A stretch of 63,187 nt of DNA, the filler included, from Licmophora abbreviata (Eukaryota): the NCBI GenBank assembly GCA_900291995.1. It is 4 parts of 4 records of this genome, joined end to end, with 100 filler letters (N's around TTAATTAATTAA, not from the genome) between each part and the next. Parts side by side here need not be neighbours in the genome. Positions count along the whole stretch, not along the records: positions 24,475 to 46,789 come from OLMU01000295.1; 3 more parts are not named here. One strand, given 5' to 3'. A model generated the notes under the pieces. It worked only from the letters and a program-made list of their open reading frames with translations. It searched no databases and was not told the origin of the DNA. This document shows, in pieces, positions 1 to 63,187 of this stretch. Made by a program: the position numbers and the translations under genes. How positions within the stretch are numbered: the first letter of the stretch is position 1; each line of letters begins with the position of its first letter.

Positions 1-867
1 CACCGTCCCCGGTACGTTCATGACGAATGTCGCTCAACCTCCAGGAACAGCCGTTGCGCAGTCTCCAATGCCACCGCCCCAGTACTTGCAGATGCCCACT
101 CAGCAAAATCCAGGAATGCCGCCGTCACAGCCAGGCACGTACGTCGCTCCTGTACCTGCCGGTTGGCCCCAGCAGCCGCAGATACAGCAGCCCGCACCGG
201 CTTCGGTCCCACCGACGGACATTTTTGGACTCGCCGAGAAAGCTGCTGCAGCTCTCCAAGGCGTCCCCGTGTTGTCCAACCCCCCAGCGCCACCGCAACA
301 CCAACAACAGATGCAATTCCAGAGTCCGCCGCAGAACCTGTTCTCGATGTCGCCTATGAATGCAAACGCATTTCAAGCTCAGCAGCAGCCTCCAAGACAG
401 CAGCAGCAGTCTCGTCGGGGACGTACCACCGCCAACATTCACGAGCTTCCGATAACGGTCCAATACGCTGTACAGGTACGCAAACTGTTGAGTCGCGCTC
501 GTCTGTTTGTTGTGTAAGTATCTAATCGCATCTGCTTCATCGTTCTCAAACGTTCCTGCTTTACTTTATTCTAGAATTTACAAGCCACAGGTCACGTGGA
601 CGGTCAGCTGGACGAAGGAATGCTAGGTATGATCAAAGACCTCCCAGAACACATGGCGCTTGCAGCGCTTTCGAAGTTTGCATCCATCAACACGAGCACC
701 ATGCGCAACAAGAATGTACGTTCAGGATCGTCTACGTGACTGCTTTTTGAGTTATGTGTGTCTTCGAATCCCATCGAGAAACTGACTTCGTTTGCTTCTT
801 CTTCTCTCATTAGGCCTATCTCGCAGGCGTCCTTCGACGCGAGCTCGAGAAGATCAACATGCGTTAG
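1..867 (+). CDS. Pro/Gln-rich protein with C-terminal hnRNP Q/R acidic (NURR)-like domain; probably 5'-partial. Exons <1-475, 575-715, 814-867
   Basis: GT-AG introns 476-574 and 716-813 give the in-frame C-terminus [49 protein letters not shown], resembling the hnRNP Q acidic-domain consensus (LDERALDAL...V.NKSAFL.GV). Confidence 0.65.
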
Positions 868-1298
868 GCAGGATCCATACCCTTTGTCGCCCTCCACACA
901 CGCACATTCTCATTCACTTCTCTCGTTATCACACGATGCTATATTCCCTCCCATCGTTGCGAACCGCGTCCTCCGGACTGACGCCACTAACTCGATTTCC
1001 TCATCGCTATCATGCGCACCCCCACTAATATATCTCCTTTTCCGATATCTACCCGTATGAAGAACTCAGTGTAGATTTCTCCCTAGCTATTGTTTCGTGA
1101 TTATCGGTAGACTAGACTACTCTACTACTCTAGGATTGCTTTTGGACGCAAACCCACACGCAGCCGTCCGCCATTCCGTGTGTCCGAATGCCAACAAAAG
1201 GCACCCATTTATCATGCCAGGCTGTGTTAGGCTGATGTGCCTTTTTGCAATCATCGCCACACAAAATCACAACTTTTCGTTCCTCACATCATGGGATC

Positions 1299-2273
1299 AT
1301 GGGCCGCTGCTGCATTCAGATCGTAATGGTGCGTCGTTTCCTACTTGGTGTGCTCAGGATATACAGTCGTGTACCGTCGTCAACCTCTCACTCACTCCTC
1401 TTTCTTGCAGGGACCTGCGGGTTCGGGAAAATCGACGTACTGTCATGGCATGCAAGAGCACTGTGCCACGCTGACGGGTCCCCGCCGTCGTCGCGTGCAA
1501 GTGGCCAACTTGGATCCTGCTGCCGAGAACTTTGCCTACGATGTAGCATTCGATGTAAGGGACCTAATCTCGGCCGACGAAGTAATGGAAGAACTGCAAT
1601 TGGGACCCAACGGATCGCTCATTTACTGCATGGAGTATCTCTTGGAACACTTGTCGTGGTTGCACGATCATTTGGAAGCATACGGCGATGACGAGTACTT
1701 GATTCTGGACTGTCCAGGTCAGCTTGAACTGTATACACATGTTCCCATCATGAGGCGAATACTGGATCGTATGCGCATGTGGGGGTACGAGTCGAGCATG
1801 GTGAGCGTCTTTTGCGTCGATGCTACTTTCATGGGCGATACTTCCAAGTTCATTTCTGGGTCGTTGTTGTCGCTGAGTGCCATGATTGCCTTGGAAATGC
1901 CTCATGTCAATGTTTTGACTAAATGTGACTTGATGGACGAGGAAGAAGTCGCGAGCATGTTGAACGTACAGAGTGCGACTCAGTTGTGGGATATCGAGCA
2001 GGATCGTGTGGCTCTTGTTGAGGGTGAAGGCGAAGACGAAGAACGACAACGGTTGTTGGCACAGCGAAGGCGAAACGAAACAAGCTGACTGAGTCTATCA
2101 GCTCATTGATTGACGACTACTCGATGGTCAGCTTTATACCGTTGAATCTCAGAGATGAGGATAGCATCGACCACGTACTAGCAACAGTCGATCACACGAT
2201 ACAATACGGTGAAGACCTCGAGGTCCGCGGCGCCGAAGGAGAAGACCAACTGGGCGAAGTCGATTACGAATGA
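1299..2273 (+). CDS. GPN3: GPN-loop GTPase 3; intron 1329-1410; apparent 1-nt deletion near 2073
   Basis: Spliced N-terminus MGRCCIQIVM/GPAGSGKSTYC; NLDPAAE, LGPNG, DCPGQLELYTH motifs. The conserved C-terminus KLTESISSLIDDYSMVSFIPLN...IQYGED lies in another frame and ends at TGA 2271-2273. Confidence 0.92.
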
Positions 2274-2366
2274 GTATAAAGAGAAACCGTAAGCTTCGAA
2301 AATGTGCTCGTTCTATCATACAGGTAATACTGCTTCAATACTGCCTAGCTGCAGCAGCTGGCTTGT

Positions 2367-3815
2367 CTATGTTGTGCGCACAGTACCTTCCTTGTTGTCG
2401 TCCATTTTACAACCGGCTCGCGCAAGCCCAACTCGTCGCTCTTGCACATCAAATAACACATCGTATCCAATCATGGCATTTGAGCCCAGGACAGCACCCA
2501 CTGGCTCATCCACATAAATGCGATTCGTCAGTTGCCGATTCCCCTTCCACGGTTCTACAGTGCCATCGACCACAGACAGTAGGACATTCTCCATGTACGT
2601 TTGTGGTTGAATGATCAATGTCGTGTTGCCTTCGAACGTAAGACTGACATTTGGCAGGCGGGAAAACTCGACATGTGTGTAAAATCGAGTACGCGTCTGG
2701 GAGTACAGCAGACCCGTTACGCTCCTCCACGCCTTTTCGAATGGAGCCGCCACCGCGTGCGGAAGAAAGGTGTCGGTAGTTCCACTGTCCAAAATTGTTC
2801 CTTTGCCTCGACCGAAACTTGACAAGACTGACTTGGAGTCCCCGCAGGTAATGCAAATATCGCCTACGTGCACGTACGTCACTGGCAAGGAGTAGAATCC
2901 ATTCTCCTTGTCGAGGGGTACAAATCGCATAGGCTCCGTGTGCGTATGCTCGGCCGCCGTACCACCCAGTGAAAGCTGTCCTCCCTCTCTCGTAAAGCAG
3001 AGAGAAAAGGCATGGCGATGGATTGCCCCAGCATCGTACAGTGCCTTGACAATGCTAGTGTCATGAAGCGCCAACCCCAGTATTCCATCTGCATACTGCC
3101 TACGAAACAAGCCCCCTGCGCTCGTTTGACATCCAAACACATGAGGAATAGCGAGCTGCATGAGTCTATCATGCACGACACTGTCGTGCACATTACTGCC
3201 ACCAAACCACACAATGTCTTCCAACTCAAACGCATTCCACGACGAGCCTTCTGTATACTTCTGAGACAGCACGCAGCGACGGGTGAACTGGGAACAGGAG
3301 GACACGCCGACGCCCAATCCACAGTTTCCACATTCTGGTATTATCGCCGTACTGCTCTGATTGTAATCAAAGTACTTGCTCGCGTGCGTTCCACATGTCA
3401 TGCACTCGGAGCATGGAAATGACATGAGTCGACTGCCCGTATCGACAATCAGGGTCTGTCGTTGCGGTGGTGAGCCGACAAAGACATAGACATGATGAGT
3501 TCCGGAAGTAGCATGTAACGGCAACGTAGCAGTAGCGAGGGGATACGACAACGAGGATGTGCGATTCGTAGAATGTGGCTTTAGATCTAATGACGATCCA
3601 CGGAGCAAGTGTTTCTGTGCCAGGCGGCGGCGGCAAGAGACCATCAGCGCTTCGTCGTCACCGTCGCAGTGATGGTGATGCTGCCCTACTGATTTCACGG
3701 CGTCAGGCTCGCTCCAGGAGAATGAAATGCCCATCAGAAATAGCAAACTGAGCAAATCGCAACCCACACGACGTCTTCTCCCTGTCGAGAGGGGTCTATA
3801 TCCTTCCATCCTCAT
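2367..3815 (-). CDS. Pepsin-family (A1) aspartic protease, plasmepsin V/BACE-like, probably entering the secretory pathway
   Basis: Catalytic motifs IVDTGS and ILDSGT, QKYTEGSSW flap, ADGILGL, VLGSNAMIGYDVLFD; hydrophobic N-terminal segment. Confidence 0.9.
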   Translation of the reverse strand: MRMEGYRPLSTGRRRRVGCDLLSLLFLMGISFSWSEPDAVKSVGQHHHHCDGDDEALMVSCRRRLAQKHLLRGSSLDLKPHSTNRTSSLSYPLATATLPLHATSGTHHVYVFVGSPPQRQTLIVDTGSRLMSFPCSECMTCGTHASKYFDYNQSSTAIIPECGNCGLGVGVSSCSQFTRRCVLSQKYTEGSSWNAFELEDIVWFGGSNVHDSVVHDRLMQLAIPHVFGCQTSAGGLFRRQYADGILGLALHDTSIVKALYDAGAIHRHAFSLCFTREGGQLSLGGTAAEHTHTEPMRFVPLDKENGFYSLPVTYVHVGDICITCGDSKSVLSSFGRGKGTILDSGTTDTFLPHAVAAPFEKAWRSVTGLLYSQTRTRFYTHVEFSRLPNVSLTFEGNTTLIIQPQTYMENVLLSVVDGTVEPWKGNRQLTNRIYVDEPVGAVLGSNAMIGYDVLFDVQERRVGLARAGCKMDDNKEGTVRTT

Positions 3816-4097
3816 GTTTTACAGGCCAATAGGTCAACGGCGTGCCTTCTCTTGCGCCATTGTGGATGATGTGTCGATGTGTCGGTCATGGCGTCATGGA
3901 GTCGAAATGGCCCAGCGCGCCGGCCGGCCTCACTCTGATCGCGAGCTTTTCTGTGGTGGGAAAAAACACAAGAGAAAAAAGCATCAAATCTGCATCGATC
4001 GAACCCGGCTTCAATTGAAATCGTCCCAGCCTCGGCATTGTCGTCGCTTGTCTTGCTTTCTCGCTTGTTATCCGGTTACTGCATTCTCCGAATCACC

Positions 4098-7000
4098 ATG
4101 GTAGTCGCGGAAGTGCCTCTGTGGGTCCTGCATTCAGCAGCATCGACCGGAGGCGCACCTGGTGACCGCAACGCCGCGTCAACCTCCGCAAGCAACGCAA
4201 CAGCTGCGGCGACACCCCATTTCTCTCTCGCCACAGAGTCCGTTGCATTCTTGGAGAGTGCTAGTGCGAAACAAAAGTGTGCAATATACTCGATTGATTT
4301 TCATCCGGGTGGAACTAAATTTGCAACGGGCGGCGGCGATGGCACGGTGCGACTCTGGAACAGCTCTGCGCTCTTTCAAACAAACGCGGAGGGTGGAAGT
4401 TATACTAGTACCGGAGCAAAGAATGCATATGCTAGTACGGCCAGTAGTGGTGGCGAGACGAGCGAAAATGAGGATGGCATGAGTGCGACGAATAGTAGCA
4501 GTGTCGTCGCCAGCGCGGACGAACAACAACAAGAAAATGTCGGTGTTCATGACCTCAATCAACTCGTGAGACGAAAGAAAGATGGATCGACCCCACTGAA
4601 GCAACTTCCAACTACTCCATCGGCGTCAGTCGGTGTCTCACTAGCGCCATCACCGCAACAAGCCCGGGAATCTCATCATCGGCTGCTCTGTACCATGTCG
4701 GCTCACACTGGCTCGTCCGTTCTGGCGGTTCGCTTCAGTACTTCTGGACACTATTTGGCTTCGGCCGGTGACGATGCTGCCGTATGTATCTATGCGAAAG
4801 GCAGCAGTACGATGATTGGAAATTTGGATCAGCACCGCCACCATGTCGAACATTGGACTCGCATCAAGCTTTGCCGAGGGCATACATTGGATGCCGTCGG
4901 CTTGGCATGGGCCCCGGACGACTCGCATCTTGTGAGTTGCTCCCTCGACTCGGATGCACCCATTATTGTTTGGAAGCTGACGGATCTCGTTGAGAATACA
5001 AATGCAAGTGCGAGCGGTATATCGTCACAGAAAATTATGTGTCATCCCTACAAGGTACTGGGAAAGGGCATTCACACTTCAACCGTCAAGGGCGTCACGT
5101 TTGATCCAGCTGGAACGTATTTGGCTTCTTCGGGTGACGACCCCGCTGTGTGTATTTGGCGGGCTCACGATGATTGGGGACTCGAGAAACGCATTGACGA
5201 TGGGATCTTTCGAAAATGGAAAGAAGACGAACGAGAATTGTCCAGCCAAACGTTATTTCGACGATTGAGTTGGTCGACAGATGGAACCTATATTTGCAGT
5301 ACCAACGGGACAGTAAAGAATAAGCACGTGGCCTCAACAATTTCGCGAGAGGGATGGAGTGTGAGTAGCAGTCAGTCGGCCGCTGCGGGTGCGGCTAACC
5401 TGGTTGGACACAAACAGCCAGTGGTCGTGAGTCGGCATTGTCCGCAGCTCTTGGATGTGCGAAAAGGACACGAACACGACGAGGATGACGACGAAGAGCC
5501 CGAATACGCCACCTTGGTTGCCTTGGGCGACAAGAAGGGATTCGTTTCGGTATGGAGTACGCGTAGATCACGTCCTATCTTTAAGCTACAGTGCAGCGAG
5601 AGTCGGTGCACCGTAACTGATCTGTCGTGGGGTCGATCGCCAAATGGAGACGACATGATGTTATTGGTGTCGTTGTTGGACGGTCAAGTTGTGGCGCTGA
5701 AGTTTGGAGTGCCCTCCGAGATGGGCTCCTTTCTAAGCGGTCGAGATCAACAACGGGTCTTTCAGCTCCGTTATGGAATTGATCTTGGCGACGGCGCCGG
5801 CATGGGAAGAAGGCGCATGTTTGTCGGGGACCATTCGGCGCCCAAGCTTATCGAGAATGCTCTGCAATTTGCATTGGAAGAAAAGAAAGAAGAAGACGGC
5901 GATGATATTGGTGCCGACCTTGACGTGTCATCGACCGATGACGACAGGCCGATTGGTCAGTTACCATCTCCGAATCGAGTCAAGAAAATGCAGTCTGAAA
6001 CCCAGAGTAATGGGAAGAAACGCATTCGACCGGTCTTGATGGCAGTCGATGAGGGTGACAAGAGAGCAAAGTCGATTGGGGATGCCAAGGCCAAGAAGAA
6101 AAGGTCGGATCCAGTCAAGGAGGCACTTGAGTCTGCCGAGCGAGCCGCGTCTACTGCCGAGGGTTTAACCGCAGCTTCGGCGAAGCGTGACGCATCATCC
6201 AAGGGAGGACATGAGTCTCTTGATCGCCAGAGCTCCGATGCTGATCAGGCGAACGCGTCTCACCACGTGCATCGTCTGTCTCCTGCGACAGCCGAAGTGG
6301 CGCATCCCCGCCTGCCTCACAGTACGAGCCGGATACACTCTATCGACCTTTCGGTTCCACCCGACTCCATCCTATCGACAACTGAGGCGAACGGTTCTTC
6401 TTCCAAGATGATCGCTGACTGCACCAATATCATGCATACACCACCTGGGTCGTCCGGGCAGCCGCTGCCATGTGCTGTCTTGTCCATTAGCCGAGGTGGC
6501 AAGTCGCGATGGAAAGACGAAATACTGGGCACGACGTGCAGTGCCATCGCAGCCGCCAAAAGACTTCTGGCTGTAGGAACAGCTGACGGTACCGTCTATG
6601 TCTATGGAGCAGGGACGACGCTGGGATGGGCGAGTGGATCTGCTTTTCGTGCCCTCCCCCCTCTTGTTGTTGGACACGCCATCGTTTCCTTGCAGCTTGT
6701 CGAAGACGACGACGAGGTGTTGCGCATGCTCGTCGTCTCCGCCGACGGCGTCTTTGGCGTGTATACGATTACACCAGAGTGCAAGCTAGTCTACAAGGGA
6801 TCAATCCTACCTGCGATGACTCACATGAGCTTATCCACTACAGGCCAGTCGAAGGAACTTGCCAACCTAGCCCGTATCCAGATTACCGACTCGGACCACT
6901 TGTTTCTCATTTTGTCACTGGAATCTCCCGACTCGTCAACCAGAACATTCGCAGACGAGAATTCTCGAAGTCGGTCCAGCCAGGCCCCAGTCTCGTATGG

Positions 7001-7592
7001 TGTGGGTGGCGCGCTACAAGCATTCGTCTACAATCTTGACATGGAGTTGTGGCTACGTGTTTCCGACAGTCGCTTCCTCCTTTCAGATTTCTACAGCTCT
7101 CTGCCCACCAAGTCGTCCAGCAAGGGCGTGCTCGAGACCATGGACGATTCTGTCAAGAGCGGGTGTGCTCGCTCATCCCTCAAGCCCTCCCGACGTACCG
7201 GAAATGGTGTCAGGTCATCCGACGTGTATCATGCCGCCGAGGAAGAAGATGGCCGCAACATTGTAACTCGATCGCACTGTGAAGATCGACTGGCATGTGC
7301 CCTGGCGCTAAATTCGCCTGGCGAGTTCCGTTGCTGGTTGGTACTGTACATTCGAAGCTTGACCATGGGAGGGCACGATGATCACCTGCGATTCGTGGTG
7401 GATCTACTTCTTGGGAGTCCCTCGTCGATTTTGGAATCTGCAACGCCTTGTTGGTGGCTCTCATCGGCGCCGACTGTCTTGGGTCTAGACCGAAAAGAGC
7501 TTGTGAAGACGGTCGTTATCCCAGAAATGAGTAAGAACCGTGCCCTGCAACGAGTCACAAACGAAGTAGCAATGGAGGTCGAGGCTGTTTGA
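4098..7592 (+). CDS. HIRA: Histone chaperone HIRA/Hir1
   Basis: N-terminal P.WV.H, WD40 repeats (IYSIDFHP..FATGGGDGTVRLW; VKGVTFDPAGTYLAS; FRRLSWS.DG), B-domain GKKRIRP, C-terminal Hira domain (SHCEDRLACALALNS..EFRCWL..Y). Confidence 0.93.
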   Translation: MVVAEVPLWVLHSAASTGGAPGDRNAASTSASNATAAATPHFSLATESVAFLESASAKQKCAIYSIDFHPGGTKFATGGGDGTVRLWNSSALFQTNAEGGSYTSTGAKNAYASTASSGGETSENEDGMSATNSSSVVASADEQQQENVGVHDLNQLVRRKKDGSTPLKQLPTTPSASVGVSLAPSPQQARESHHRLLCTMSAHTGSSVLAVRFSTSGHYLASAGDDAAVCIYAKGSSTMIGNLDQHRHHVEHWTRIKLCRGHTLDAVGLAWAPDDSHLVSCSLDSDAPIIVWKLTDLVENTNASASGISSQKIMCHPYKVLGKGIHTSTVKGVTFDPAGTYLASSGDDPAVCIWRAHDDWGLEKRIDDGIFRKWKEDERELSSQTLFRRLSWSTDGTYICSTNGTVKNKHVASTISREGWSVSSSQSAAAGAANLVGHKQPVVVSRHCPQLLDVRKGHEHDEDDDEEPEYATLVALGDKKGFVSVWSTRRSRPIFKLQCSESRCTVTDLSWGRSPNGDDMMLLVSLLDGQVVALKFGVPSEMGSFLSGRDQQRVFQLRYGIDLGDGAGMGRRRMFVGDHSAPKLIENALQFALEEKKEEDGDDIGADLDVSSTDDDRPIGQLPSPNRVKKMQSETQSNGKKRIRPVLMAVDEGDKRAKSIGDAKAKKKRSDPVKEALESAERAASTAEGLTAASAKRDASSKGGHESLDRQSSDADQANASHHVHRLSPATAEVAHPRLPHSTSRIHSIDLSVPPDSILSTTEANGSSSKMIADCTNIMHTPPGSSGQPLPCAVLSISRGGKSRWKDEILGTTCSAIAAAKRLLAVGTADGTVYVYGAGTTLGWASGSAFRALPPLVVGHAIVSLQLVEDDDEVLRMLVVSADGVFGVYTITPECKLVYKGSILPAMTHMSLSTTGQSKELANLARIQITDSDHLFLILSLESPDSSTRTFADENSRSRSSQAPVSYGVGGALQAFVYNLDMELWLRVSDSRFLLSDFYSSLPTKSSSKGVLETMDDSVKSGCARSSLKPSRRTGNGVRSSDVYHAAEEEDGRNIVTRSHCEDRLACALALNSPGEFRCWLVLYIRSLTMGGHDDHLRFVVDLLLGSPSSILESATPCWWLSSAPTVLGLDRKELVKTVVIPEMSKNRALQRVTNEVAMEVEAV

Positions 7593-8156
7593 GAGCAGCA
7601 TTGTGTCGGCGTCGAGAAGTGTTGGTTAGCTGGTAGTCTATCATTAACTCTACAACGCAGCGCTATGGTAATACAAAGAGTCCAGGTAGACTAAAGGAAG
7701 TGCTGGTACTCCAAGATAGCATTTCTTAAGACTAAGAAGATGTGGTCATGTAAGATGTTAGCGTGGAGGTCGCGTTTCTACCTGTCGGTCGGAGGATCGG
7801 AATACATACTGGCACGATACCGGTAGAATGCGGTCTGCGGCCTCTGCGTCCGTTGAGATTTGCGTCTGGCCTCGCTCGCTCGTCGTTTGGAACCATTTTT
7901 AAGACGGACCGAGGCCAGGCCATTTTCCAAAAACCCAACATTATATTGGAAAAGGGTAGTAAGAACAAGAACTATATCTGGGCATGGAATGCTAGGAATC
8001 AGGTTACAGCCACGTACGACTCCTTGCGTTGCTTCGCCGCCATTCGCACCAAGACCGCCACACGGGCAAAAGGCGCTGAGGTACAGAAGTCAACTGCTGC
8101 TGCATGAGAGCCTTGCCGTCTTCTGTGTCTCTTTGCTGGATCAGTTAAAACCAACC

Positions 8157-10907
8157 ATGGACCGGAGACTTCTTAGGGTGCGTCAAGATCGACGGCGTCG
8201 TGCTGCGCTCCGAGGCAGATTTATCAATGACGACGACCGTCTTATGAACCTCGTCGACTTTGACGCTGCACGTCATCACGCGCCGGTCGTGGCCGTACGC
8301 ATCGACAATGCCGAGGCACTGATGGACGACGAGATCGAACTAGCACAAGCTGCCGAAGCAAACTTCGATGACGAGGCTCAGCGGGGTCGAAACGCTGCCA
8401 CTATTTCGCCGCGGCTTTTCGACATGATCCGGTCCGAGCATACGTGTACGTCTGTCTTGTCGGGATGGGGATCCGACCGCTCTTGCGAGAGTATTGTTAC
8501 AGCCTGTAGAGAGAACAACGACGAGGCTTTCTTTGCACTTCCCATGACAGGGAGAACCCCGCTCCACGAGGCGTGTCTTCGGAATGCTTGCATACACGTG
8601 ATCCGCTCACTGCTGCAAGTGAGTCCGCTTGTAGCCTCGGACCGTGATCATGCCGGAAACACACCACTGCACCACTTGTTTGTTGACTTCTCGTATCGAT
8701 CGGTCAATGCGCAAGAGATCGATGACATCACCCGGGCGCTTTTGGCTGGAAATCCGGCGACCATTGCGGCTACATCGAACTCGGAAGGAAACAAGCCACT
8801 GCACATGGCATGCGCCGCACCGGAATCCATGGTGCTTGCATCCACCTTGCAATTCCTAATCCAGGCCAGTCCAGAGAGTGCTTCGACGATCAATCTCCGC
8901 TGTCAGACTCCGTTGAGTACGTACTGCAAGCAGCGTCATGCCACTCCAGCGTTTGCAAAAATTCTTTTGGATGCGCATCCGGAGGCGGCGCAAAAGCGGG
9001 ATACCGGTGGAAGGACGCCTCTGCACGATGCTGCCCAAAATTCGAATTCGGAACTCGTTCAATTCTTGGTGAATCAGGCTCCGACATCTGCCAATATTCG
9101 TACGATGCCGAGCGGTCGGACTGCGCTTCACTTGCTTTGCATGCAGAATCCTCACGAAGAAGACATACCGGCCATCCAAGCCTTGTTGACTGCCGAACCA
9201 GGCGTTTTGGAAATGAGAGACACACGTCTTGATCAGGCACCGCTGCATATTATCTGCAAGAATCCTCGAATGTCACTGAACGTCGTTCAACTTCTGACCA
9301 ATAGGGCGGTGGCTGCCACGTCGGACATTGACCGCTATACACCGCTTCATTACGCGTGTGAGACTGGAGCGCCTGAGCAGGTTGTTCAGCACTTGCTTAG
9401 TGTCTATGAAGAGGCCGCAAAGTTGATGACGCGCAAACAAAACACGGCATTGCATATTGCGTGTGGCGCCAACTTGTCGGTCGGGACCGTGCGACTTCTG
9501 ATTCAAGCAAATCCAGAGGCTATGACTATGACGAACGATTATGGCTTCACGCCGTTGCATTGTGTGTGTCGTGCCTACCAGCCTCGCATGGGGATCGTGC
9601 AGGCGTTGCTCGAAGCGAACCCGCACAGTGTCATCTTGCGAACGCATGGAGGAGAAACGCCGGCTCATTTGGCCTGTAGCTCGGGTGCCTTCGTCGGAGT
9701 GTTGCAACTTTTGACGGAAGCACAGTCGTCAGTCAGCGACTCGACCACCAAGCCCCGTGACTTGTTGGCCACTGCCAAAATGACTAACAAAATTGGTAAT
9801 ACGCCCCTACACGAAGCTTGCTTCCGTTCGACCGCATCCTTCGAACACATTGAAACGTTGGCAAGGGCGAATCCAGAATGGATTGTTATTCGCAACAACG
9901 CTGGATACACTCCACTGCAAATCGTGTGCAAGGGAGGACGGTTGGATGAGCGCATTGTGTCGATATTTGCTATGATTCGAGGCCCGGAAGTCTTTTCTGT
10001 CGTCGACTCGGGCGGCCACACGCCCCTTCATTCTGCAAGTCGCGAAGGCACAAGTATGGAGTCGATCCGATCGCTGATTCGAGCCTATCCCGACGCGCTG
10101 TGCCTCAAGACGACCTACGGAGACACACCGTTGCACCTGGCATGCCTTCGTGGAGCCAGTGTCGAGGTTGTCCAGTACTTGGCCGAAGCCAGTAGCGACG
10201 GACGTCACTCGCCGCTCATGGAGCCGAATACTGCAGGGCAAACCCCGATTGGCATCGTCATTGAGCAGTATCAGGTGCTATGTCGTCTAGGTGGATGCTG
10301 CGTCACGTCCGCTCGATCCGAGCTTGTACGGACCTTCAATGTACTCGCGGTGCTCGTCAAGATAGTGTTTTATGGAGCATCTTACGAAAATTCTCTGGTC
10401 AGGCCAGCCAGCCTTGTGCGAGCCTGTGTGGCGCTTCACCGCCAGAACGTCCGCTTGGACCCTGCCTTTATTCGTCGTGCCATTCATCTCTATCCGGAAG
10501 AGGTGCGCATGATGGACGAGGACGGGAACTACCCACTTCATATAGAAGCGAGCATCCCGATCGAAAAGATGATCCTGCTTGACCCGAATACAAAGGGGTG
10601 TTGTACCGGGTCATGTCACACGCGAATGGGTGTACTGGACATGCTCCTTGAGGCCTTCCCAGAGGCATGCCGAGCGAGGAACAAAACTGACGCGTTTCCT
10701 CTTGGTCTGATGATGCTCAACGGTAGACCATGGAACCGCGCTTTTGCGCGTGCCTTACGCGAGTTCCCACCGGCCTTGCACTGGCACCACCTTGGGATCG
10801 ACGAGAAGCTCTTACCTAACACCATTGCCAAGGTATCGCGGGAATGCGGGATGGATACGCTTTACAACTTCATCAACAGCAGACCAGAAGTTGTTCGGAA
10901 GCGTTAA
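8157..10907 (+). CDS. Large ankyrin-repeat protein
   Basis: More than 12 G.TPLH.AC repeats and a diatom-type C-terminus (D..GNYPLH, GRPW); start taken at ATG 8157 (MDRRLLR). Confidence 0.88.
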   Translation: MDRRLLRVRQDRRRRAALRGRFINDDDRLMNLVDFDAARHHAPVVAVRIDNAEALMDDEIELAQAAEANFDDEAQRGRNAATISPRLFDMIRSEHTCTSVLSGWGSDRSCESIVTACRENNDEAFFALPMTGRTPLHEACLRNACIHVIRSLLQVSPLVASDRDHAGNTPLHHLFVDFSYRSVNAQEIDDITRALLAGNPATIAATSNSEGNKPLHMACAAPESMVLASTLQFLIQASPESASTINLRCQTPLSTYCKQRHATPAFAKILLDAHPEAAQKRDTGGRTPLHDAAQNSNSELVQFLVNQAPTSANIRTMPSGRTALHLLCMQNPHEEDIPAIQALLTAEPGVLEMRDTRLDQAPLHIICKNPRMSLNVVQLLTNRAVAATSDIDRYTPLHYACETGAPEQVVQHLLSVYEEAAKLMTRKQNTALHIACGANLSVGTVRLLIQANPEAMTMTNDYGFTPLHCVCRAYQPRMGIVQALLEANPHSVILRTHGGETPAHLACSSGAFVGVLQLLTEAQSSVSDSTTKPRDLLATAKMTNKIGNTPLHEACFRSTASFEHIETLARANPEWIVIRNNAGYTPLQIVCKGGRLDERIVSIFAMIRGPEVFSVVDSGGHTPLHSASREGTSMESIRSLIRAYPDALCLKTTYGDTPLHLACLRGASVEVVQYLAEASSDGRHSPLMEPNTAGQTPIGIVIEQYQVLCRLGGCCVTSARSELVRTFNVLAVLVKIVFYGASYENSLVRPASLVRACVALHRQNVRLDPAFIRRAIHLYPEEVRMMDEDGNYPLHIEASIPIEKMILLDPNTKGCCTGSCHTRMGVLDMLLEAFPEACRARNKTDAFPLGLMMLNGRPWNRAFARALREFPPALHWHHLGIDEKLLPNTIAKVSRECGMDTLYNFINSRPEVVRKR

Positions 10908-11238
10908 CGTTTCCGATTAGGTACGTCGTGAAGATTTGGCTCTACGAGAAGCAACAACGAGCCCTTCTATCTACATCAAATCTACAATACTCTACCAACG
11001 GGAAAAAAGAAGCTCTAGCAAAAACGTTTTTCTTAGTGCATAGCTTAGTTTCCACTGTATTGGCCACATTCGAAATGCTTCGCCTTGTTGGCCTCGGAGG
11101 ATAGCATGGTTCCCCGAGGTCGTAGCAGCAGCAGAGTTATGAGGAAGTCGTCGTCGTCAAGACAAACGAGTCTTCTAGATAGCGTCAAGCAAAATCCACA
11201 ATGACATGGACAAGCCCTATATCGCCCCTTGATTCCCC

Positions 11239-11951
11239 CTACTCGATGTCTTCAAATGCAAAGATCATCGGGTGGCCGTCGGGCGCTTCCGACGTCACGT
11301 CGAATTCGGAGCCGCCGACGTCGTCATCATCGGTGTCCTTCTTCTCCTCACCAATCGGAGCGGATCGTAGGTCGTCTGACGCTTCTCACGACTCTCTGTG
11401 ATGAGTCGATACATGTTCCAGGTGCGGAGGTCATACAACTTGGATAGATACTCCGTGTCGGTCTCAGGAGACTGCGCCAAATGACTGCTGCGGTCGGCAC
11501 GAAGAGGTCGGGGTTGCGGGCACTGCACGGGAACAGAAGAAGGGCGATTGGAATTCATCGGCGACGATGTCTTCTTGCGCTCTCCCTCTGGCGGTGGAAG
11601 TCGTTCGACTGAGTTGCATGAAGAGCGGATAGAATACGATGGGCGAATGGTCCAGAACGAAGATGTTAGCATGACTGGACGATTGGGAGTGACCGACTTC
11701 TCCGGCATCAAAATTCCTGATGGGAACTCTCCCCATTTCTCTTCTTCCTCCTCTCTGTAATCTATGGACGTTGAGGACGTGCAACGACGACTGGATGAAG
11801 AGGGTCGACGCACAGGAGTCTGATAAGATTGCACAGTGGTGACCTGAGATGACCGTCGGCTTGGAGGCGTTCTCAACACTGCAGGAGTCGAATCTTCGCG
11901 TTCCTTAGAGGCGGACTGACTTTCTTGGGGTTTCGAGTGACCCAGACCCAT
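11239..11951 (-). CDS. Hypothetical protein with N-terminal MG (possible myristoylation) and YD..TW.MY..I motif; apparent frameshift near 11357
   Basis: MGLGHSK start; YDLRTWNMYRLITESR motif; acidic tail ...DTDDDDVGGSEFD...MIFAFEDIE* in the adjacent frame. Confidence 0.55.
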
Positions 11952-12481
11952 GCTTTTCTTCTTTGAGGGATCTAAAAGAGCTGTAGCGGAGCTGCAAATG
12001 CCTTGCGACCAAGGGGGATCATTTCCCACCACAAAGGCAAGACAGTGAGTGAGAGAAGCCAATGAGACCGAGAGCGAATGAAAACGTTCTGCCATTCAGG
12101 AACGTTCAACGTGTCGTCTCAAGTGACATGAACCAGGGACCAGATGCCTGTGTCGTCGGTCACTTATAGGCGCATTGAACTTCGTGACACATCTTCAACG
12201 GGTTTCGGTTTGCGTGCCTTTCGTGGCCACGAGTTATGAGATGGCTCATGACCAAATGCCAAGACTTTTTAGAGCGACGTAACACCGTAAGGCCGGCCTT
12301 CCTTATGTAAGTCCACAGGTATCATAGCAACCTACTGGTAGTCTACCGTTACGCTCGGATGCTCCACTAAATACTCTCCACTCAGGCCTCATTTACTCTT
12401 GCTAGAAGAGTTCTAGCTTTACAGCTAGCATCCACAATGTAGCGCTGCAGAAAACACCTAAAATTAGCAAAGTAGTGCCTA

Positions 12482-14497
12482 CTAAAGGTCCTCGACAGTG
12501 ACGAACCCGCCGCTTCCACCGGCACCACTTCCCTCGCCGTGCAGTTGGAACGCAAAATCGAGTTGATCCATAATCGGTACGCACATCTTTCGCATCACTT
12601 CGCCGACTTCCGTCGTAGGGAGCTCTCTCCGCATCCCTTCAATTTCCCGATACACAGCCTCGAGACCCTTGACGATTCGAGCTAACTTTTGTTGAATCGA
12701 GTCCGTCGCACCTCCTCGGGAGTCCAGCTTGCGAAGCCCATAAAAGTGACGTAGCAGCTCCGATGACCTACGAAAGTACGTATGGAGGCGCTTCCGAAAG
12801 TCTTCTGGCAATCGATTCACAACCTCCATGGCATCCTCATCGGTCGTGGCATCCGAAGCCATCTTCTTGGTAAGCGCCGACAGTAACTCTCGACCGAGCT
12901 TGGCAGGCGGAAACAGTTCTTCCTCGGTCGTCGGCGCTTTGGACGAGAGGAACGGAGCCGACAAGGCTCGAAGTTTGGTAGCTATGGCTTTGGAAAAGAC
13001 GGCATTTCGTTTCCGTGTATCTTCGTCCGTTTCTGCGCTTGCGGCTGGTTTGACCGCAAGTTTGCCCGAGTGGTACGCTTCAACGTTGGCCAGTGTAAGT
13101 TCCTCGACGTTATCCTCCTCCATACCCGTACCCCGGACATGATTTGCATCGCCCTCGGAAGCGTTTGCGTATCCCACTAGCTGTCGCATCTCACGATCAA
13201 ACCCACCATGAGGCTTGGCGTCCTCTTCGTTGTGTGCATCCGCCACAGCCATACTCTTCCTAGCCACTTCCATCAAGTTACTCCCAGCAACAGCCTCGTC
13301 GGGGTGCAACACCATGGCCCAATGCCGATTGTATTTTTGCACTACTCGACTACCTTTTCCACCATCCTGAGCGTTGGGAGGGTGCTCGTCACGGGGTCCC
13401 TCCAGCAAATGCCCACGTTCCGTTTCGGCTGTCGCCGCCAGATCAAATTGTCCAACCGCCAGTTTGGTGCCCCACCTGCGGTGCTGATGACTGGCTGCTC
13501 CCACCGTCGCGGAACCACCATTTTGTTGTTGCTGCTGCTGTTCTTGGAGCTTTGCATCATATCTTGAGAACATGTCGTCCGTTCCAACAGCTGCCGCTCG
13601 AGCGTCTTCCTGTTCGTAAGTTTTTCCTGATGATTCTTGGAGATTGGAAGACACAATGCTATGATTGCGCGCCACCGTGCCTATGCGTCCCCGATCGCGA
13701 TGAAAGTATTCCGATTCCAAGTACTTGCGCCAAAATTGTTCGTCGCTGAGCTCGAGAGGAACTTTTTCTTCGTACGCCTTGTGCACGGCTGGATACAAGA
13801 TGAAGATTTGTCTCATTTCTTCCACCCCCAGTGTGACCTTTCCCTGAAGAGGCAAGTGTGATTGTAGCAACGACGGTGTTCCCGCCTTGGTGGTTCCACA
13901 AATTTTGGCATACTCTTCTTCCAGTTGTGACTGATGCGTCTTCCAAAAATCATCCTCCGAGACAGTCTTCGTGTCTGTCACGAGATATAGGTGCTGCGCA
14001 CGCAGAGTAGGATTCGCTGCCAAGAGTGATGATCGAGTCACGGCCAAAGCTGTGGCGTCCATTTCTCCAAACCTGGCGGTTGTCGTCGATGAAGTGGAGA
14101 CTTCCGAATGTCGTCGCTTCTGACCGCTTCTCATTGAAACGGCAGCAGTGGCAGCGGCAGCACCATCTTGGCTCGTCGTCGTCATAAGTCGGCGTTGCCG
14201 GTGCTGGAGACGGGCAGTGATATCTCGCCGTATCCGCTCCAAAGCTTCCCGCGTCGGGAGTCGAAAGGTCAAGGATTGTCCATTCTGAAGAAGGACCTTC
14301 AAAAGGGATTTCGGATGCGTTGCTGGACTAACCTGATGTTTGGAAATGTGACTCCAGGGAATTGATGTGGGCGGTGTCGGACTTGCTGCTGTCGGCTTCG
14401 GTTGATATACCAGTTTGTCTTCGTCAAGAAGGACCTGGCCCTCGATCTTTTTGTGCCAAATTTGGGCATAGGTAGAGGTGTTTTCTACATCCATCAT
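12482..14497 (-). CDS. GTF2H1: TFIIH subunit p62 (PH domain plus two BSD domains)
   Basis: PH-like N-terminus (WSHISKHQVSP...KSLLKV), BSD1 (LLAANPTL...VSEDDFWK), BSD2 (IFILYPAVHKAYEEKVP...EQFWRKYLES). Confidence 0.88.
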   Translation of the reverse strand: MMDVENTSTYAQIWHKKIEGQVLLDEDKLVYQPKPTAASPTPPTSIPWSHISKHQVSPATHPKSLLKVLLQNGQSLTFRLPTREALERIRRDITARLQHRQRRLMTTTSQDGAAAATAAVSMRSGQKRRHSEVSTSSTTTARFGEMDATALAVTRSSLLAANPTLRAQHLYLVTDTKTVSEDDFWKTHQSQLEEEYAKICGTTKAGTPSLLQSHLPLQGKVTLGVEEMRQIFILYPAVHKAYEEKVPLELSDEQFWRKYLESEYFHRDRGRIGTVARNHSIVSSNLQESSGKTYEQEDARAAAVGTDDMFSRYDAKLQEQQQQQQNGGSATVGAASHQHRRWGTKLAVGQFDLAATAETERGHLLEGPRDEHPPNAQDGGKGSRVVQKYNRHWAMVLHPDEAVAGSNLMEVARKSMAVADAHNEEDAKPHGGFDREMRQLVGYANASEGDANHVRGTGMEEDNVEELTLANVEAYHSGKLAVKPAASAETDEDTRKRNAVFSKAIATKLRALSAPFLSSKAPTTEEELFPPAKLGRELLSALTKKMASDATTDEDAMEVVNRLPEDFRKRLHTYFRRSSELLRHFYGLRKLDSRGGATDSIQQKLARIVKGLEAVYREIEGMRRELPTTEVGEVMRKMCVPIMDQLDFAFQLHGEGSGAGGSGGFVTVEDL

Positions 14498-15133
14498 AGT
14501 CGTTTGTCTCTGTTTATAAATGAGAGAGCGGAAACCTCAGCAGTGGATATCATCCCGCTGGCGCCTTCATAATGTGATCTCGACAAAATGGAGATCGAAT
14601 CCAAAACTCAAAAATCGCGCGGGTCGCTGGATGTCTGTCTGTCTATCCGTCTGGACCAATGCGTTTTCATTCATTGGATGGCGCGACACGCATGCCGGCA
14701 CTTTTTGTTGTTTCTCGAGCAGGACTCACAGAACACATAACCTTTGTAGCTGATTAAAGCATGCATTACTTAAAACGCCTACATCACTGTAGCTTCAAGA
14801 TTAAAAATTTGGCGCGTTGATTCTTATCAGCGAGGAATTGCCGATCGCCACGCCACACCAACAATAACCCGGTATGAGAGTAAATGTATGTTGTTGTTGT
14901 TGTCGTCGTCGTACTTGTTGTCCACGATCCACGGTCCATGGTAGTCTTCGCTCAACCCCCGAGAACAAGCGCTTGTCCATAGAAGAGTTAGGATACTACA
15001 CTTCGGCGACTGAGGAGTGTGCTGATTGGATTATTGCAGTTCTGTAGTTAGGACGGATCTGAAGCGTCTCTCTGGCGTGACCGAGGAAGATCACCTTCAA
15101 TAGCACCTCGCCCACTTCGTCGTTAGCATCACC

Positions 15134-16015
15134 ATGCCGCGCGATCCATACAAAGCTCTGGGCATCTCCCACGAGGCGTCGGCGGGTCAGATTAAGCAAG
15201 CATATCGGAAATTAGCACTGCAGTTGCACCCAGACCGGCTCACACGACAAAAAGCGTCGACAGAAGAAGCTAAGGAGGCCGTCAAGAAGTTTGCAGAGAT
15301 TGCGTCTGCCTACCAACTGCTTACGGACGACCAGCGCAAGCGACAGTATGACCACATTTATAAATATGGAGGCTACGACGACGACGTAGAAGCGGTTAAG
15401 GAAGTGCCACAAGTACGGAGAACAGCACAGCCCACAACCTTTCATTACCCGACTTCAAATGTACGGCGGTCGACGAAGCGGTCATCGTCCTCGCCACCTT
15501 CGGGGTTTTCGCCGTTTCCATCATCTCCGTCCGAGAAGAATAAAACTGGCATTGGGTATGCTGTAACGGACCCCATATCATTCTTGTTGTCCCGAGGAAA
15601 CAATCGATCGGCGGCAGTCGCTGGAGTTCAGATTCCATCCAGAATTCACCTGGCGCACCCGCCGCCAGGCGGCGGCTTTCGACTGGCATTTTCATCGGGA
15701 CAATACAAGAAAACACCGAATGGGTGTAAAACATACGTCTCCAAGACGACGCAGTTTGTTCAAGGAAAGAAGTATTCTCGAGTAGAGACTACTACATTGC
15801 ACCCGGACGGGCGAAAAGAAATAGTCATTGAGGGAAACGATTATGTCGAACGAAGAGTCAGTACTCCTCCCAAGAGAAAAACGAAGTCGTCGCGGAAGGA
15901 ACACGACAACGTAGCGGCGACGAAAGAAGAGCCATGGTATATTGGAGCATGGAATGGTATTTGTGACAAATTAAGCATGTGCCACAACCCATGTGCTGCT
16001 GTCATGGCACAGTGA
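15134..16015 (+). CDS. DnaJ (J-domain) protein
   Basis: DPYKALG...IKQAYRKLALQLHPD...FAEIASAYQLL.D..KR.QYD; DNAJB6-like C-terminal beta region. Confidence 0.9.
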   Translation: MPRDPYKALGISHEASAGQIKQAYRKLALQLHPDRLTRQKASTEEAKEAVKKFAEIASAYQLLTDDQRKRQYDHIYKYGGYDDDVEAVKEVPQVRRTAQPTTFHYPTSNVRRSTKRSSSSPPSGFSPFPSSPSEKNKTGIGYAVTDPISFLLSRGNNRSAAVAGVQIPSRIHLAHPPPGGGFRLAFSSGQYKKTPNGCKTYVSKTTQFVQGKKYSRVETTTLHPDGRKEIVIEGNDYVERRVSTPPKRKTKSSRKEHDNVAATKEEPWYIGAWNGICDKLSMCHNPCAAVMAQ

Positions 16016-16401
16016 AGATCATTTTTAGAGGGGATGCCGGCGTCCAAGCTGTGGTCGCACGACATTATTTGTTGGTCTCGAGAGACCTTATCTGTCAGCC
16101 AAGTCCAGTAAAGTTAAATCTGTGAGATCGTTTATGAAGACTGTACGATTGTTATGAAACCACGTGTGTCGTTGCCTGTCACAACACGTAGCTTTGATAG
16201 CTTTGAACGCCATGCTGAACTAGTTCCTTTGTCGCTTGGAGCACAACCAGTCATTAATCTGACTCCAATCGTACCAGCTGCCTGATCTTAGCAAGGATTA
16301 TTCAGTTCAGGATTGTTGAATGCGCAATGTGCGAATCAAGTTCCACCGCTCTCATCACTCATTGCAATGCTCATCGTCTTCGATGTTTTACCCCTGATGT
16401 T

Positions 16402-16501
16402 NNNNNNNNNNNNNNNNNNNNNNNNNNNNNNNNNNNNNNNNNNNNTTAATTAATTAANNNNNNNNNNNNNNNNNNNNNNNNNNNNNNNNNNNNNNNNNNN
16501 N
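16402..16501. other. Artificial assembly spacer (N44-TTAATTAATTAA-N44)
   Basis: Exactly 100 bp; the central 12-mer has stops in all six frames. Confidence 0.97.
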
Positions 16502-16735
16502 AAGTACGAAGAGAAGCGAAGACGAGAGGTGGGAATGCTGGAACGACAGCAACGCGAAGTGGAAAGCAGGACAAAGAGGGCTCCTCAGAATCCTATGGCG
16601 ACCCTGATAAAAGCAAAACGAAAGCGTGTCACACCGACATGTCCGAAGGTGCAGCAAAGTGCGTTGTCAAAAGAAACGGGTGGTGGGTTAGAAGGCCTAT
16701 TGGGGGGATACGGCTCCGATTCTGATTCTGATTGA
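16502..16735 (+). CDS. 3' fragment of a gene truncated by the gap (coiled coil, basic stretch, LLGGYGSDSDSD tail; possibly FAM192A/Fyv6-like)
   Basis: Open frame from the gap edge to TGA 16733-16735; the L.GY.SDSD tail is typical of nuclear proteins, but the family call is weak. Confidence 0.45.
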   Translation, partial: KYEEKRRREVGMLERQQREVESRTKRAPQNPMATLIKAKRKRVTPTCPKVQQSALSKETGGGLEGLLGGYGSDSDSD

Positions 16736-16744
16736 GTAGCTGCA

Positions 16745-18411
16745 CTATTTTTTCTTCTGAATAATCTTATTCCGCAGCTCTTTCGTTGTTTGGTCGTTTT
16801 GCAAGTATCGTTCTACAATGTCCCGAGCATACTGTGGCAACGCTATTCTCGCCCGCTCTTCACCCCACACATGCAGCACATGAAAGTAATTTCGGAGCAC
16901 ATGGTAGTCTATGCTGTAGCGAGCAAAGTTGACACCTTTTGGACCCACATTCGTCAGTACGTTCGCGAAGATTTCGGCTATCCATCGCGGCATACCCTCT
17001 GCTCGTACCTCACCGCCGGACATTCCCATGACGATACCATCGGACGCCACGGTTGCCGCCGCTAGCTGTTCGTATGCTCCAGAGCCTGTTGCATCGTCCA
17101 TGATTTCCAATCGGGACGCGTCCCGGGCACACTCTACCATCGTGAAGCCTTTCTCGTTGCGGATCGTAAGAGTTTGACTGGACGTATCCATTCGTCCACT
17201 GCGATCCAGGGGAGCGCCCATATATCCGACCACGACATCAGCTAGGGCATTCGTGTAATCAAAGCAAGCAAGACACGAAGGCGCTATGGAGGCTTCTGCA
17301 ATACTCCCCGGCAAAGTAAAATATGGCTTCTTCACATACGAGTCATCCGTCTTGACGTGCACCCGAAAATCCTATGACACACACAGAATGCAGTTAGCCT
17401 TGTTATCAACAGTACACCACATGTTTCTGGATTTTGGCGCTCACCTGCATGAATTCGTAACCTCGTATCCGACTCTCCTCCACTTTGACACCGTTGCGGA
17501 TGAACGATTGTGCCGCCTCTGGCGTCGGGCTATTGTCAGCACAGTTTGTTCCCAATACGTAGACCTCGTCCAAGTCGAGACTATCCTGGACAGATCGAAA
17601 TGCTATATATAGTAGGAGAAAATGCAGTGTACGATGTGAGAGCCTTGATGGCACCCGCTTCAAATTCTAGATGCCTCCACAAAAACATACCTTGCACGGA
17701 ACAACCAACGCCGCAAAACAGGAGCTTCCGTATGGATTTGTCCTCTTGAATTCTATCCAAGACACGTAAGCTTGGGGCTAGCGCTGGTTTTACACCCCGT
17801 CCCCGGAGGACATCCTGAGGAGTCTTGGCAATTATTGGTTCCGGAGAACTCCATTGATCCGAAGATTCTTTGGCAATGCACACAACCGCGTCGACCATTC
17901 CGCTCTCCAGCATCGACAAGGCTATTCCAGTCACACATCCCGTCCATTGCGCGTTCGCTACACTCTTCCCGCGAGCTAGCTTCATAGGTTGGTACAGGAC
18001 TCCAAAGCGCGCTTCTTCGGCAAGGCTTGATGATGAAGACGAGGAGGATGCTGATTTCACATGAGCGATTGTTAAGTCGCGTTTCCGACCATGTACTTTG
18101 TGTTCCAGCTGGTCGATTCGCGCCATTCCTTCGTCGAGGAATGCACATGCATTGGAAACTTGTGAAACAAACGTCGTTTCACACAAGCCACATTTGGAAC
18201 AGTGCTCCTTTGCCGGAAACCGATCAGGCCATCCCGACGGTTCGATCGGCGACGCAGCATTTTGAGTAGTCGCCCTTTGTGCGGATGAGGAAGTCCTTCG
18301 ATGTCTCGAAGTGAATGCCTGAAGCGGAAGTACAGGGGTAGCGAGAAATACTGCGACGAGGAGAAGTGCATCCGACGACCAACGAATCTTCGGTGCCGCT
18401 GTTTTCGCCAT
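16745..18411 (-). CDS. HCAR / ferredoxin-dependent divinyl reductase (BciB)-like FrhB-family Fe-S flavoprotein. Exons 18411-17691, 17602-17445, 17371-16745
   Basis: PAKEHCSKCGLC, KPALAPSL, LFCGVGCSVQA, YVLGTNCADN, YEFMQDFRVH, PSCLACFDYTNALADVVVGYMG, GPKG..FARYSIDYH; introns 17690-17603 and 17444-17372; signal plus transit-like N-terminus. Confidence 0.88.
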
Positions 18412-18685
18412 GGTGAAGGGTGATTTTGCAGCCGTCGCGAAAGTTATTTGTGTTTGAAACGTCAAAAGTTTCGCATCACGCGAGCTATATCCACGAGCTA
18501 TTCTTTAGTCGCGAGAACGATTCGGAAAATTCCAATGACGACGACCCACGGCGCGCCAAAAGCCAAACGTTCTTGGCATCGCGATGATGGACGGATCTTC
18601 GTTCGTATCATATCGTCATTCACTCCTTTACAACACAGTCACTTTATCGATCGATTGATTGCATAGTCCTTCATCTCAAAGAAGC

Positions 18686-21600
18686 ATGAAGCTCCGACCT
18701 CTTTGGATCGACTACCATGCAGATGCGGTGAGTCGACTCGCCGAGGCACAGCCCGTGCAGAGGCCTCCGATTGTCATCCTTGATCCGGCGGACGTGACGT
18801 ACCAAGAGAGCGAGAGCAGTGACAGCACCGATGACTGCACTGTGGTGCCGCGGTCTTCTGCTTCTACCCTTTTCCAGCGGCGTCGCCGTAGCGCTTTGCC
18901 CTTGGATGTGCTCAAGGATGACTCGAGCCTTTCGCTCCTGGACGCGGATCCTTTGGAAGACACGGGCGACGACAAGTCAACGTCTACGGCATCATCCGTC
19001 ACCCAGACGAACACGCACAAGCGGAAGTCGCAGTCACAGATTGCTGCCAAGAGAAAACTGCGACGCCTAGCTACTGGTGATGCTGATGATGCGGATATGG
19101 ATGACAGTCTAGCGCGTGGAGACGACGATTCTCAAGCGGTACGTTATTGCAGCTACCCAGAACTGCATGTGCTCACGAACAGACGCGATTGCCACACTTT
19201 ATTACGCCACCTTACATGGTTCTATGCTTCTTCGTTTACATGCAGGACCTTCAGAAGAACAAGGACATAGAGTTGACGTCGCCAAGCGTGTCGAGAGCAT
19301 TTCTGGTGCAGCGAGAATCTCCCACGAGACGAGACAAGCATGGTGACACTCCTCTTACCCCACCCACAGTCGTTGTTCCGATCGACCCCGCCGTCATGCG
19401 CCTGCTCTTGTTGCAACACGAGCTGCGTGTATCTCGCAAGAGAGTCTCCGATAGGCCGAGCAACTATGGAACGTTTTACTTTGGGACTACAAAAAGGGCG
19501 CGTTCTTCTTTCTGGCGCACGTCTCCTCTTTGCATCTTCTCCCCCAACGAGTGGATCCGCAGAGCGTGCGACTCGTTCACCGCATCTGCTCCCATCGACT
19601 TTGGTTTTCTGCAATTGCTGCGTCTAACGCGGAAGGGAATACTCGAAGGTATCGATCGATACGGCGCCGTTCCATATTCAGACCTCGACGTGGACCGAAT
19701 CAACACTCTCTGCCGTGGCACTTTCAAAAGATTCTTATCACGATGCCCCTCAGTCCACGCCCTTCACAACGAAGGAGTTTCTTCCGAACCCACTTCTGCT
19801 CTTGCCGTGGCTCCTCCGCGTCCAGCGGTTGCATCGATCTGGCTGGAAGTTGTCAAGGCGAACATTGCACTAATTCATCAGGACCGAAAAGCGGGACACG
19901 TCGACTCCACCTGCATGTGGGACGATGGACTGTCACAGCCTTGGAAAAGAAAGAGAACTGTTTACGACTGTAATCGGCAAAACCTTGAGTCAAAGTCAAC
20001 CATGTGGGACGACCGTAAGCGAAAGCAAGCAAACGAGGCACCCGCATCGCCTAGAGCAAAGCCGCGTGTCCATAAAGCAGAAGCGCAGGAAGAGCAACAA
20101 GATGCCAATGCCTTCATCGACTTTTTCGATCGTGGAAGAGCAGACAGTATCCGATGACGCCCGAAAGGTTGATCAAACAGCAATCGTGTCGACGCAATGC
20201 CTGAAGGAAGAAGCCGATCCCACAATTTTGAGCAGGTACGCTGCGATTTCTTCACTGCTTCAATGGTTCGGTCGTTGCAATGTACCTGACATCTTATCTT
20301 TTTTCTCTGTCGCGTGTAGCAGACGACAGCATGGGGCCAAGAGAACGAAGACGGAAATGTCGACGACGCCCCTCTCGTCTGTTGTCGACAGAGCGAAAAC
20401 AGTGTTGCCAGAGCATCAAAGGGATACGGCGACATCGGTTTACGGTCTTCAAACGCCAGAAACACGTCGACTTCCTAGGGGAATGAAGGCTTCTCACTGT
20501 GTACGTTCTGAAGCTCCCGCCATGTCTTTGGTGAACGAGAAAATGGACACCAGTGGCGCACATCAGTCCAAGCTGCCCGACGATCGGATTCGCAAGTCCA
20601 AACGGAAGAAACGGAAGCACAAGAAAGAGCGAAAAACAAAGCGCCGAAAGAACTGCGAGAAACCTGAGGGAGATGGACCGGCCCTCGCAATTGTTGCGAG
20701 CAGAGAGTCTATGAAGGAAGACAAGGAGGCCGAGACGCCGTCCAACGACCCACTTTTCGACGTTGCCCCGCGGAAGAGTGCACCCTTGTCGGGCACATTG
20801 GACTGCGATCACCACCTCTCCGCTCGCAACTTCTCGATGGAAACGTCTTTGGCCGTACCAACGCTGAACGCTCCGAAGGAGCGTGCGTCAAGTGACAATG
20901 CTCCATGTGTATCCACTTCACGTCCCGTGCGAAGCATGAAGCCTATCCGAACAGACGAGAACGTCCCGGTCGTAACGCCGCGTGCCGTAGCTGATCTCCC
21001 CAGTCTCGTTGCTACCCATGGGCCAGTCAACCCGAAAGTCTTCCAAAGACGCCAAGATCAGGCCGACACTGCCTTCTCGTCACTACCACCTCAGACGGCA
21101 CTGTGTTCCGAAGGTTTCATTGAGACTTGGGGGCGTGCCACGACGGAGCTAGCCACGGGGCAGTGGACTTCGGCTGCTCGGATAGACTTATCAGAGACTT
21201 CGGGCGATCGCCCAGCTGTCGGCAAGGCCATACGTCTTGTGGACACCTCACTTCTCGATCATCTTGGTGTTGACATTGAGCTTGCGGGGCGAACTTCTAT
21301 CCTTGTTTGTTCCTCCGACATCCTCGAAGCTCCCTCTGGTTTACGGGAGTTCAGTGCAAAGCTATTACATCTCGTGGCTAGTGAGCGCTATGCGTGGATT
21401 CACATCATGATCCATACCAGTGGTGAAATGACGGCGTCGCTTTGTACGGCTGTTGCACAGCTTCAGATCGCCGTTTTGACGCAAAACGGGGGCCCAGCAT
21501 GCTGCCCGTGCTTTCATGTTGTCTCAGCTCAGTCATTGTCTTCGGAAATCGCCTTGCTCTTGATCGATTTATCACATGGTGAAAACTCTACTAACGCTTC

Positions 21601-21913
21601 TATTTTCGATGAGTCGTTTGTACGGGACAGCCGTGTGGAGGAGCGTGCACGATTCCTCGTTTCGCTTTTGCCGTCGCTCAGTCTCGTTGGGGCGCTCCAG
21701 TGCCTCCGACTTTCGACCTTGTCAGCGTTGACGACTTCCCCGGATTGCGGTGACGAGTCAGGACATTCCCTACGCATCCTTCTTTCAACTGAAAAGGCAA
21801 CTATGGATTCGTTGATTCAAAACAAACCTATCGCGCTTTCCGAGGTAGAACAACGAACTCTATACCAACTTGCTGTAGCCTTGGACGCTCCTTTGTCGAG
21901 CCCGGGGAGCTAG
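18686..21913 (+). CDS. Large hypothetical nuclear protein; C-terminus possibly XPF/ERCC4-like plus HhH (SHOC1/Zip2-like). Introns 19139-19245 and 20236-20319; apparent frameshift near 20124
   Basis: Three ORFs joinable by GT-AG introns and one T-run slip; Lys/Arg-rich NLS; C-terminal VDIELAGRTSILV and ARFLVSLLPSLSLVGALQCL. Confidence 0.5.
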
Positions 21914-21963
21914 AAGTGGCGTCTTTCCCAGAAGCGTAAGCGATTGATCAATCAAACGCGTGT

Positions 21964-24158
21964 CTAGAATATTTGAAAATTCTCATCGGAAGCTTTCAGC
22001 TTCGCATATATTGTGGTAAGGTCGTCGTCTGCTTTTACGGTAAAAGGTCCTTCTTCTTCTCCATCCTGCATCGATCGCAGAAGATCGGCAAGTTCGTCCC
22101 GATTGGATTCGTCAGTTTGATCTATCGACCTCCCGCCGAGCGGTTCTTCCACGAAATTGTCGAGCGCGTCGTCAATTTCCTCTCTAATATTTCTACCATT
22201 GGTGGCACTGACATCTTTCATGTCTAGCGCGCTCCACTCTGCCTCATTTTCGTCCTTGCTGATGGCAGGCCCGGTTGTTGGGAGAAAGACTCGGCTGTAA
22301 GTCTCCATCCAAGCGGTGGACAGAAGACAAGCAACTTCTGCATCGCTACCATCCAATCCGGTGTTCCCACTGCCTCCAAACTCCTCGTCGACAAATCTTT
22401 CGTCCTCGTCGCTTTCATTAGCAGTACCAGACACACCAATGTGGGCGAATCCATGACCTTGGTCAGGAAATACTTTCACCATGTGGTCTTTTATTCTGTC
22501 ATCCTCCTCCAGCAGCAATTTCAGATCTCCTGCATCTTCAGGGGTCGCGCCAGCGATGGTGTCTTTGCCAGCAAAGATAGCCATGACAGCAACATTTCGC
22601 TTCGATCCGTCAATATTCGCGTTTGATCCCTTGTGATTCATACCAAACAGAGTGTTGGCATCATAGCGGTTGGGTACCATGCTATAGCCGCCATGGGATC
22701 CACTGGCGGTGGTCCAACGCTGCCGTCGACGTCATGGACAATATCGTCAGGAAAGTACCCCGCCGCTGTCTCCAATGCACGTCCTCCACCGTAACATGTT
22801 CCCCAAACAGCGATTGAGCTGACACCATATCGTTCTCGTAGACATGCTCCCGCCGCTCGGATATCGACGCTAACACGGAGATCGGAATGAGTTGATCGCC
22901 ACTGCTCGTACGTCTGTCCTCGAGCGTTCTTTCCGGGCGTCTTGGCCGCCTCTTGCCACGGATGACCATGAAACAAATCAGGTGCCATAACGACGACTGG
23001 CTGGCATTCAAAGGCAATCTTCTCCGCTAGAGCACGGGTGTCATCTGCGAATGGACCATAAACATCGCTCAGTAACAGCACGCCGTGTACCTCAGAGGCG
23101 CTAAGCTGCGCCCCGGTCTGTGTGAACTTGCCCCAGTCGGAATAGTCTCGCTCCACAACTCTAGTATATAGACCTGTTTCATCACCCTCATCCAAGCCCT
23201 CGTCATCTTCGAACCGGAGAGGCACTCGCGCGGCTACTTCGCGTTTGCTCTGAATTTCTCGTAACCGATCTTCGGCACTAGTCGTTTTGTTTTGTCCCTT
23301 TTCACCGCCCAGCAAGAACGCCTTGAGCGCATCCCGGCTCGCGACAACAAAGGCCTTTACGTCAGTCTGATTTGATCCTTTGTATTCAACAACTGTACGG
23401 GACAGATTATCAACCACAACTCGTCGTCCTTCGTAGTCGTCAACAATTCTAGCCTCACGGCCCCATACTTCGGGCCCGGACGACGATTCCGAAGAGTCCG
23501 AGTCGTCGTCGTCATCGTGTGTGCTCGCGCTACTGATCGAGTCGTCCTTCACAGACCCCCTCAGGTCAGTCGACGATCTTACCGATTTTCCCTTTTCCTT
23601 GTCATCGAGATAGGAAGTGACATCAACTAGTTCCTTTCCGCGCTCCTTGGCAAACTTGCGGGCTTCGCGGTTATCAGCAGTATCATTTTCGTCTGAAACC
23701 ACAACTTCAGCGTCCAGTATAGGAGAGTCATCCGTCGAGTCAACAGGTCTAGCATCGCTATCGTTCGTTTGAGAATTCTGCAACAGTCTTTCCTGTAATT
23801 CAATCTTTCGGCCACTAACTTTGAGACGCCGGAGTCGTAATTGCTGCTTCAGCTGGGGAACGGTCAAGGATTCCACTTGGTCACGAGTTAGCTCGTCGGC
23901 ATGACTGGAAGGCAGGCCCGCTGACGAGTCATCGCTGCTGCTATCAACAGATAGCTTTCGTCGCACGCTACTCCAACATGAGGATGACGAGGGCCAAGAG
24001 GATCGAAAGGGAGTTTTCAAAACAGATCTCGGGGTGGCAACAAATGGAAAAGCCGAAACCAGATGGATGTTCTGCAGTGATGTGCGACGCAACACCAAAA
24101 TCAAAGATCCGAGCGCGTAGACAGACGTCACCCGTGATCTCCGACTGATTCCTCTCAT
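21964..24158 (-). CDS. Dienelactone hydrolase-family alpha/beta hydrolase with N-terminal SAP domain, possibly plastid-targeted; apparent frameshift near 22669
   Basis: SAP LTVPQLKQQLRLRRLKVSGRKIELQERL; LLLSDVYG, MAPDLFHG, nucleophile WGTCYGG, AGKD, VFPDQGHGF. WYPT/RYDA is broken by one missing C; VSAF motif in the N-terminus. Confidence 0.8.
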
Positions 24159-24374
24159 TCTAATACAACAATAAGACGAAAACGTTTGTATCGCAGCAAC
24201 AACAAGGAAGAGTATCTTCTGACGGCGTCGGAGGGGACAGACAGCCAAGAAAGTTGGTGCCCTCCGTTGCAGTTTTGCAGATGGCTTGTTTCCATGCCGG
24301 GCGCGCGTCGCGAGGCTCTGAGGTTTTGGAATGAGTGGACGCGACGAGTCAACGCAGCGCTGGACAGACTTTTA

Positions 24375-24474
24375 NNNNNNNNNNNNNNNNNNNNNNNNNN
24401 NNNNNNNNNNNNNNNNNNTTAATTAATTAANNNNNNNNNNNNNNNNNNNNNNNNNNNNNNNNNNNNNNNNNNNN
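24375..24474. other. Artificial assembly spacer (N44-TTAATTAATTAA-N44)
   Basis: Identical 100-bp linker. Confidence 0.97.
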
Positions 24475-24853
24475 TTTAAGTAAAAGACAAAAAATTACTC
24501 TTCATACTTAGCATTTCATACAACGTCAATGTTTCCTCACCATCCGAATCCAGAATCGACCCAATCTCGAAGTCGCCTCAACGCACGGCGGCGGAGAGCA
24601 TCACAGTGACGTGCAATCCCGACACCCCTCAGCAGCAGTCAACGACTACACATCAAACCTCAACGTTCAGCAGCTCCTAGCCGTTGTTTCCTCTGCAGCT
24701 TTGGTTGCTGAGCGCAAAAGTTGATACAGTGCGAGAGACGAGAGTGCGTAACAGCGCTGGATTGGAAGAAAAAATTGCAATAGAGAAAGTACGGACTTCT
24801 TCTTGCGACAAGTGCCAGTACTTGTTGGTGAAACTCGTGCTGCTTGAGTCACC

Positions 24854-27212
24854 ATGATGTCGGCACCGGATCGCGTGCAGGTGGACCATCCTGGAGCAGG
24901 AGGAGCCGGTCCAGTTTTGGGAGTGAGCAGTGAGACGGACTCGAATGGCGAACCAAGGCCACCGCTGCCGCCCCATCATCCCGCCTTTCGTGACATGACA
25001 CCACCGGCTCCATGGACTATTGGATCGACGGAAGGTCTACTGTCACTAGGAACACCCAGTGGAGCATCATCGATAGCTTCTTCGGAGCACCAGCAGGGCC
25101 CCCCGTTGAACCCGCAGGTCCCGTTCCCCTTGGTCGATCAAGCAGGCGTACGAAATGCGACACCGTCACCTCCTCCTCCCTATTCGACTGTGACTCCACG
25201 AGGGGGCGGGGCCGCCATTGGCAGCATGGGAGAAGCTACTACTACTTTGCGCAGCTTGAGTACTCCCTCGAAATCCTTGTATCAGGAATCCTTCTTTCAG
25301 CAGCCATCGGCAGCAGTCGAAGCTGTTCTGGCAGCCTCGTGCGAAGCCATGGGCTTTGACATTGCCGAAATGTGGCTCCGAACGGGACCCAAGACACACC
25401 AATTGACTAATTCGCATTTGCGGCCGACGGCATTGGACGAGTCTGCACGAGCCGAACTGGTCGATGTATACTACGGAGAGCGATCGTCGGAGCGAACGCA
25501 TCGACTATCCCCAGCCCTCTGTAAGCGAGCCAAGGAAGCGATGGATGTAGTGTGGGTGACGGCGAATGAACCAAGCGGAGCCGATACCTTGCGTGTATCG
25601 ATTAGCGATGTGCGAACGGCCGTGGCGGTTCCCATATGTCACGAAGCATCCAGTACGAACCTGACAATAATTTTTTTTCGATTCGACGGTATGTTGTTCT
25701 GGTCGGACGATGGGACAGTGTTGTCTCTTGCTAATACCGTCTCACGGTGTTCTAATTTGTTCGTTCTCTTCAGAATAATGATGAGACCAATAGCAGTAGA
25801 GTTCTTGGTACATATGTCGTTGGCAGCAGGTGTGGCGTCTGTCAACTCGTTGGCCGAGGACGAAGTAGACGAGATTGGTCAAGACGAGCTGCCGCAGCCC
25901 GATGATGAGCTGGGTATCGCGAGCAGATTCTCGCACTCGCGCTCTGAGCATACCCCGCGGTCCCCGTCCATGGTTCCTTTCCGTGTTACTGAGAAATTCT
26001 CAGTCACCGGTGCTCACTTGGACTTGCATTGGAGACAGCTAAGCAATGTCGAGTACTTGACTGACGGGGGGAACAGTTGGATTCACACCGCAGTTCTCAA
26101 CGGGACGCCGGTTGTTGTCAAGACACTGAAGCCAGAGTGTCAAGATGTTGTTCTCGCGATAAATGAAATCGAAGGGGAGCTTGGTAAGATTCCTCTTTTG
26201 GTGATGATTTGCAAGACGAACACCTAAAGTCTCACACTTGTCGCCTCACCCGCCGACATCGACACAGCCATTCACGCTAGATTGAACCATCCCAACATTG
26301 TTGCTCTCGTGGGTGCGGGAACTACGAGTAAAGGGGTGCGATTTGTTGTACTAGAGCGATTGGATGGAGGTACACTGACGCAGATGCTTGGCTATGACAC
26401 CCGCATAAGAGATAGGCGACGAAGGTTCTGGCGAAAGAAGCAGTTCTCGTTTCTCGACGTGCTCCGTTGTGCGCGGGCGATTGCCGACTCTATGGCGTAT
26501 TGTCACGGCAATGCAATTCCCGGAGGCATGGTTCTTCACCGTGACCTCAAACCTGACAATATCGGTACGCAGGTCTTGTCTTGGTGAGGCAGTAGTTTCG
26601 CTCGCTTCATTCACTCAAATTTCTTTCCATTCCTTGACATGGTATCGCTAGGCTTCACGCTGAATGGTATGGTGAAGATTCTCGATTTCGGCCTTGCCAA
26701 AGTAGTCGAAAAGGGATCTCCAAACTCGGAAGATGTGTATGAGATGAGCGGCGAGACAGGTTCGCTGAGGTATATGGCCCCAGAAGTGGCAGACGCTCTG
26801 CCGTATAATCACAAGGCCGACGTCTATTCTTTTGGTATGTGGATATCGGAATGCCAGCTGCCTTGCTCGCATTCATCTCTCGTGCACTCACATGTGCATC
26901 TTCGCCACAGGAATCATACTATGGGAGCTCACCGCATGCAAGAAACCATTCGAGGGCTTGACGAGAGAAACATTCTACGAAAGTGTTGTTCATGGAGGCG
27001 AACGCCCACATGTTAGTAAAAAGTGGCCGCGTGAGCTCGTCGCACTTATGACGGATTGTTGGGATGAGCGCATGGAGTATCGCCCTAATTTCAAAGTTAT
27101 TGTTCAAAGGATCGACGAAATGCTTACCCAGGAGAAAGGCGGCAGTGCAAAGAAAAGGGCATCCTTCAAGCGCATCTCGGGAATGGTCGATCGTCACTCA
27201 ACCTGGTTCTAG
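24854..27212 (+). CDS. Tyrosine-kinase-like (TKL) protein kinase with upstream GAF-like domain. Introns 25689-25773, 26184-26267, 26565-26651, 26835-26910
   Basis: VVVK, HPNIV, HRDLKPDN, DFG, GSLRYMAPE, DVYSFG, CW..R..RP.F; GAF-like SCEAMGFDIAEMWL...RTAVAVPI; splice phases consistent if the T-run at 25671-25678 lacks one T. Confidence 0.88.
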
Positions 27213-27367
27213 TGAGATTGTGAGCTGAAGCGCAGTTCAACCGTGTGGAGACACTTTACAGTATTCGTTCTACTCGTTATACATTGTATCAATTGTCAAG
27301 ATTTCCCCGATTATTACGCATTATTATGCATTTTCATGTCCCCACCCCCGTTCGTTTTGGCAACGGC

Positions 27368-30300
27368 CTACATTGGCAAACCTTGTTTCCACGGCTTCGC
27401 AATCTTGATGCATCTCGAATTCCGAGGTGACTCGACCGTATTGTCCGTTTCAGGGCCGGCATCGTCGCTTCTTGCCTCACCGATCGCGCGATACTTGGGA
27501 AGCGGGCTGAGGAGAGATCCAGGCGTCGGCCGTACAATTTCAACGCGACCTTCACTCGCCAGCTCGAGTAACGATTCCACTACGTTGTGCACCGTGCAAT
27601 AAGGACGGACGAATGACCATGATTCCGGCACGTCATTCCATTTCCGACATTGTGCTTCTAGCAGAACCTCGTGTCCAGCACGCGTCCCCGCGCCCAGGGA
27701 ACGGAGAACGATCTCCTTCAATATTCGCCTCGTCTCGGGTGAGACGGAGCTGAACGAGTAGTCAATGTCGCGACTCCTGTACATCGCCGGAACAGGTTTT
27801 GTGAGAGCGTCCTGCATGATACTTGCACTGCGAAGTTCCGCCCACAACTTCGAACGGTCCATGATGTCGAAGATCGAGACGCGAGACCTCTCCTCGCCGC
27901 CTGCCTTGATTCCGCGAGGCACGTAGACACTCGAATTCGCATACATCGCTTTCGGGTAGCAGCCTTCCCCAGAAGGGTCGTCAGCGGGAGCAAACAAAGA
28001 TTCAGCTGCACGGGTTCGTTCCGAGATAGGTCGGTTCTGCTTTTTCCCAGCCGCGCCAAAAATCAAATTCCGGTACGAGAGCTTGTTTCCACTTGCGGCG
28101 GTACTCACGCCTGATCCGTAGATTCCAAACTCGAGCGTATTGGGGTCGGCTTTGTCCTCCGCTGCCTGACAACTAGCCGATGCCACATTCCACGTGTTCA
28201 TGGAGCAGTACCAAACATCGGGCAAGGAATCAGCCGAAATATGGGGTGGGAGTCTCCTCCACTTACTGCATTTTTCGCACATGACCCATTCCTGATTATC
28301 CGGGTCCTGCGACTGTGACCCTATCTTTTCGCCTCTTCCCTTGCCGGAAAAGTCCTTCGATGCACGACCGCGCTGTCTCCCTCGTCCCTTACTCTTCGTC
28401 ACGCCAGAATCGAGCGCAACATCCAATTCGGCCTCATCGTCAGTGTGCTTCGACCGCTTTCCGCCTAATGATGCGGACGAAGACTGCTTCCTGAGGGGCT
28501 TGCGAGTCTCGACGTCAGAAGTGGGTGACTGACTCATTGATGTGACGGGCCCGACTCGAGCCACCCCTTTCGCTGATTCCCCTTTCTGTTGCAACTTCAG
28601 TGTTGACTTCTCATTTACAGGGCTGCGGACACTCTGACCCTCCTTATTCCGTTCTTTCTTCCCCTTCTTCACAGCAAATTCGGCATCGGATGACATCGAC
28701 CCCACATGCTCAGCCTGCTTTCGGGCGAGACGCGCTGCCTTTCGCTTAGCTTTGCGGCGCTCCTTCTTTATCTCAGTCAGAGTCTGCTCTTGAGCATCAC
28801 ACGAGTTTCGCAACGCATCGTAGATGTTCATTTCACAGTACCAGTGCTTAGGAAGTTTCTGCGTCTGAACATTGCTGGGAAGAATGCGCCATTTGAGACA
28901 CTTGTCACACTGCACCCATTCACGATCGTCTTCGTCATCGGAGTCGTCGGCTGCACGCCTTCGCTTTGCCTCCCCTGTAGCAGATGTCGCCTTTTCTTGC
29001 TTCTCTCTCTTCTTCTTCTTCTTTGCATACGGATCCTGTATCACGATTTCCTGTCGTGCCGCAATCCTTTCATTTGCCTGCTGGGCGGCTCGACGACCGG
29101 ATCTTGGCACCGGCGAATACGCTTCATCCATGAAGCTAGACAAGTCCGGGATGGGCGTCATTACTTTCCTTTCTCGCGTCTCCTCTGGTGAAGGCGCCAC
29201 TACTGGCGATTCGTCTTTTGCTGGCGACGCTTCGTGAGGGATGACCATGCTGGACAAAGAGCTGTTCACAGCCGTGTCCTCCGCAGGGGCAGTCTCGCTC
29301 TCGTCCACAGCCTTGGCGGAGGAAGCGACCAGCTCGACCGGAGCAGCACTCGACTTCGCATCTTTAGAGGGCGGCCCCAAAGATTCAGCGGACTTTAAAG
29401 GTGCAGAAAGCGGTTGAGAGGAATCCTCCGGTGGGAAACCACCCTCGATTGCTATCTCTCCCCCTGCGGGACCGTCATTCCGCTCTGTAATGTTAGCGTC
29501 TCTCAATGCCATGTCACCGGAACCGTCGATGAGAGGCTCTTCTTCGGACGGCTCCCCTCCCTCCGCTGTTGACTCTTCACGCGGATCGGGGATTTCAGTC
29601 GGCACAACTTCTGTCTCTGCCTCGTCACGAGTCGTTGCCTTGACGTCCACTTTCTTTACAGGCGGCCCCTCGGCACAGGCAGAGTCTTCCTCGCGGCTGC
29701 GCTTGTTCCCTGTAGTCACTGGTACTGTGCTGGCTTCCAGCTGAGGAGACACATCGGTTTCTTTCTCTGAGCTCGGGACATCGTGGTCTCTTCCACCCGA
29801 CTTAGATTCATCGTCCGAGTCGTTCGACCTGTCCTCGACAGCGCTCTCTCGTTTTCGCTTTGGAGCGTGTAAGCGGAGCTTGAGCTTTGGCTTCTTCTTT
29901 TCCAAGGCGCCACCTTCACTTGGTTTGTCTTCCGCCGAGTCATCCGTAGTCTTCTCGTCTGTCTCTGCTTCCTTGACACGGGCGGATTCCTTTTCTTTCG
30001 AGGGAAATGTAATACTTGGCAGAAAAGTTGCGATTGTGGTTGTTTCTTCCGTCGGCGCCGACTTGACCCCCTCGTCGACTGAAATTTCTTCGTCCTCATT
30101 CTTGATTTCCTCGTCGCCCACCACCACGCTCTTGTCGTCCTCGCTCTGCTCGTCTTTTGGTTCTGGGACTTCAAAAACAGCAGCAGACGCTCGATGTGCG
30201 CCGTTCCCCTCGGCGTCGACAACGATATCAGCGTCTGGGAACTTGGTTACTTCCGACGTTCCATCATCATACTTTATCCGAATCTTGGAGCCGCCCGTCG

Positions 30301-31126
30301 ACACGGCCGTGACTAAGCCGCCGTACCACTTTCGCTTTCGAACAATTCTTCCGTCGCGTTTCCGTACTTTCGTTTCGAAGCGAACCTGTTGAGCAACAAC
30401 CATCGTGCAACCATACAGAGTTAGTATCGCATGCTGCATATACGAACAGCATCATTCCAATACTGCCGCTACCATGACACTCACCTTGACTCTCAGACCG
30501 GAACAAACGCTTCGTTTTTGCTTCTTGATGGGCAGACCCTGCTTCCATTCCATAAGCTCCGGTGCCGGAGGCTGAACTGTCGACTTTGACGCAGATTTCT
30601 TGGCACTACCCTTCGACTTGACAGGCGTTTTCGTCTCGTCGTCGTCGTCCTTAGGCGCTTTCTTTTGCTTCCTTTTCCACTGATGCTGGATCTTGTTGGC
30701 GGCACTATTTAGATTGACCTTCTTCTGATGAAGGTCCCTATGAGCATTCCTCTGGTTGTCATTGTCGTCGTCCGAGTCTTGCTGATCCCCTCGCAAGCGC
30801 TCTTCGTCGTCAGTTCCCGACCCGTCGCTACTGCTACTGCTATTTTCCTCTTCTGACTCAAATTCATTCTCCTCCTCTCCATTGCTGCTCGAAGGATCGC
30901 CGTCGTCCGCACTGTTACCCTGTGGTGGTGAAGGTAACGGCAGGGGATGTTTGCGAGGACGCCCCCGCTTGCGAGGTGGATCTCCTGGCTTGCGCGGTGG
31001 CTTGCTCACCGCCGCCAATGGACGATTCTTTTTTTTCTTCTTTCGTCTGTCCCGTTTGGGAGCTGCAGGGCCGCCTTCCCCAGCCTCTTGCAATGACTGC
31101 TGAATTGCCAGTCGAAGTGAACTCAT
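27368..31126 (-). CDS. Chromatin reader with AT-hook, Tudor-like domain and two CW-type zinc fingers; intron 30484-30386
   Basis: RKRGRPRK; KWYGGLVTAV...IRIKYDDG; WVQCDKCLKWR...WYCEMN...SC and WVMCEKCSKWR...WYCSMN...SC. Confidence 0.85.
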
Positions 31127-31886
31127 TGTGATGTAGCTGGCGTGAAAGACGGAGCTGTGAATGTATCAATGGGAGCAAAAGCAAAGGAAAATATGACAAT
31201 CTGGTGAGTGAAAACAGGCAGAACGGAAATCAATCAGTCCACGAAAGACAAGTCATGCTTTCAAAATTGAGTAGATTGAATTCGCCAGTATCAATGCGAA
31301 CCTGCGTTCTCTCCAGAAACGCCCTGCTTCTAGTCCGTTGGAACGGTTCCCGACAGCAGGCACCACTCCCATAAATGAAAACTGCATACAATGGCATGGG
31401 AATGACATGGTGCGCACCGCAAAGACCCAATTTCAAGAGTCATTTGAGAACAGCCGCGGATACGAATGACCTCATTCCGAGACTCCAATGGATTGCAACG
31501 CCTCGTTTCCGATGCAACTCGCTCATTTCTACTTACCAAAAACCTCTCTAGTGCAAATCAAGATGAATGTATGAACTGAGTTTCCGTCGTTGTCGCTGAA
31601 ATAATAAGCAACCAGCAAGACTTTGCCTCAAGCCTCTTGAAGTCACTGCCAGTTTTGAGGTTTGTTCGGGCGTCTGTGTTGTTGTGGTGGTGCGGCACAA
31701 TGCGACTGGCTAAGAAGGGTTCACGTGGAATTTGTACCAAAGCGACAAAATGGTAAAGTTCCATATTCTACGCAAATTTAGTACTCAATTATACAAAGGA
31801 CTAGGAATCTTTGTAATTTTGGATAGAACTTCCCCTTTTCAAGCACCGCCTTCCATCCCATCTTTTCCTTTTCATCGTAAACGACC

Positions 31887-32323
31887 ATGAGCAGCGACCC
31901 AACACAGGACGCTGATACGTCTGGCACTGACCTCAAGAGTGGCCCGTTTGGTCTCTTGTACAATGCAGTACGAGGAAACACACAAGTTCTTGTCAATGTG
32001 CGGAACAATCACAAATTACTCGGTCGCGTCAAAGCCTATGATCGGCACATGAATTTGTGAGTGTGTGTGTGACCATGATGGTCTTTTGAGACTCGGTTAA
32101 GGTCTCTTTGACATTAACATTTCTCCTTGTTATTTTGTTGTTTAGACTCCTGGAGGACGTGAAGGAAATGTGGACGGAACAGTCTAAAGGAGGCAAGAAC
32201 AAGACCCGGGGTGCGGCCGTAAATAAGGATCGGTATGTCAGCAAAATGTTTCTGAGAGGGGATTCGGTCATTCTCATTGTCAATAATCCAGCGGGTCTGG
32301 CAGCGACGGAAGAAGGACAATAG
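31887..32323 (+). CDS. SNRPD2: Small nuclear ribonucleoprotein Sm D2; intron 32057-32145
   Basis: [46 protein letters not shown]...[20 protein letters not shown]. Confidence 0.95.
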
Positions 32324-32525
32324 AAAAGAAGAGCAGTGGCTAGTTGGGGTGTTGGTGTAGCAGAAAGAGTCAGGGTCATGCCTTGCGAGACTTGGTTGTC
32401 CCTCCTATTGAGTACTAGCCCGACTTTCGACTATAGCCAGCCACTTGTCGTTCGTTGCTCGTAGGTAGAGAGAGCGTACGGGTACGGGATTCTTTCTTTT
32501 TTATATTGCGTTACCACTGTCCACA

Positions 32526-33585
32526 CTATTTGGCAGTCTGCTCCGCAGCAAGCTTCGCGGACTTGCGCGACGATCGCCTCTTGGAGATGAGGGAGCGTCG
32601 AGTTTCCCTCTGCTCTGCCATGCGCTGGGCCACAAGCTTCTTGTAGGCAGCCGCCTCTTCCTTGTTGCGAAGAATACTGTTGAGCTTCTCCGCCTTGCGA
32701 GCGCGCTTGCGCTGAAGCGTCAAGGGTGTTACGAGACGCTGAATCTTGGGAGCCTTGCGCACGCTCTTGCCTTTCTTGTTGGTGAAGGTACGGGCAATCA
32801 CATACTTGCGGACATCGTCCTCCTTGGTCAAGTTGAAGAGCTTACGAATGTTGTTAGCACGCTTGGGTCCAAGACGGCGAGGAACAGTGTCGTCCGTCAA
32901 GCCTGGAATCGTCTTCTCTCCAACCTGCGTGACGACCAAGTTAAGGACAGCAATGTCGTGTCCGACGATACATCCGCGAACCGACTTGCGCTTACGCTCT
33001 CCCGTTCGGCGTGGACGATAGGCCTTGTGTCCTTTCTTACACAACAAACGAACACGAGTGTTGGTCAAGACGCCCTGGCGCATCGGAAAGCCCTGCTTGT
33101 CGTTGCCACCAGAAATACGCAGGATGGATCCGTCAAACTCTTCTCCCAAGACGGATCCATCAATTTCCTGTGCCATGCGACGCTCATAGAGGTTTTGCAG
33201 ACGCTTCTCGTCATCAATTTCGATGACCTTCTGCATGCCGGTACTCGGACAAGCGATATTGATCTGCGGGTGCAATCGATGGGAAAGGGAAGGGAAGGTG
33301 AGTCAAATTCGCGTCGTGCAAGAAGGAAGATTTCGCCTCTGATTTCCCACAGCCAGCGCCCATACGAAGTCATGTGAAAGACCGAGAGTCCCAAGCAACG
33401 AGCGTCCCGACATCAACATGAACGACAGAGCCCCCATCATGTACCCCCACCAAATTGGGTACTGAGCCGCCAGACTAACATGGTACAAATCGCTGTGTCC
33501 GAAGTTCATCGTCCCGTTTCCCTCTCTCGTACGCTCGTTCTACTCCATTTTCAATTCTCTCTATCATTGCTCATCGCACCTTCAT
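32526..33585 (-). CDS. RPS6: 40S ribosomal protein S6 (eS6); micro-exon 33585-33580 (ATG AAG), intron 33579-33264
   Basis: [14 protein letters not shown]...[13 protein letters not shown]...[19 protein letters not shown]...[11 protein letters not shown]. Confidence 0.97.
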
Positions 33586-33960
33586 GTTTGTGCTTGTTGT
33601 TCGCCAGTTTCTCTGCCGTCGTCGAGCGTCTTGTCCACAATGGTATGTTTGTCCTTGCAGTCAAGAGGAGATTGGGACCACGAGATTGTGCGGCCGAGCG
33701 GCTACGCTTTTCTCAGTATTGATTCTACGTGTGACCAACACAAAAGTAAGCGGTAAGTTAAGATTGGAATTAGGAATCTTATATCGCGCCTTCTCAGGTG
33801 AAATACTGTGGCAAAAAATTGCGCGCCGCTATGAACTCGTAGTATGTTGCACGTGCTTCGAGTGATGGTCGACCATGACGACGTGCGTAGGGGTTCAGAC
33901 GGGCCGTGGAGCCCATAGATAGAAGACAGAGAGCGATAGCAGCTCTTCACATATGCAACA

Positions 33961-35858
33961 ATGGGAGATCGTTCACATGATCACAGTCGTGACGACAGTC
34001 AGACTCGATTCCTTACTCCTGCAGACGACTGCGGCGACGACGAGCGCTCAGTGACAAGCACTTCTGAAACACACTCGATGAACGCCCCGCTGTCACTTTC
34101 TACGTCTCTTTGTATCTTATATGGGCTGAATGGAGCCACACTCGCTCTACCAGTGACCGCCCTCATGTACATAGTAAACACTCGAGCAGAAGTTCCAGTC
34201 GCATATCTCGCTGCCTACGGGGCCATCGCGTTCCTGCCATTCTCCTTGAAACCACTCTACGGCTACTTGACTGATACGCGCATTACAACAGACCACCTAC
34301 TGGATCTTCTACTATTGATCAGTGGTTTGACAACGGCTGCAACAGCCTTTGTCCCTGCAGAGGGAATTCTTTCCTGCTTTCTCTTCGCCTTTTTACGAGG
34401 CGTCACGAGTGCTTGGGCCGAGTTTCTCCTCGGTCTTTGCTTGATTCGAGATGCCCAACAGACCGATGGCATGTATGAGAAGGCAGCGTCTCTGTTCCAG
34501 TCACAAGCTGCTACGGCACGAAATATCGGATCCCTTGCTGCCAACATTGTGGCATTCTTGTTGTTTGCGCATCGACACTACAGGTTGTCGTTGATGGTGT
34601 CGTCGCACATGAATGATGGTGCAGACGATGAGGCTGAATTGAGCGATAGGATGGTGACTATCTTGTTGCTGACTACAGCCGCTCTGAATGTGTGTGGAGC
34701 ATGTATTGCTTATTGGTACCCGGTAGGGGGAAGTAGAAGGCACGAGCGCATGCGAGTGAAGCTCGACGAAGACCCTGAAGTATCACATGACAACGGCCTG
34801 GCATCTCTGGGGGTTCATCGAATCGAGACGATGTGTGACACCTGTGCCGATGATGATTCGTCTACTGCCTTTTCTTCAGTCAGTGAAGGAGGTCATTGTC
34901 GATCTCTTGTATTGTTTCAGTCTACAGTTGTAATTCTGGCCTTGCGTGGTCCAATCGTGAGCGTCGTTCCAGTGGCTATGTGGCAACTGTCTTTCTTTCT
35001 GGCTGCAGCTGTGTTGCTGTGGTCCATTGCTAGCACACCAAGGTCATGGATGCGATCGTATCGCATATGCCTCTTTCTCATTCTTCGATACTCAATCCCA
35101 ACAGCAAAGTATCTGATGCAATCATACATTTACTCTCTGTTTCAGTCGACGCCTATGATCTTGCAGTTCATGTCAGTCAGCAGCATGGGAGTGACCGTCC
35201 TATCGTCATGGTCCTATGGGAAGATCCTAGCGCGCTTCTCCCACGGTCGTCAGCTTGTGATGGTGATTGTTGGAACGACGCTTGCTGCTTCGCTCTTGTC
35301 GCTGAGCAATCTCGCGCTTTTGTCTTTGAAGGAAGTTAAAACAACATCCGTGCTCATTGTTGTTGCTGCCAACGCGGTCCTTAGTTTTGCTTCGGAGTGG
35401 AGATTTCTCCCCGACGTAATCCTGGCGACAACGGCTGTTGGCACTTGCGATGCTTCTCGGTCTCAATGGAGTGAGGTTTGCGAGGAAGAGAATATGTCCG
35501 TCGCAGAGGAGGAGCCGTCTGACACAACCCATGCTACAACGGGACTCGGCGATACAAGGGGAATTCAGTACGGGACGTTGATATCCTGTATCGACTTTGG
35601 AGGTTAGCACTGCTGATCGCTCTTTATACCTCGGGATAGATGCACACATCATCTCACTCTGACTTTCCTTGCAACATTCTCGATTTCAAAGGTCAAATCG
35701 GCTCGTGGGCTACGGTGCCCTTGATTACAGCCCTCGGGATCACTCGTGACAACGACTGGAAGAATCTTGACATCATGATTGTGCTTACCACGTTGTTTGG
35801 GGTGGCGTCCGTGGGACTCGTCTTTCTTCTTCGGGGACGGAATGGTTGGCATGGCTGA
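33961..35858 (+). CDS. MFS transporter, folate-biopterin (BT1)-like; intron 35603-35691
   Basis: Many TM segments; LPFSLKPLYGYLTD motif; YGTLISCIDFG/GQIGSW across the intron. Confidence 0.75.
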
Positions 35859-36233
35859 CGATACCGGTACATTGCTTCTCTACTCCTGCCCTTATGGTAT
35901 CGCAAATACACGACGTCCTTTACCATGTAGGCGAGGTTCCTCGATCGAGATCCGAACGTGCGCGATGCACTGTACAATATAAGAAACCAACAAACTTCCT
36001 TCGTATCTCTTCTTCTTTGTGTACTAACGTATTATATTCTCCTCCAAAGCGACCGTCGAATTCATGGGAGTTTGCAATCGCGAAGTCTACGCGAGCTTTC
36101 TCGCCCCCCGCCGTCGTGGACGCTCTCGCGCGACACAACGCGTCGGCATCAAACTCATCAACACAATAACAGAGTGTCATCAGCAAAGGTTGTGATGATG
36201 TGATGCACCGCATGGACGACGATTCCGACAATC

Positions 36234-37307
36234 ATGAGTTTCGTGGATGGTCTGCAGCTCCGGATCTGTCTGGGAGATAATCCAGAGTCTCCTAAGTGTG
36301 AACTTGGAGCGGTGGTGTCGTCGCATCTGCAAGAAACCTTTCGTCAGGACGGATTCATCGTGCTACCCCATTTCTTTGATGCGTCGACCGTCTTGACTCT
36401 AAATAATAGGTTGGAAGAAGTATTGCGAGGCCGCTACGATCGTGATCGAGCCCCAGACAAGACCCCGCGACTGATTCGAGTGGAACGAAAGCGAGAAAAT
36501 TTCCCACATGAAGCGGCGGAGGATCGGCATCACCATGATGGGCGACGTCGTAATCGATGTCGTGCCAAGACGACCAAGTCACCGGGCGGAGTAGGCCCTC
36601 TTGGATTCAGTGGAAACCTCGAGAATGTTCGAGTCTTGCAAGTCATCAATATTCATAAGTCGGATCGCCTTTTTCGCTCACTGGCCATTCACCCAATGTT
36701 GGGAAAACTGGTATCCGAGTTGGCTGGTTGGCAAAATGGGGCGCGTCTCGCACAAGATCAAGTGTGGGCCAAGCCTCCCGGGGCCGCACCGTTGGTATTT
36801 CATCGGGATAGTCCCTACTTCATGTTTGACCCTCCAGATGTAGTCACGGTGTGGGTGGCGCTGGACAACATGGATGCACAGATTGGGCCTTTGCAATATG
36901 CACGAGGGTCGCATCTGTGGGGTGACGGGCGTGTTGGATCATCCAACCAGTTCTTTGAGCCCGACGGAGGACAGTCTCTGTTGCGTTCCGCTGCCAGACG
37001 ATCTGGTGTGGACGACATTGACATTGTAAGCATGGCCGGACTCAAAGCTGGAGGAATTTCGATACACGACGGGCGGACTTGGCATGGTTCAGGCAAGAAC
37101 GAAAGCGCGTGTCGTCCACGGCGTGGTCTGGGTCTCCATTTTGTGCCTGCTGATGTGAATTTTACAGTCGAGGCACGGAAAAGTAGTTTGTGGCGATCCT
37201 ATGTTGAACAAGCCGAAGATCCGTCGAAGGTCAATTTGTGTGAGAGTGACTTTCCAATCACCTGGCAGCCGCTTGACGATAAGGTGGCAGAGGGCGGTGA
37301 TTGCTGA
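36234..37307 (+). CDS. Phytanoyl-CoA dioxygenase (PhyH)-family 2OG/Fe(II) oxygenase
   Basis: F..DGFIVL, KPPG...FHRD (HxD), VTVWVALD, GSH.W, TWHGSG.N...RR. Confidence 0.88.
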   Translation: MSFVDGLQLRICLGDNPESPKCELGAVVSSHLQETFRQDGFIVLPHFFDASTVLTLNNRLEEVLRGRYDRDRAPDKTPRLIRVERKRENFPHEAAEDRHHHDGRRRNRCRAKTTKSPGGVGPLGFSGNLENVRVLQVINIHKSDRLFRSLAIHPMLGKLVSELAGWQNGARLAQDQVWAKPPGAAPLVFHRDSPYFMFDPPDVVTVWVALDNMDAQIGPLQYARGSHLWGDGRVGSSNQFFEPDGGQSLLRSAARRSGVDDIDIVSMAGLKAGGISIHDGRTWHGSGKNESACRPRRGLGLHFVPADVNFTVEARKSSLWRSYVEQAEDPSKVNLCESDFPITWQPLDDKVAEGGDC

Positions 37308-37620
37308 AGAAACCACGTATATATTGAGTGCAGCACATGCACCCTGTTTTTACGCTACTTAACTTTGCTCTGCTGTGTGAGTTAGATACGTCGTAGTTGC
37401 CTTTCATAGCTCTGAGGACGACCTAACTTATGGCTTGACGACTGATAACCCCGCGATGTCGGCATCAATTTTGCATCTCCGGGTCGGTTTCGAAATCATT
37501 TGACGCGCAAAAAACGAGTGTGTGGATGCGAGACGCGATGATGATGACTGGACGCCAATTCCAAAACGACGACGGCAGCCGTCTTACATGGAAAGAGCCG
37601 TCGGGGAAAGGAGGACTGCA

Positions 37621-39090
37621 ATGGACGATCAGAAGCCCAAACATGCGACTGATTCAAGCTCGAATGGAAAATCGAGCAAGAGGAAACGCAAAGCTCCACA
37701 AAAGGGTGAAGAAGGGTACCTTACCCCGACACAGCTCCGCAACGCGCGGAAGCGTCGAGCCAAGAAGAAGAAGAAGAAAGGTCGGACACAAGAACACGTT
37801 TCCTCTCAAGACCCATCACAGCTCTACCTCTCGAATCCTCAAGCAGCACCTGTGGTTCAAGCTGCTCGAACGTTCTTTCTGTCGCTGAACAAGCAATTTC
37901 CTGTGACAGTCGGACCATGTCGTGGCTGGAGGACCGTCGCCAAACTAGCAGTGCGTTCTGCCACGGATGGACAGGTTTCGATTGGACTTTTTGCTCCCAA
38001 TTCGCACCAGCTCATTCCAGTTCCACAATGTGTAGCTCATCACCCATCCATCAATGAATCCGTGACTGTATTGGAGAAGCTCTGTAGGCAAGTGAACGTC
38101 ACTCCCTTTGATGAACGTTCCGGTCAGGGCCAACTCCGCTTTGTGTCTGTTAACGTGGAACGGGCGACAGGGAAGGTTCAGCTGACTCTTGTGTGGAACT
38201 TGGAACCTGAAGCTTCAGACGGCGTTCTGGAGTCTTTGTGCCGTGTCATCATTGGCGCAGGTGGTGGCAGGCCTACTCAACGAAAGCGACGGCGAGGACG
38301 AACAGGCGACACGACCGAGACTTCCTCTATTTCCGCCACCGCTGGAGAGAAACCTCTTCCCGGACAAGCGAAACTCTCGTTGCATTCCTTATGGGTGCAT
38401 TACAACGCGTCTTCGAAACACTCGAATGCCATCTTTTCCATCGACGGTGGCAACGAGAGTTGGGTGCTACGATATGGACCGACTTGCATCGTCGAATGGT
38501 TGGACTTGCGAGCGGCGGGTCAGAAGGACAGTGTACCACTGCAATTTCCTCCAAATGTATTTCGACAGGCAAATCTGGATGCCTTTGCTGGAATTGTGGC
38601 TCGTATACGCCAGTATCTGAGAGACTTTCGGCTAGCCCAGCCAACGTGTGTCGAGTTATACGGTGGCGTGGGGACTATTGGATTGAACATGGCAGACGTG
38701 GTGTCATCCCTCGTGTCCTCGGACGAGAATCCATTTAATCTTGAAAGCTTTACAAATTCTGCCCTTCAATTGCCGGAAACCCTGCAGAAACGACTGTCCT
38801 ATGAGCCCAAGAATGCAAGCGACATTGTGCACCGTGGGGTTCTGGACGATGCTCAATTAGTAATTGTGGATCCGCCTCGCAAGGGGCTTGATTCGGATGT
38901 ATTGAAGGCGCTCTGTGAATCGAACACCCCTCAGCTCTTGATCTATGTCAGTTGTGGATTTGACGCCTTCCAACGTGACTGCAACGCTCTTCTTCACGCG
39001 CAGAATTGGGTGCTCGGCGACGTAGAGGGACACATTCTGTTTCCCGGAAGCGATGCGATTGAAACTCTTGCGTTCTTTGTAAGAAACTAG
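37621..39090 (+). CDS. RNA (uracil-5-)-methyltransferase, TrmA/RlmD family
   Basis: FRQAN, ELYGGVGTIGL, VDPPRKGL, IYVSC, LFPGSDAIETL; start uncertain (ATG 37588 or 37621). Confidence 0.85.
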   Translation: MDDQKPKHATDSSSNGKSSKRKRKAPQKGEEGYLTPTQLRNARKRRAKKKKKKGRTQEHVSSQDPSQLYLSNPQAAPVVQAARTFFLSLNKQFPVTVGPCRGWRTVAKLAVRSATDGQVSIGLFAPNSHQLIPVPQCVAHHPSINESVTVLEKLCRQVNVTPFDERSGQGQLRFVSVNVERATGKVQLTLVWNLEPEASDGVLESLCRVIIGAGGGRPTQRKRRRGRTGDTTETSSISATAGEKPLPGQAKLSLHSLWVHYNASSKHSNAIFSIDGGNESWVLRYGPTCIVEWLDLRAAGQKDSVPLQFPPNVFRQANLDAFAGIVARIRQYLRDFRLAQPTCVELYGGVGTIGLNMADVVSSLVSSDENPFNLESFTNSALQLPETLQKRLSYEPKNASDIVHRGVLDDAQLVIVDPPRKGLDSDVLKALCESNTPQLLIYVSCGFDAFQRDCNALLHAQNWVLGDVEGHILFPGSDAIETLAFFVRN

Positions 39091-39121
39091 TATCTATACA
39101 ATTGTGTTACTACACCATTGT

Positions 39122-39529
39122 TCATTGACTCGCGCTGACAACGCTACGGAGCATTTCTCTAAGTTGCCCCGTGTTTGCTAGTTCCTGAATGCCCGAGTTC
39201 CCTCCAGGGATATGCTTGCCGCCGATGAAGATGTTAGGAACAGTGCGTTGTCCCGTCTGCTTGAGTAATTCCATTTGAATGAATGCACCATCCTCTTGAT
39301 CGAGAAGGTCAAGATCCATAACATCAACCTGTACTCCAGTTGCGCTTTGCATGGACTTCAAAAGCGAGCGAGTCATCTTGCAGTGCGGGCAGTAGCTCTT
39401 GGCGAACACCATGACCTGATTGCGGTCAATCTGACTGTGTACAAATTTGGCAACATCTTCCCCTGACGACAGTCTTTCTGCGAAACATCCAATAACCAAA
39501 AGAAACAATAAAAGGAAAGAACGAGCCAT
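39122..39529 (-). CDS. Dithiol glutaredoxin with signal peptide
   Basis: KSYCPHC, TGQRTVPNIFIGG; hydrophobic N-terminus MARSFLLLFLLVIGCFA. Confidence 0.9.
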   Translation of the reverse strand: MARSFLLLFLLVIGCFAERLSSGEDVAKFVHSQIDRNQVMVFAKSYCPHCKMTRSLLKSMQSATGVQVDVMDLDLLDQEDGAFIQMELLKQTGQRTVPNIFIGGKHIPGGNSGIQELANTGQLREMLRSVVSASQ

Positions 39530-39798
39530 GGCTAGATGGGAGAGGTGTGCAAGACGTCGGGTGAGAGACGACTGCTTGTGTCATGGCGCCGCCGCCGCTG
39601 AGTCCAAAATTGAAGACCTCTCGTCGTCGCGAAGGTTATCGTGTCCAGCCAATGTCGCGTCCAATAAGCAGAGAATGTCGCCGCCGACTCATCAACCACT
39701 ATACATGTATCCGCCCGCCCCAACCCTCGTCACTAACATTGTGTTTACGAACCGATATCCCCGGTCTATGTACCTGTACTATGGGATTCGTCTTTTGT

Positions 39799-41319
39799 TT
39801 AGCTTTCATCCTTGTCGTCTACAAGTACCTCACTTTGTCCCATATCCGTCTTCACGTTCCGACCTGTCGCCTCAGAAAGACTGATCTCGTACAGCATCCG
39901 TTCGAGCTTCTCGACACTTCGGCGAAGCGCGTCCATTTTCTTCCCAATGTTTCCTGGCAAGCGTATCATTGACTGTAGGGCGTTCATGATGGATCCATTG
40001 GTAGACAAGCATAGCTTGACACCGTCCGTGTCTCGAGCTGTTCCTCGCTGAACGGCGTATCGACCAACCTCACCAGTGAGATCGCACAATCCACCAAGAT
40101 ACTCGGCGTGCTCCAAAGGAATCGCCATAAAGTCCTCTGGCAAGAGCAATTCACCGCTGGGCGATTCCATCCTATCCTCTTTTCCATACAGCCATGCGTA
40201 AAACATCTTCGCCTCGGCGTACTCCTCCAGCACGTTGCTGAAACTGCCCATCCGGAGCGGAGGTTCTTCCTGGACTATCGGCCACAAGTCTTTCGTGATG
40301 CACGTCTCGCATTGCTGAATAAGCTGAATCGCTTTCTCTCGATCACCTCGATGCAACGCGAAGATGGACTGCTTGGCTGCTTTTTGTCCGTCGCGACACT
40401 TTTTGATGAGCGTTTCGCGCAGCTCCTCACGATGCTCCATGCGCTCTCGCAACGCCAACAGCTCCTGCTTGGGAAGGAGGCCTTCCAAACGCAATCGCTT
40501 CATATCTGGCTCTTGGCCTTCTTCACTTTCCAGTTCCAGCTGACTTCCCGTTACACTAAGTTCGTACAGCAACGTTTCGAGTGACTTCAGCGCATATTTC
40601 GTTCCATCATACTTGCGTCTCAGAGGTCCATTGCGAAAGTCGAATTGCAGCAGTTCATTCATGATTTCTTGGACTAAATCACGTGCCATTGCCACACTTG
40701 TAACGTCTCGGTCTGTCGCACGTCCCATGCCGTAGTGCGCCAAATCCGCCGCGACGCCCATGCACGCGCCTCCCAAGTACTCTTCGTCGGTCGCAAACGG
40801 ACAGTCCGACGGGGACAACAAACGGCCAGTCTGCAAAAAGTAATCGTAGGCTACCAATCGAACATAGTCTTCTGATCTACTAGATAAGTTCGCTTCGCGC
40901 GGCTTTCGGTCGGCCTCGGCGGGGAGAGAAGCTTGAATCAATTGAGCGAGCTCGCCTATGGCTGCGTTGGCCACCGTCTCGTCGTCGTTGGCCACAGAGG
41001 AACGTGCTTTGATCGCTGCAGTCTGGAGTTTCCGAGAAAGGTCATAGGCATCCTGACGAGTCTGTTCAGCCTGCACGACGTCTTCACTGAATGTTGCCAA
41101 GTCCAAGTCCACCGAGCGGTGGTACTTCAAGGGACGACTGGGTAATATCATGCTGTTGCTTGTCATCATGCGAGCCGTGGAGATGGCACTTGTAGAAGTA
41201 GGAGTATCTGATCCAGTCGAAAGGAAGAATGCTATCTTTGCTAACGAATTACGCCGAGTACTTCGAGGAACTAGTGCAGCAGTCGAAATCAATCGAGCAG
41301 CAATCACACAGCGGTGCAT
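39799..41319 (-). CDS. Translin-TRAX fusion protein (two tandem translin-family domains)
   Basis: Domain 1 NGPLRRKYDGTKY...LLYELS (translin-like); domain 2 RETLIKKCRD, IFALHR, EEYAEA, YLGGLCDLTGE (TRAX-like). Confidence 0.85.
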   Translation of the reverse strand: MHRCVIAARLISTAALVPRSTRRNSLAKIAFFLSTGSDTPTSTSAISTARMMTSNSMILPSRPLKYHRSVDLDLATFSEDVVQAEQTRQDAYDLSRKLQTAAIKARSSVANDDETVANAAIGELAQLIQASLPAEADRKPREANLSSRSEDYVRLVAYDYFLQTGRLLSPSDCPFATDEEYLGGACMGVAADLAHYGMGRATDRDVTSVAMARDLVQEIMNELLQFDFRNGPLRRKYDGTKYALKSLETLLYELSVTGSQLELESEEGQEPDMKRLRLEGLLPKQELLALRERMEHREELRETLIKKCRDGQKAAKQSIFALHRGDREKAIQLIQQCETCITKDLWPIVQEEPPLRMGSFSNVLEEYAEAKMFYAWLYGKEDRMESPSGELLLPEDFMAIPLEHAEYLGGLCDLTGEVGRYAVQRGTARDTDGVKLCLSTNGSIMNALQSMIRLPGNIGKKMDALRRSVEKLERMLYEISLSEATGRNVKTDMGQSEVLVDDKDES

Positions 41320-41656
41320 GCTGCTGTATCGTCTCGTCGCGATTTATGTGGCCGTCATCATGGCGATCTTTTGATCTTTTCCGATCTTTCGAAAGCATGA
41401 TGAGTCGAAAGAGTCAAAGATCCAACACTACGCATCCTACGTGAAATGCGACGTAGAAACTCCCATCCGACAAGTGAAATGAAAGATTTTCAATACTGAA
41501 ATCTACGTTGGGTACGCCCGTAGGAAACGGCGGGAAGTTCTTTGATGTGAGAAAGATGAGAGTAGGTCTGTTCACAAATCGAAATTGGCAATGCAATCAA
41601 CCATGTGACAGCCTGAATCCACTGTTCTCCCTCTATCTCCTTCGTTCTCCGCTAAA

Positions 41657-42301
41657 ATGAGCGACTTCCAATCGGATTGCGTCGTACAGAATACCATGTA
41701 CTGGTGGTATTCCAAATTCGCGGTGCCAAAGCTGTTCCGATACGCCGACGAAGGCCATTGGGATCGAATTCCGAAACGATGCAAGACTCGTCCAAGGGAA
41801 GCTCGCTTTGTTCACCGCTACGTCCCCGGTGACACAGCACTCCATCGTCTCGTGAGAGCGCCCAGGTGCGGTGTGAACGTCATGAGTGATCTGTACGTTC
41901 GTGAGGGGATCAGGCGGATGCGACTGCGCGCTATCGAAGCGCTACTACGAGCAAATCCAAAGTTGGCATCGTCAACTGACAGCTTTGGTCGTACTCCTCT
42001 CCATGTGGCATGTATGGATACGTCGTTTTCGAGCGGCGCAGTGGAACTTCTCTTGACTGTATGTCCATCGACTGCGAGCGTCCAGGACGTCCAGGGAAAG
42101 ACGCCGCTTCATGTCTTGCTAGAATGCGAGAACAGTGTTTCTGTGCCGCCGGCACTCTTGATGCGTTATGTAAGTCTGTGTCCCCAAGTCGTCAAGCTTA
42201 CCGACGCAAATGGAAAGACTCCACTTGAAATCGCTCAAGAGAATGGAAACGCATATTTTTTGAAGGTGCTAAAGCAAGGCGGTTCCATGTTGGCGACTTG
42301 A
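41657..42301 (+). CDS. Short ankyrin-repeat protein (paralogue A)
   Basis: GDTALH, GRTPLHVAC, GKTPLH, GKTPLE. Confidence 0.82.
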   Translation: MSDFQSDCVVQNTMYWWYSKFAVPKLFRYADEGHWDRIPKRCKTRPREARFVHRYVPGDTALHRLVRAPRCGVNVMSDLYVREGIRRMRLRAIEALLRANPKLASSTDSFGRTPLHVACMDTSFSSGAVELLLTVCPSTASVQDVQGKTPLHVLLECENSVSVPPALLMRYVSLCPQVVKLTDANGKTPLEIAQENGNAYFLKVLKQGGSMLAT

Positions 42302-42985
42302 TGGAGATTGGCGATTCTCGTCAGGCTTGACAATACGACCGCGGCACAGATGACTCTGTATGGGAGTATTGAAACAAGAAAGTCGTCTCTGTTTTCTGGC
42401 TATAATTGGATTCGCCAATGTAAGGAGTGAAGTGGGTGAAGCTGATGTCCAGCATACCGGTAGCAATACTACGACGTATCTAGAGCAATGACACCTCTTC
42501 AGCCACCTGTGCCACTTGCATGTAGTTCGGGAAGAATCGGATGGCCTGCGACGGGGTTATGATAATGCCTTGCCTCGTATCCGTCTTTCATTCGCGATTG
42601 ATGGTCATATCGGTGGCAGGCCATACCTGTATTCACATCATCAACTAGCCAGCAACATCACATACCCTATGCGGGTCGGCACCGCCATCATTGTGATGGA
42701 CAAACCAACATCGCATACAAAAACACTGCGCGTATCTTTTGCCGCTACCAACTTTAGTCGTGTGCTTGGGTGAACTTTTCCTTGCCCTCGTTGTGGTTCA
42801 CAACTCACCCCCGGAAGGGGACAAGTTTGACCGAGACATTCACCTATAGAGCGCCCATAAACAGCAAGGTATGCGGCAAGAGGGCGGTGTAGGAGGCCAA
42901 GACTGAAACGCTGTTATAAGTGGCCCAATATATGTAACAGCCAACATAGTAGCGTCTAACGACCAACAACGCACCGCCGCTCATC

Positions 42986-45900
42986 ATGCTCGTCTCTCTA
43001 ACCCTGAAAAATCCAGAAGGACCAAGAATGAAGAGAATCGCATCTTACAGCAACGAGACTCTCTCGTCCCGTCTCTTCTCTCCTGAAAACTCGAATGCTC
43101 ACGGCGGGGATACGCAGAGTCTGGCAAGCGTTAAAGGGCGGGTCTCGTTTGATGAACAGACTCACAGCACATGCGGCACTTCGCGCTGCACCTCGAGCGA
43201 TCATGCCACCTTACCCCCGAATAGATCGAGTTATCAGGGTACTCCTCCTCGACTCCCCCCTGGTGATGAAGACGATAATATGAGCGCTGGAGGCCACATT
43301 GCTGGTGCCGAGGCGATGCCATCCTTGCGTCGCCCGAACTCAGCTCGCCGCCTGAGAATCTTGAGATCTCTCGGTGACGACAGCAGCTGCATCGGCGATG
43401 ATCGAAGTGTAGCGACTCTACAGACCACATCAACAGCATTGTCATTCGACGATCGATATGAGGTTCCCCAGGATTTGCTCATGTTCTTCCAAGCAAGCCC
43501 TTTGGTCTACACCGATACTAGCCACCGCCTACACGCTGTCGAGCAGATAGACTTCGACACTGAGCGAGATACACTAAAGGAGGCAATTGAAGATGCTCCA
43601 GGCCACCAGCGGATTGCGATTGCATTTGAAACAGCAACAGCTGAACTCCTTGGTCGATTTTTGGCCAAGGGCGAAGGTCGAGTTCTGCATTTCTCCTGTC
43701 ATGGTCATTCAAAGTATCTCTTCGTCGAGGACGGTTGGGCGCACGCCCAACCTCTCTTTGGCCACGACCTGCAGAGTTGGATCCAGATGGGTGGTGCGAG
43801 ATTAGAGCTTGTCTTCGTATCGGCGTGTTACTCGCGAACAGTTGGTGAGGCTTTCATAGGGGCGGGAGTCCCTCATGTTGTCTGCTGTCAAAAAGATAGT
43901 CAGCGACTCCATAACGTGGCAGCTGTCGAGTTCGAAAAGGCATTCTACCATGCACTCGCATGCGGTCGGCGCCTTCAACGGGCCTTCGATCTAGCTTGTG
44001 AATCTATCAAGCATTCTCCGCTCATTCCATGGGAAGAGAGACGAGAAGAGGTCAAGAAGTTTACTCTGCTTCCGGAGGGGGCGAACCACGACGTGGATGT
44101 ATTCTTCACGCAGCCCTTGCCCCCCAGATCGACATTTCTGATGAAGCGACCTCCGATTTACCTTGATTTCCCTCCACCGCCTTCTATCTTTATCGGCCGA
44201 GAAGTGGAAATGTATCGTGTTATTGATAGTTTGAAGCACTGTCGCCTTGTGCGCATTGCAGGTCCCGCTGGCGTTGGAACGAACTCTCTCGTCAAGGCAT
44301 GCTGCCGATACATCAGCGTGCGGTGTCACATCTTCCAGTTCACTGAGATTCTTTGGGTGCCAACAAAACACGCGACTGAGCTGTCTACGTGCTTTGCTGA
44401 GCTCTTTGCAGCCTGTCGCGATGAACATGACAGGTCAGGCCTCTTGCTCCCATTCCAAGAAGTTGAAGACTGCACACTCAAAATTGTGAATCACTTTCGA
44501 TCTCGAAAATGCAAATCTTTGCTTGTACTAGATGCCAAGAGGATTGTACTGGCCAGCGGGATGCAAAAACTTGCGTACTTCATTGAGACCTTACTGAAAG
44601 CTACGAAGGGCGTGAAGATACTCGTTCTGCATCGGCCTGGTACGAACATTGCTGGTGCCAAAATGCCTTGTGCGGAAAGTAACATCGAAGTCCCCCCGCT
44701 CGACTTCAAGAATACAGCGGCCCTGTTTGGTCGCTTGTGCCAGCATGTCAAGAATCGCGTGTATTCTACTTTAGGCACAGCGAGCGAGCTATCCCAGCTT
44801 TTGGTTGGAAGTCATGCTGAAGTTGCTCCTGGGGAGCGGATGTCAAAGCGGTTGGCTGACACATACGCAAAGATCGGCAACGGAATTCCAGAGCTTATTA
44901 TGGGGAGGGCAAAGAAAATAAGCAAGGACGAGTTTCGAAGATTAATCGAAACCGCATGTCGTGCGGAGCCGCACCTTCCGACTATCGACAGTAGAGCTGC
45001 TCTAGAAAAGAAATTTCGAGAGCTTAGCGAGGAGATTGCTCGAGCGTGCACAGATCGTCATTTCGAACGAGCGCAAGAGTTTCAAGAAAGTCTCGACGAA
45101 CTGGAGCTCCTTCGAACCGAGTTTCCGGATCTCAGACAGCTGATGACGATGGCTCGCGACGTACGAGCTGACCAGGAGTTTGCTATACAGTCGAAAGACT
45201 TCATGGTGGCAAATGAGCTGCAAAAGGAGCTGACAAGCTTGGAGCTCAAGATCCGGACTGAACGGGACGTGATGCTCGCATATGGCTTGGATCCTATCGA
45301 AGTTGTGAGCAGAGAACGCGATGATACCAAAACAGACGTGGAAGAACGGAGAGAAACAAGGGCGTCCTTGTCGGCAAGCGTTCGCTTGATGGAGGAACAG
45401 TTGGCCCAAGCATGTGATGCCGATAACTATGACAAAGCGAGAGAGGTTGACGCCCAGATCTCCAATCTAAAACGGCAACTTCTGTCCATGCCGGACTGTG
45501 AAACCCTAGCGAACAGAGTTTTTGAAATGAAGACGGAACTGAAACAATTGAAGTACGATAGACGTTGGGACGAAGCCGAAGCACTCCATACGGAGATAAC
45601 GAGGACCGAAAGCATTCTTGCGACGGAGCGCAAGATGGAAGCCGAACTACAAATCAAGGACGAGCAACGAAACGACCCACCTGGCTCGTACGGTACCATT
45701 GAAGGCATTGAAGAGGATTGGGAGCCAGAATCGCGTGTCAGAGGGAGTTTGGACGATCAACAAATGTTACGTTTGCCCCTTCCAAGACGTTCACGGCCGG
45801 CGACGAGCGAAGAGTTCAACGATGACAATTACACAAGAAAGACGCAAATCACTGTCAACGCTAGTCCTGGAGCAACACAACGACAGCCTGGAGCTGTCGC

Positions 45901-46543
45901 GATTTCCGGGTGCAATGCTAGCTTGGACGACGCAGCTAGCTTCTCTTCTGTTGGCGATGCGGCCGATGGCAGCCTTCCAGTTGCGGAACTAGTGAAGACT
46001 TCTCTCGAGGAGCAAGAAGCTTTGTCGCAGAGCATCCAAGATGATGTAGCAAGGCGCGCTCCAGTCCGCCGCATAGGCTCGGCTTCGAATCATTACACAC
46101 TAGCAATGATATCGGGTGCGACGGAAGCTTCAAACGCGGAACCGAGTGACTTGCTCGTTGCCGACAGCACATTAGGGTCGATTTCTCGTCTTTCCCTCGA
46201 ACCCGAATTGGAAGACAATCCGAGAGCAGCAACGGCTTGTACAAGAGGAGAAATAGACACCCAGCAGGCGGCCCCCGGCTACCTTCCAGAGGACCAGGTT
46301 GTGTCGACGCCCGCTCAGGGTACTAGCTTTCCACGCCGAGCCCACGAAGAACCGAACAGAACCGAAGAAAGCGAAGACGATCGTGTTGCTCGCCTAGTGG
46401 AAGAAGCGATGGATGAACGACTTTCCCGCATGCTTGTTTCCGCCGAATCAGTTGAGGTAGAAGGTCCGACAGCCCCGACGAAGAATGGCAGACTTCGAGA
46501 ACTCCTGAAAAGACCATTTTTTCGCAAACGAAGTAAGAAGTGA
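42986..46543 (+). CDS. CHAT (caspase-like) protease domain, degenerate STAND/NB-ARC module, UVR-like coiled-coil repeats and disordered tail
   Basis: FQASPL, VLHFSCHG, LVFVSACYS, AGVPHVV, FY.AL; FIGRE, GPAGVGTNS, LLVLD, VPPLD...LF, GNGIPELI; four A...[FYW]..A..L repeats. Confidence 0.8.
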   Translation: MLVSLTLKNPEGPRMKRIASYSNETLSSRLFSPENSNAHGGDTQSLASVKGRVSFDEQTHSTCGTSRCTSSDHATLPPNRSSYQGTPPRLPPGDEDDNMSAGGHIAGAEAMPSLRRPNSARRLRILRSLGDDSSCIGDDRSVATLQTTSTALSFDDRYEVPQDLLMFFQASPLVYTDTSHRLHAVEQIDFDTERDTLKEAIEDAPGHQRIAIAFETATAELLGRFLAKGEGRVLHFSCHGHSKYLFVEDGWAHAQPLFGHDLQSWIQMGGARLELVFVSACYSRTVGEAFIGAGVPHVVCCQKDSQRLHNVAAVEFEKAFYHALACGRRLQRAFDLACESIKHSPLIPWEERREEVKKFTLLPEGANHDVDVFFTQPLPPRSTFLMKRPPIYLDFPPPPSIFIGREVEMYRVIDSLKHCRLVRIAGPAGVGTNSLVKACCRYISVRCHIFQFTEILWVPTKHATELSTCFAELFAACRDEHDRSGLLLPFQEVEDCTLKIVNHFRSRKCKSLLVLDAKRIVLASGMQKLAYFIETLLKATKGVKILVLHRPGTNIAGAKMPCAESNIEVPPLDFKNTAALFGRLCQHVKNRVYSTLGTASELSQLLVGSHAEVAPGERMSKRLADTYAKIGNGIPELIMGRAKKISKDEFRRLIETACRAEPHLPTIDSRAALEKKFRELSEEIARACTDRHFERAQEFQESLDELELLRTEFPDLRQLMTMARDVRADQEFAIQSKDFMVANELQKELTSLELKIRTERDVMLAYGLDPIEVVSRERDDTKTDVEERRETRASLSASVRLMEEQLAQACDADNYDKAREVDAQISNLKRQLLSMPDCETLANRVFEMKTELKQLKYDRRWDEAEALHTEITRTESILATERKMEAELQIKDEQRNDPPGSYGTIEGIEEDWEPESRVRGSLDDQQMLRLPLPRRSRPATSEEFNDDNYTRKTQITVNASPGATQRQPGAVAISGCNASLDDAASFSSVGDAADGSLPVAELVKTSLEEQEALSQSIQDDVARRAPVRRIGSASNHYTLAMISGATEASNAEPSDLLVADSTLGSISRLSLEPELEDNPRAATACTRGEIDTQQAAPGYLPEDQVVSTPAQGTSFPRRAHEEPNRTEESEDDRVARLVEEAMDERLSRMLVSAESVEVEGPTAPTKNGRLRELLKRPFFRKRSKK

Positions 46544-46789
46544 TGAGTGAATCAAACGCGATACTGTAACGGTAGCCGGAAAGTTTGGCAACGAGAGATT
46601 TCTAGTGCTTGAATTGCTGCTTGGTCGGTCACTGTAGCAGCCTTTCCCAAACCACATACGTTCAAGTTCGTGAGATCGTACGAGGCGCTTCATGTCCATG
46701 ATAATGTCGCCCGGCTTGCGCATGGACGCCTGGCAAAGAGCTCGATTTCGTCAAGGGTAAGGAGCTCGTGATCATCAGTACGCATGCGT

Positions 46790-46889
46790 NNNNNNNNNNN
46801 NNNNNNNNNNNNNNNNNNNNNNNNNNNNNNNNNTTAATTAATTAANNNNNNNNNNNNNNNNNNNNNNNNNNNNNNNNNNNNNNNNNNNN
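46790..46889. other. Artificial assembly spacer (N44-TTAATTAATTAA-N44)
   Basis: Identical 100-bp linker. Confidence 0.97.
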
Positions 46890-47066
46890 TCTCTCGTCGT
46901 CATCCCAGCACCCATTACACACACCGCATCGCCATCAGCAGGGTGTCAGTCGTTTGTGACGCGTTCGTTATCATTGTGCATTAGTCTATTGGACCAGCAC
47001 CGCGCAAGGAGGCTATCAGATTTTAACCCAAACCAAACCCTGACGATATCGAAAGAGTCAGACAAA

Positions 47067-47717
47067 ATGGCAGGACCTGAGAATAATTGCTGCGTTCGAG
47101 AGCAGATAAAATTTGCCCTGTACAAGAAGTTTCGCGAGCCACGCCTTTATTCATTCGCCTCCAAAGGTGAATGGGAGCAGATTCCTCAACGCTGCAAGAC
47201 AAATCCGAGAGAAGCCAAGTTCATTCATCACTACCCTCCTTCAGATACTGCCCTCCACCAGATACTGCGTTTCCCTCGCCTCGATGGGGGAGCGTTCGAC
47301 TGCGAAACCTCACAAGAACTCCAGTTGCTCAAGGTGGACGCGATATGTGCTCTCTTGGAGGCCAATCGGAATGCAGCGTCCACCGTCGACTCGCTGGGTC
47401 GTTCGCCGTTGCATCTGGCCTGTATGGATATTTGTAGCTCCGAAGTGGTGGCTGTTGCACGTGTCGTGGAAGCATGGCCTCGGGCCTGTGCACTGCAGGA
47501 CTTGGAAGGAAGGACCCCACTTCACTATCTCGTGGCGCGAAACGATGACATCCCGATATCCTTTCTCGTCAGGATTGTGAAAGAACACCCAGAAGCGGTG
47601 AACATGACAGATATGGTTGGCGAAACGCCGATTCAGATTCTCGAGTCGCGTGGTGGAGAAGTGAACAGCGTAGGGTCGGTGATGCATGTGCTCAAGACGG
47701 GGGAAGCGCCGACTTAG
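47067..47717 (+). CDS. Short ankyrin-repeat protein (paralogue B of 41657-42301)
   Basis: SDTALH, GRSPLHLAC, GRTPLH, GETP; N-terminus clearly homologous to paralogue A. Confidence 0.82.
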   Translation: MAGPENNCCVREQIKFALYKKFREPRLYSFASKGEWEQIPQRCKTNPREAKFIHHYPPSDTALHQILRFPRLDGGAFDCETSQELQLLKVDAICALLEANRNAASTVDSLGRSPLHLACMDICSSEVVAVARVVEAWPRACALQDLEGRTPLHYLVARNDDIPISFLVRIVKEHPEAVNMTDMVGETPIQILESRGGEVNSVGSVMHVLKTGEAPT

Positions 47718-47962
47718 TGTGGGACGGCCATCAGATGCGGCGCCAATACATCCGCAGCATGCATAGAACCTGGTCGGAGTTTGTGTACAATATATTCATC
47801 CTCACGAAACGGAGACAAACTCATTTGAAGGACCACACATCTGCGCTCCAAATGTCCGCGATGCTGCATTCTAAAAATTACATGAACGTTTCATTACCGA
47901 CAATCGACTGTCTCCTAAGAATATGCGGTCGTCCCGGTGTAGCTCGTTGCACAGACTGCAGG

Positions 47963-48343
47963 CTACAGAAGAGGTTCTTGGCCTTCCCGATTGTTTTCGT
48001 TGTTTGCTGTCCCAGCGTCCCTTTTCTTCTTGGTCTTGTCGCCTAGCAGGTCCGGGAAAAAAGAGTCGATGGACACTTCCCTGGGGTCCCCATCAGAATC
48101 TACAGTCAGACGCCGTGCCACGCCGTGCGTACCGTCCTTGCTATCTGCATCAAACAAGAGTTCATTGAGATCACGGTAGTCTGGGAATGTCTCAGGAGAT
48201 GGACGACAACAGCATCGCTTCAGTCGATCAAAACATGACTCGAATACATCCCATTTTAATACGCAAATCGTCAAGGCGATGCACAGTACAAAGAACGAAA
48301 AAACCACGATAATGGCCTCGAGCTCTTCACTGTGTGGCTGCAT
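47963..48343 (-). CDS. Small single-pass membrane protein
   Basis: MQPHSEELEAIIVVFSFFVLCIALTICVLKW TM segment, CCC cluster, C-terminal EGQEPLL. Confidence 0.5.
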   Translation of the reverse strand: MQPHSEELEAIIVVFSFFVLCIALTICVLKWDVFESCFDRLKRCCCRPSPETFPDYRDLNELLFDADSKDGTHGVARRLTVDSDGDPREVSIDSFFPDLLGDKTKKKRDAGTANNENNREGQEPLL

Positions 48344-48814
48344 GATGGTGATGCTGTCGTGTCTCACGTTCCAAACGCGTATTCCAGCAAAAATAAAAAT
48401 CTGTAATCGGGGCTGATAATACGTGAATATGTGGCTTTGCTTGTTAGAAGGAATAGTACATGGGAATAGACGTGTGTCTATATTGCCGGCGAAATCAACA
48501 TGTACAAGTTCACCATCATAATTGACACAGCCCGCGTTCTGATGAATGCCCGTGTCCACATCTGTTGCACAACGCGCGGACGTCGCGCGACGAACTTTGT
48601 GTTCTACATGCCGGCGACTTCTGGGTGTGCTAGACTACGTCAGGCGTCTATCTCTCAATCTGTGACCTGCAAGGCCGATATGCGATTGTGTAATGCCTAC
48701 TATACAGTTGTAGGGGTCGAAGAAAAAGTTGTACTCTAGTAGATTCCAGAACTATCGTAGTCTATTGCCCACGCGCAGCCGTGGTGTGACTTTCTCTCCC
48801 ATTTGGAGACACAA

Positions 48815-50127
48815 CTACTCTTCCTTATCCTCCTCGCTAACCTTCTTGTCCTCCTCTTTCGTGTCACTCGACCCCTCATTCAGGCTCCGAAGAGCGTTCT
48901 GAATCGCAGGGTCGTTTGGATCAACGCCGGAAAGCGAGCCGAGAAGCTGCATAGCAATTCAAATAGAAGACAACCGTGTGAGCGGAGGCAGATGGACATG
49001 TCCTGCTGGATTCATGCACCAACCATACGTACCTGGTTCACAAACTGAGGATCTTGGAACTGCTGCCCTTCTGTGTTGGAAGCTTCGTTCGGTGCATCTT
49101 CTTCGGCCTGCATGGACATCTGTAGCGCCATCTGCATGGCCGCATCCTCGTCTTCCACTTCGTCTGTTTCCATTCCAGGCTTGGCAGCAGCCGCATCGGG
49201 TACCGCGGCTTCATCTTCTTCTTCGTTCATCGACATGGCCAGCGCCTGCTGCAAGAGAGCTTCTTCTTCCGTCAATCCAATATCCGCGCCAGCCGCAGCT
49301 ACAGGCGCCTCGCCGGACGCGTCTTCCATTTCCGCATCCTTGCCCTCTTCCTGGGAGGAAGCTGCAGCGACACGCTCCTGACGAGCCCGTTCTTCCTCCA
49401 TGCTGACACGTAGAGCCATGGCGAGTTCAGGGTCCATGTTGGGATCGATGCCGCCAAAGTCGGCAAAGCCAGCGGTCCCCGCATCGGCTCCCCCTGGAAC
49501 GCCAGCTTCTGCGCCGCCAAAAGCTCCACCTCCACCTCCACCTCCACCTCCATGCACAATGGGCGATGAGGCAAGCACATCACTGGGAAGCACGCCAGCA
49601 GGAATCGTCACCAGATGACACGTTTGCTCTCCATCATCCGAACGTCCATTGGCAGCCTCCACCAATTCTCGCAGCTTGTCTTCGTTGTCTTGGAGCTCCC
49701 CCATGGCCACCACGTCGATGGCGACGTTGTTCTTCTTAAGCTGCTTTCCGGCCTTTGCGAGAGCTCGTGATGCAACCTCGTTCAAAGGCGACCCAACAAA
49801 TAAGACAATGCGCTGCGAACCGTTCTTGTTGCGACGATGCTTCAGGGCCAGGGATGCCACTTGAACACTTGCGGTGACATCGGCCACGTTCGATTTTAGT
49901 GGAATGCCGTTCAGAGCACCAAGAATCTTACCCACATCGTCAGTGGGACTGACGAGCAGCTCTGTTCCAGCTGAGACACCGACAGTACTTTCCGGATGAC
50001 TGCCTGTTTTTGCTCCCACCAAAAGATTGGCTGCATCCTGCTGTGCCTCAAGACGAGTAGGGATGTAGTCGCCATTTCTCATGTACTCAGAGTTGTCCAA
50101 CAGGATCATGCAGCTTTCCAACGGCAT
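48815..50127 (-). CDS. RPN10: 26S proteasome ubiquitin receptor Rpn10 (vWA plus UIMs); intron 49032-48947
   Basis: MPLESCMILLDNSEYMRNGDY.PTR, ALKHR.NKN..QRI..FVGSP, DPELAMALRVSMEE, further UIMs, FVNQ/LLGSLSGVDPND. Confidence 0.95.
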
Positions 50128-50481
50128 CGTGATGTAAAAAATAAGTCCGACGTTCTCGTGATAAATGAAGCAGATAAACACAAGAGTCAAACACCAGAGG
50201 GGACGAAGGCGATACGACGGGCAGGTCTATCGTCTTTGCTGTCTTCGTCATCTTCGTTTCGCTTCGCCATGGATCCTCCGTGAGAGCTCCGAGAAGGAAT
50301 CAGGAATCTGTAGAGCTCGACCGTCTGTCCGTAGCTCGGTCTCTCCTTCACTCGGCCGTGTGGTGCGACGATGACTTGCCACAAAAGGCCCCTTATTGCA
50401 ACTAAAGAATAAGTTAAAACCTTTCCAAGCCGAGTTATAGTAGGTCCCTTACAATCGCAATCTTCTACCACCTCCACTTCT

Positions 50482-51342
50482 TCATGCGACATCAGGAACT
50501 CCGCACCTCATGTTGGCGGGCACAGCGACATCAATCTTCTTGGGATACGCCAAGTTCAGGTTTTTCATAATGTCAACAAACTCATCCAGCGACTTGGAGA
50601 GCCGAGGGTTTGTCGTTTTCTCAGTGCCGACCGTACTGGAGAAACGTCCTTTGTAGTCGTGGGCTGGATACACGACACAATCCTCCGGGAGTGTAAAGAT
50701 CTGCGTGTGGACACTCTCGTAGAGCTTTTCCGCCGAGCCACCCTGGAAGTCGGTCCTACCACATCCTCCGATCATCAGGGCGTCTCCTGTTAAGACGAAC
50801 GACTTGTCGTCACTGACATAACTCAGACAACCATTCGTATGGCCTGGAGTAGCTCGCACCTCAATGAACCTCGAACCGAACGAGACACGATCGCCACTGT
50901 CAATGTGAATGTCCGCCTGGGCGTCCGATGCCGTAGAGATTACACTCTTGAGGTTGTCGACTTGATTCTTAAGGAGGTAGGTTCCCGTTATGTGGTCAGC
51001 ATGAGCATGAGTGTTGACACCGTACACAAGATTCAATCCCAGCGATTCGACCTCTTTCAGGTCCCGTTCGACTTGAATATCGACTGGGTCAACCAAAATT
51101 GCATCTTTCGTTTGCTCATCCCAAAGAAGATAGCTGTAGGTCGATGAATCGTCGTCGAAAAGCTGCTTGAATCCGATTGCTTCCCCGCTGCGCACGATAG
51201 AACCTCCCTTTGTCATGCTGACTTCAGTAGAGAACCGTAAACTACTAATGTGCTGATTCGGAAGTTTGGAGAGCGGACGAAGCTGATTCAAATTGCGTGA
51301 GACAAGAGAACGAAACAGAAGCATCCAAAAGAAGCGTGCCAT
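50482..51342 (-). CDS. ETHE1: Mitochondrial persulfide dioxygenase
   Basis: QLFDDDSSTYSYLL, NTHAHADHITG, TPGHT.GC, GCGRTDFQGG, YPAHDYKG, AVPANMRCG; presequence-like N-terminus. Confidence 0.94.
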   Translation of the reverse strand: MARFFWMLLFRSLVSRNLNQLRPLSKLPNQHISSLRFSTEVSMTKGGSIVRSGEAIGFKQLFDDDSSTYSYLLWDEQTKDAILVDPVDIQVERDLKEVESLGLNLVYGVNTHAHADHITGTYLLKNQVDNLKSVISTASDAQADIHIDSGDRVSFGSRFIEVRATPGHTNGCLSYVSDDKSFVLTGDALMIGGCGRTDFQGGSAEKLYESVHTQIFTLPEDCVVYPAHDYKGRFSSTVGTEKTTNPRLSKSLDEFVDIMKNLNLAYPKKIDVAVPANMRCGVPDVA

Positions 51343-51653
51343 CAGTATCTACAAAGAATTGTCCCGAGTGTGATTGTAATGGCATCTAGCAACAACCTCA
51401 TTCAGAGGCCGAAACGCGAACTCGCATCAGAGAACAGAGGGCGACAAGAGAAGGAAAAGATTTCCCTCTCGTCATCCCACCGGTTGCGCGCGCTTCGCCA
51501 ACACAAACGCGCAGCTAGCGATCATTCTCCGGGTTTCTTACGAGGTCTTTACAACGGCGCGCGATGCTTCCGTCGCCTTAGGTCTACTTCTAAGAAGTTT
51601 GCTGGAAAGAAAGATCACTGCACCTCCTCTATTACAGTGGGATGAGCCTTATT

Positions 51654-52564
51654 CTACCTCAAGAATGGGGTTGCGATTCCAGCTTCTACTCGCAGGTGAT
51701 TCGTAATAGTTTTTATTGCCACTTCCATGCTGTGACCGCTCGAGTGCACAATCAAGTCCGCTTCAATTTTGGACGGCTCTACGTACATGAAATGCATCGG
51801 TCGCACCGTCGAGTGATATTGTTCCAGCACCTCTTCCAGAGTTCTCCCCCGTTCCACTGTATCGCGAGAGAGTCGGCGAATCAGTCGAATATCCGAGTCG
51901 GCGTCCTGAAATAAAATGAAAGCGCGATTCTCAGTTTGTGGGTTCATTCCGCATCGACCAAAACCTGGGACGGCCTTTACACATATGGCACAAAAGACAT
52001 ACCACATAAACTTTCATGTCCATCTCCTTGACCAAGTCTCGATCCGTGAATATAAGTATTCCCTCTACCAGAATGATCTTGCGCGGTACCTTTTCTTCTG
52101 TCACTGCAGTCCGACTATGGGTCGAAAAGTCGTAAGTGGGAACCTGAACCGCATTTCCTGCTTTTAGGTCACGAATTTGTTGCACTAGCAAAGCTGTATC
52201 TAGACTATCGGGGTGATCAAAGTTTGTTGTGGCACGTTCCTCGACTGTCATGTGATTCAGGTCTGCGTCGCGGTGAGAAACGGCAAGTGAGTGCGCCTGC
52301 CGTAACGACGCTTTTCTTTCGAGCGGACACATTTAGGATGAATCTTACCCTTGTAATAACTGTCGTGTATAAGATACGTGACATTCTCTTCACCACCAAG
52401 TTGCTCGTAAAGAGACCTTGCAAGAGTCGACTGACGAGAGCCACGACACGTGAAACGTGAGCGGACGTATACGCCTCGTCTGTGTCAAGAGTAATTGCAA
52501 TTTTTCCTACCTTTCCGGCACCAGTTCCACCGGCGATTCCGAGCGTTATCTGGGGGGCACTCAT
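51654..52564 (-). CDS. Uridine kinase. Exons 52564-52511, 52430-52349, 52262-52003, 51905-51654
   Basis: GIAGGTGAGK/ST, HDSYYK/D, NFDHPDSLD, PTYDF..H.R, ILVEGILIF, D.RL.RR..RD..ERGR, VEPSK..ADLIV; three GT-AG introns in phase. Confidence 0.92.
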
Positions 52565-52868
52565 TGAGCCAAGATTTCCTCTCTTGGGTACAGATTCTGT
52601 CGACGCTGTGTCATGGTTGTTTGTGGTTTTGCATCATGGCGTTGCTATTGCCATCATCAAATCGTCGCCGCGCATCCCCGCGCGCATCATCTCTCATTCC
52701 GAATTCACGACACGATCAACTCGACTCAAGTGTCTCGGGGGTTCACACATCTCAGACCTAACGTAGAGCTGTGAGTTCTGTTGTGGTCGAACATAATCTA
52801 TTCATACATTAGCGTTCATTTTCCTGACTTGCGATAGCCTTGAAGCCTAGACAATACAATATTGAGTG

Positions 52869-53657
52869 TCAATCATACCAAACAGGGAAAGCTCGTTCTA
52901 CTGCAATCACCACGGCTTCTTTTCCTTGTATTGGTAGAAGAGTACCACTGGCTCCAATGACTTGATCAAAGTCTAGTCGCAGCAGACGCTCAAAGTCGTC
53001 GCGAAGATTTCTTTTCTTTGGTGACGACATCCTCAGCCATGCTGGACTCACGACCACCAAGTCTTCCAGCAGCCCCGCCATTTGCATCATCGTCCACGAT
53101 GGCGTGTTGACGAAGGGGTTGTCACGCTGATGTTGCAGTGCTTCAGATGTTACTAGAATGTTCCCTGAGCTGCGATGAAGCACAAGTGCTGCTTCAGGAA
53201 ACAAAGTGTCTTGGAATACAAACAGCTTCGAGTTTGGGACTGGGGAGTTGGCAGTCATGTCGAATCCATCTCGACATTGAAGATGGTAGACTTCAGGCGA
53301 CCACACGCGTGCATGAAACGTACGTTGGTAGTAGGAGTCGTAGATATCGTGCTGTGGGGAACTACTTAGTCGAACCACCCTGCGGATCTTGCCCAACCGT
53401 CGTAATTGGCGCTCGCCGTCCTTGTTCAGACGAACAGGATTGATGAGCGTCAAGTCGCGATTCGTGTCTCTGACGACAACCATGCTGCGATGTGTTCTGA
53501 GGACTCGCTTGTGACGAAGAGTAGCATAGACGATGAAGAGACTATCGTCGACTTCGTCGATTGCCTTTACCTTAAAGCAGGGGGGAGGCAGTGATGCCTT
53601 GGTATTCTTCGACTTGAGGGAAAATGGACCCATGATGACTGATTGAGCATTGGGCAT
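52869..53657 (-). CDS. DUF4336-like protein (degenerate metallo-beta-lactamase-like fold)
   Basis: RSMVVVRD...LTLINPVRL...L..LGKI..VV...HD, PEAALV, RLLRLDFD.VI. Confidence 0.55.
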   Translation of the reverse strand: MPNAQSVIMGPFSLKSKNTKASLPPPCFKVKAIDEVDDSLFIVYATLRHKRVLRTHRSMVVVRDTNRDLTLINPVRLNKDGERQLRRLGKIRRVVRLSSSPQHDIYDSYYQRTFHARVWSPEVYHLQCRDGFDMTANSPVPNSKLFVFQDTLFPEAALVLHRSSGNILVTSEALQHQRDNPFVNTPSWTMMQMAGLLEDLVVVSPAWLRMSSPKKRNLRDDFERLLRLDFDQVIGASGTLLPIQGKEAVVIAVERAFPVWYD

Positions 53658-54052
53658 TAGAGGGCATTAGCTGTGGTTCTGTGGCTTCTTTGGTAAATAG
53701 TGGTTGCGTTCCAGGTTTGTGAGCACCTTTCGAGGATCGTACTGATTGGTGAGTCTTGGCTGAATCATGGAGCTTTGGCAGAGTAGGGGTGTTGGACGGT
53801 CACGATCAAGGAAGTGCGGTTCCTGCGAAGTCCTCGCTTCTCGCGTTTGGATGCAGTCTTTTTGTGTGATTTGAGTTGGCGCGCCCAAAATGAGCGGGCC
53901 AGGTTCTTTGACAGAAATGAGTGTCTTATCCACGTTCATTTGTACACTTCAAACATACCAATGGGCCTACATGATCATGGATGCAAAACCTCTTCTTCTC
54001 GTGGCACCATGGCGACTTCACGGCGCGGCTTTGGCACAATTTTTGTCAGACA

Positions 54053-55768
54053 ATGACTCAGTCAACAGTAACGAAAACGGCATATGACGCCCTGACTGCG
54101 AAATGGTCTGCACTTTCGGCTGGACATGATGTTGTGGACGCCAACAGTGAGATTTACGGCGACCTCCTGAAGACGTTGGCTGCTCGACGGGTCGGACCGC
54201 CGAGACGACAAACTCCGCTCGTTAATGCAGGATATGCGGCCCGTATTTCCATTACAACACATGCCGTTCAGAAATTTATCCAATATCATGCAGAACATAC
54301 GACACCACGGCAGGTACAACTTGTCTGTCTCGGGTGCGGATTGGATGCCGTCGGCTTGTGGGCCCATTCCCTCCTGCCCGCCGCCGTGCGAGTGTTTGAA
54401 CTGGATGCATCGGAAATCGTAGTTGAGAAACGAGACAGCCTTATATCGAGTGGTCTCATAAAACCTGTGGGTGGGCTGCTCGACTCTGGTGAACTAGAAT
54501 TGCGCGGCAGAATCAACGGACCAGAGACCTACGCTTCGGCGTCAAATGATAGTGAATCTAACTATGCTCTCCTGTCCTGCGACTTGAGAAAGCCTGATCA
54601 GGTACGAGCAGCGCTTTCGTCGCTGGACCCGTACTCCCCTACGCTTGTGCTGTCAGAACTCGTCTTCGTCTATCTTGGTCGATCAGGACTCGACAACATT
54701 CTCGAGCTTTGCGCGACGGAACTCTGCATTGCCCCGGGGAGCGCGTTGGTGGCATACGAGCCACTTGGCGCGGGCAGTGCGAACGATGTTGTCAATTCCT
54801 ACAAACATGATTATTGTCGCCTCTTTCGAGAAAAGCTGCAGCGAGGCAGAGCATCAACGAGCCCATTGGAAGATACAACCGACGAACAAGTGTTTCACCC
54901 CCTGGGCGACTCCACTGAGCTCGTGGAAAATCGGTTCGAGGCTGCTGGATTTCCGTTTGCGTATGCTTGCTTGGCGGGGACTGCTGCAGCGTACGCCAGA
55001 AGCGCCAGTGCTCGTTTGATGGGTACCATGGAATCACCGGAACCTTTTGATGAGCATGCCGCTTTCACCTTGCACATGCACTCGTATACACTCGGATGCG
55101 CCTTCTCGAACGGGACGAGTCGGATGCTTAAGACAAGCATGTGCCCTTGGTCTAGCGCGTCTGTATTCGCTCTTTCAACTTTATCGAATGAAAATGCGAC
55201 AACATCAATTGGTCCACTCAGAAAAGACGACCAGCGGCAAGTTGCGGATCTGTTTTGTTCGACGTACGAGAAATTGGCAGAGAAGTATCCTGCCGTCCGG
55301 AGAATGGTAAAGACTGCATTGAAAACCGATTTGAGCTTCTCGACTGAACCATCCTTTTGGTTCATTGGTTCAACATACAAAACAAAAGGCGGAATCTTTG
55401 TAGTAGCGACCGAAACAGTGGCCGAGAAGAACAACGACGAGGTGACGCGTCGAGTAATCGGGTGTGTTGGTCTAAGCCGCTGCCAAGGTATCCGCGGAAG
55501 CAGCCGACTTCCGACGTTTGAAATTCATAGGCTGGCTGTCGACCCTGAATGCCGGGGGAAAGGTATTGGTAAGGCCCTGCTAGAGACGCTGGACAGATTC
55601 GTTCGATGGAAACTCAACTCAGACGAGTATCGTGTTCTCGCCACAACTCCAGCCTTGCTGTCCTCGGCGAACCAGCTGTATAAATCTTGTGGGTATACAT
55701 TGGAGAAAGAAGAAAAAATGGGCGAGCTTTCGATGTGTACGTACGCTAAAGGCGACAAATCATACTAG
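54053..55768 (+). CDS. Leucine carboxyl methyltransferase (LCMT/Ppm)-like domain fused to GNAT acetyltransferase
   Basis: T..DA..AK.SA, TPLVNAGY.AR, QLVCLGCGLD, CDLR, PTLVLSE.VFVYL, YEP, EPFDEH; GNAT EIHRLAVDPECRGKGIGKALL...A..LY...GY. Confidence 0.82.
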   Translation: MTQSTVTKTAYDALTAKWSALSAGHDVVDANSEIYGDLLKTLAARRVGPPRRQTPLVNAGYAARISITTHAVQKFIQYHAEHTTPRQVQLVCLGCGLDAVGLWAHSLLPAAVRVFELDASEIVVEKRDSLISSGLIKPVGGLLDSGELELRGRINGPETYASASNDSESNYALLSCDLRKPDQVRAALSSLDPYSPTLVLSELVFVYLGRSGLDNILELCATELCIAPGSALVAYEPLGAGSANDVVNSYKHDYCRLFREKLQRGRASTSPLEDTTDEQVFHPLGDSTELVENRFEAAGFPFAYACLAGTAAAYARSASARLMGTMESPEPFDEHAAFTLHMHSYTLGCAFSNGTSRMLKTSMCPWSSASVFALSTLSNENATTSIGPLRKDDQRQVADLFCSTYEKLAEKYPAVRRMVKTALKTDLSFSTEPSFWFIGSTYKTKGGIFVVATETVAEKNNDEVTRRVIGCVGLSRCQGIRGSSRLPTFEIHRLAVDPECRGKGIGKALLETLDRFVRWKLNSDEYRVLATTPALLSSANQLYKSCGYTLEKEEKMGELSMCTYAKGDKSY

Positions 55769-55812
55769 ATAACTCATAACAGCGACATATTGCGCTTCAT
55801 TCAGATAATTGT

Positions 55813-57135
55813 CTACGCGACCTTCTCCCCCAGCTCCTTGTTGACGAACTCCTTGAATGCGTCGACTGTGCGGACTTCAGACTCGTACTTGACCGCAGTT
55901 CCATCGGGCTTGATGATGTTCACGGTAGGGAAGGAGCTGGTGTTGAGCTCTGCCGTCACAAAGTCACGCACTTCGTCTCCACGGAAGCTGTAGACGTCCA
56001 TGTCCATCTCCTTGGCAAAGTCTTCGAACTGCTCCTCCATCGCCTGCGAGAACTGGCACCACGGAGCATAGACAACCATGACGGAAGCCTTTCCAGACTT
56101 TTTGATTTCGAGGGCCTCCTCGGTGGTCTCGACCTTCTTGACGCTGCTGGAGTCTTTCTCCCAAAGATCACGATCCCAAGTTCTCTCAGCACCGCTAACA
56201 TGGATACCGCATTCCGTCTTAGTAGACCCATCTTTGTTGGCAAGTCCAACAAAGCGACCCTTGCGCTCGTTTCCATAGTCAAGCCATTCAGGAGCATCGC
56301 CCTCAAACTTAAAGTCGACGAAGCGCACCGATCCATCCTCAGGAATAGGAATGGTGTCTTTGGCATCACCGATGGAGGGGTATCCCTTGGCATGGAGAGG
56401 ATGATGGGGAACCTTGTACTTGGCAAGGTAATCAAAGGTATCCTCGAAGGTCCAGTAAGCAAGAGGGTTGCACTTGGCAAGTCCGCCACCGATCGGGGCG
56501 TTCTCGAACAAGTCGATCCAAGCACGCTCGGCTCCCTGCCAACGAGTGCGTCCGTTGATCATGCAATCGGTCTCGAGAGTCTTGAGTCCGCGCTGGAAGG
56601 GCTCGACCTTGCAAACTCTGTCGTATTCATCAATGTTCTCTTTCCAGAGATCGGCGCCGTACTTCTTGTCATAGGCAGCCTTGTCGTCGACAGGAACGCC
56701 TTCGGCACAGAAGACTTCCGACTTGAAGCCATAGTGGTCTTCGATCTCTCGCAAGAAATCCATCGTCTCGGGGAAGAGGTGGAACGTATCGACGACCATG
56801 ACCTTGCACTTGGGATTCTCGCCCTTGAGGTAACCCATGCGGTCCAGCAGGTGGGTGATGACGCAGTCGCCGGCAATCATAGCATTCGGGAACACGGCGT
56901 TTCCGTAGTTTTCGCACGCGATCTTAAGCGCAAACATAGACTGCTCTTCCAAGTGCTTCAGGCGCATCTCCTTGGACTCGGCAATGTACGCCTCCTGGTC
57001 AAAAATCTCTTCGGCCATGCGCACAGCGACGGGACTAGTCTTCTGAGCCGCATTGGTCGAGAATGCAGCGCGAGGAGCAAAGGCCGACACGGTGGAGGCA
57101 CCAGCAATGGCAAGGACGACGGCGATGTACTTCAT
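55813..57135 (-). CDS. APR: Plastid APS reductase of the Fe-S-less APR-B type with C-terminal thioredoxin-like domain
   Basis: Signal peptide plus VSAFAP; VDTFHLFPET, CKVEPF, GRTRWQG, NPLAYW, GYPSIGD, ERKGRF, TECGIH; YAPWCQFSQ TRX-like domain. Confidence 0.9.
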   Translation of the reverse strand: MKYIAVVLAIAGASTVSAFAPRAAFSTNAAQKTSPVAVRMAEEIFDQEAYIAESKEMRLKHLEEQSMFALKIACENYGNAVFPNAMIAGDCVITHLLDRMGYLKGENPKCKVMVVDTFHLFPETMDFLREIEDHYGFKSEVFCAEGVPVDDKAAYDKKYGADLWKENIDEYDRVCKVEPFQRGLKTLETDCMINGRTRWQGAERAWIDLFENAPIGGGLAKCNPLAYWTFEDTFDYLAKYKVPHHPLHAKGYPSIGDAKDTIPIPEDGSVRFVDFKFEGDAPEWLDYGNERKGRFVGLANKDGSTKTECGIHVSGAERTWDRDLWEKDSSSVKKVETTEEALEIKKSGKASVMVVYAPWCQFSQAMEEQFEDFAKEMDMDVYSFRGDEVRDFVTAELNTSSFPTVNIIKPDGTAVKYESEVRTVDAFKEFVNKELGEKVA

Positions 57136-57632
57136 GGTGGAGAGCGTGTAGAAGAAAGACCTCAGTTGAGGTTGTGGGAAGGTGTATCTTGCAGAAAACC
57201 TTGGCGGCAAAACGAATGACGCGATTGGTTCTAATTTTGGAATGCGACCTCCATTTTGTGAGCTCTGCGAGCCACACAATTATCTCGTACTGTCGTACGT
57301 ATGAAATTCGTAGAAGAATGAAGAAGTACCGAACGCGCATCGCGCGAATTCCTGCGAGCTCTTGTTTCTCCGTCATCATGCGACCTCGTGAGCAATTCGA
57401 AAGCTCGACGGAGCTCATTTTTTATCATAGCAAGGACAGGCTAAAACGCATATCATACCAGCTCGAGGTAGTCTATCGAGTCAGTCTACAGTACAATAAG
57501 TGCGAAAGCACACCGTGAAGGTAGGTCTAAGCACTAGGCTTCAACGTGAGAGTGCTCCGAAAGGTAGCAACTGTAGCTCAATTCGGTGGTAAAGGCTACA
57601 AAGATCATTGGAACACATATTCAAATGTTTCT

Positions 57633-60600
57633 CTATCGGATGATTCCATTCCGAGCACCGAACGTGTTTGAGGGGTCGACAGTACGCTTGAAGGCGCTAA
57701 CCATGTTGCGGTAATTTTCCGAGTCCATCTGCTCGGCAAAATCAGCGCGCTTCTTTCCCACGCCGTGATGGTGGCTCAATGAACCACCAAGCGACAAGAT
57801 TTCCTGACGAGCGGCGTTCTCAATATGGGCAAATGATGCGCTCGGGTTCTTGACACCTGCTACATTCATGCAAAAGTAAAAGTACAGGCAAGCACCTTCG
57901 TGGTACAGCTGCGTGACGCGACATCCGATGAACGGCAGACCTGGAAAACAACGTGTTTCATGTTCTTGACGTATACGATCCTTTGTCTTCGTCACGATTT
58001 CAGTCAGCTTGGACCAAGGGGCGAATGTTTCGAAAGACTCGGCCAGGAACGAATACGTCATTGCAAAGTCGCGAAGGTAGGCAATGGCGAATGTCAGCTG
58101 GTAGCCAGAGCGTCCAATTTTAGGACCGGCGAGAGTGCCGCCGTGAGTGGATGATGCCTGTTGCACGAGCCTCCGTTGAAAATTCACTTCTTCTCGACTT
58201 CCTTCAAAGACAATGGTCGCACAGACGACTCTTGTTGAAGAGTAGGATCGGTGAGACGACACCAGCGCCTTCTTCATGAAGTTTACGAGCTGTTCCAGAC
58301 TACTAGTATCACCGCGCAGCGCTTGTCCGAGACGAAACTGCTCATTGTCCAGAAGTCGAACGCTCGCAGGAAGGTTTGGTCCCAGTAGCGCCAGCTCGCG
58401 GGCAAAACGTAAACCATGTTCAAAGTCTGGTAGAATAACACTCTCGTAGTCCTTGCATTCTGGTTGATGCCAGATCCGTATGACAGCGCTCGTGATAATT
58501 CCAAAGCACCCTTCGGATCCTAGCATCAACGAGCAAAGGTCCAAACCGCGGGACTCTCGCCCCACAGAGCCCGAGATGTCCTCATGCGAGCCTCGCCATA
58601 GAGGTCCTTCGGAGCTTGCGACACGAACGGACTGGACAATATCCTCAATGTTGCCATACTTGTTTCGTTTCATCCCGCTTGCTTTCGTAGCGATCCACCC
58701 TCCGAGTGTGCTGAACTCGATACTATCTGGTTCATGGCCGATCGTGTAGCCCCGGTGCTCCATCTCTTCGACGAGCTGCCGACCGGTTATACCAGCTTCG
58801 ACATGGGCAAGCCCATCCTCTTCGTTCACCCACACGATTCCGGTCATCAGTTTCATATCAACTGAGACAATTGGGCGGGGCTCAACTGTCTTCGATGGGC
58901 AACGAGTGGCATTCGATACATTGGTACCTCCCCCATGAGGAATTAGACACCAGCTTCTCGTCTTCGCGAGGGTGACGAGGTGCGTGATCTCGTCCTCTGA
59001 TGAAGGCCAAACGACCGCGTCAGGTAGTCGAATCGAGTCGATTGATCCGCTACGGAGAAGGAAGATGTCTTCCTGTGAATGCCCCGTCCCATGGCGGGCG
59101 CGGTCCGCCGGAGACGTAGAAACTCGTGCAAAATTGTCTTTCAGCTGATCGATATCGTCGCGTGACAACTCACTCATAACTTCCGGGACTTCGATTTCGC
59201 CGCTGAACGCCGCCCGCAGTGGGTCGATTCGAACTTTGGTCTCATTTTCGAAGAAAGGAATCAGCTTGGTTAAGGACTTGCCGCACACGTGCTCATATCT
59301 GGATCCGGTCATGACCACCTCTAGAGACCTGTCCTGTGTTTTGCGTAGGACAAACCCTGAGTCTTTGAACCCCCAGGACCCTAAAGATTCCAGAGACACG
59401 GACAGCTCATCATCATCAGGCATTTCTCGAAGACGACGAATACTGCTTTGGGAAACACCATCTAGATCGTGTTTGGCGCTGTTCGTCACTTGAAATGACA
59501 CCGCAGCGCGAACCACTTGGATTGGTAGAGTGTTGTTACGTCGAGTCGTGATCTGAATGACATGCTCGAGCGACGGACGATCGAATCCATTTCCTCGAAG
59601 ATGGTTCAAAGTAGCAAGAACGGAGGAATCAGCGAGATCAAATACCTCCGACACACGCCTGACAAGTTTCGCTGCTGACGGGTGTTCTTGGCGTGCAATT
59701 GTGGGATAGTCAGAAAGGGGATTCAGCCATGAGCTCCAATTGGGATGGGATACCGCAAAGTAGGGCGCAAGGACGTGGCCGAACTGAAGGAATACTGCCC
59801 ACTGCTGCGAAGAGGAAGAAGGAACATCGAGATCTCGAAGGTCCTTCCGACATGAACACCCGACGAGCGTCGAGGGCCAAGGCTTTCCATCAAATTGTGC
59901 CACGGCTTCAATGGTTTCCGCTTCGTCCATTCGCAGGGCCCTAGCTGCGTGTCGAATATGATGCGTGGATACAAATGTCGACTCTTGGTGTAGCTGTTGA
60001 ATAGTTCTGGTGAGACTGGCGAAATCAACGACGTCATCTGCCCCCATTCGAACGGGAGAGGCGGCTGCGACGTGAATCTTACCGAGCGAAACATTGCCTG
60101 CAACAACATTCTGGAGGAGACGACAACCGTGAGTAAAATGAACAGAAACGCAAACAGATTCGCCGAGCATTCGTAGTCGATACCTGCAACCACCGAACAA
60201 GACCGCGAACGCCAAGAGGTGCACGTGTCCCCGTCTCGGTCTCCTCCAGGAAGGTGGATTCTTCAGCTATGTTCTCGTAGTTTATGCCGATGGGACAAAT
60301 CAGATGGTTCCCTCCCGTTTCAGCAAGACATCTGTCAAAAATAAATACAGACGTGAAAGAAACGTTAGATAATTGGTCTGTCCTAAACAAACATGCAAGA
60401 ACGAATGAACTTTCGCGCCACTTACCGTAAGAGACCGGTCTTAGGCGGAATAGATCGGCGATCCCGGCTCCTGGTGCCTTCCACGAAAATTTCGATGCAT
60501 GCCCCGCTCCGGTGATGATGCTGCTTGATAGCAGAAACAGAGTCTCGGAGTCCTGGTTCAGGACTTCCTCGCCCACGTTGAACAAAGAAAGCGTTACAAG

Positions 60601-63187
60601 TTCGGGCAAGCCAGCCAATGAGTGGAAGACGCGAGAAATCGTCCGCTGCTGCAATGTAGGGCAACTGCAAGCCCATCTCGGGCAGCGAAAAAGCAATGTA
60701 GCTTAGAAGTATGAAGTCAAAAAACGACCGATGCGTCGGAGCGAGAATTATGTGTGGATGAATGCCTTGTTGGGTGCTCGACGCAGCGCGGGCAAGCGCC
60801 GCGAACGATTCGACATCAACCGTCAGGGATTCGCAGCATGCACGAAGGATCTCGCTGAACGCCCATCCCGCCAGTCGAATTACGAAGCCACCACGGGGTT
60901 GGGTCATGGCCCACAGGAAGCCAGCCCCCTTTCCTTCGTACAAGGCACCGCCCACTAGGAGCGGCGATAGTCTGAAGGCAGACTCTCCAGCCTTATTAGC
61001 GTCTTCGGACTTGTCTAAAAACCGCAATGCTGAAGCTGTACACGTAAACAGATATCTCTCTCCGTCAAGACTAGCAGGCGCAACTAGATCGGAGCGAAAG
61101 CGAAAGTCGTTGTTCATAAAAGGGAAGAAAAGTAGAGGGAGATCAAGAAATGAAGTCAATCTTGACAGGTCCTCTAACCACTTGTGGCGCCAGCCAATAC
61201 ACCCGCACGCCCGAAGTGTAGTGTCGACGGGCTTGCGTACCATAAATTCGTGCATGAGAGCGAATGTGTGGACAGTCAGTTTCATTCGGGGGAGCCAACT
61301 AACCGCAAACATCAGTCCAATGTACGCTGTAAGTCGGGAGAAGTAGCCCATGACCGAACCGAGTTGAGTAATTGCAACCGCGTATTCCACCCAGGTGAAA
61401 GCGGTTGAATCCGGAGAAGACACATCCCAAGCGACATTGTAGATACTCTTGTTCGCGCAGGATGCAAAGATGACCCGTTCCCCATTACCCGACCCGCACG
61501 AGGATGAATCTGTAAGCGCAGTTATTCGCTCAAAATCGTCATCCGAGGAGTACGCAGATGATGGTGAGTCAACAAAGTTGGACCTGTCGACCGAAGTGAA
61601 TGCCTTCGCAATGGCAAACCGTGAAACGACATCAACGGGAATGCATGGCACTCGATGAGCGCCAAAGCACCATAGATTCCATTGGTATCGTATATAAAGA
61701 CATGCAGCAGCGACGAGTGTTGATGGGCGTTCGCCAGCCCATCCTTCAATGGGCTTCTGAATAGCAGGACCGACGATGCTCGGACGAAGAATGGTTGTGT
61801 GCACCGGGCTCTCTTGGAGCAGTATATGTTCGCAGACACATTTGCTGAACGTATACGTGTTGGGAAACCCAAGATCATTCATCGCTGATGACGCGTAGAA
61901 CTGGGTGCCAATCATCGACCGGTAGACCTCGACTGCGTCATAAGTGCCCAGCGGATGCAGTCGTTCTGGAAGCGGACTCGATACCGTTCCTGCCAACTCT
62001 CCGTGAACGAAAGCGGTGCTGAAGTGGACGTATCTCGCGCCTGGATTCTTCAATCGGCCAGTCAGCTCCTGCATATTCAACGAAGATGAAATATTTGCCA
62101 CGGCAGACTCATTGAGAGATTGAGTGAAGCTTACTGAAGCGGCACAATGGATGACATGTGAAACAGCTGCCTCGTTGCAGACCCAGGAATAGTCACCCTC
62201 CGACAAGCCAGCTCGCTTTTTCGTCACATCAGAATCAAACACCCTTACAAGCATAGCCTTCTCGGCCTCCAACAAAAAGGAGAACATGGGTTTATTGAGA
62301 AGGACAGATACTCTATCTTTCGCTGAGCAACCACGTCTCGAGCGGCAAAAGAGAATGACCCCCTCCGTTATTCCAAGGGACTGGCGATGTAGAAGCAAAT
62401 CGCGAAGCACGAGTGAACCGATGAATCCCGTTGCTCCAGTGAGTATCACCGCACCGCCAGGATTGTCAGCAGGCGAATTAGGGATGCGAAGAGCCTCCAG
62501 CTTCAGTAGAGGAGTTTCATCGGTATCATTCTCTTTCTCGGCCGTGTTTCTGCCATCTTCGCGAGCACAGGAGCAATACTTTGCAAAGCAGCGTGAACCG
62601 TCAGTGTACAGATCCGACATGCATCGTCTCAAAAGCACGGTGACTGCAACGGCAAGAAAAAGAAAGAAAAGACCGACGCGGACAGCCCTTAACAATATGA
62701 AAGACACTGCACCAAGGCATGGGGACCCCAGAGCCACCAAAGGAAATATCACAGCGCATGATATCAATATCATTAGGCGGAAGGAAGGCTTCGAGTTGGC
62801 ATCATTCCGCCGGCTCTTCAAGACGTCACAGTGTCGAGAGGTCAGAGAAATTGCATCCCTCACGTCTACTGCAAGGCGACGTAGCTCACGAGTACACATG
62901 GGAATACTCGAAACTGGCAGATACACAACCCTGTCCATGAGGTCGTGTGCTCTAGAACACACAGCACCATCTGATGAGTGTTGGCCGATACATTGCAGCT
63001 GTGAAGAGCCACGAGTGATATCCCAGCCTTTGAGACGAAGGGCTCGACAGAAGGGGTATGAATCATTGGCAAGAAGAGGAAAAAGCCAGTAAGTAGAACC
63101 AAAGCTCACAGAGATGGGGGTCATGCTCGGAGCTACATTGGCAAGAAGTTCGGACATAACTTTGCACCGCGCCGACCTCGCCAAGAC
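57633..63187 (-). CDS. Multifunctional ether-lipid synthase, 5'-partial: DegT-like PLP domain, TM, fatty acyl-CoA reductase, DHAP/G3P acyltransferase, alkyl-DHAP synthase. Exons >63187-60426, 60331-60184, 60110-57633
   Basis: FAR: ILTGATGFIG, VIHCAASVSF, NTYTFSK, RPSIV. Acyltransferase: PTHRSFFD, FVEGTRSRD, PKTGLL, PIGINYE. AGPS: PDAVVWP, IPHGGGTNVS, GHEPDSIEFSTLGGW, GMKRNKYGNIED, GSEGCFGII, RLLDNEQF, ESFET, SHHHGVGK. Introns 60425-60332 (GTAAGT...GACAG) and 60183-60111 (GTATCG...CTCCAG) keep the frame. Confidence 0.85.

What the first reader, a model, noticed from the sequence alone, without database searches (positions are those of the whole stretch)
42986..46543. NLR-like CHAT protease-STAND-UVR-repeat gene, a candidate immune or cell-death switch
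Seen in sequence: an intact caspase-family His/Cys dyad context (HFSCHG about 43688-43705; SACYS about 43820-43834). It is followed by the ordered STAND landmarks FIGRE, Walker A-like GPAGVGTNS (44261-44287), Walker B LLVLD (about 44520), VKILVLHR, VPPLD...LF and GNGIPELI (GxP). Four UVR-like helical repeats follow (about 45000-45640). Established knowledge: effector-STAND-sensor is the layout of NLRs and bacterial Avs proteins, and CHAT proteases activate death effectors in bacterial defence. Inference: an intronless protease-NLR with coiled-coil repeats in place of TPR/LRR/WD40 is an unusual architecture for an alga.
Basis: partly seen in the sequence, partly recalled or inferred. Interest (0 to 1): 0.75.

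Follow-up and report, generated by a model that had tools for sequence, protein, structure and literature searches.

The report
Diatom protease with disarmed NLR switch
This algal gene joins an intact caspase-type protease to a cut-down, probably non-catalytic version of the nucleotide switch used by immune receptors, and it belongs to a large uncharacterised family that could supply triggers for regulated proteolysis or cell death in diatoms.

Summary
One 1185-aa frame encodes a CHAT protease whose His239/Cys281 align with the SAVED-CHAT catalytic dyad (Z 24.5), an Apaf-1-like NBD+HD1 (Z 12.8), four UVR-like hairpins and a basic C-terminus. Two features were missed. The Walker A Lys is Thr (Lys/Ser-Thr in 32 of 32 prokaryote-clade relatives) and Walker B lacks its second acid. 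No winged-helix domain follows GxP, so a defining STAND/NLR feature is not met. The gene belongs to a large stramenopile family (named members: Platysulcus, Triparma, Phaeothamnion, diatoms; 3 genes in this genome). Its nearest prokaryotic kin are complete CHAT-STAND-TPR proteins of Chloroflexota, Methanothrix and others. Family members swap LRR/ARM, kinase, macro, WWE, SPRY and IQ modules, and one clade has lost the dyad instead. Best reading: an auto-inhibited protease on a nucleotide-uncoupled scaffold, activated by partner-driven clustering. An immune or death role is inferred, not shown. CHAT-NLRs are known in fungi and bacteria; ten searches found no description in diatoms. This scan noted the same family on two other genomes. 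Verdict: new variant of a known kind.

The parts
42986..46543 (+). Single-frame gene, 1185 aa: low-complexity N-terminus, CHAT, STAND-derived NBD+HD1, four UVR-like hairpins, disordered tail, basic C-terminus. The true start is uncertain (Met at 1, 15, 99, 111).
42986..43459 (+). Low-complexity N-terminal region, residues 1-158; poorly conserved (12% identity to the closest relative)
43460..44110 (+). CHAT (caspase-fold) cysteine protease domain, residues 159-375; the most conserved domain (74% to P0002)
   Evidence: Pfam CHAT E 2.7e-9; SAVED-CHAT 8TL0 Z 24.5, rmsd 2.4, 194 aligned
43700..43702 (+). Catalytic His239 (His-Gly), aligned with SAVED-CHAT H375
   Evidence: alignment (chain numbering offset of 20 inferred); H375/C422 from 10.1101/2023.06.23.546230
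43826..43828 (+). Catalytic Cys281 (SAC), aligned with SAVED-CHAT C422
   Evidence: dyad intact in 124 of 149 rows
44171..44710 (+). STAND-type nucleotide-binding domain, residues 396-575, with FIGRE, degenerate Walker A and B, and PLD
   Evidence: nSTAND1 E 4.4e-5 on the domain alone; model pLDDT 92.5; Apaf-1 Z 12.8, rmsd 4.6, 206 aligned
44261..44287 (+). Walker A GPAGVGTNS; Lys replaced by Thr432 (44279-44281) and Ser/Thr by Asn433; the Lys loss is shared by a 4-member clade
44519..44542 (+). Walker B LLVLDAKR, first Asp kept, second acid lost (prokaryote-clade rows all read D-x-x-E/D)
44711..44971 (+). Helical domain 1 with GxP (GIP, 44882-44890); followed directly by the repeats, with no winged-helix domain
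44990..45271 (+). UVR-like hairpins 1 and 2 (residues 669-762), 72% identical to P0002
45356..45637 (+). UVR-like hairpins 3 and 4 (residues 791-884)
45638..46405 (+). Predicted-disordered tail with a recurring PGAVA motif (about 45887-45904)
   Evidence: FoldIndex negative; motif in 18 of 158 proteins
46406..46540 (+). C-terminal helix plus basic-hydrophobic end (LLKRPFFRKRSKK); candidate membrane-binding or nuclear-targeting element
   Evidence: at least 8 K/R in the last 30 aa in 12 of 15 PGA-motif expansion members versus 7 of 77 others, 1 of 47 non-expansion and 0 of 32 prokaryote-clade rows

Best explanation
The protein is a regulated, probably auto-inhibited CHAT cysteine protease in a stress, defence or death cascade. 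SHOWN: caspase fold with the dyad in place; a STAND-derived NBD+HD1 lacking the P-loop Lys, the second Walker B acid and the winged helix; two pairs of UVR-like hairpins; a clade-conserved basic C-terminus. INFERRED: (1) the NBD+HD1 no longer hydrolyses or swaps nucleotide and serves as a lock and scaffold; (2) activation comes from clustering or release, as in SAVED-CHAT, driven by a partner binding the UVR hairpins, possibly another family member with its own sensor; (3) the basic tail places the protein at a membrane or in the nucleus; (4) the active enzyme cuts one or a few targets, probably after a basic residue (acidic Asp189, Glu193 and Glu248 are conserved; the Arg/Lys preference of separase-type enzymes is recalled); (5) the cascade serves defence or cell death, as in the prokaryotic kin and fungal CHAT-NLRs.
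For: Dyad aligned with SAVED-CHAT H375/C422. CHAT is the most conserved domain against P0002: 74% versus 58% NBD and 51% HD1. The Lys loss is fixed in a clade (P0001, P0002, P0003 and the own-genome paralog; FastTree 1.0; SH-aLRT 100 for the three rows included), so it is not a sequencing error. NTPase motifs decay stepwise while the dyad stays: prokaryote clade K[ST] 32 of 32 and D..[ED] 32 of 32; non-expansion eukaryotes Arg at the Lys position in 32 of 48; expansion clade D..[ED] 12 of 93. The model is confident (pLDDT 89.5, pTM 0.78). SAVED-CHAT is activated by oligomerisation and cuts a specific second protease (passages). Fungal NLRs carrying CHAT are linked to gasdermin control (PMC10197012 passages). 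Both named Chloroflexota relatives scanned carry EAD7. Family flanks include LRR, ARM, SPRY, macro, WWE and kinase. A degenerate-Walker bacterial Avs (KpAvs8) is noted in a figure legend of PMC13581612.
Against: No activity, substrate, expression or partner was shown. No effector gene lies beside the gene: the neighbours are ankyrin-type genes, translin and others. The 13 prokaryotic loci share no neighbour across unrelated taxa. PADLOC and NCBIfam give no hit. Only 3 genes were found in this genome (a lower bound), not the large expansion expected of pathogen receptors. Flanks such as IQ, PDZ, SH2 and LanC-like fit general signalling as well as defence. The family profile is partly circular for UVR (34 training rows).
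Confidence: 0.45

Rival explanations
1. It is an active, regulated protease used in ordinary cell signalling or development (cell-cycle, sexual or frustule-related processing, calcium or phospho-signalling), with the bacterial immune ancestry only historical.
For: Low copy number here (3 genes). An ARM-LRR-CHAT-STAND orthologue is kept from Platysulcus to diatoms with a dyad in 48 of 48 non-expansion rows. Flanks include IQ, PDZ, kinase and SH2. CHAT is structurally close to separase (5FBY Z 12.8) and the DdvA anti-sigma factor (8RW5 Z 14.6). The prokaryotic kin sit among housekeeping genes, and their NBD is next related to AfsR/SARP regulators.
Against: Rapid module swapping, macro/WWE/SPRY/LRR flanks and parallel loss of either the dyad or the P-loop are more typical of conflict systems (inference). 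EAD7 occurs on prokaryotic kin.
Confidence: 0.3
2. It is a classical NLR: the UVR repeats sense a pathogen molecule, the STAND domain swaps ADP for ATP and forms a wheel that activates CHAT.
For: Effector-NBD-repeat order; best structural matches of the domain are Apaf-1, MalT, CED-4 and a plant resistosome NLR (Z 12.8-11.9, tied); conserved GR(E) (Arg405 in 173 of 182) and GxP.
Against: Walker A Lys and the second Walker B acid are lost. There is no winged helix: the model has no strand after residue 568, the Apaf-1 match stops at residue 347, and a profile of the prokaryotic post-HD1 domain hits 0 of 141 eukaryote-clade rows against 13 of 14 held-out prokaryote-clade rows. The repeats are short coiled hairpins, conserved rather than hypervariable (72% for pair 1).
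Confidence: 0.13
3. It is a catalytically silent scaffold or a decaying paralogue; the dyad persists without use.
For: The family tolerates inactivation: 25 of 149 rows lack the dyad, 18 of 21 in one LRR-macro clade, and the query's NTPase motifs are already lost.
Against: The frame is intact over 1185 codons, CHAT is the best-conserved domain, and the dyad is kept in all clade members with the region present.
Confidence: 0.12

Closest known systems
Prokaryotic CHAT-STAND-TPR proteins (uncharacterised; GTDB loci in Anaerolineae and other Chloroflexota, Methanothrix/Methanotrichaceae, Thermoanaerobaculia, Holophagales, Desulfobacteraceae)
   Same: Closest non-algal sequence relatives over CHAT+NBD+HD1 (P0134 E 9e-46 to the query core); same domain order and dyad.
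   Different: They keep GKT, LDNCE, a roughly 90-aa post-HD1 domain (putative winged helix, fold not modelled) and C-terminal TPRs; some add EAD7. The query has none of these.
SAVED-CHAT of Haliangium ochraceum (PDB 8TL0; 10.1101/2023.06.23.546230)
   Same: Closest solved CHAT (Z 24.5, rmsd 2.4, 22% identity); dyad aligned.
   Different: Sensor is SAVED for cA3 with no NTPase, and its substrate gene is in the same operon. The query has no SAVED domain and no linked substrate.
Fungal NLRs with a CHAT effector that activate gasdermins (PMC10197012)
   Same: CHAT joined to a STAND-type NTPase in a eukaryote (passages).
   Different: Those have repeat sensors (ANK/TPR/WD40) and clustered gasdermin genes. 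The query has UVR-like hairpins, dead Walker motifs, no winged helix and no adjacent gasdermin hit among the scanned neighbours.
Apaf-1 / CED-4 / plant NB-ARC (AP-ATPase clade of STAND)
   Same: NBD+HD1 fold; the alignment covers Apaf-1 108-347.
   Different: No winged helix or HD2, no P-loop Lys, and the protease is fused rather than recruited through CARD.
Ectocarpus NB-ARC-TPR candidate receptors (PMC3341825)
   Same: NB-ARC-type proteins proposed as stramenopile pathogen receptors (abstract and passages).
   Different: That paper has no occurrence of CHAT or caspase; TPR sensors with exon shuffling, unlike this single-frame gene.
Diatom metacaspases, e.g. PtMCA-IIIc (PMC8455989)
   Same: His/Cys caspase-fold proteases in diatoms linked to cell fate (passages).
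   Different: Stand-alone, calcium- and redox-controlled enzymes with no NTPase-derived or repeat modules; a different branch of the fold.

Membership tests
CHAT (caspase HetF associated with TPRs) protease | Pfam PF12770 score above the curated cut-off | tested here: met
   37.3 bits versus 24, E 2.7e-9
CHAT (caspase HetF associated with TPRs) protease | Caspase-haemoglobinase fold | tested here: met
   8TL0 Z 24.5, rmsd 2.4, 194 aligned; gingipain Z 15.5; caspases about 12.8
CHAT (caspase HetF associated with TPRs) protease | Catalytic His-Gly and Cys at the dyad positions | tested here: met
   His239 and Cys281 align with SAVED-CHAT H375/C422
CHAT (caspase HetF associated with TPRs) protease | Proteolytic activity | not testable with these tools
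   needs an assay
STAND NTPase / NLR | AAA+-type P-loop domain followed by a helical domain with GxP | tested here: met
   Apaf-1 Z 12.8, rmsd 4.6, 206 aligned; MalT 12.3, CED-4 11.9 tied; Cdc6 11.6 and other AAA+ at 11.0 are close behind; GxP at 633-635
STAND NTPase / NLR | Walker A GxxxxGK[ST] | tested here: not met
   GPAGVGTN; K[ST] in 32 of 32 prokaryote-clade rows
STAND NTPase / NLR | Walker B hhhhD plus a second acid | tested here: not met
   LLVLDAKR; D..[ED] in 32 of 32 prokaryote-clade rows
STAND NTPase / NLR | Winged-helix domain after HD1 (definition read in passages of 10.1101/2022.07.19.500537) | tested here: not met
   Model has only helices after residue 568, and the repeats start 34 residues after GxP; the prokaryotic post-HD1 profile hits 0 of 141 eukaryote-clade rows; 31 of 40 non-expansion rows end within 60 aa of GxP, and the own-genome paralogue has a stop 22 aa after it
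STAND NTPase / NLR | C-terminal superstructure-forming sensor repeats (LRR/TPR/WD40/ANK) | tested here: not met
   No such Pfam hit at E up to 1; four short helical hairpins instead
STAND NTPase / NLR | Ligand-induced oligomerisation | not testable with these tools
   needs biochemistry or a structure
NACHT versus NB-ARC versus nSTAND1 subclade | Profile score above the cut-off for one subclade | tested here: inconclusive
   Query is below all cut-offs; relatives hit NACHT, NB-ARC and nSTAND1 at similar scores; next sequence kin are AfsR/SARP-type
UVR (UvrB/UvrC) motif | PF02151 score above cut-off; two-helix hairpin of about 36 aa | tested here: inconclusive
   Query repeat 3 E 0.027, below cut-off; the other three give no hit alone; hairpins in the model; family profile matches the ClpC middle domain; P0019 and P0021 pass the cut-off
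Avs / bNACHT anti-phage systems | PADLOC profile match | tested here: not met
   0 families at E up to 1; a 2023 prokaryotic library, so weak evidence for a eukaryotic protein

The most novel reading that the evidence does not exclude
Stramenopiles hold an old, prokaryote-derived family of winged-helix-less NLR-like proteases that diatoms expanded into a network with divided labour. Sensor members (ARM/LRR, macro, WWE or SPRY; in one clade protease-dead) recruit executor members such as this one (protease intact, NTPase dead, basic tail) through UVR-hairpin contacts. This would be the missing initiator layer for diatom innate immunity and programmed cell death, working without the ADP/ATP and winged-helix switch of all described NLRs.
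Probability: 0.25. Interest if true: 0.88.

Novelty: new variant of a known kind. Interest (0 to 1): 0.62.

Why it matters
PMC8455989 states that the genes that regulate and execute programmed cell death in diatoms are unknown (passages), although such death is linked to bloom demise. This family gives concrete, testable candidates: a caspase-fold protease already wired to a receptor-type module, present from Platysulcus to diatoms. For NLR biology it shows a lineage that dropped the winged helix and then, in parallel clades, either the P-loop or the protease dyad. That allows a direct test of whether an NLR-type module can control an effector without a nucleotide switch. If the role proves to be housekeeping, it is still an undescribed eukaryotic CHAT protease family with close prokaryotic kin.

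Tried and rejected
NCBIfam, PADLOC and single-sequence PDB searches: no hits. Self-association job on two copies of CHAT+STAND: no verdict, score 0.00, alignment not used; no evidence either way. RNA runs: no RNA holder listed; no evidence either way. ESM Atlas on the repeat region: no usable hit. Shorter homologues of residues 660-1185: none among 8000 scored candidates. GTDB scan with the single protein P0134: 26 pattern matches, none confirmed; the alignment-based scan worked. A conserved substrate gene next to the prokaryotic relatives: none across unrelated taxa in 13 loci. Naming the prokaryotic post-HD1 domain a winged helix by sequence search: no informative Pfam or PDB hit and only 2 of 64 AfsR-like proteins hit, so that label rests on position and recalled STAND layout. 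The careful IQ-TREE search did not finish, so the quick tree was used; there is no root and no one-clade test, so the direction of transfer is not shown. Rejected: sequencing error at the Walker A Lys (shared by a clade); transmembrane receptor (best 19-residue hydropathy 1.16); bacterial contaminant (nested among named diatom proteins, with eukaryotic neighbours such as translin). Literature: ten searches listed no paper describing this family in diatoms or stramenopiles. Term searches of two diatom infection preprints found no NLR, NB-ARC or NACHT, and 7 supplementary files of PMC13581612 had no CHAT or stramenopile term. The library lacks most subscription papers, and bioRxiv supplements were not seen.
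Full report
OBSERVATION. The + strand carries one open frame, 42953-46543, with the first ATG at 42986 and 1185 residues. Pfam CHAT matches residues 208-335 above its cut-off (E 2.7e-9). nSTAND1 and AAA_16 match 401-546 below theirs. NCBIfam, PADLOC and a single-sequence PDB search gave nothing. The window lies on contig C295 of a 29 Mb, 7734-contig eukaryotic assembly. Named relatives inside the query's wider clade are diatoms (Grammatophora, Extubocellulus, Pseudictyota; that these genera are diatoms is recalled), so the host is most likely a diatom.

PROTEASE DOMAIN. An AlphaFold2 model of residues 159-905 from a 45-row alignment has pLDDT 89.5 and pTM 0.78. Its first domain matches SAVED-CHAT (8TL0) at Z 24.5, rmsd 2.4 over 194 residues, well above gingipain (15.5) and caspases (about 12.8). 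In the profile alignment His239 and Cys281 fall on the SAVED-CHAT His and Cys that the preprint names H375 and C422 (passages; the offset of 20 is my inference from the chain range). The dyad is intact in 124 of 149 aligned rows with both positions (P0144, which has two cores, was dropped). CHAT is the best-conserved domain against the closest relative: 74%, versus 58% for the NBD, 51% for HD1, 72% and 50% for the two repeat pairs and 12% for the N-terminus. Acidic residues Asp189, Glu193 and Glu248 are conserved (Asp in 141, Glu in 177 and Glu in 174 of 181 rows). That hints at cleavage after Arg or Lys, by recalled analogy with separase and metacaspases; it was not tested.

NTPASE-LIKE DOMAIN. 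Modelled alone (pLDDT 92.5) and compared with 48,161 chains, its top matches are Apaf-1 (Z 12.8, rmsd 4.6, 206 aligned), MalT, CED-4, a plant resistosome NLR and Avs5, tied within one Z unit, with Cdc6 and other AAA+ proteins close behind. The Apaf-1 match spans 108-347, which by my recall of Apaf-1 boundaries is NBD plus HD1 only. Three departures matter. First, Walker A reads GPAGVGTN: 113 of 155 rows have Lys there, 31 Arg and 3 Thr. The Lys loss is shared by P0002, P0003 and the own-genome paralogue, which form one clade (FastTree 1.0; SH-aLRT 100 for three rows). Second, Walker B (LLVLDAKR) lacks the second acid. Third, no winged helix follows GxP. The model has no strand after residue 568. 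A profile of the domain that follows HD1 in prokaryotic relatives hits 13 of 14 held-out prokaryote-clade rows and 0 of 141 eukaryote-clade rows. Of 40 non-expansion eukaryotic rows with the GxP Pro, 31 end within 60 residues of it; some may be cut by contig ends, but the own-genome gene on C2146 has a true stop 22 residues after it. The bNACHT preprint states that the winged helix is what unifies STAND modules (passages), so strict membership fails on this point while the ancestry is clear.

REPEATS AND TAIL. Residues 669-884 form four two-helix hairpins in two pairs. Alone, only repeat 3 hits Pfam UVR, weakly (E 0.027). The family profile matches the ClpC middle region (stretch E 7e-4; that this region is a UVR motif is recalled), two relatives pass the UVR cut-off, and per-repeat HMMs cross-hit other query repeats. 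A UVR-pair profile hits 64 of 92 expansion-clade proteins (34 rows trained it), 2 of 47 other eukaryotic rows and 0 of 32 prokaryote-clade rows. The tail is predicted disordered by a crude index and ends in a basic-hydrophobic segment found in 12 of 15 expansion members with a PGA motif, against 7 of 77 without. There is no transmembrane segment.

FAMILY. The CHAT+STAND core finds 3573 representatives at E up to 0.001 and 260 at E up to 1e-30; the best 150 were retrieved. Pfam scans covered 14 first hits, 81 of 103 further full-coverage proteins and 15 selected others. They show N-terminal LRR, ARM, SPRY, SAM, kinase, IQ or PDZ and C-terminal macro, WWE, LanC-like, ARM, SH2 or DUF6824 modules. 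Named members include Platysulcus tardus, Triparma and Phaeothamnion; most rows carry no name. One transcriptome member is labelled as the ciliate Tiarina; it nests among diatom-type rows and may come from prey. This genome holds three genes (lower bound): the query, a close paralogue split over contigs C3026 and C3027 (151-bp overlap, 98.7%; dyad intact, Walker A also Thr) and an LRR-CHAT-STAND gene on C2146.

ORIGIN. Among the hits are complete CHAT-STAND-TPR proteins with GKT and LDNCE. A GTDB scan gave 14 matches in 13 loci: three Methanotrichaceae, six Chloroflexota-group, and one each of Thermoanaerobaculia, Holophagales, Desulfobacteraceae and Nitrospinota (the last partial, 26%). Two named Chloroflexota proteins carry EAD7. 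Their neighbours are not conserved across taxa. In trees of 182 rows (FastTree) and 72 of those rows (IQ-TREE quick) the stramenopile-type rows group together (SH-aLRT 94; FastTree support only 0.16 with Platysulcus, 0.90 without). The UVR-bearing expansion is a long-stemmed clade (SH-aLRT 100; FastTree 0.75 for its widest node) nested inside the ARM/LRR-type lineage. My prokaryote labels rest on TPR architecture for most rows, and seven bridging rows are of unknown origin. NTPase motifs decay along this nesting while the dyad is kept: 32 of 32, 48 of 48 and 69 of 93 rows (one of the 24 misses lacks the region). One LRR-macro clade has instead lost the dyad in 18 of 21 rows. Gain from prokaryotes followed by loss of winged helix and TPR is the simplest account, but the tree is unrooted and the direction is not shown.

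MECHANISM. Most likely (0.45) this is an auto-inhibited protease whose STAND remnant is a nucleotide-uncoupled lock, switched on by partner-driven clustering through the UVR hairpins and acting in a stress, defence or death cascade. The precedent is SAVED-CHAT, which oligomerises and cuts a second protease (passages), and a degenerate-Walker Avs is noted in a figure legend of PMC13581612. The rivals are a non-immune signalling protease (0.30), a classical ATP-switched NLR (0.13) and a silent scaffold (0.12). Nothing here shows activity, substrate, partner or expression, and the low copy number and lack of a linked effector count against an immune reading.

WHAT IS KNOWN. CHAT joined to a STAND NTPase is described in fungal NLRs (PMC10197012, passages) and in filamentous bacteria (10.1101/2020.01.06.895854, passages); bacterial Apaf-1 orthologues with caspase-like effectors are described in PMC13581612 (passages; supplements searched for six terms). 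PMC8195603 names nSTAND1 (passages). PMC3341825 describes brown-algal NB-ARC genes without the terms CHAT or caspase. PMC8455989 says diatom death regulators are unknown (passages). Ten searches (listings only for papers not named here) found no account of this family. Two earlier notes of this scan describe the same family on other genomes; they are unchecked AI notes, agree with my reading and did not shape it.

VERDICT. It works like a protease-bearing NLR in layout and ancestry but is not a strict STAND/NLR member. New variant of a known kind; interest 0.62.

Noticed in passing
window 41657-42301 (+) and 47067-47717 (+): Two paralogous ankyrin-repeat genes (39% identity, E 2e-51) flank the CHAT gene. 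The second lies beyond an N gap with a TTAATTAATTAA spacer at about 46790-46889, where contig C295 ends, so the adjacency may be an assembly join.
   Followed up: partly
L005:5065-6144 and L006:19-2745 (G000 C3026/C3027): Close paralogue split over two contigs with a 151-bp overlap; dyad intact, Walker A Lys also replaced by Thr, one UVR pair, a Cys-rich stretch and the same basic C-terminus.
   Followed up: partly
L007:4596-8000 (-) (G000 C2146): LRR-CHAT-STAND gene of the older type, Arg at the Walker A Lys position, ending 22 residues after GxP; a candidate sensor-type partner.
   Followed up: partly
proteins P0013, P0014, P0047, P0052, P0101, P0105 and clade: LRR-CHAT-STAND-UVR proteins, several with a C-terminal macro domain, in which 18 of 21 rows have lost the His/Cys dyad but mostly keep the P-loop Lys: the mirror image of the query.
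   Followed up: partly
16 of 139 eukaryote-clade proteins, e.g. P0005, P0013, P0014: A recurring Cys-rich motif (G[LV]CxxC ... KGxC) with no Pfam hit in the scans run; possibly a small zinc-binding module.
   Followed up: no
proteins P0010, P0011, P0012, P0015: A subfamily that replaces the UVR repeats with a conserved, unannotated C-terminal domain, ending in a hydrophobic stretch in three of the four.
   Followed up: no
L013-L015, L017, L018, L022-L024: Stand-alone CHAT-STAND-TPR genes in Methanotrichaceae and Chloroflexota, inserted among housekeeping genes; some carry N-terminal EAD7. Uncharacterised prokaryotic protease-NLR candidates.
   Followed up: partly
protein P0144: Two CHAT-STAND cores in tandem in one 1190-aa protein; left out of the counts.
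   Followed up: no
proteins P0211, P0213, P0214, P0126, P0145: Related CHAT-STAND cores joined to SPRY, SAM or SH2 domains in unnamed sources, suggesting the family reaches other eukaryotic groups.
   Followed up: no
window 39799-41343 (-): Translin-family gene with two matched stretches in one roughly 505-aa product.
   Followed up: no
L006:3175-4434 (+): Gene just downstream of the paralogue with Cys and His motifs that by recall resemble a ZUP1/UfSP-type cysteine peptidase; not scanned.
   Followed up: no

Follow-up and report, generated by a model that had tools for sequence, protein, structure and literature searches.

A predicted single-chain fusion of FAR, acyltransferase and AGPS in the diatom Licmophora abbreviata

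Exons, introns and reading frame

The window analysed here is a 63,187-nt stretch of DNA from the diatom Licmophora abbreviata, the end of which carries two raw ORFs on the minus strand, 57633-60266(-) and 60422-63187(-), the latter running off the window. The region very probably represents one diatom gene that joins FAR, acyltransferase and AGPS in a single chain of predicted function. The ORFs 63187-60426 and 60110-57633 are joined in frame through a 148-nt exon and two GT-AG introns of 94 and 73 nt; this plan had been proposed in the original prediction, and its coordinates are reproduced from the sequence. Exon A (60426..63187, minus strand, as are all features below) runs past the window edge at its 5' end, contributes 920 codons and the leading 2 bases of an Arg codon that intron 1 interrupts and, according to the ORF list, Pfam and the alignment of relatives, encodes the tail of an aminotransferase, a hydrophobic hairpin, FAR and acyltransferase blocks I-III. 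Intron 1 (60332..60425; GTAAGT...ACAG, phase 2) is followed by exon B (60331-60184; CLAETGGNHLICPIGINYENIAEE...RWLQ), which contains acyltransferase block IV, intron 2 (60111..60183; GTATCG...CCAG, phase 0), and exon C (57633..60110; 825 codons and the stop at 57633-57635), in which the ORF list, Pfam and a PDB search delineate the C-terminal acyltransferase region (exon C residues 1-242) and then AGPS. On the minus strand, the junctions read ...CTC TTA CG/GTAAGT...TTTTGACAG/A TGT CTT... and ...TGG TTG CAG/GTATCG...CTCCTCCAG/AAT GTT..., respectively. Spliced in silico, the three exons give 5388 nt, that is, 1795 codons and a stop, with no internal stops and a C-terminus FGARNGIIR. The frame without splicing terminates at once because a TAA sits within the GTAAG donor, and exon B contains stops in both alternative frames.

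Splicing of both introns in L. abbreviata is inferred from homology. The 49 amino acids encoded by exon B, compared by blastp with a small local database, match 96 of the 98 long relatives (E<1e-3 in 87), with the best match, over residues 1-49, reaching E 1.3e-12 in this database; by these comparisons, the similarity is far above chance. Fifteen relatives align gaplessly with the spliced protein over both junctions, and in relatives that do not have intron 1, the exon B sequence runs on directly from the exon A sequence. The shorter relatives in the databases (103 proteins) mark the same two sites: 29 end precisely at intron site 1 and 5 more end 2-23 residues beyond it, and about 53, in which exon A sequence passes into exon B sequence uninterrupted, continue for 1-72 unrelated residues past W..V at intron site 2, where the V is the GT of a read-through donor. 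Such ends, exactly at GT donors, are expected of gene callers blind to introns, and both sites are, by this comparison, conserved among the relatives.

The original prediction of a chain longer than 1790 residues holds for the 1795 open codons but the chain is not complete: judging from the relatives, the gene is predicted to extend past 63187 by about 500 further N-terminal residues. The region would then be the 3' three quarters of one gene cut by the window edge, with three exons and two short introns; of a protein of about 2300 residues, it would encode the C-terminal 1795.

Modules of the predicted chain

As in the relatives, the modules would follow one another in the order ACBP, DegT-like PLP aminotransferase, hydrophobic hairpin, FAR, GPAT/DHAPAT-type acyltransferase and AGPS. 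With the two introns removed, the last three enzymes lie in one frame, as had been proposed, and the four domains anticipated for an InterPro-type check, NAD_binding_4 (FAR), Acyltransferase, FAD_binding_4 and FAD-oxidase_C, are all found by Pfam in the pieces of the window.

At the open end, residues 1 to about 117 (62837..63187) probably represent the C-terminal small domain of the aminotransferase. They align with the W.FP, GFD..RG.SQL and LYLP motifs of the relatives and give a partial match to the family profile, and residues 32-117 are 37% identical to residues 313-398 of a bacterial DegT-like protein from locus L051 (E 5e-10). Pfam finds no match to PF01041 in the 921-aa piece of the window, which contains only the tail of the module; the remainder of it and the ACBP domain are predicted, from the relatives, to lie beyond 63187. 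The next segment, residues about 133-192 (62612..62791), is the only part of the 1795-aa chain with a Kyte-Doolittle mean above 1.6 in 19-residue windows and probably forms two membrane helices; the relatives have a hydrophobic stretch at the equivalent place, with no conservation of the sequence itself.

The FAR domain (NAD_binding_4, PF07993; 61619..62443, residues 249-523 of exon A) is recognized by Pfam with E 4.8e-37 and 128 bits against a gathering cutoff of 20.1. Its translation contains TGATGFIG and YTFSK, which correspond to GxxGxxG, the nucleotide-binding motif, and YxxxK, the catalytic motif of FAR, and the family profile aligns the latter with 'tYvFtK' of the FAR structure 7eoz. 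No match to the FAR C-terminal domain PF03015 is found in the window pieces at E<=0.01.

The acyltransferases of this family share four blocks, HxxxxD, FxxR, EGxRS and P-I-x-I-x-Y-E. The first three are present as HRSFFD, AFFVQRGRG and FVEGTRSR in the part of the domain that lies in exon A (60428..60754, residues 812-920; PF01553, E 1.3e-16, 61.1 bits, gathering score 23), and the fourth, PIGINYE, is in exon B, aligned by the family profile to 'iiPvgisYdri' of GPAT1. The claim that the acyltransferase crosses the junction is thus borne out: the Pfam match covers profile positions 15-116 of 132 and breaks off at the end of exon A. All four blocks align to GPAT1 8e4y (family profile E 2.9e-23). 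This best match among solved structures is a glycerol-3-phosphate enzyme; the acceptor is nevertheless read, putatively, as DHAP because the domain is fused with AGPS. The GPAT_C domain PF19277 gives no Pfam match in the window pieces.

The AGPS module (57636..59384) comprises FAD_binding_4 (58596-59024; PF01565, E 4e-33) and FAD-oxidase_C (57660-58463; PF02913, E 1.5e-29). Like the peroxisomal AGPS of guinea pig (4bby, E 1.4e-132, exon C residues 243-821, 579 residues aligned) and Dictyostelium (2uuu, E 5.6e-69), it has both FAD domains. The AGPS active site includes Arg419, Tyr578 and the His615-617 loop, and the equivalents of these residues are retained in the alignment (asvRl, aclYfyf, slsHHHg); the structure entry 4bca differs from 4bby, in the aligned part shown, at the Tyr alone. 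Unlike the peroxisomal enzymes, which are stand-alone proteins, this AGPS is the C-terminal module of a far longer chain. Known ether-lipid enzymes of these steps act in peroxisomes. The window chain, as originally noted, has no SKL-type C-terminal PTS1, ending in ...NGIIR, and none of the 98 long relatives has an [SAC][KRH][LM] ending.

Taken together, the modules suggest a three-step route: the reductase would convert acyl-CoA to fatty alcohol, the acyltransferase would transfer an acyl group to dihydroxyacetone phosphate, and AGPS, the FAD enzyme, would exchange this acyl group for the alcohol to yield 1-O-alkyl-DHAP, so that the committed steps of ether-lipid synthesis would all reside on one membrane-anchored chain. 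From the sequence, we infer these enzyme activities as well as substrate channelling, ether-lipid output, subcellular location and the part played by the aminotransferase. The product is predicted to be a variant of the FARAT-type enzymes, the bifunctional FAR-DHAPAT proteins described from Tetrahymena thermophila and Dictyostelium discoideum (PMC13012113, PMC7375469). Like FARAT, in which the reductase is N-terminal to a GPAT/DHAPAT-type acyltransferase and one chain supplies both AGPS substrates, the window chain has FAR followed by the acyltransferase, both matched by Pfam in exon A. It differs in adding AGPS behind, with ACBP and the aminotransferase in front in the relatives, and in lacking a PTS1, whereas the Dictyostelium FARAT ends in SKL (PMC7375469). 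A classical FARAT-like protein (P0202), which has both PF19277 and PF03015 in precomputed Pfam data, is 25% identical to the window FAR-acyltransferase (E 3e-36).

Relatives and alternative gene models

The 98 long relatives (1487-2727 aa), from diatoms, dinoflagellates and one green alga, all contain the acyltransferase and AGPS. Module profiles detect all five modules counted (ACBP, DegT-like PLP aminotransferase, FAR, acyltransferase and AGPS) in 60 of them; ACBP alone is missing in 22, and 9 have only FAR, acyltransferase and AGPS. Five full-length relatives are derived from transcriptomes (P0012, P0044, P0067, P0082 and P0095) and have the same domains on one chain. In a quick tree, the window protein groups with pennate diatoms (98% support). 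The fused proteins are already present in public protein sets under automatic names.

Far from being rare, this architecture is the usual one among diatom sequences. No published description of a FAR-acyltransferase-AGPS fusion with ACBP and aminotransferase was found in the literature. The fusion is, apparently, widespread in diatom sequence data yet undescribed in print. A 2026 survey lists diatom AGPS as a stand-alone protein, with models of 554 and 561 aa from two other diatoms (Dataset S5, PMC13012113), and the accessible portions of the literature found on diatom ether-linked lipids report no alkyl ether glycerolipids in diatoms.

The fused gene could additionally yield shorter products, namely a FAR-acyltransferase by retention of intron 2 and AGPS alone from an internal start at the Met of VVMTGSRY, which we consider unlikely. 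With intron 2 retained, 33 residues would follow before a stop, and the acyltransferase block set would be complete; among the 13 diatom rows of the 15-relative alignment, 12 keep the Met, and the published short AGPS models start at it; against this, the green-alga row and guinea-pig AGPS have Leu at this position, and because the position is hydrophobic there, conservation of the Met may be structural. Two genes, a FAR-acyltransferase ending at the stop 60422-60424 and an independent AGPS gene starting further downstream, would account for the separate raw ORFs, the short AGPS models of the survey and the many database proteins that stop at the same place, but this reading is highly improbable: the acyltransferase would be left without block IV, exon B and the 242 residues ahead of AGPS are conserved and collinear with the relatives, the 98 full-length relatives are continuous, the five transcriptome-derived ones included, and the shortened proteins end at GT donors.

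Bacterial counterparts and the aminotransferase

The fusion of FAR with an acyltransferase has bacterial counterparts. The gene next after AGPS is a fused FAR-acyltransferase in 27 of 80 bacterial AGPS loci, and the window FAR-acyltransferase is more similar to a bacterial one (28% identity, E 8e-62) than to the classical FARAT-like protein. An operon of this kind is described for Myxococcus xanthus (MXAN_1676-MXAN_1675; PMC13012113). Between them, the two genes of a bacterial pair cover the three activities predicted for the window chain, and FAR is already joined to the acyltransferase; their AGPS is a gene of its own upstream, whereas that of the window is fused downstream of the FAR-acyltransferase.

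In four bacterial loci (L051, L081, L083 and L126), the subfamily of the aminotransferase occurs beside ether-lipid genes. The operon of L051 (Gemmatimonadaceae) encodes AGPS, a FAR-acyltransferase that likewise has no PF03015, the DegT-like aminotransferase and a PlsC-like acyltransferase. Its aminotransferase belongs to the diatom subfamily (profile E 3e-72 over positions 172-613, with shared motifs), but unlike in the diatom chain, the genes are separate, ACBP is absent and there is an extra small acyltransferase. In L051, L081 and L083, the aminotransferase lies directly behind the FAR or FAR-acyltransferase gene; in L126, it follows AGPS, and the cluster there encodes FAR and the acyltransferase as distinct genes.

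Among the 7 of the 98 long relatives for which Pfam layouts were examined, 5 match PF01041, the DegT/DnrJ/EryC1/StrS sugar aminotransferases. The PLP-binding lysine of this family lies in the motif SFxxxK. The relatives retain it as SFGxIK (S369, F370, G371 and K374 in P0195 numbering, aligned to 'fSFypgK' of the DegT-family structure 7n63), together with the aspartate motif EDCAE, also aligned with 7n63; both are invariant in 30 relatives. They differ from the PF01041 enzymes in that their match to the Pfam profile ends after ~200 of its 360 positions and in their lipid rather than nucleotide-sugar context, and they reach no curated NCBIfam family, the best score being 94.8 bits where 631 are required.

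These motifs are compatible with a product that is a 2-amino ether lipid, later N-acylated, with the aminotransferase turning the keto group at position 2 of alkyl-DHAP, or of DHAP, into an amine, although this appears improbable. Most of the module is retained in 82 of the 98 long relatives, the four bacterial loci place it next to ether-lipid genes, the PlsC-like acyltransferase follows it in L051 and L081 with stop and start overlapping, and fusions of the subfamily with a FAD_binding_4 domain occur in 12 of 80 metagenome loci. In the two of these fusions compared with Pfam, and the one compared with NCBIfam, the FAD domain resembles DprE1-like oxidases, with all scores below the curated cutoffs. 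DprE1-type enzymes make a ketone. Conversely, 9 of the 98 relatives, the green alga included, have no aminotransferase module, the linkage in bacteria is rare (1 AGPS locus and 3 aminotransferase loci, out of 80 of each kind, with otherwise varying neighbours), the substrate is purely putative, and we know of no 2-amino ether lipid of this kind.

A further, improbable proposal is that a dedicated DegT-like aminotransferase, encoded in fusion or in an operon with FAR, DHAP acyltransferase and AGPS, stands in for the usual alkyl-DHAP reductase in diatoms, in many dinoflagellates and in a few bacteria of the Gemmatimonadota type, and aminates alkyl-DHAP at its 2-keto group. If true, the resulting 1-O-alkyl-2-amino (N-acyl) glycerolipids, formed at a membrane that lies outside the peroxisomal matrix, would be a so far undescribed lipid class.

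Gene structure and splice junctions

The ORF list divides the gene into two minus-strand frames, 60422-63187, open at the window edge, and 57633-60266, which resolve into exon A (63187-60426), exon B (60331-60184, 148 nt) and exon C (60110-57633). Intron 1 (60425-60332, 94 nt) runs from CTC TTA CG/GTAAGT to TTTTGACAG/A TGT CTT, and intron 2 (60183-60111, 73 nt) from TGG TTG CAG/GTATCG to CTCCTCCAG/AAT GTT; these introns and the bridging exon of the original prediction match the minus-strand sequence exactly. The unspliced frame terminates at once because the GTAAG donor contains a TAA, and exon B has stops in both alternative frames. Joined by script, the exons total 5388 nt (1795 codons plus the stop). 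No internal stop interrupts this frame, and its product ends in FGARNGIIR, in agreement with the predicted in-frame joining without a stop before the alkyl-DHAP synthase (AGPS) part.

The comparison with relatives makes a strong sequence-based case that splicing is real in this gene. The spliced protein aligns without gaps over both junctions with 15 relatives, with exon B supplying the conserved stretch around P-I-x-I-N-Y-E, whose counterpart in the solved GPAT1 structure 8e4y is block IV (family profile alignment, E 2.9e-23). Where exon A ends, the Pfam Acyltransferase match (residues 812-920, E 1.3e-16) breaks off at position 116 of the 132 in the profile; with block IV in exon B, the acyltransferase (AT) domain spans the junction, as had been proposed. 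In blastp, exon B alone matches 96 of the 98 long relatives (best E 1.3e-12, full length), 87 of them at E<1e-3 in this small database. In relatives that lack intron 1, the AT runs on into exon B without interruption.

The shorter database relatives carry the traces of the same introns. Among 103 such proteins from the 'near' search (P0099-P0201; the distant P0202-P0217 and P0021, already in the long set, were left out), 29 end exactly at the position of intron 1 (...TG.L[RK]) and five end 2-23 residues past it. By pattern, 54 read through from exon-A-type to exon-B-type sequence and stop 1-72 residues past W..V, the V being the GT of the donor read through, with one of the 54, P0140, actually continuing correctly. 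The remainder run on into AGPS (4 of the 103), are cut earlier (9) or are odd (2). Thus, both intron positions recur in relatives, because shorter database proteins end at these sites, and 83 of the 103 are cut at one or the other, which flags a recurrent genome-annotation error, namely gene models cut at two conserved intron sites. A sequencing run of unspecified type that contained 0.09 of the words, placed on 57400-63187, yielded four short contigs (48-332 nt), none near the junctions, and is uninformative on splicing.

That the fused gene also yields additional shorter isoforms is rather unlikely. Two separate genes, fatty acyl-CoA reductase (FAR)-AT followed by AGPS, are highly improbable, given that the AT would then be without block IV and that the linker is conserved. 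A pseudogene is ruled out by the open frames together with the retained catalytic motifs.

Several minor features of the window can be noted. The next gene downstream (55813-57279, minus strand), about 350 nt away from the large gene's stop codon, combines PAPS_reduct (E 2.8e-29) with a C-terminal Thioredoxin domain, as sulfate assimilation enzymes of the APS-reductase type do. Antisense to exon A there is a 299-aa open frame at 62193-63092 (plus strand), probably no more than a shadow frame, as it falls entirely within conserved coding sequence of the other strand. In the composition profile, 28001-30000 stands out by its AT skew (-0.256 at GC 0.551), and 16001-18000 has the lowest GC (0.472).

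Domain architecture in the diatom protein and its relatives

All four domains expected for the chain were found by Pfam on the three pieces of the spliced minus-strand gene: in addition to Acyltransferase, NAD_binding_4 in exon A (residues 249-523, E 4.8e-37), and FAD_binding_4 (E 4e-33) and FAD-oxidase_C (E 1.5e-29) in exon C. The catalytic motifs are in place. FAR has TGATGFIG as well as a YTFSK that aligns with FAR structure 7eoz, and AT has HRSFFD, AFFVQR, EGTRSR and PIGINYE. The AGPS module matches guinea-pig AGPS (4bby) with E 1.4e-132 and retains the equivalents of Arg419, Tyr578 and His615-617, which presumably have the functional roles described in the structure papers; within the aligned part shown, 4bby and the mutant entry 4bca differ at the Tyr alone. 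That DHAP would be the acceptor of the AT is suggested by the fusion with AGPS. Residues about 133-192, the sole strongly hydrophobic part of the chain, look like two predicted membrane helices, and the equivalent stretch is hydrophobic in relatives as well. A PTS1 ([SAC][KRH][LM]) is absent from the C-terminus, which ends in NGIIR, as originally observed, and from all 98 long relatives.

Exon C, used as the query for longer proteins, returned 98 matches of 1487-2727 aa (best identity 52%). These come mostly from diatoms (Thalassiosira, Cyclotella, Nitzschia, Seminavis, Fistulifera, Skeletonema and others) but include dinoflagellates (Symbiodinium, Prorocentrum, Effrenium), Phaeothamnion and the green alga Pycnococcus. 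Five of them (P0012, P0044, P0067, P0082 and P0095) originate from transcriptome assemblies, and therefore, in relatives, a single mRNA carries all domains. Pfam searches of seven relatives give the general order ACBP (~20-95), DegT_DnrJ_EryC1 (~216-430, with the profile matched over no more than its first ~200 of 360 positions), NAD_binding_4 (~750), Acyltransferase (~1305), FAD_binding_4 and FAD-oxidase_C; exceptions among them are a Seminavis paralogue and Pycnococcus, which has FAR-AT-AGPS alone. By profile, all five modules, including the DegT-like aminotransferase, are present in 60 of the 98 proteins, 22 are without ACBP, nine consist of FAR-AT-AGPS only, three have ACBP but no aminotransferase and four are partial.

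The single chain of the original prediction stands as regards FAR, AT and AGPS in one frame, but the chain is longer, with the tail of an aminotransferase at its start and further sequence upstream. The alignment with relatives puts window residues 1 to ~117 in the small C-terminal domain of the aminotransferase (W.FP, GFD..RG.SQL, LYLP), with 37% identity to a bacterial member (E 5e-10), and FAR starts at residue 249 of the window protein, so that about 500 residues lie past 63187. In a quick maximum-likelihood tree (31 rows, C-terminal 830-860 residues), the window protein groups with pennate diatoms (10 rows, SH-aLRT 98), beside the Thalassiosirales group and apart from the dinoflagellates. 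Seminavis robusta has at least three paralogues, of which the two shorter ones (P0075 and P0076; 1797 and 1693 aa) are without the aminotransferase and form a separate branch from the main diatom group in this tree; one of these has ACBP at the C-terminus, not the N-terminus, and no DegT.

Bacterial counterparts and the aminotransferase module

The scan of bacterial genomes with the AGPS alignment gave 80 loci (37-46% identity), with FAR in 44 and AT in 30 by local profiles; at 27 of the 80, a single ORF with FAR and AT follows AGPS on the same strand. AGPS followed by FAR-AT is the gene order described for Myxococcus in PMC13012113. The window FAR-AT is closer to one such bacterial FAR-AT (28% identity, 211 bits, E 8e-62) than to P0202, a protein similar to the classical bifunctional FAR-DHAPAT, FARAT (25% identity, 135 bits, E 3e-36). 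P0202 has PF03015, the C-terminal domain of FAR, and PF19277 (GPAT_C), whereas no Pfam match to either was found in the window pieces. The aminotransferase, the bacterial FAR-AT, AGPS and the window pieces all stay below the cutoffs of the NCBIfam models.

A bacterial kin of the aminotransferase is found in one Gemmatimonadaceae genome (locus L051), in a tight four-gene operon of AGPS, FAR-AT, a DegT-like protein and a PlsC-like acyltransferase. This DegT-like protein matches the diatom module with E 3e-72 over profile positions 172-613 and belongs to a subfamily of at least 1120 bacterial proteins (E<=1e-20) that shares with the diatom module the motifs IPRG, LSVRS, EDCA, FSFGxIKT, GFDATRG and LYLP. 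The module looks catalytically competent, because the SFGxIK lysine and EDCAE are invariant in 30 eukaryotic relatives and match up with 7n63, a structure of the DegT family.

Of 80 metagenome loci with this subfamily, three place it beside ether-lipid genes: in L081 it stands between FAR-AT and a PlsC-like acyltransferase, in L083 it comes after FAR, and L126 (3284-9074) encodes FAR, acyltransferase, HAD hydrolase, AGPS and DegT-like as separate consecutive genes. The L126 set is an unfused version of the modules of the diatom fusion. These three loci and L051, set against the diatom fusions, show that the link between the aminotransferase and ether lipids is real, rare in bacteria and the rule in diatoms. 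At 12 of the 80 loci (L114, 7977-10589; L116, 7944-10589; and ten more), the aminotransferase is fused to FAD_binding_4 in proteins of about 870-880 aa, as confirmed by Pfam in the two checked; the one compared with NCBIfam is DprE1-like, and the FAD_binding_4 domain in L114 is nearest to DprE1-like and sugar-lactone oxidases, under the curated cutoffs, and these fusions may represent a putative oxidase-transaminase pair. The remaining 65 have neither an ether-lipid neighbour nor a FAD fusion. Pfam searches of 53 of the 187 ORFs at 24 loci detected no conserved neighbourhood beyond these two cases, the other neighbours varying from sulfatase to reductases, transporters and more. P0312 (619 aa), which joins an acyltransferase fragment to DegT, was left out of the evidence, since it may reflect either a fusion or a wrongly called start.

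Proposed function and implications

Ether-lipid synthesis is peroxisomal and carried out by separate enzymes or, in some protists, by the two-domain FARAT. The diatom protein has one frame, intact motifs and a hydrophobic anchor, and its relatives have five modules. In the proposed mechanism, ACBP would collect acyl-CoA, FAR would turn part of it into fatty alcohol, AT would produce acyl-DHAP, and AGPS would swap acyl for alkyl to give alkyl-DHAP on a membrane, without PTS1-mediated import.

In the textbook pathway, the 2-keto group is handled by a reductase, and an aminotransferase has no role. A non-canonical amino-lipid product, which would leave the favoured gene structure intact, is conceivable, if unlikely. 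More specifically, it is suggested, with considerable doubt, that the aminotransferase aminates the 2-keto group of alkyl-DHAP and that the PlsC-like enzyme then N-acylates the product; this reading is supported by the gene fusions, the two operons with the PlsC-like gene directly next and the recurrent pairing of the subfamily with FAD enzymes.

FARAT is described from Tetrahymena and Dictyostelium in PMC13012113 and PMC7375469; the former, a 2026 eukaryote-wide survey of this pathway, names Ciliophora as the only Diaphoretickes with FARAT. In its Dataset S5, diatom AGPS appears only as short stand-alone models of 554 and 561 aa. These models start at an internal Met that is kept in 12 of 13 diatom rows. 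Literature searches, with most subscription journals outside their range, returned nothing on a FAR-AT-AGPS fusion or diatom-made alkyl ether lipids, and where diatom or plankton papers that were checked use 'ether-linked', the term concerns betaine lipids or annotation libraries. The long proteins are already public under automatic names, such as alkylglycerone-phosphate synthase. Thus, the novelty lies not in the sequences themselves but, apparently, in the description of this architecture as an enzyme.

Reading the introns correctly alters the survey picture, placing FAR-AT-AGPS in diatoms, dinoflagellates and a green alga, with a nearer kinship to bacterial FAR-AT than to the classical FARAT-like P0202. 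Diatoms dominate ocean primary production, and in these organisms all committed steps of ether-lipid synthesis are predicted to reside on a single chain. The presence of alkyl glycerolipids in diatoms, the site of their production, given the hydrophobic anchor and the absence of PTS1, and the role of the conserved PLP aminotransferase are now directly testable.
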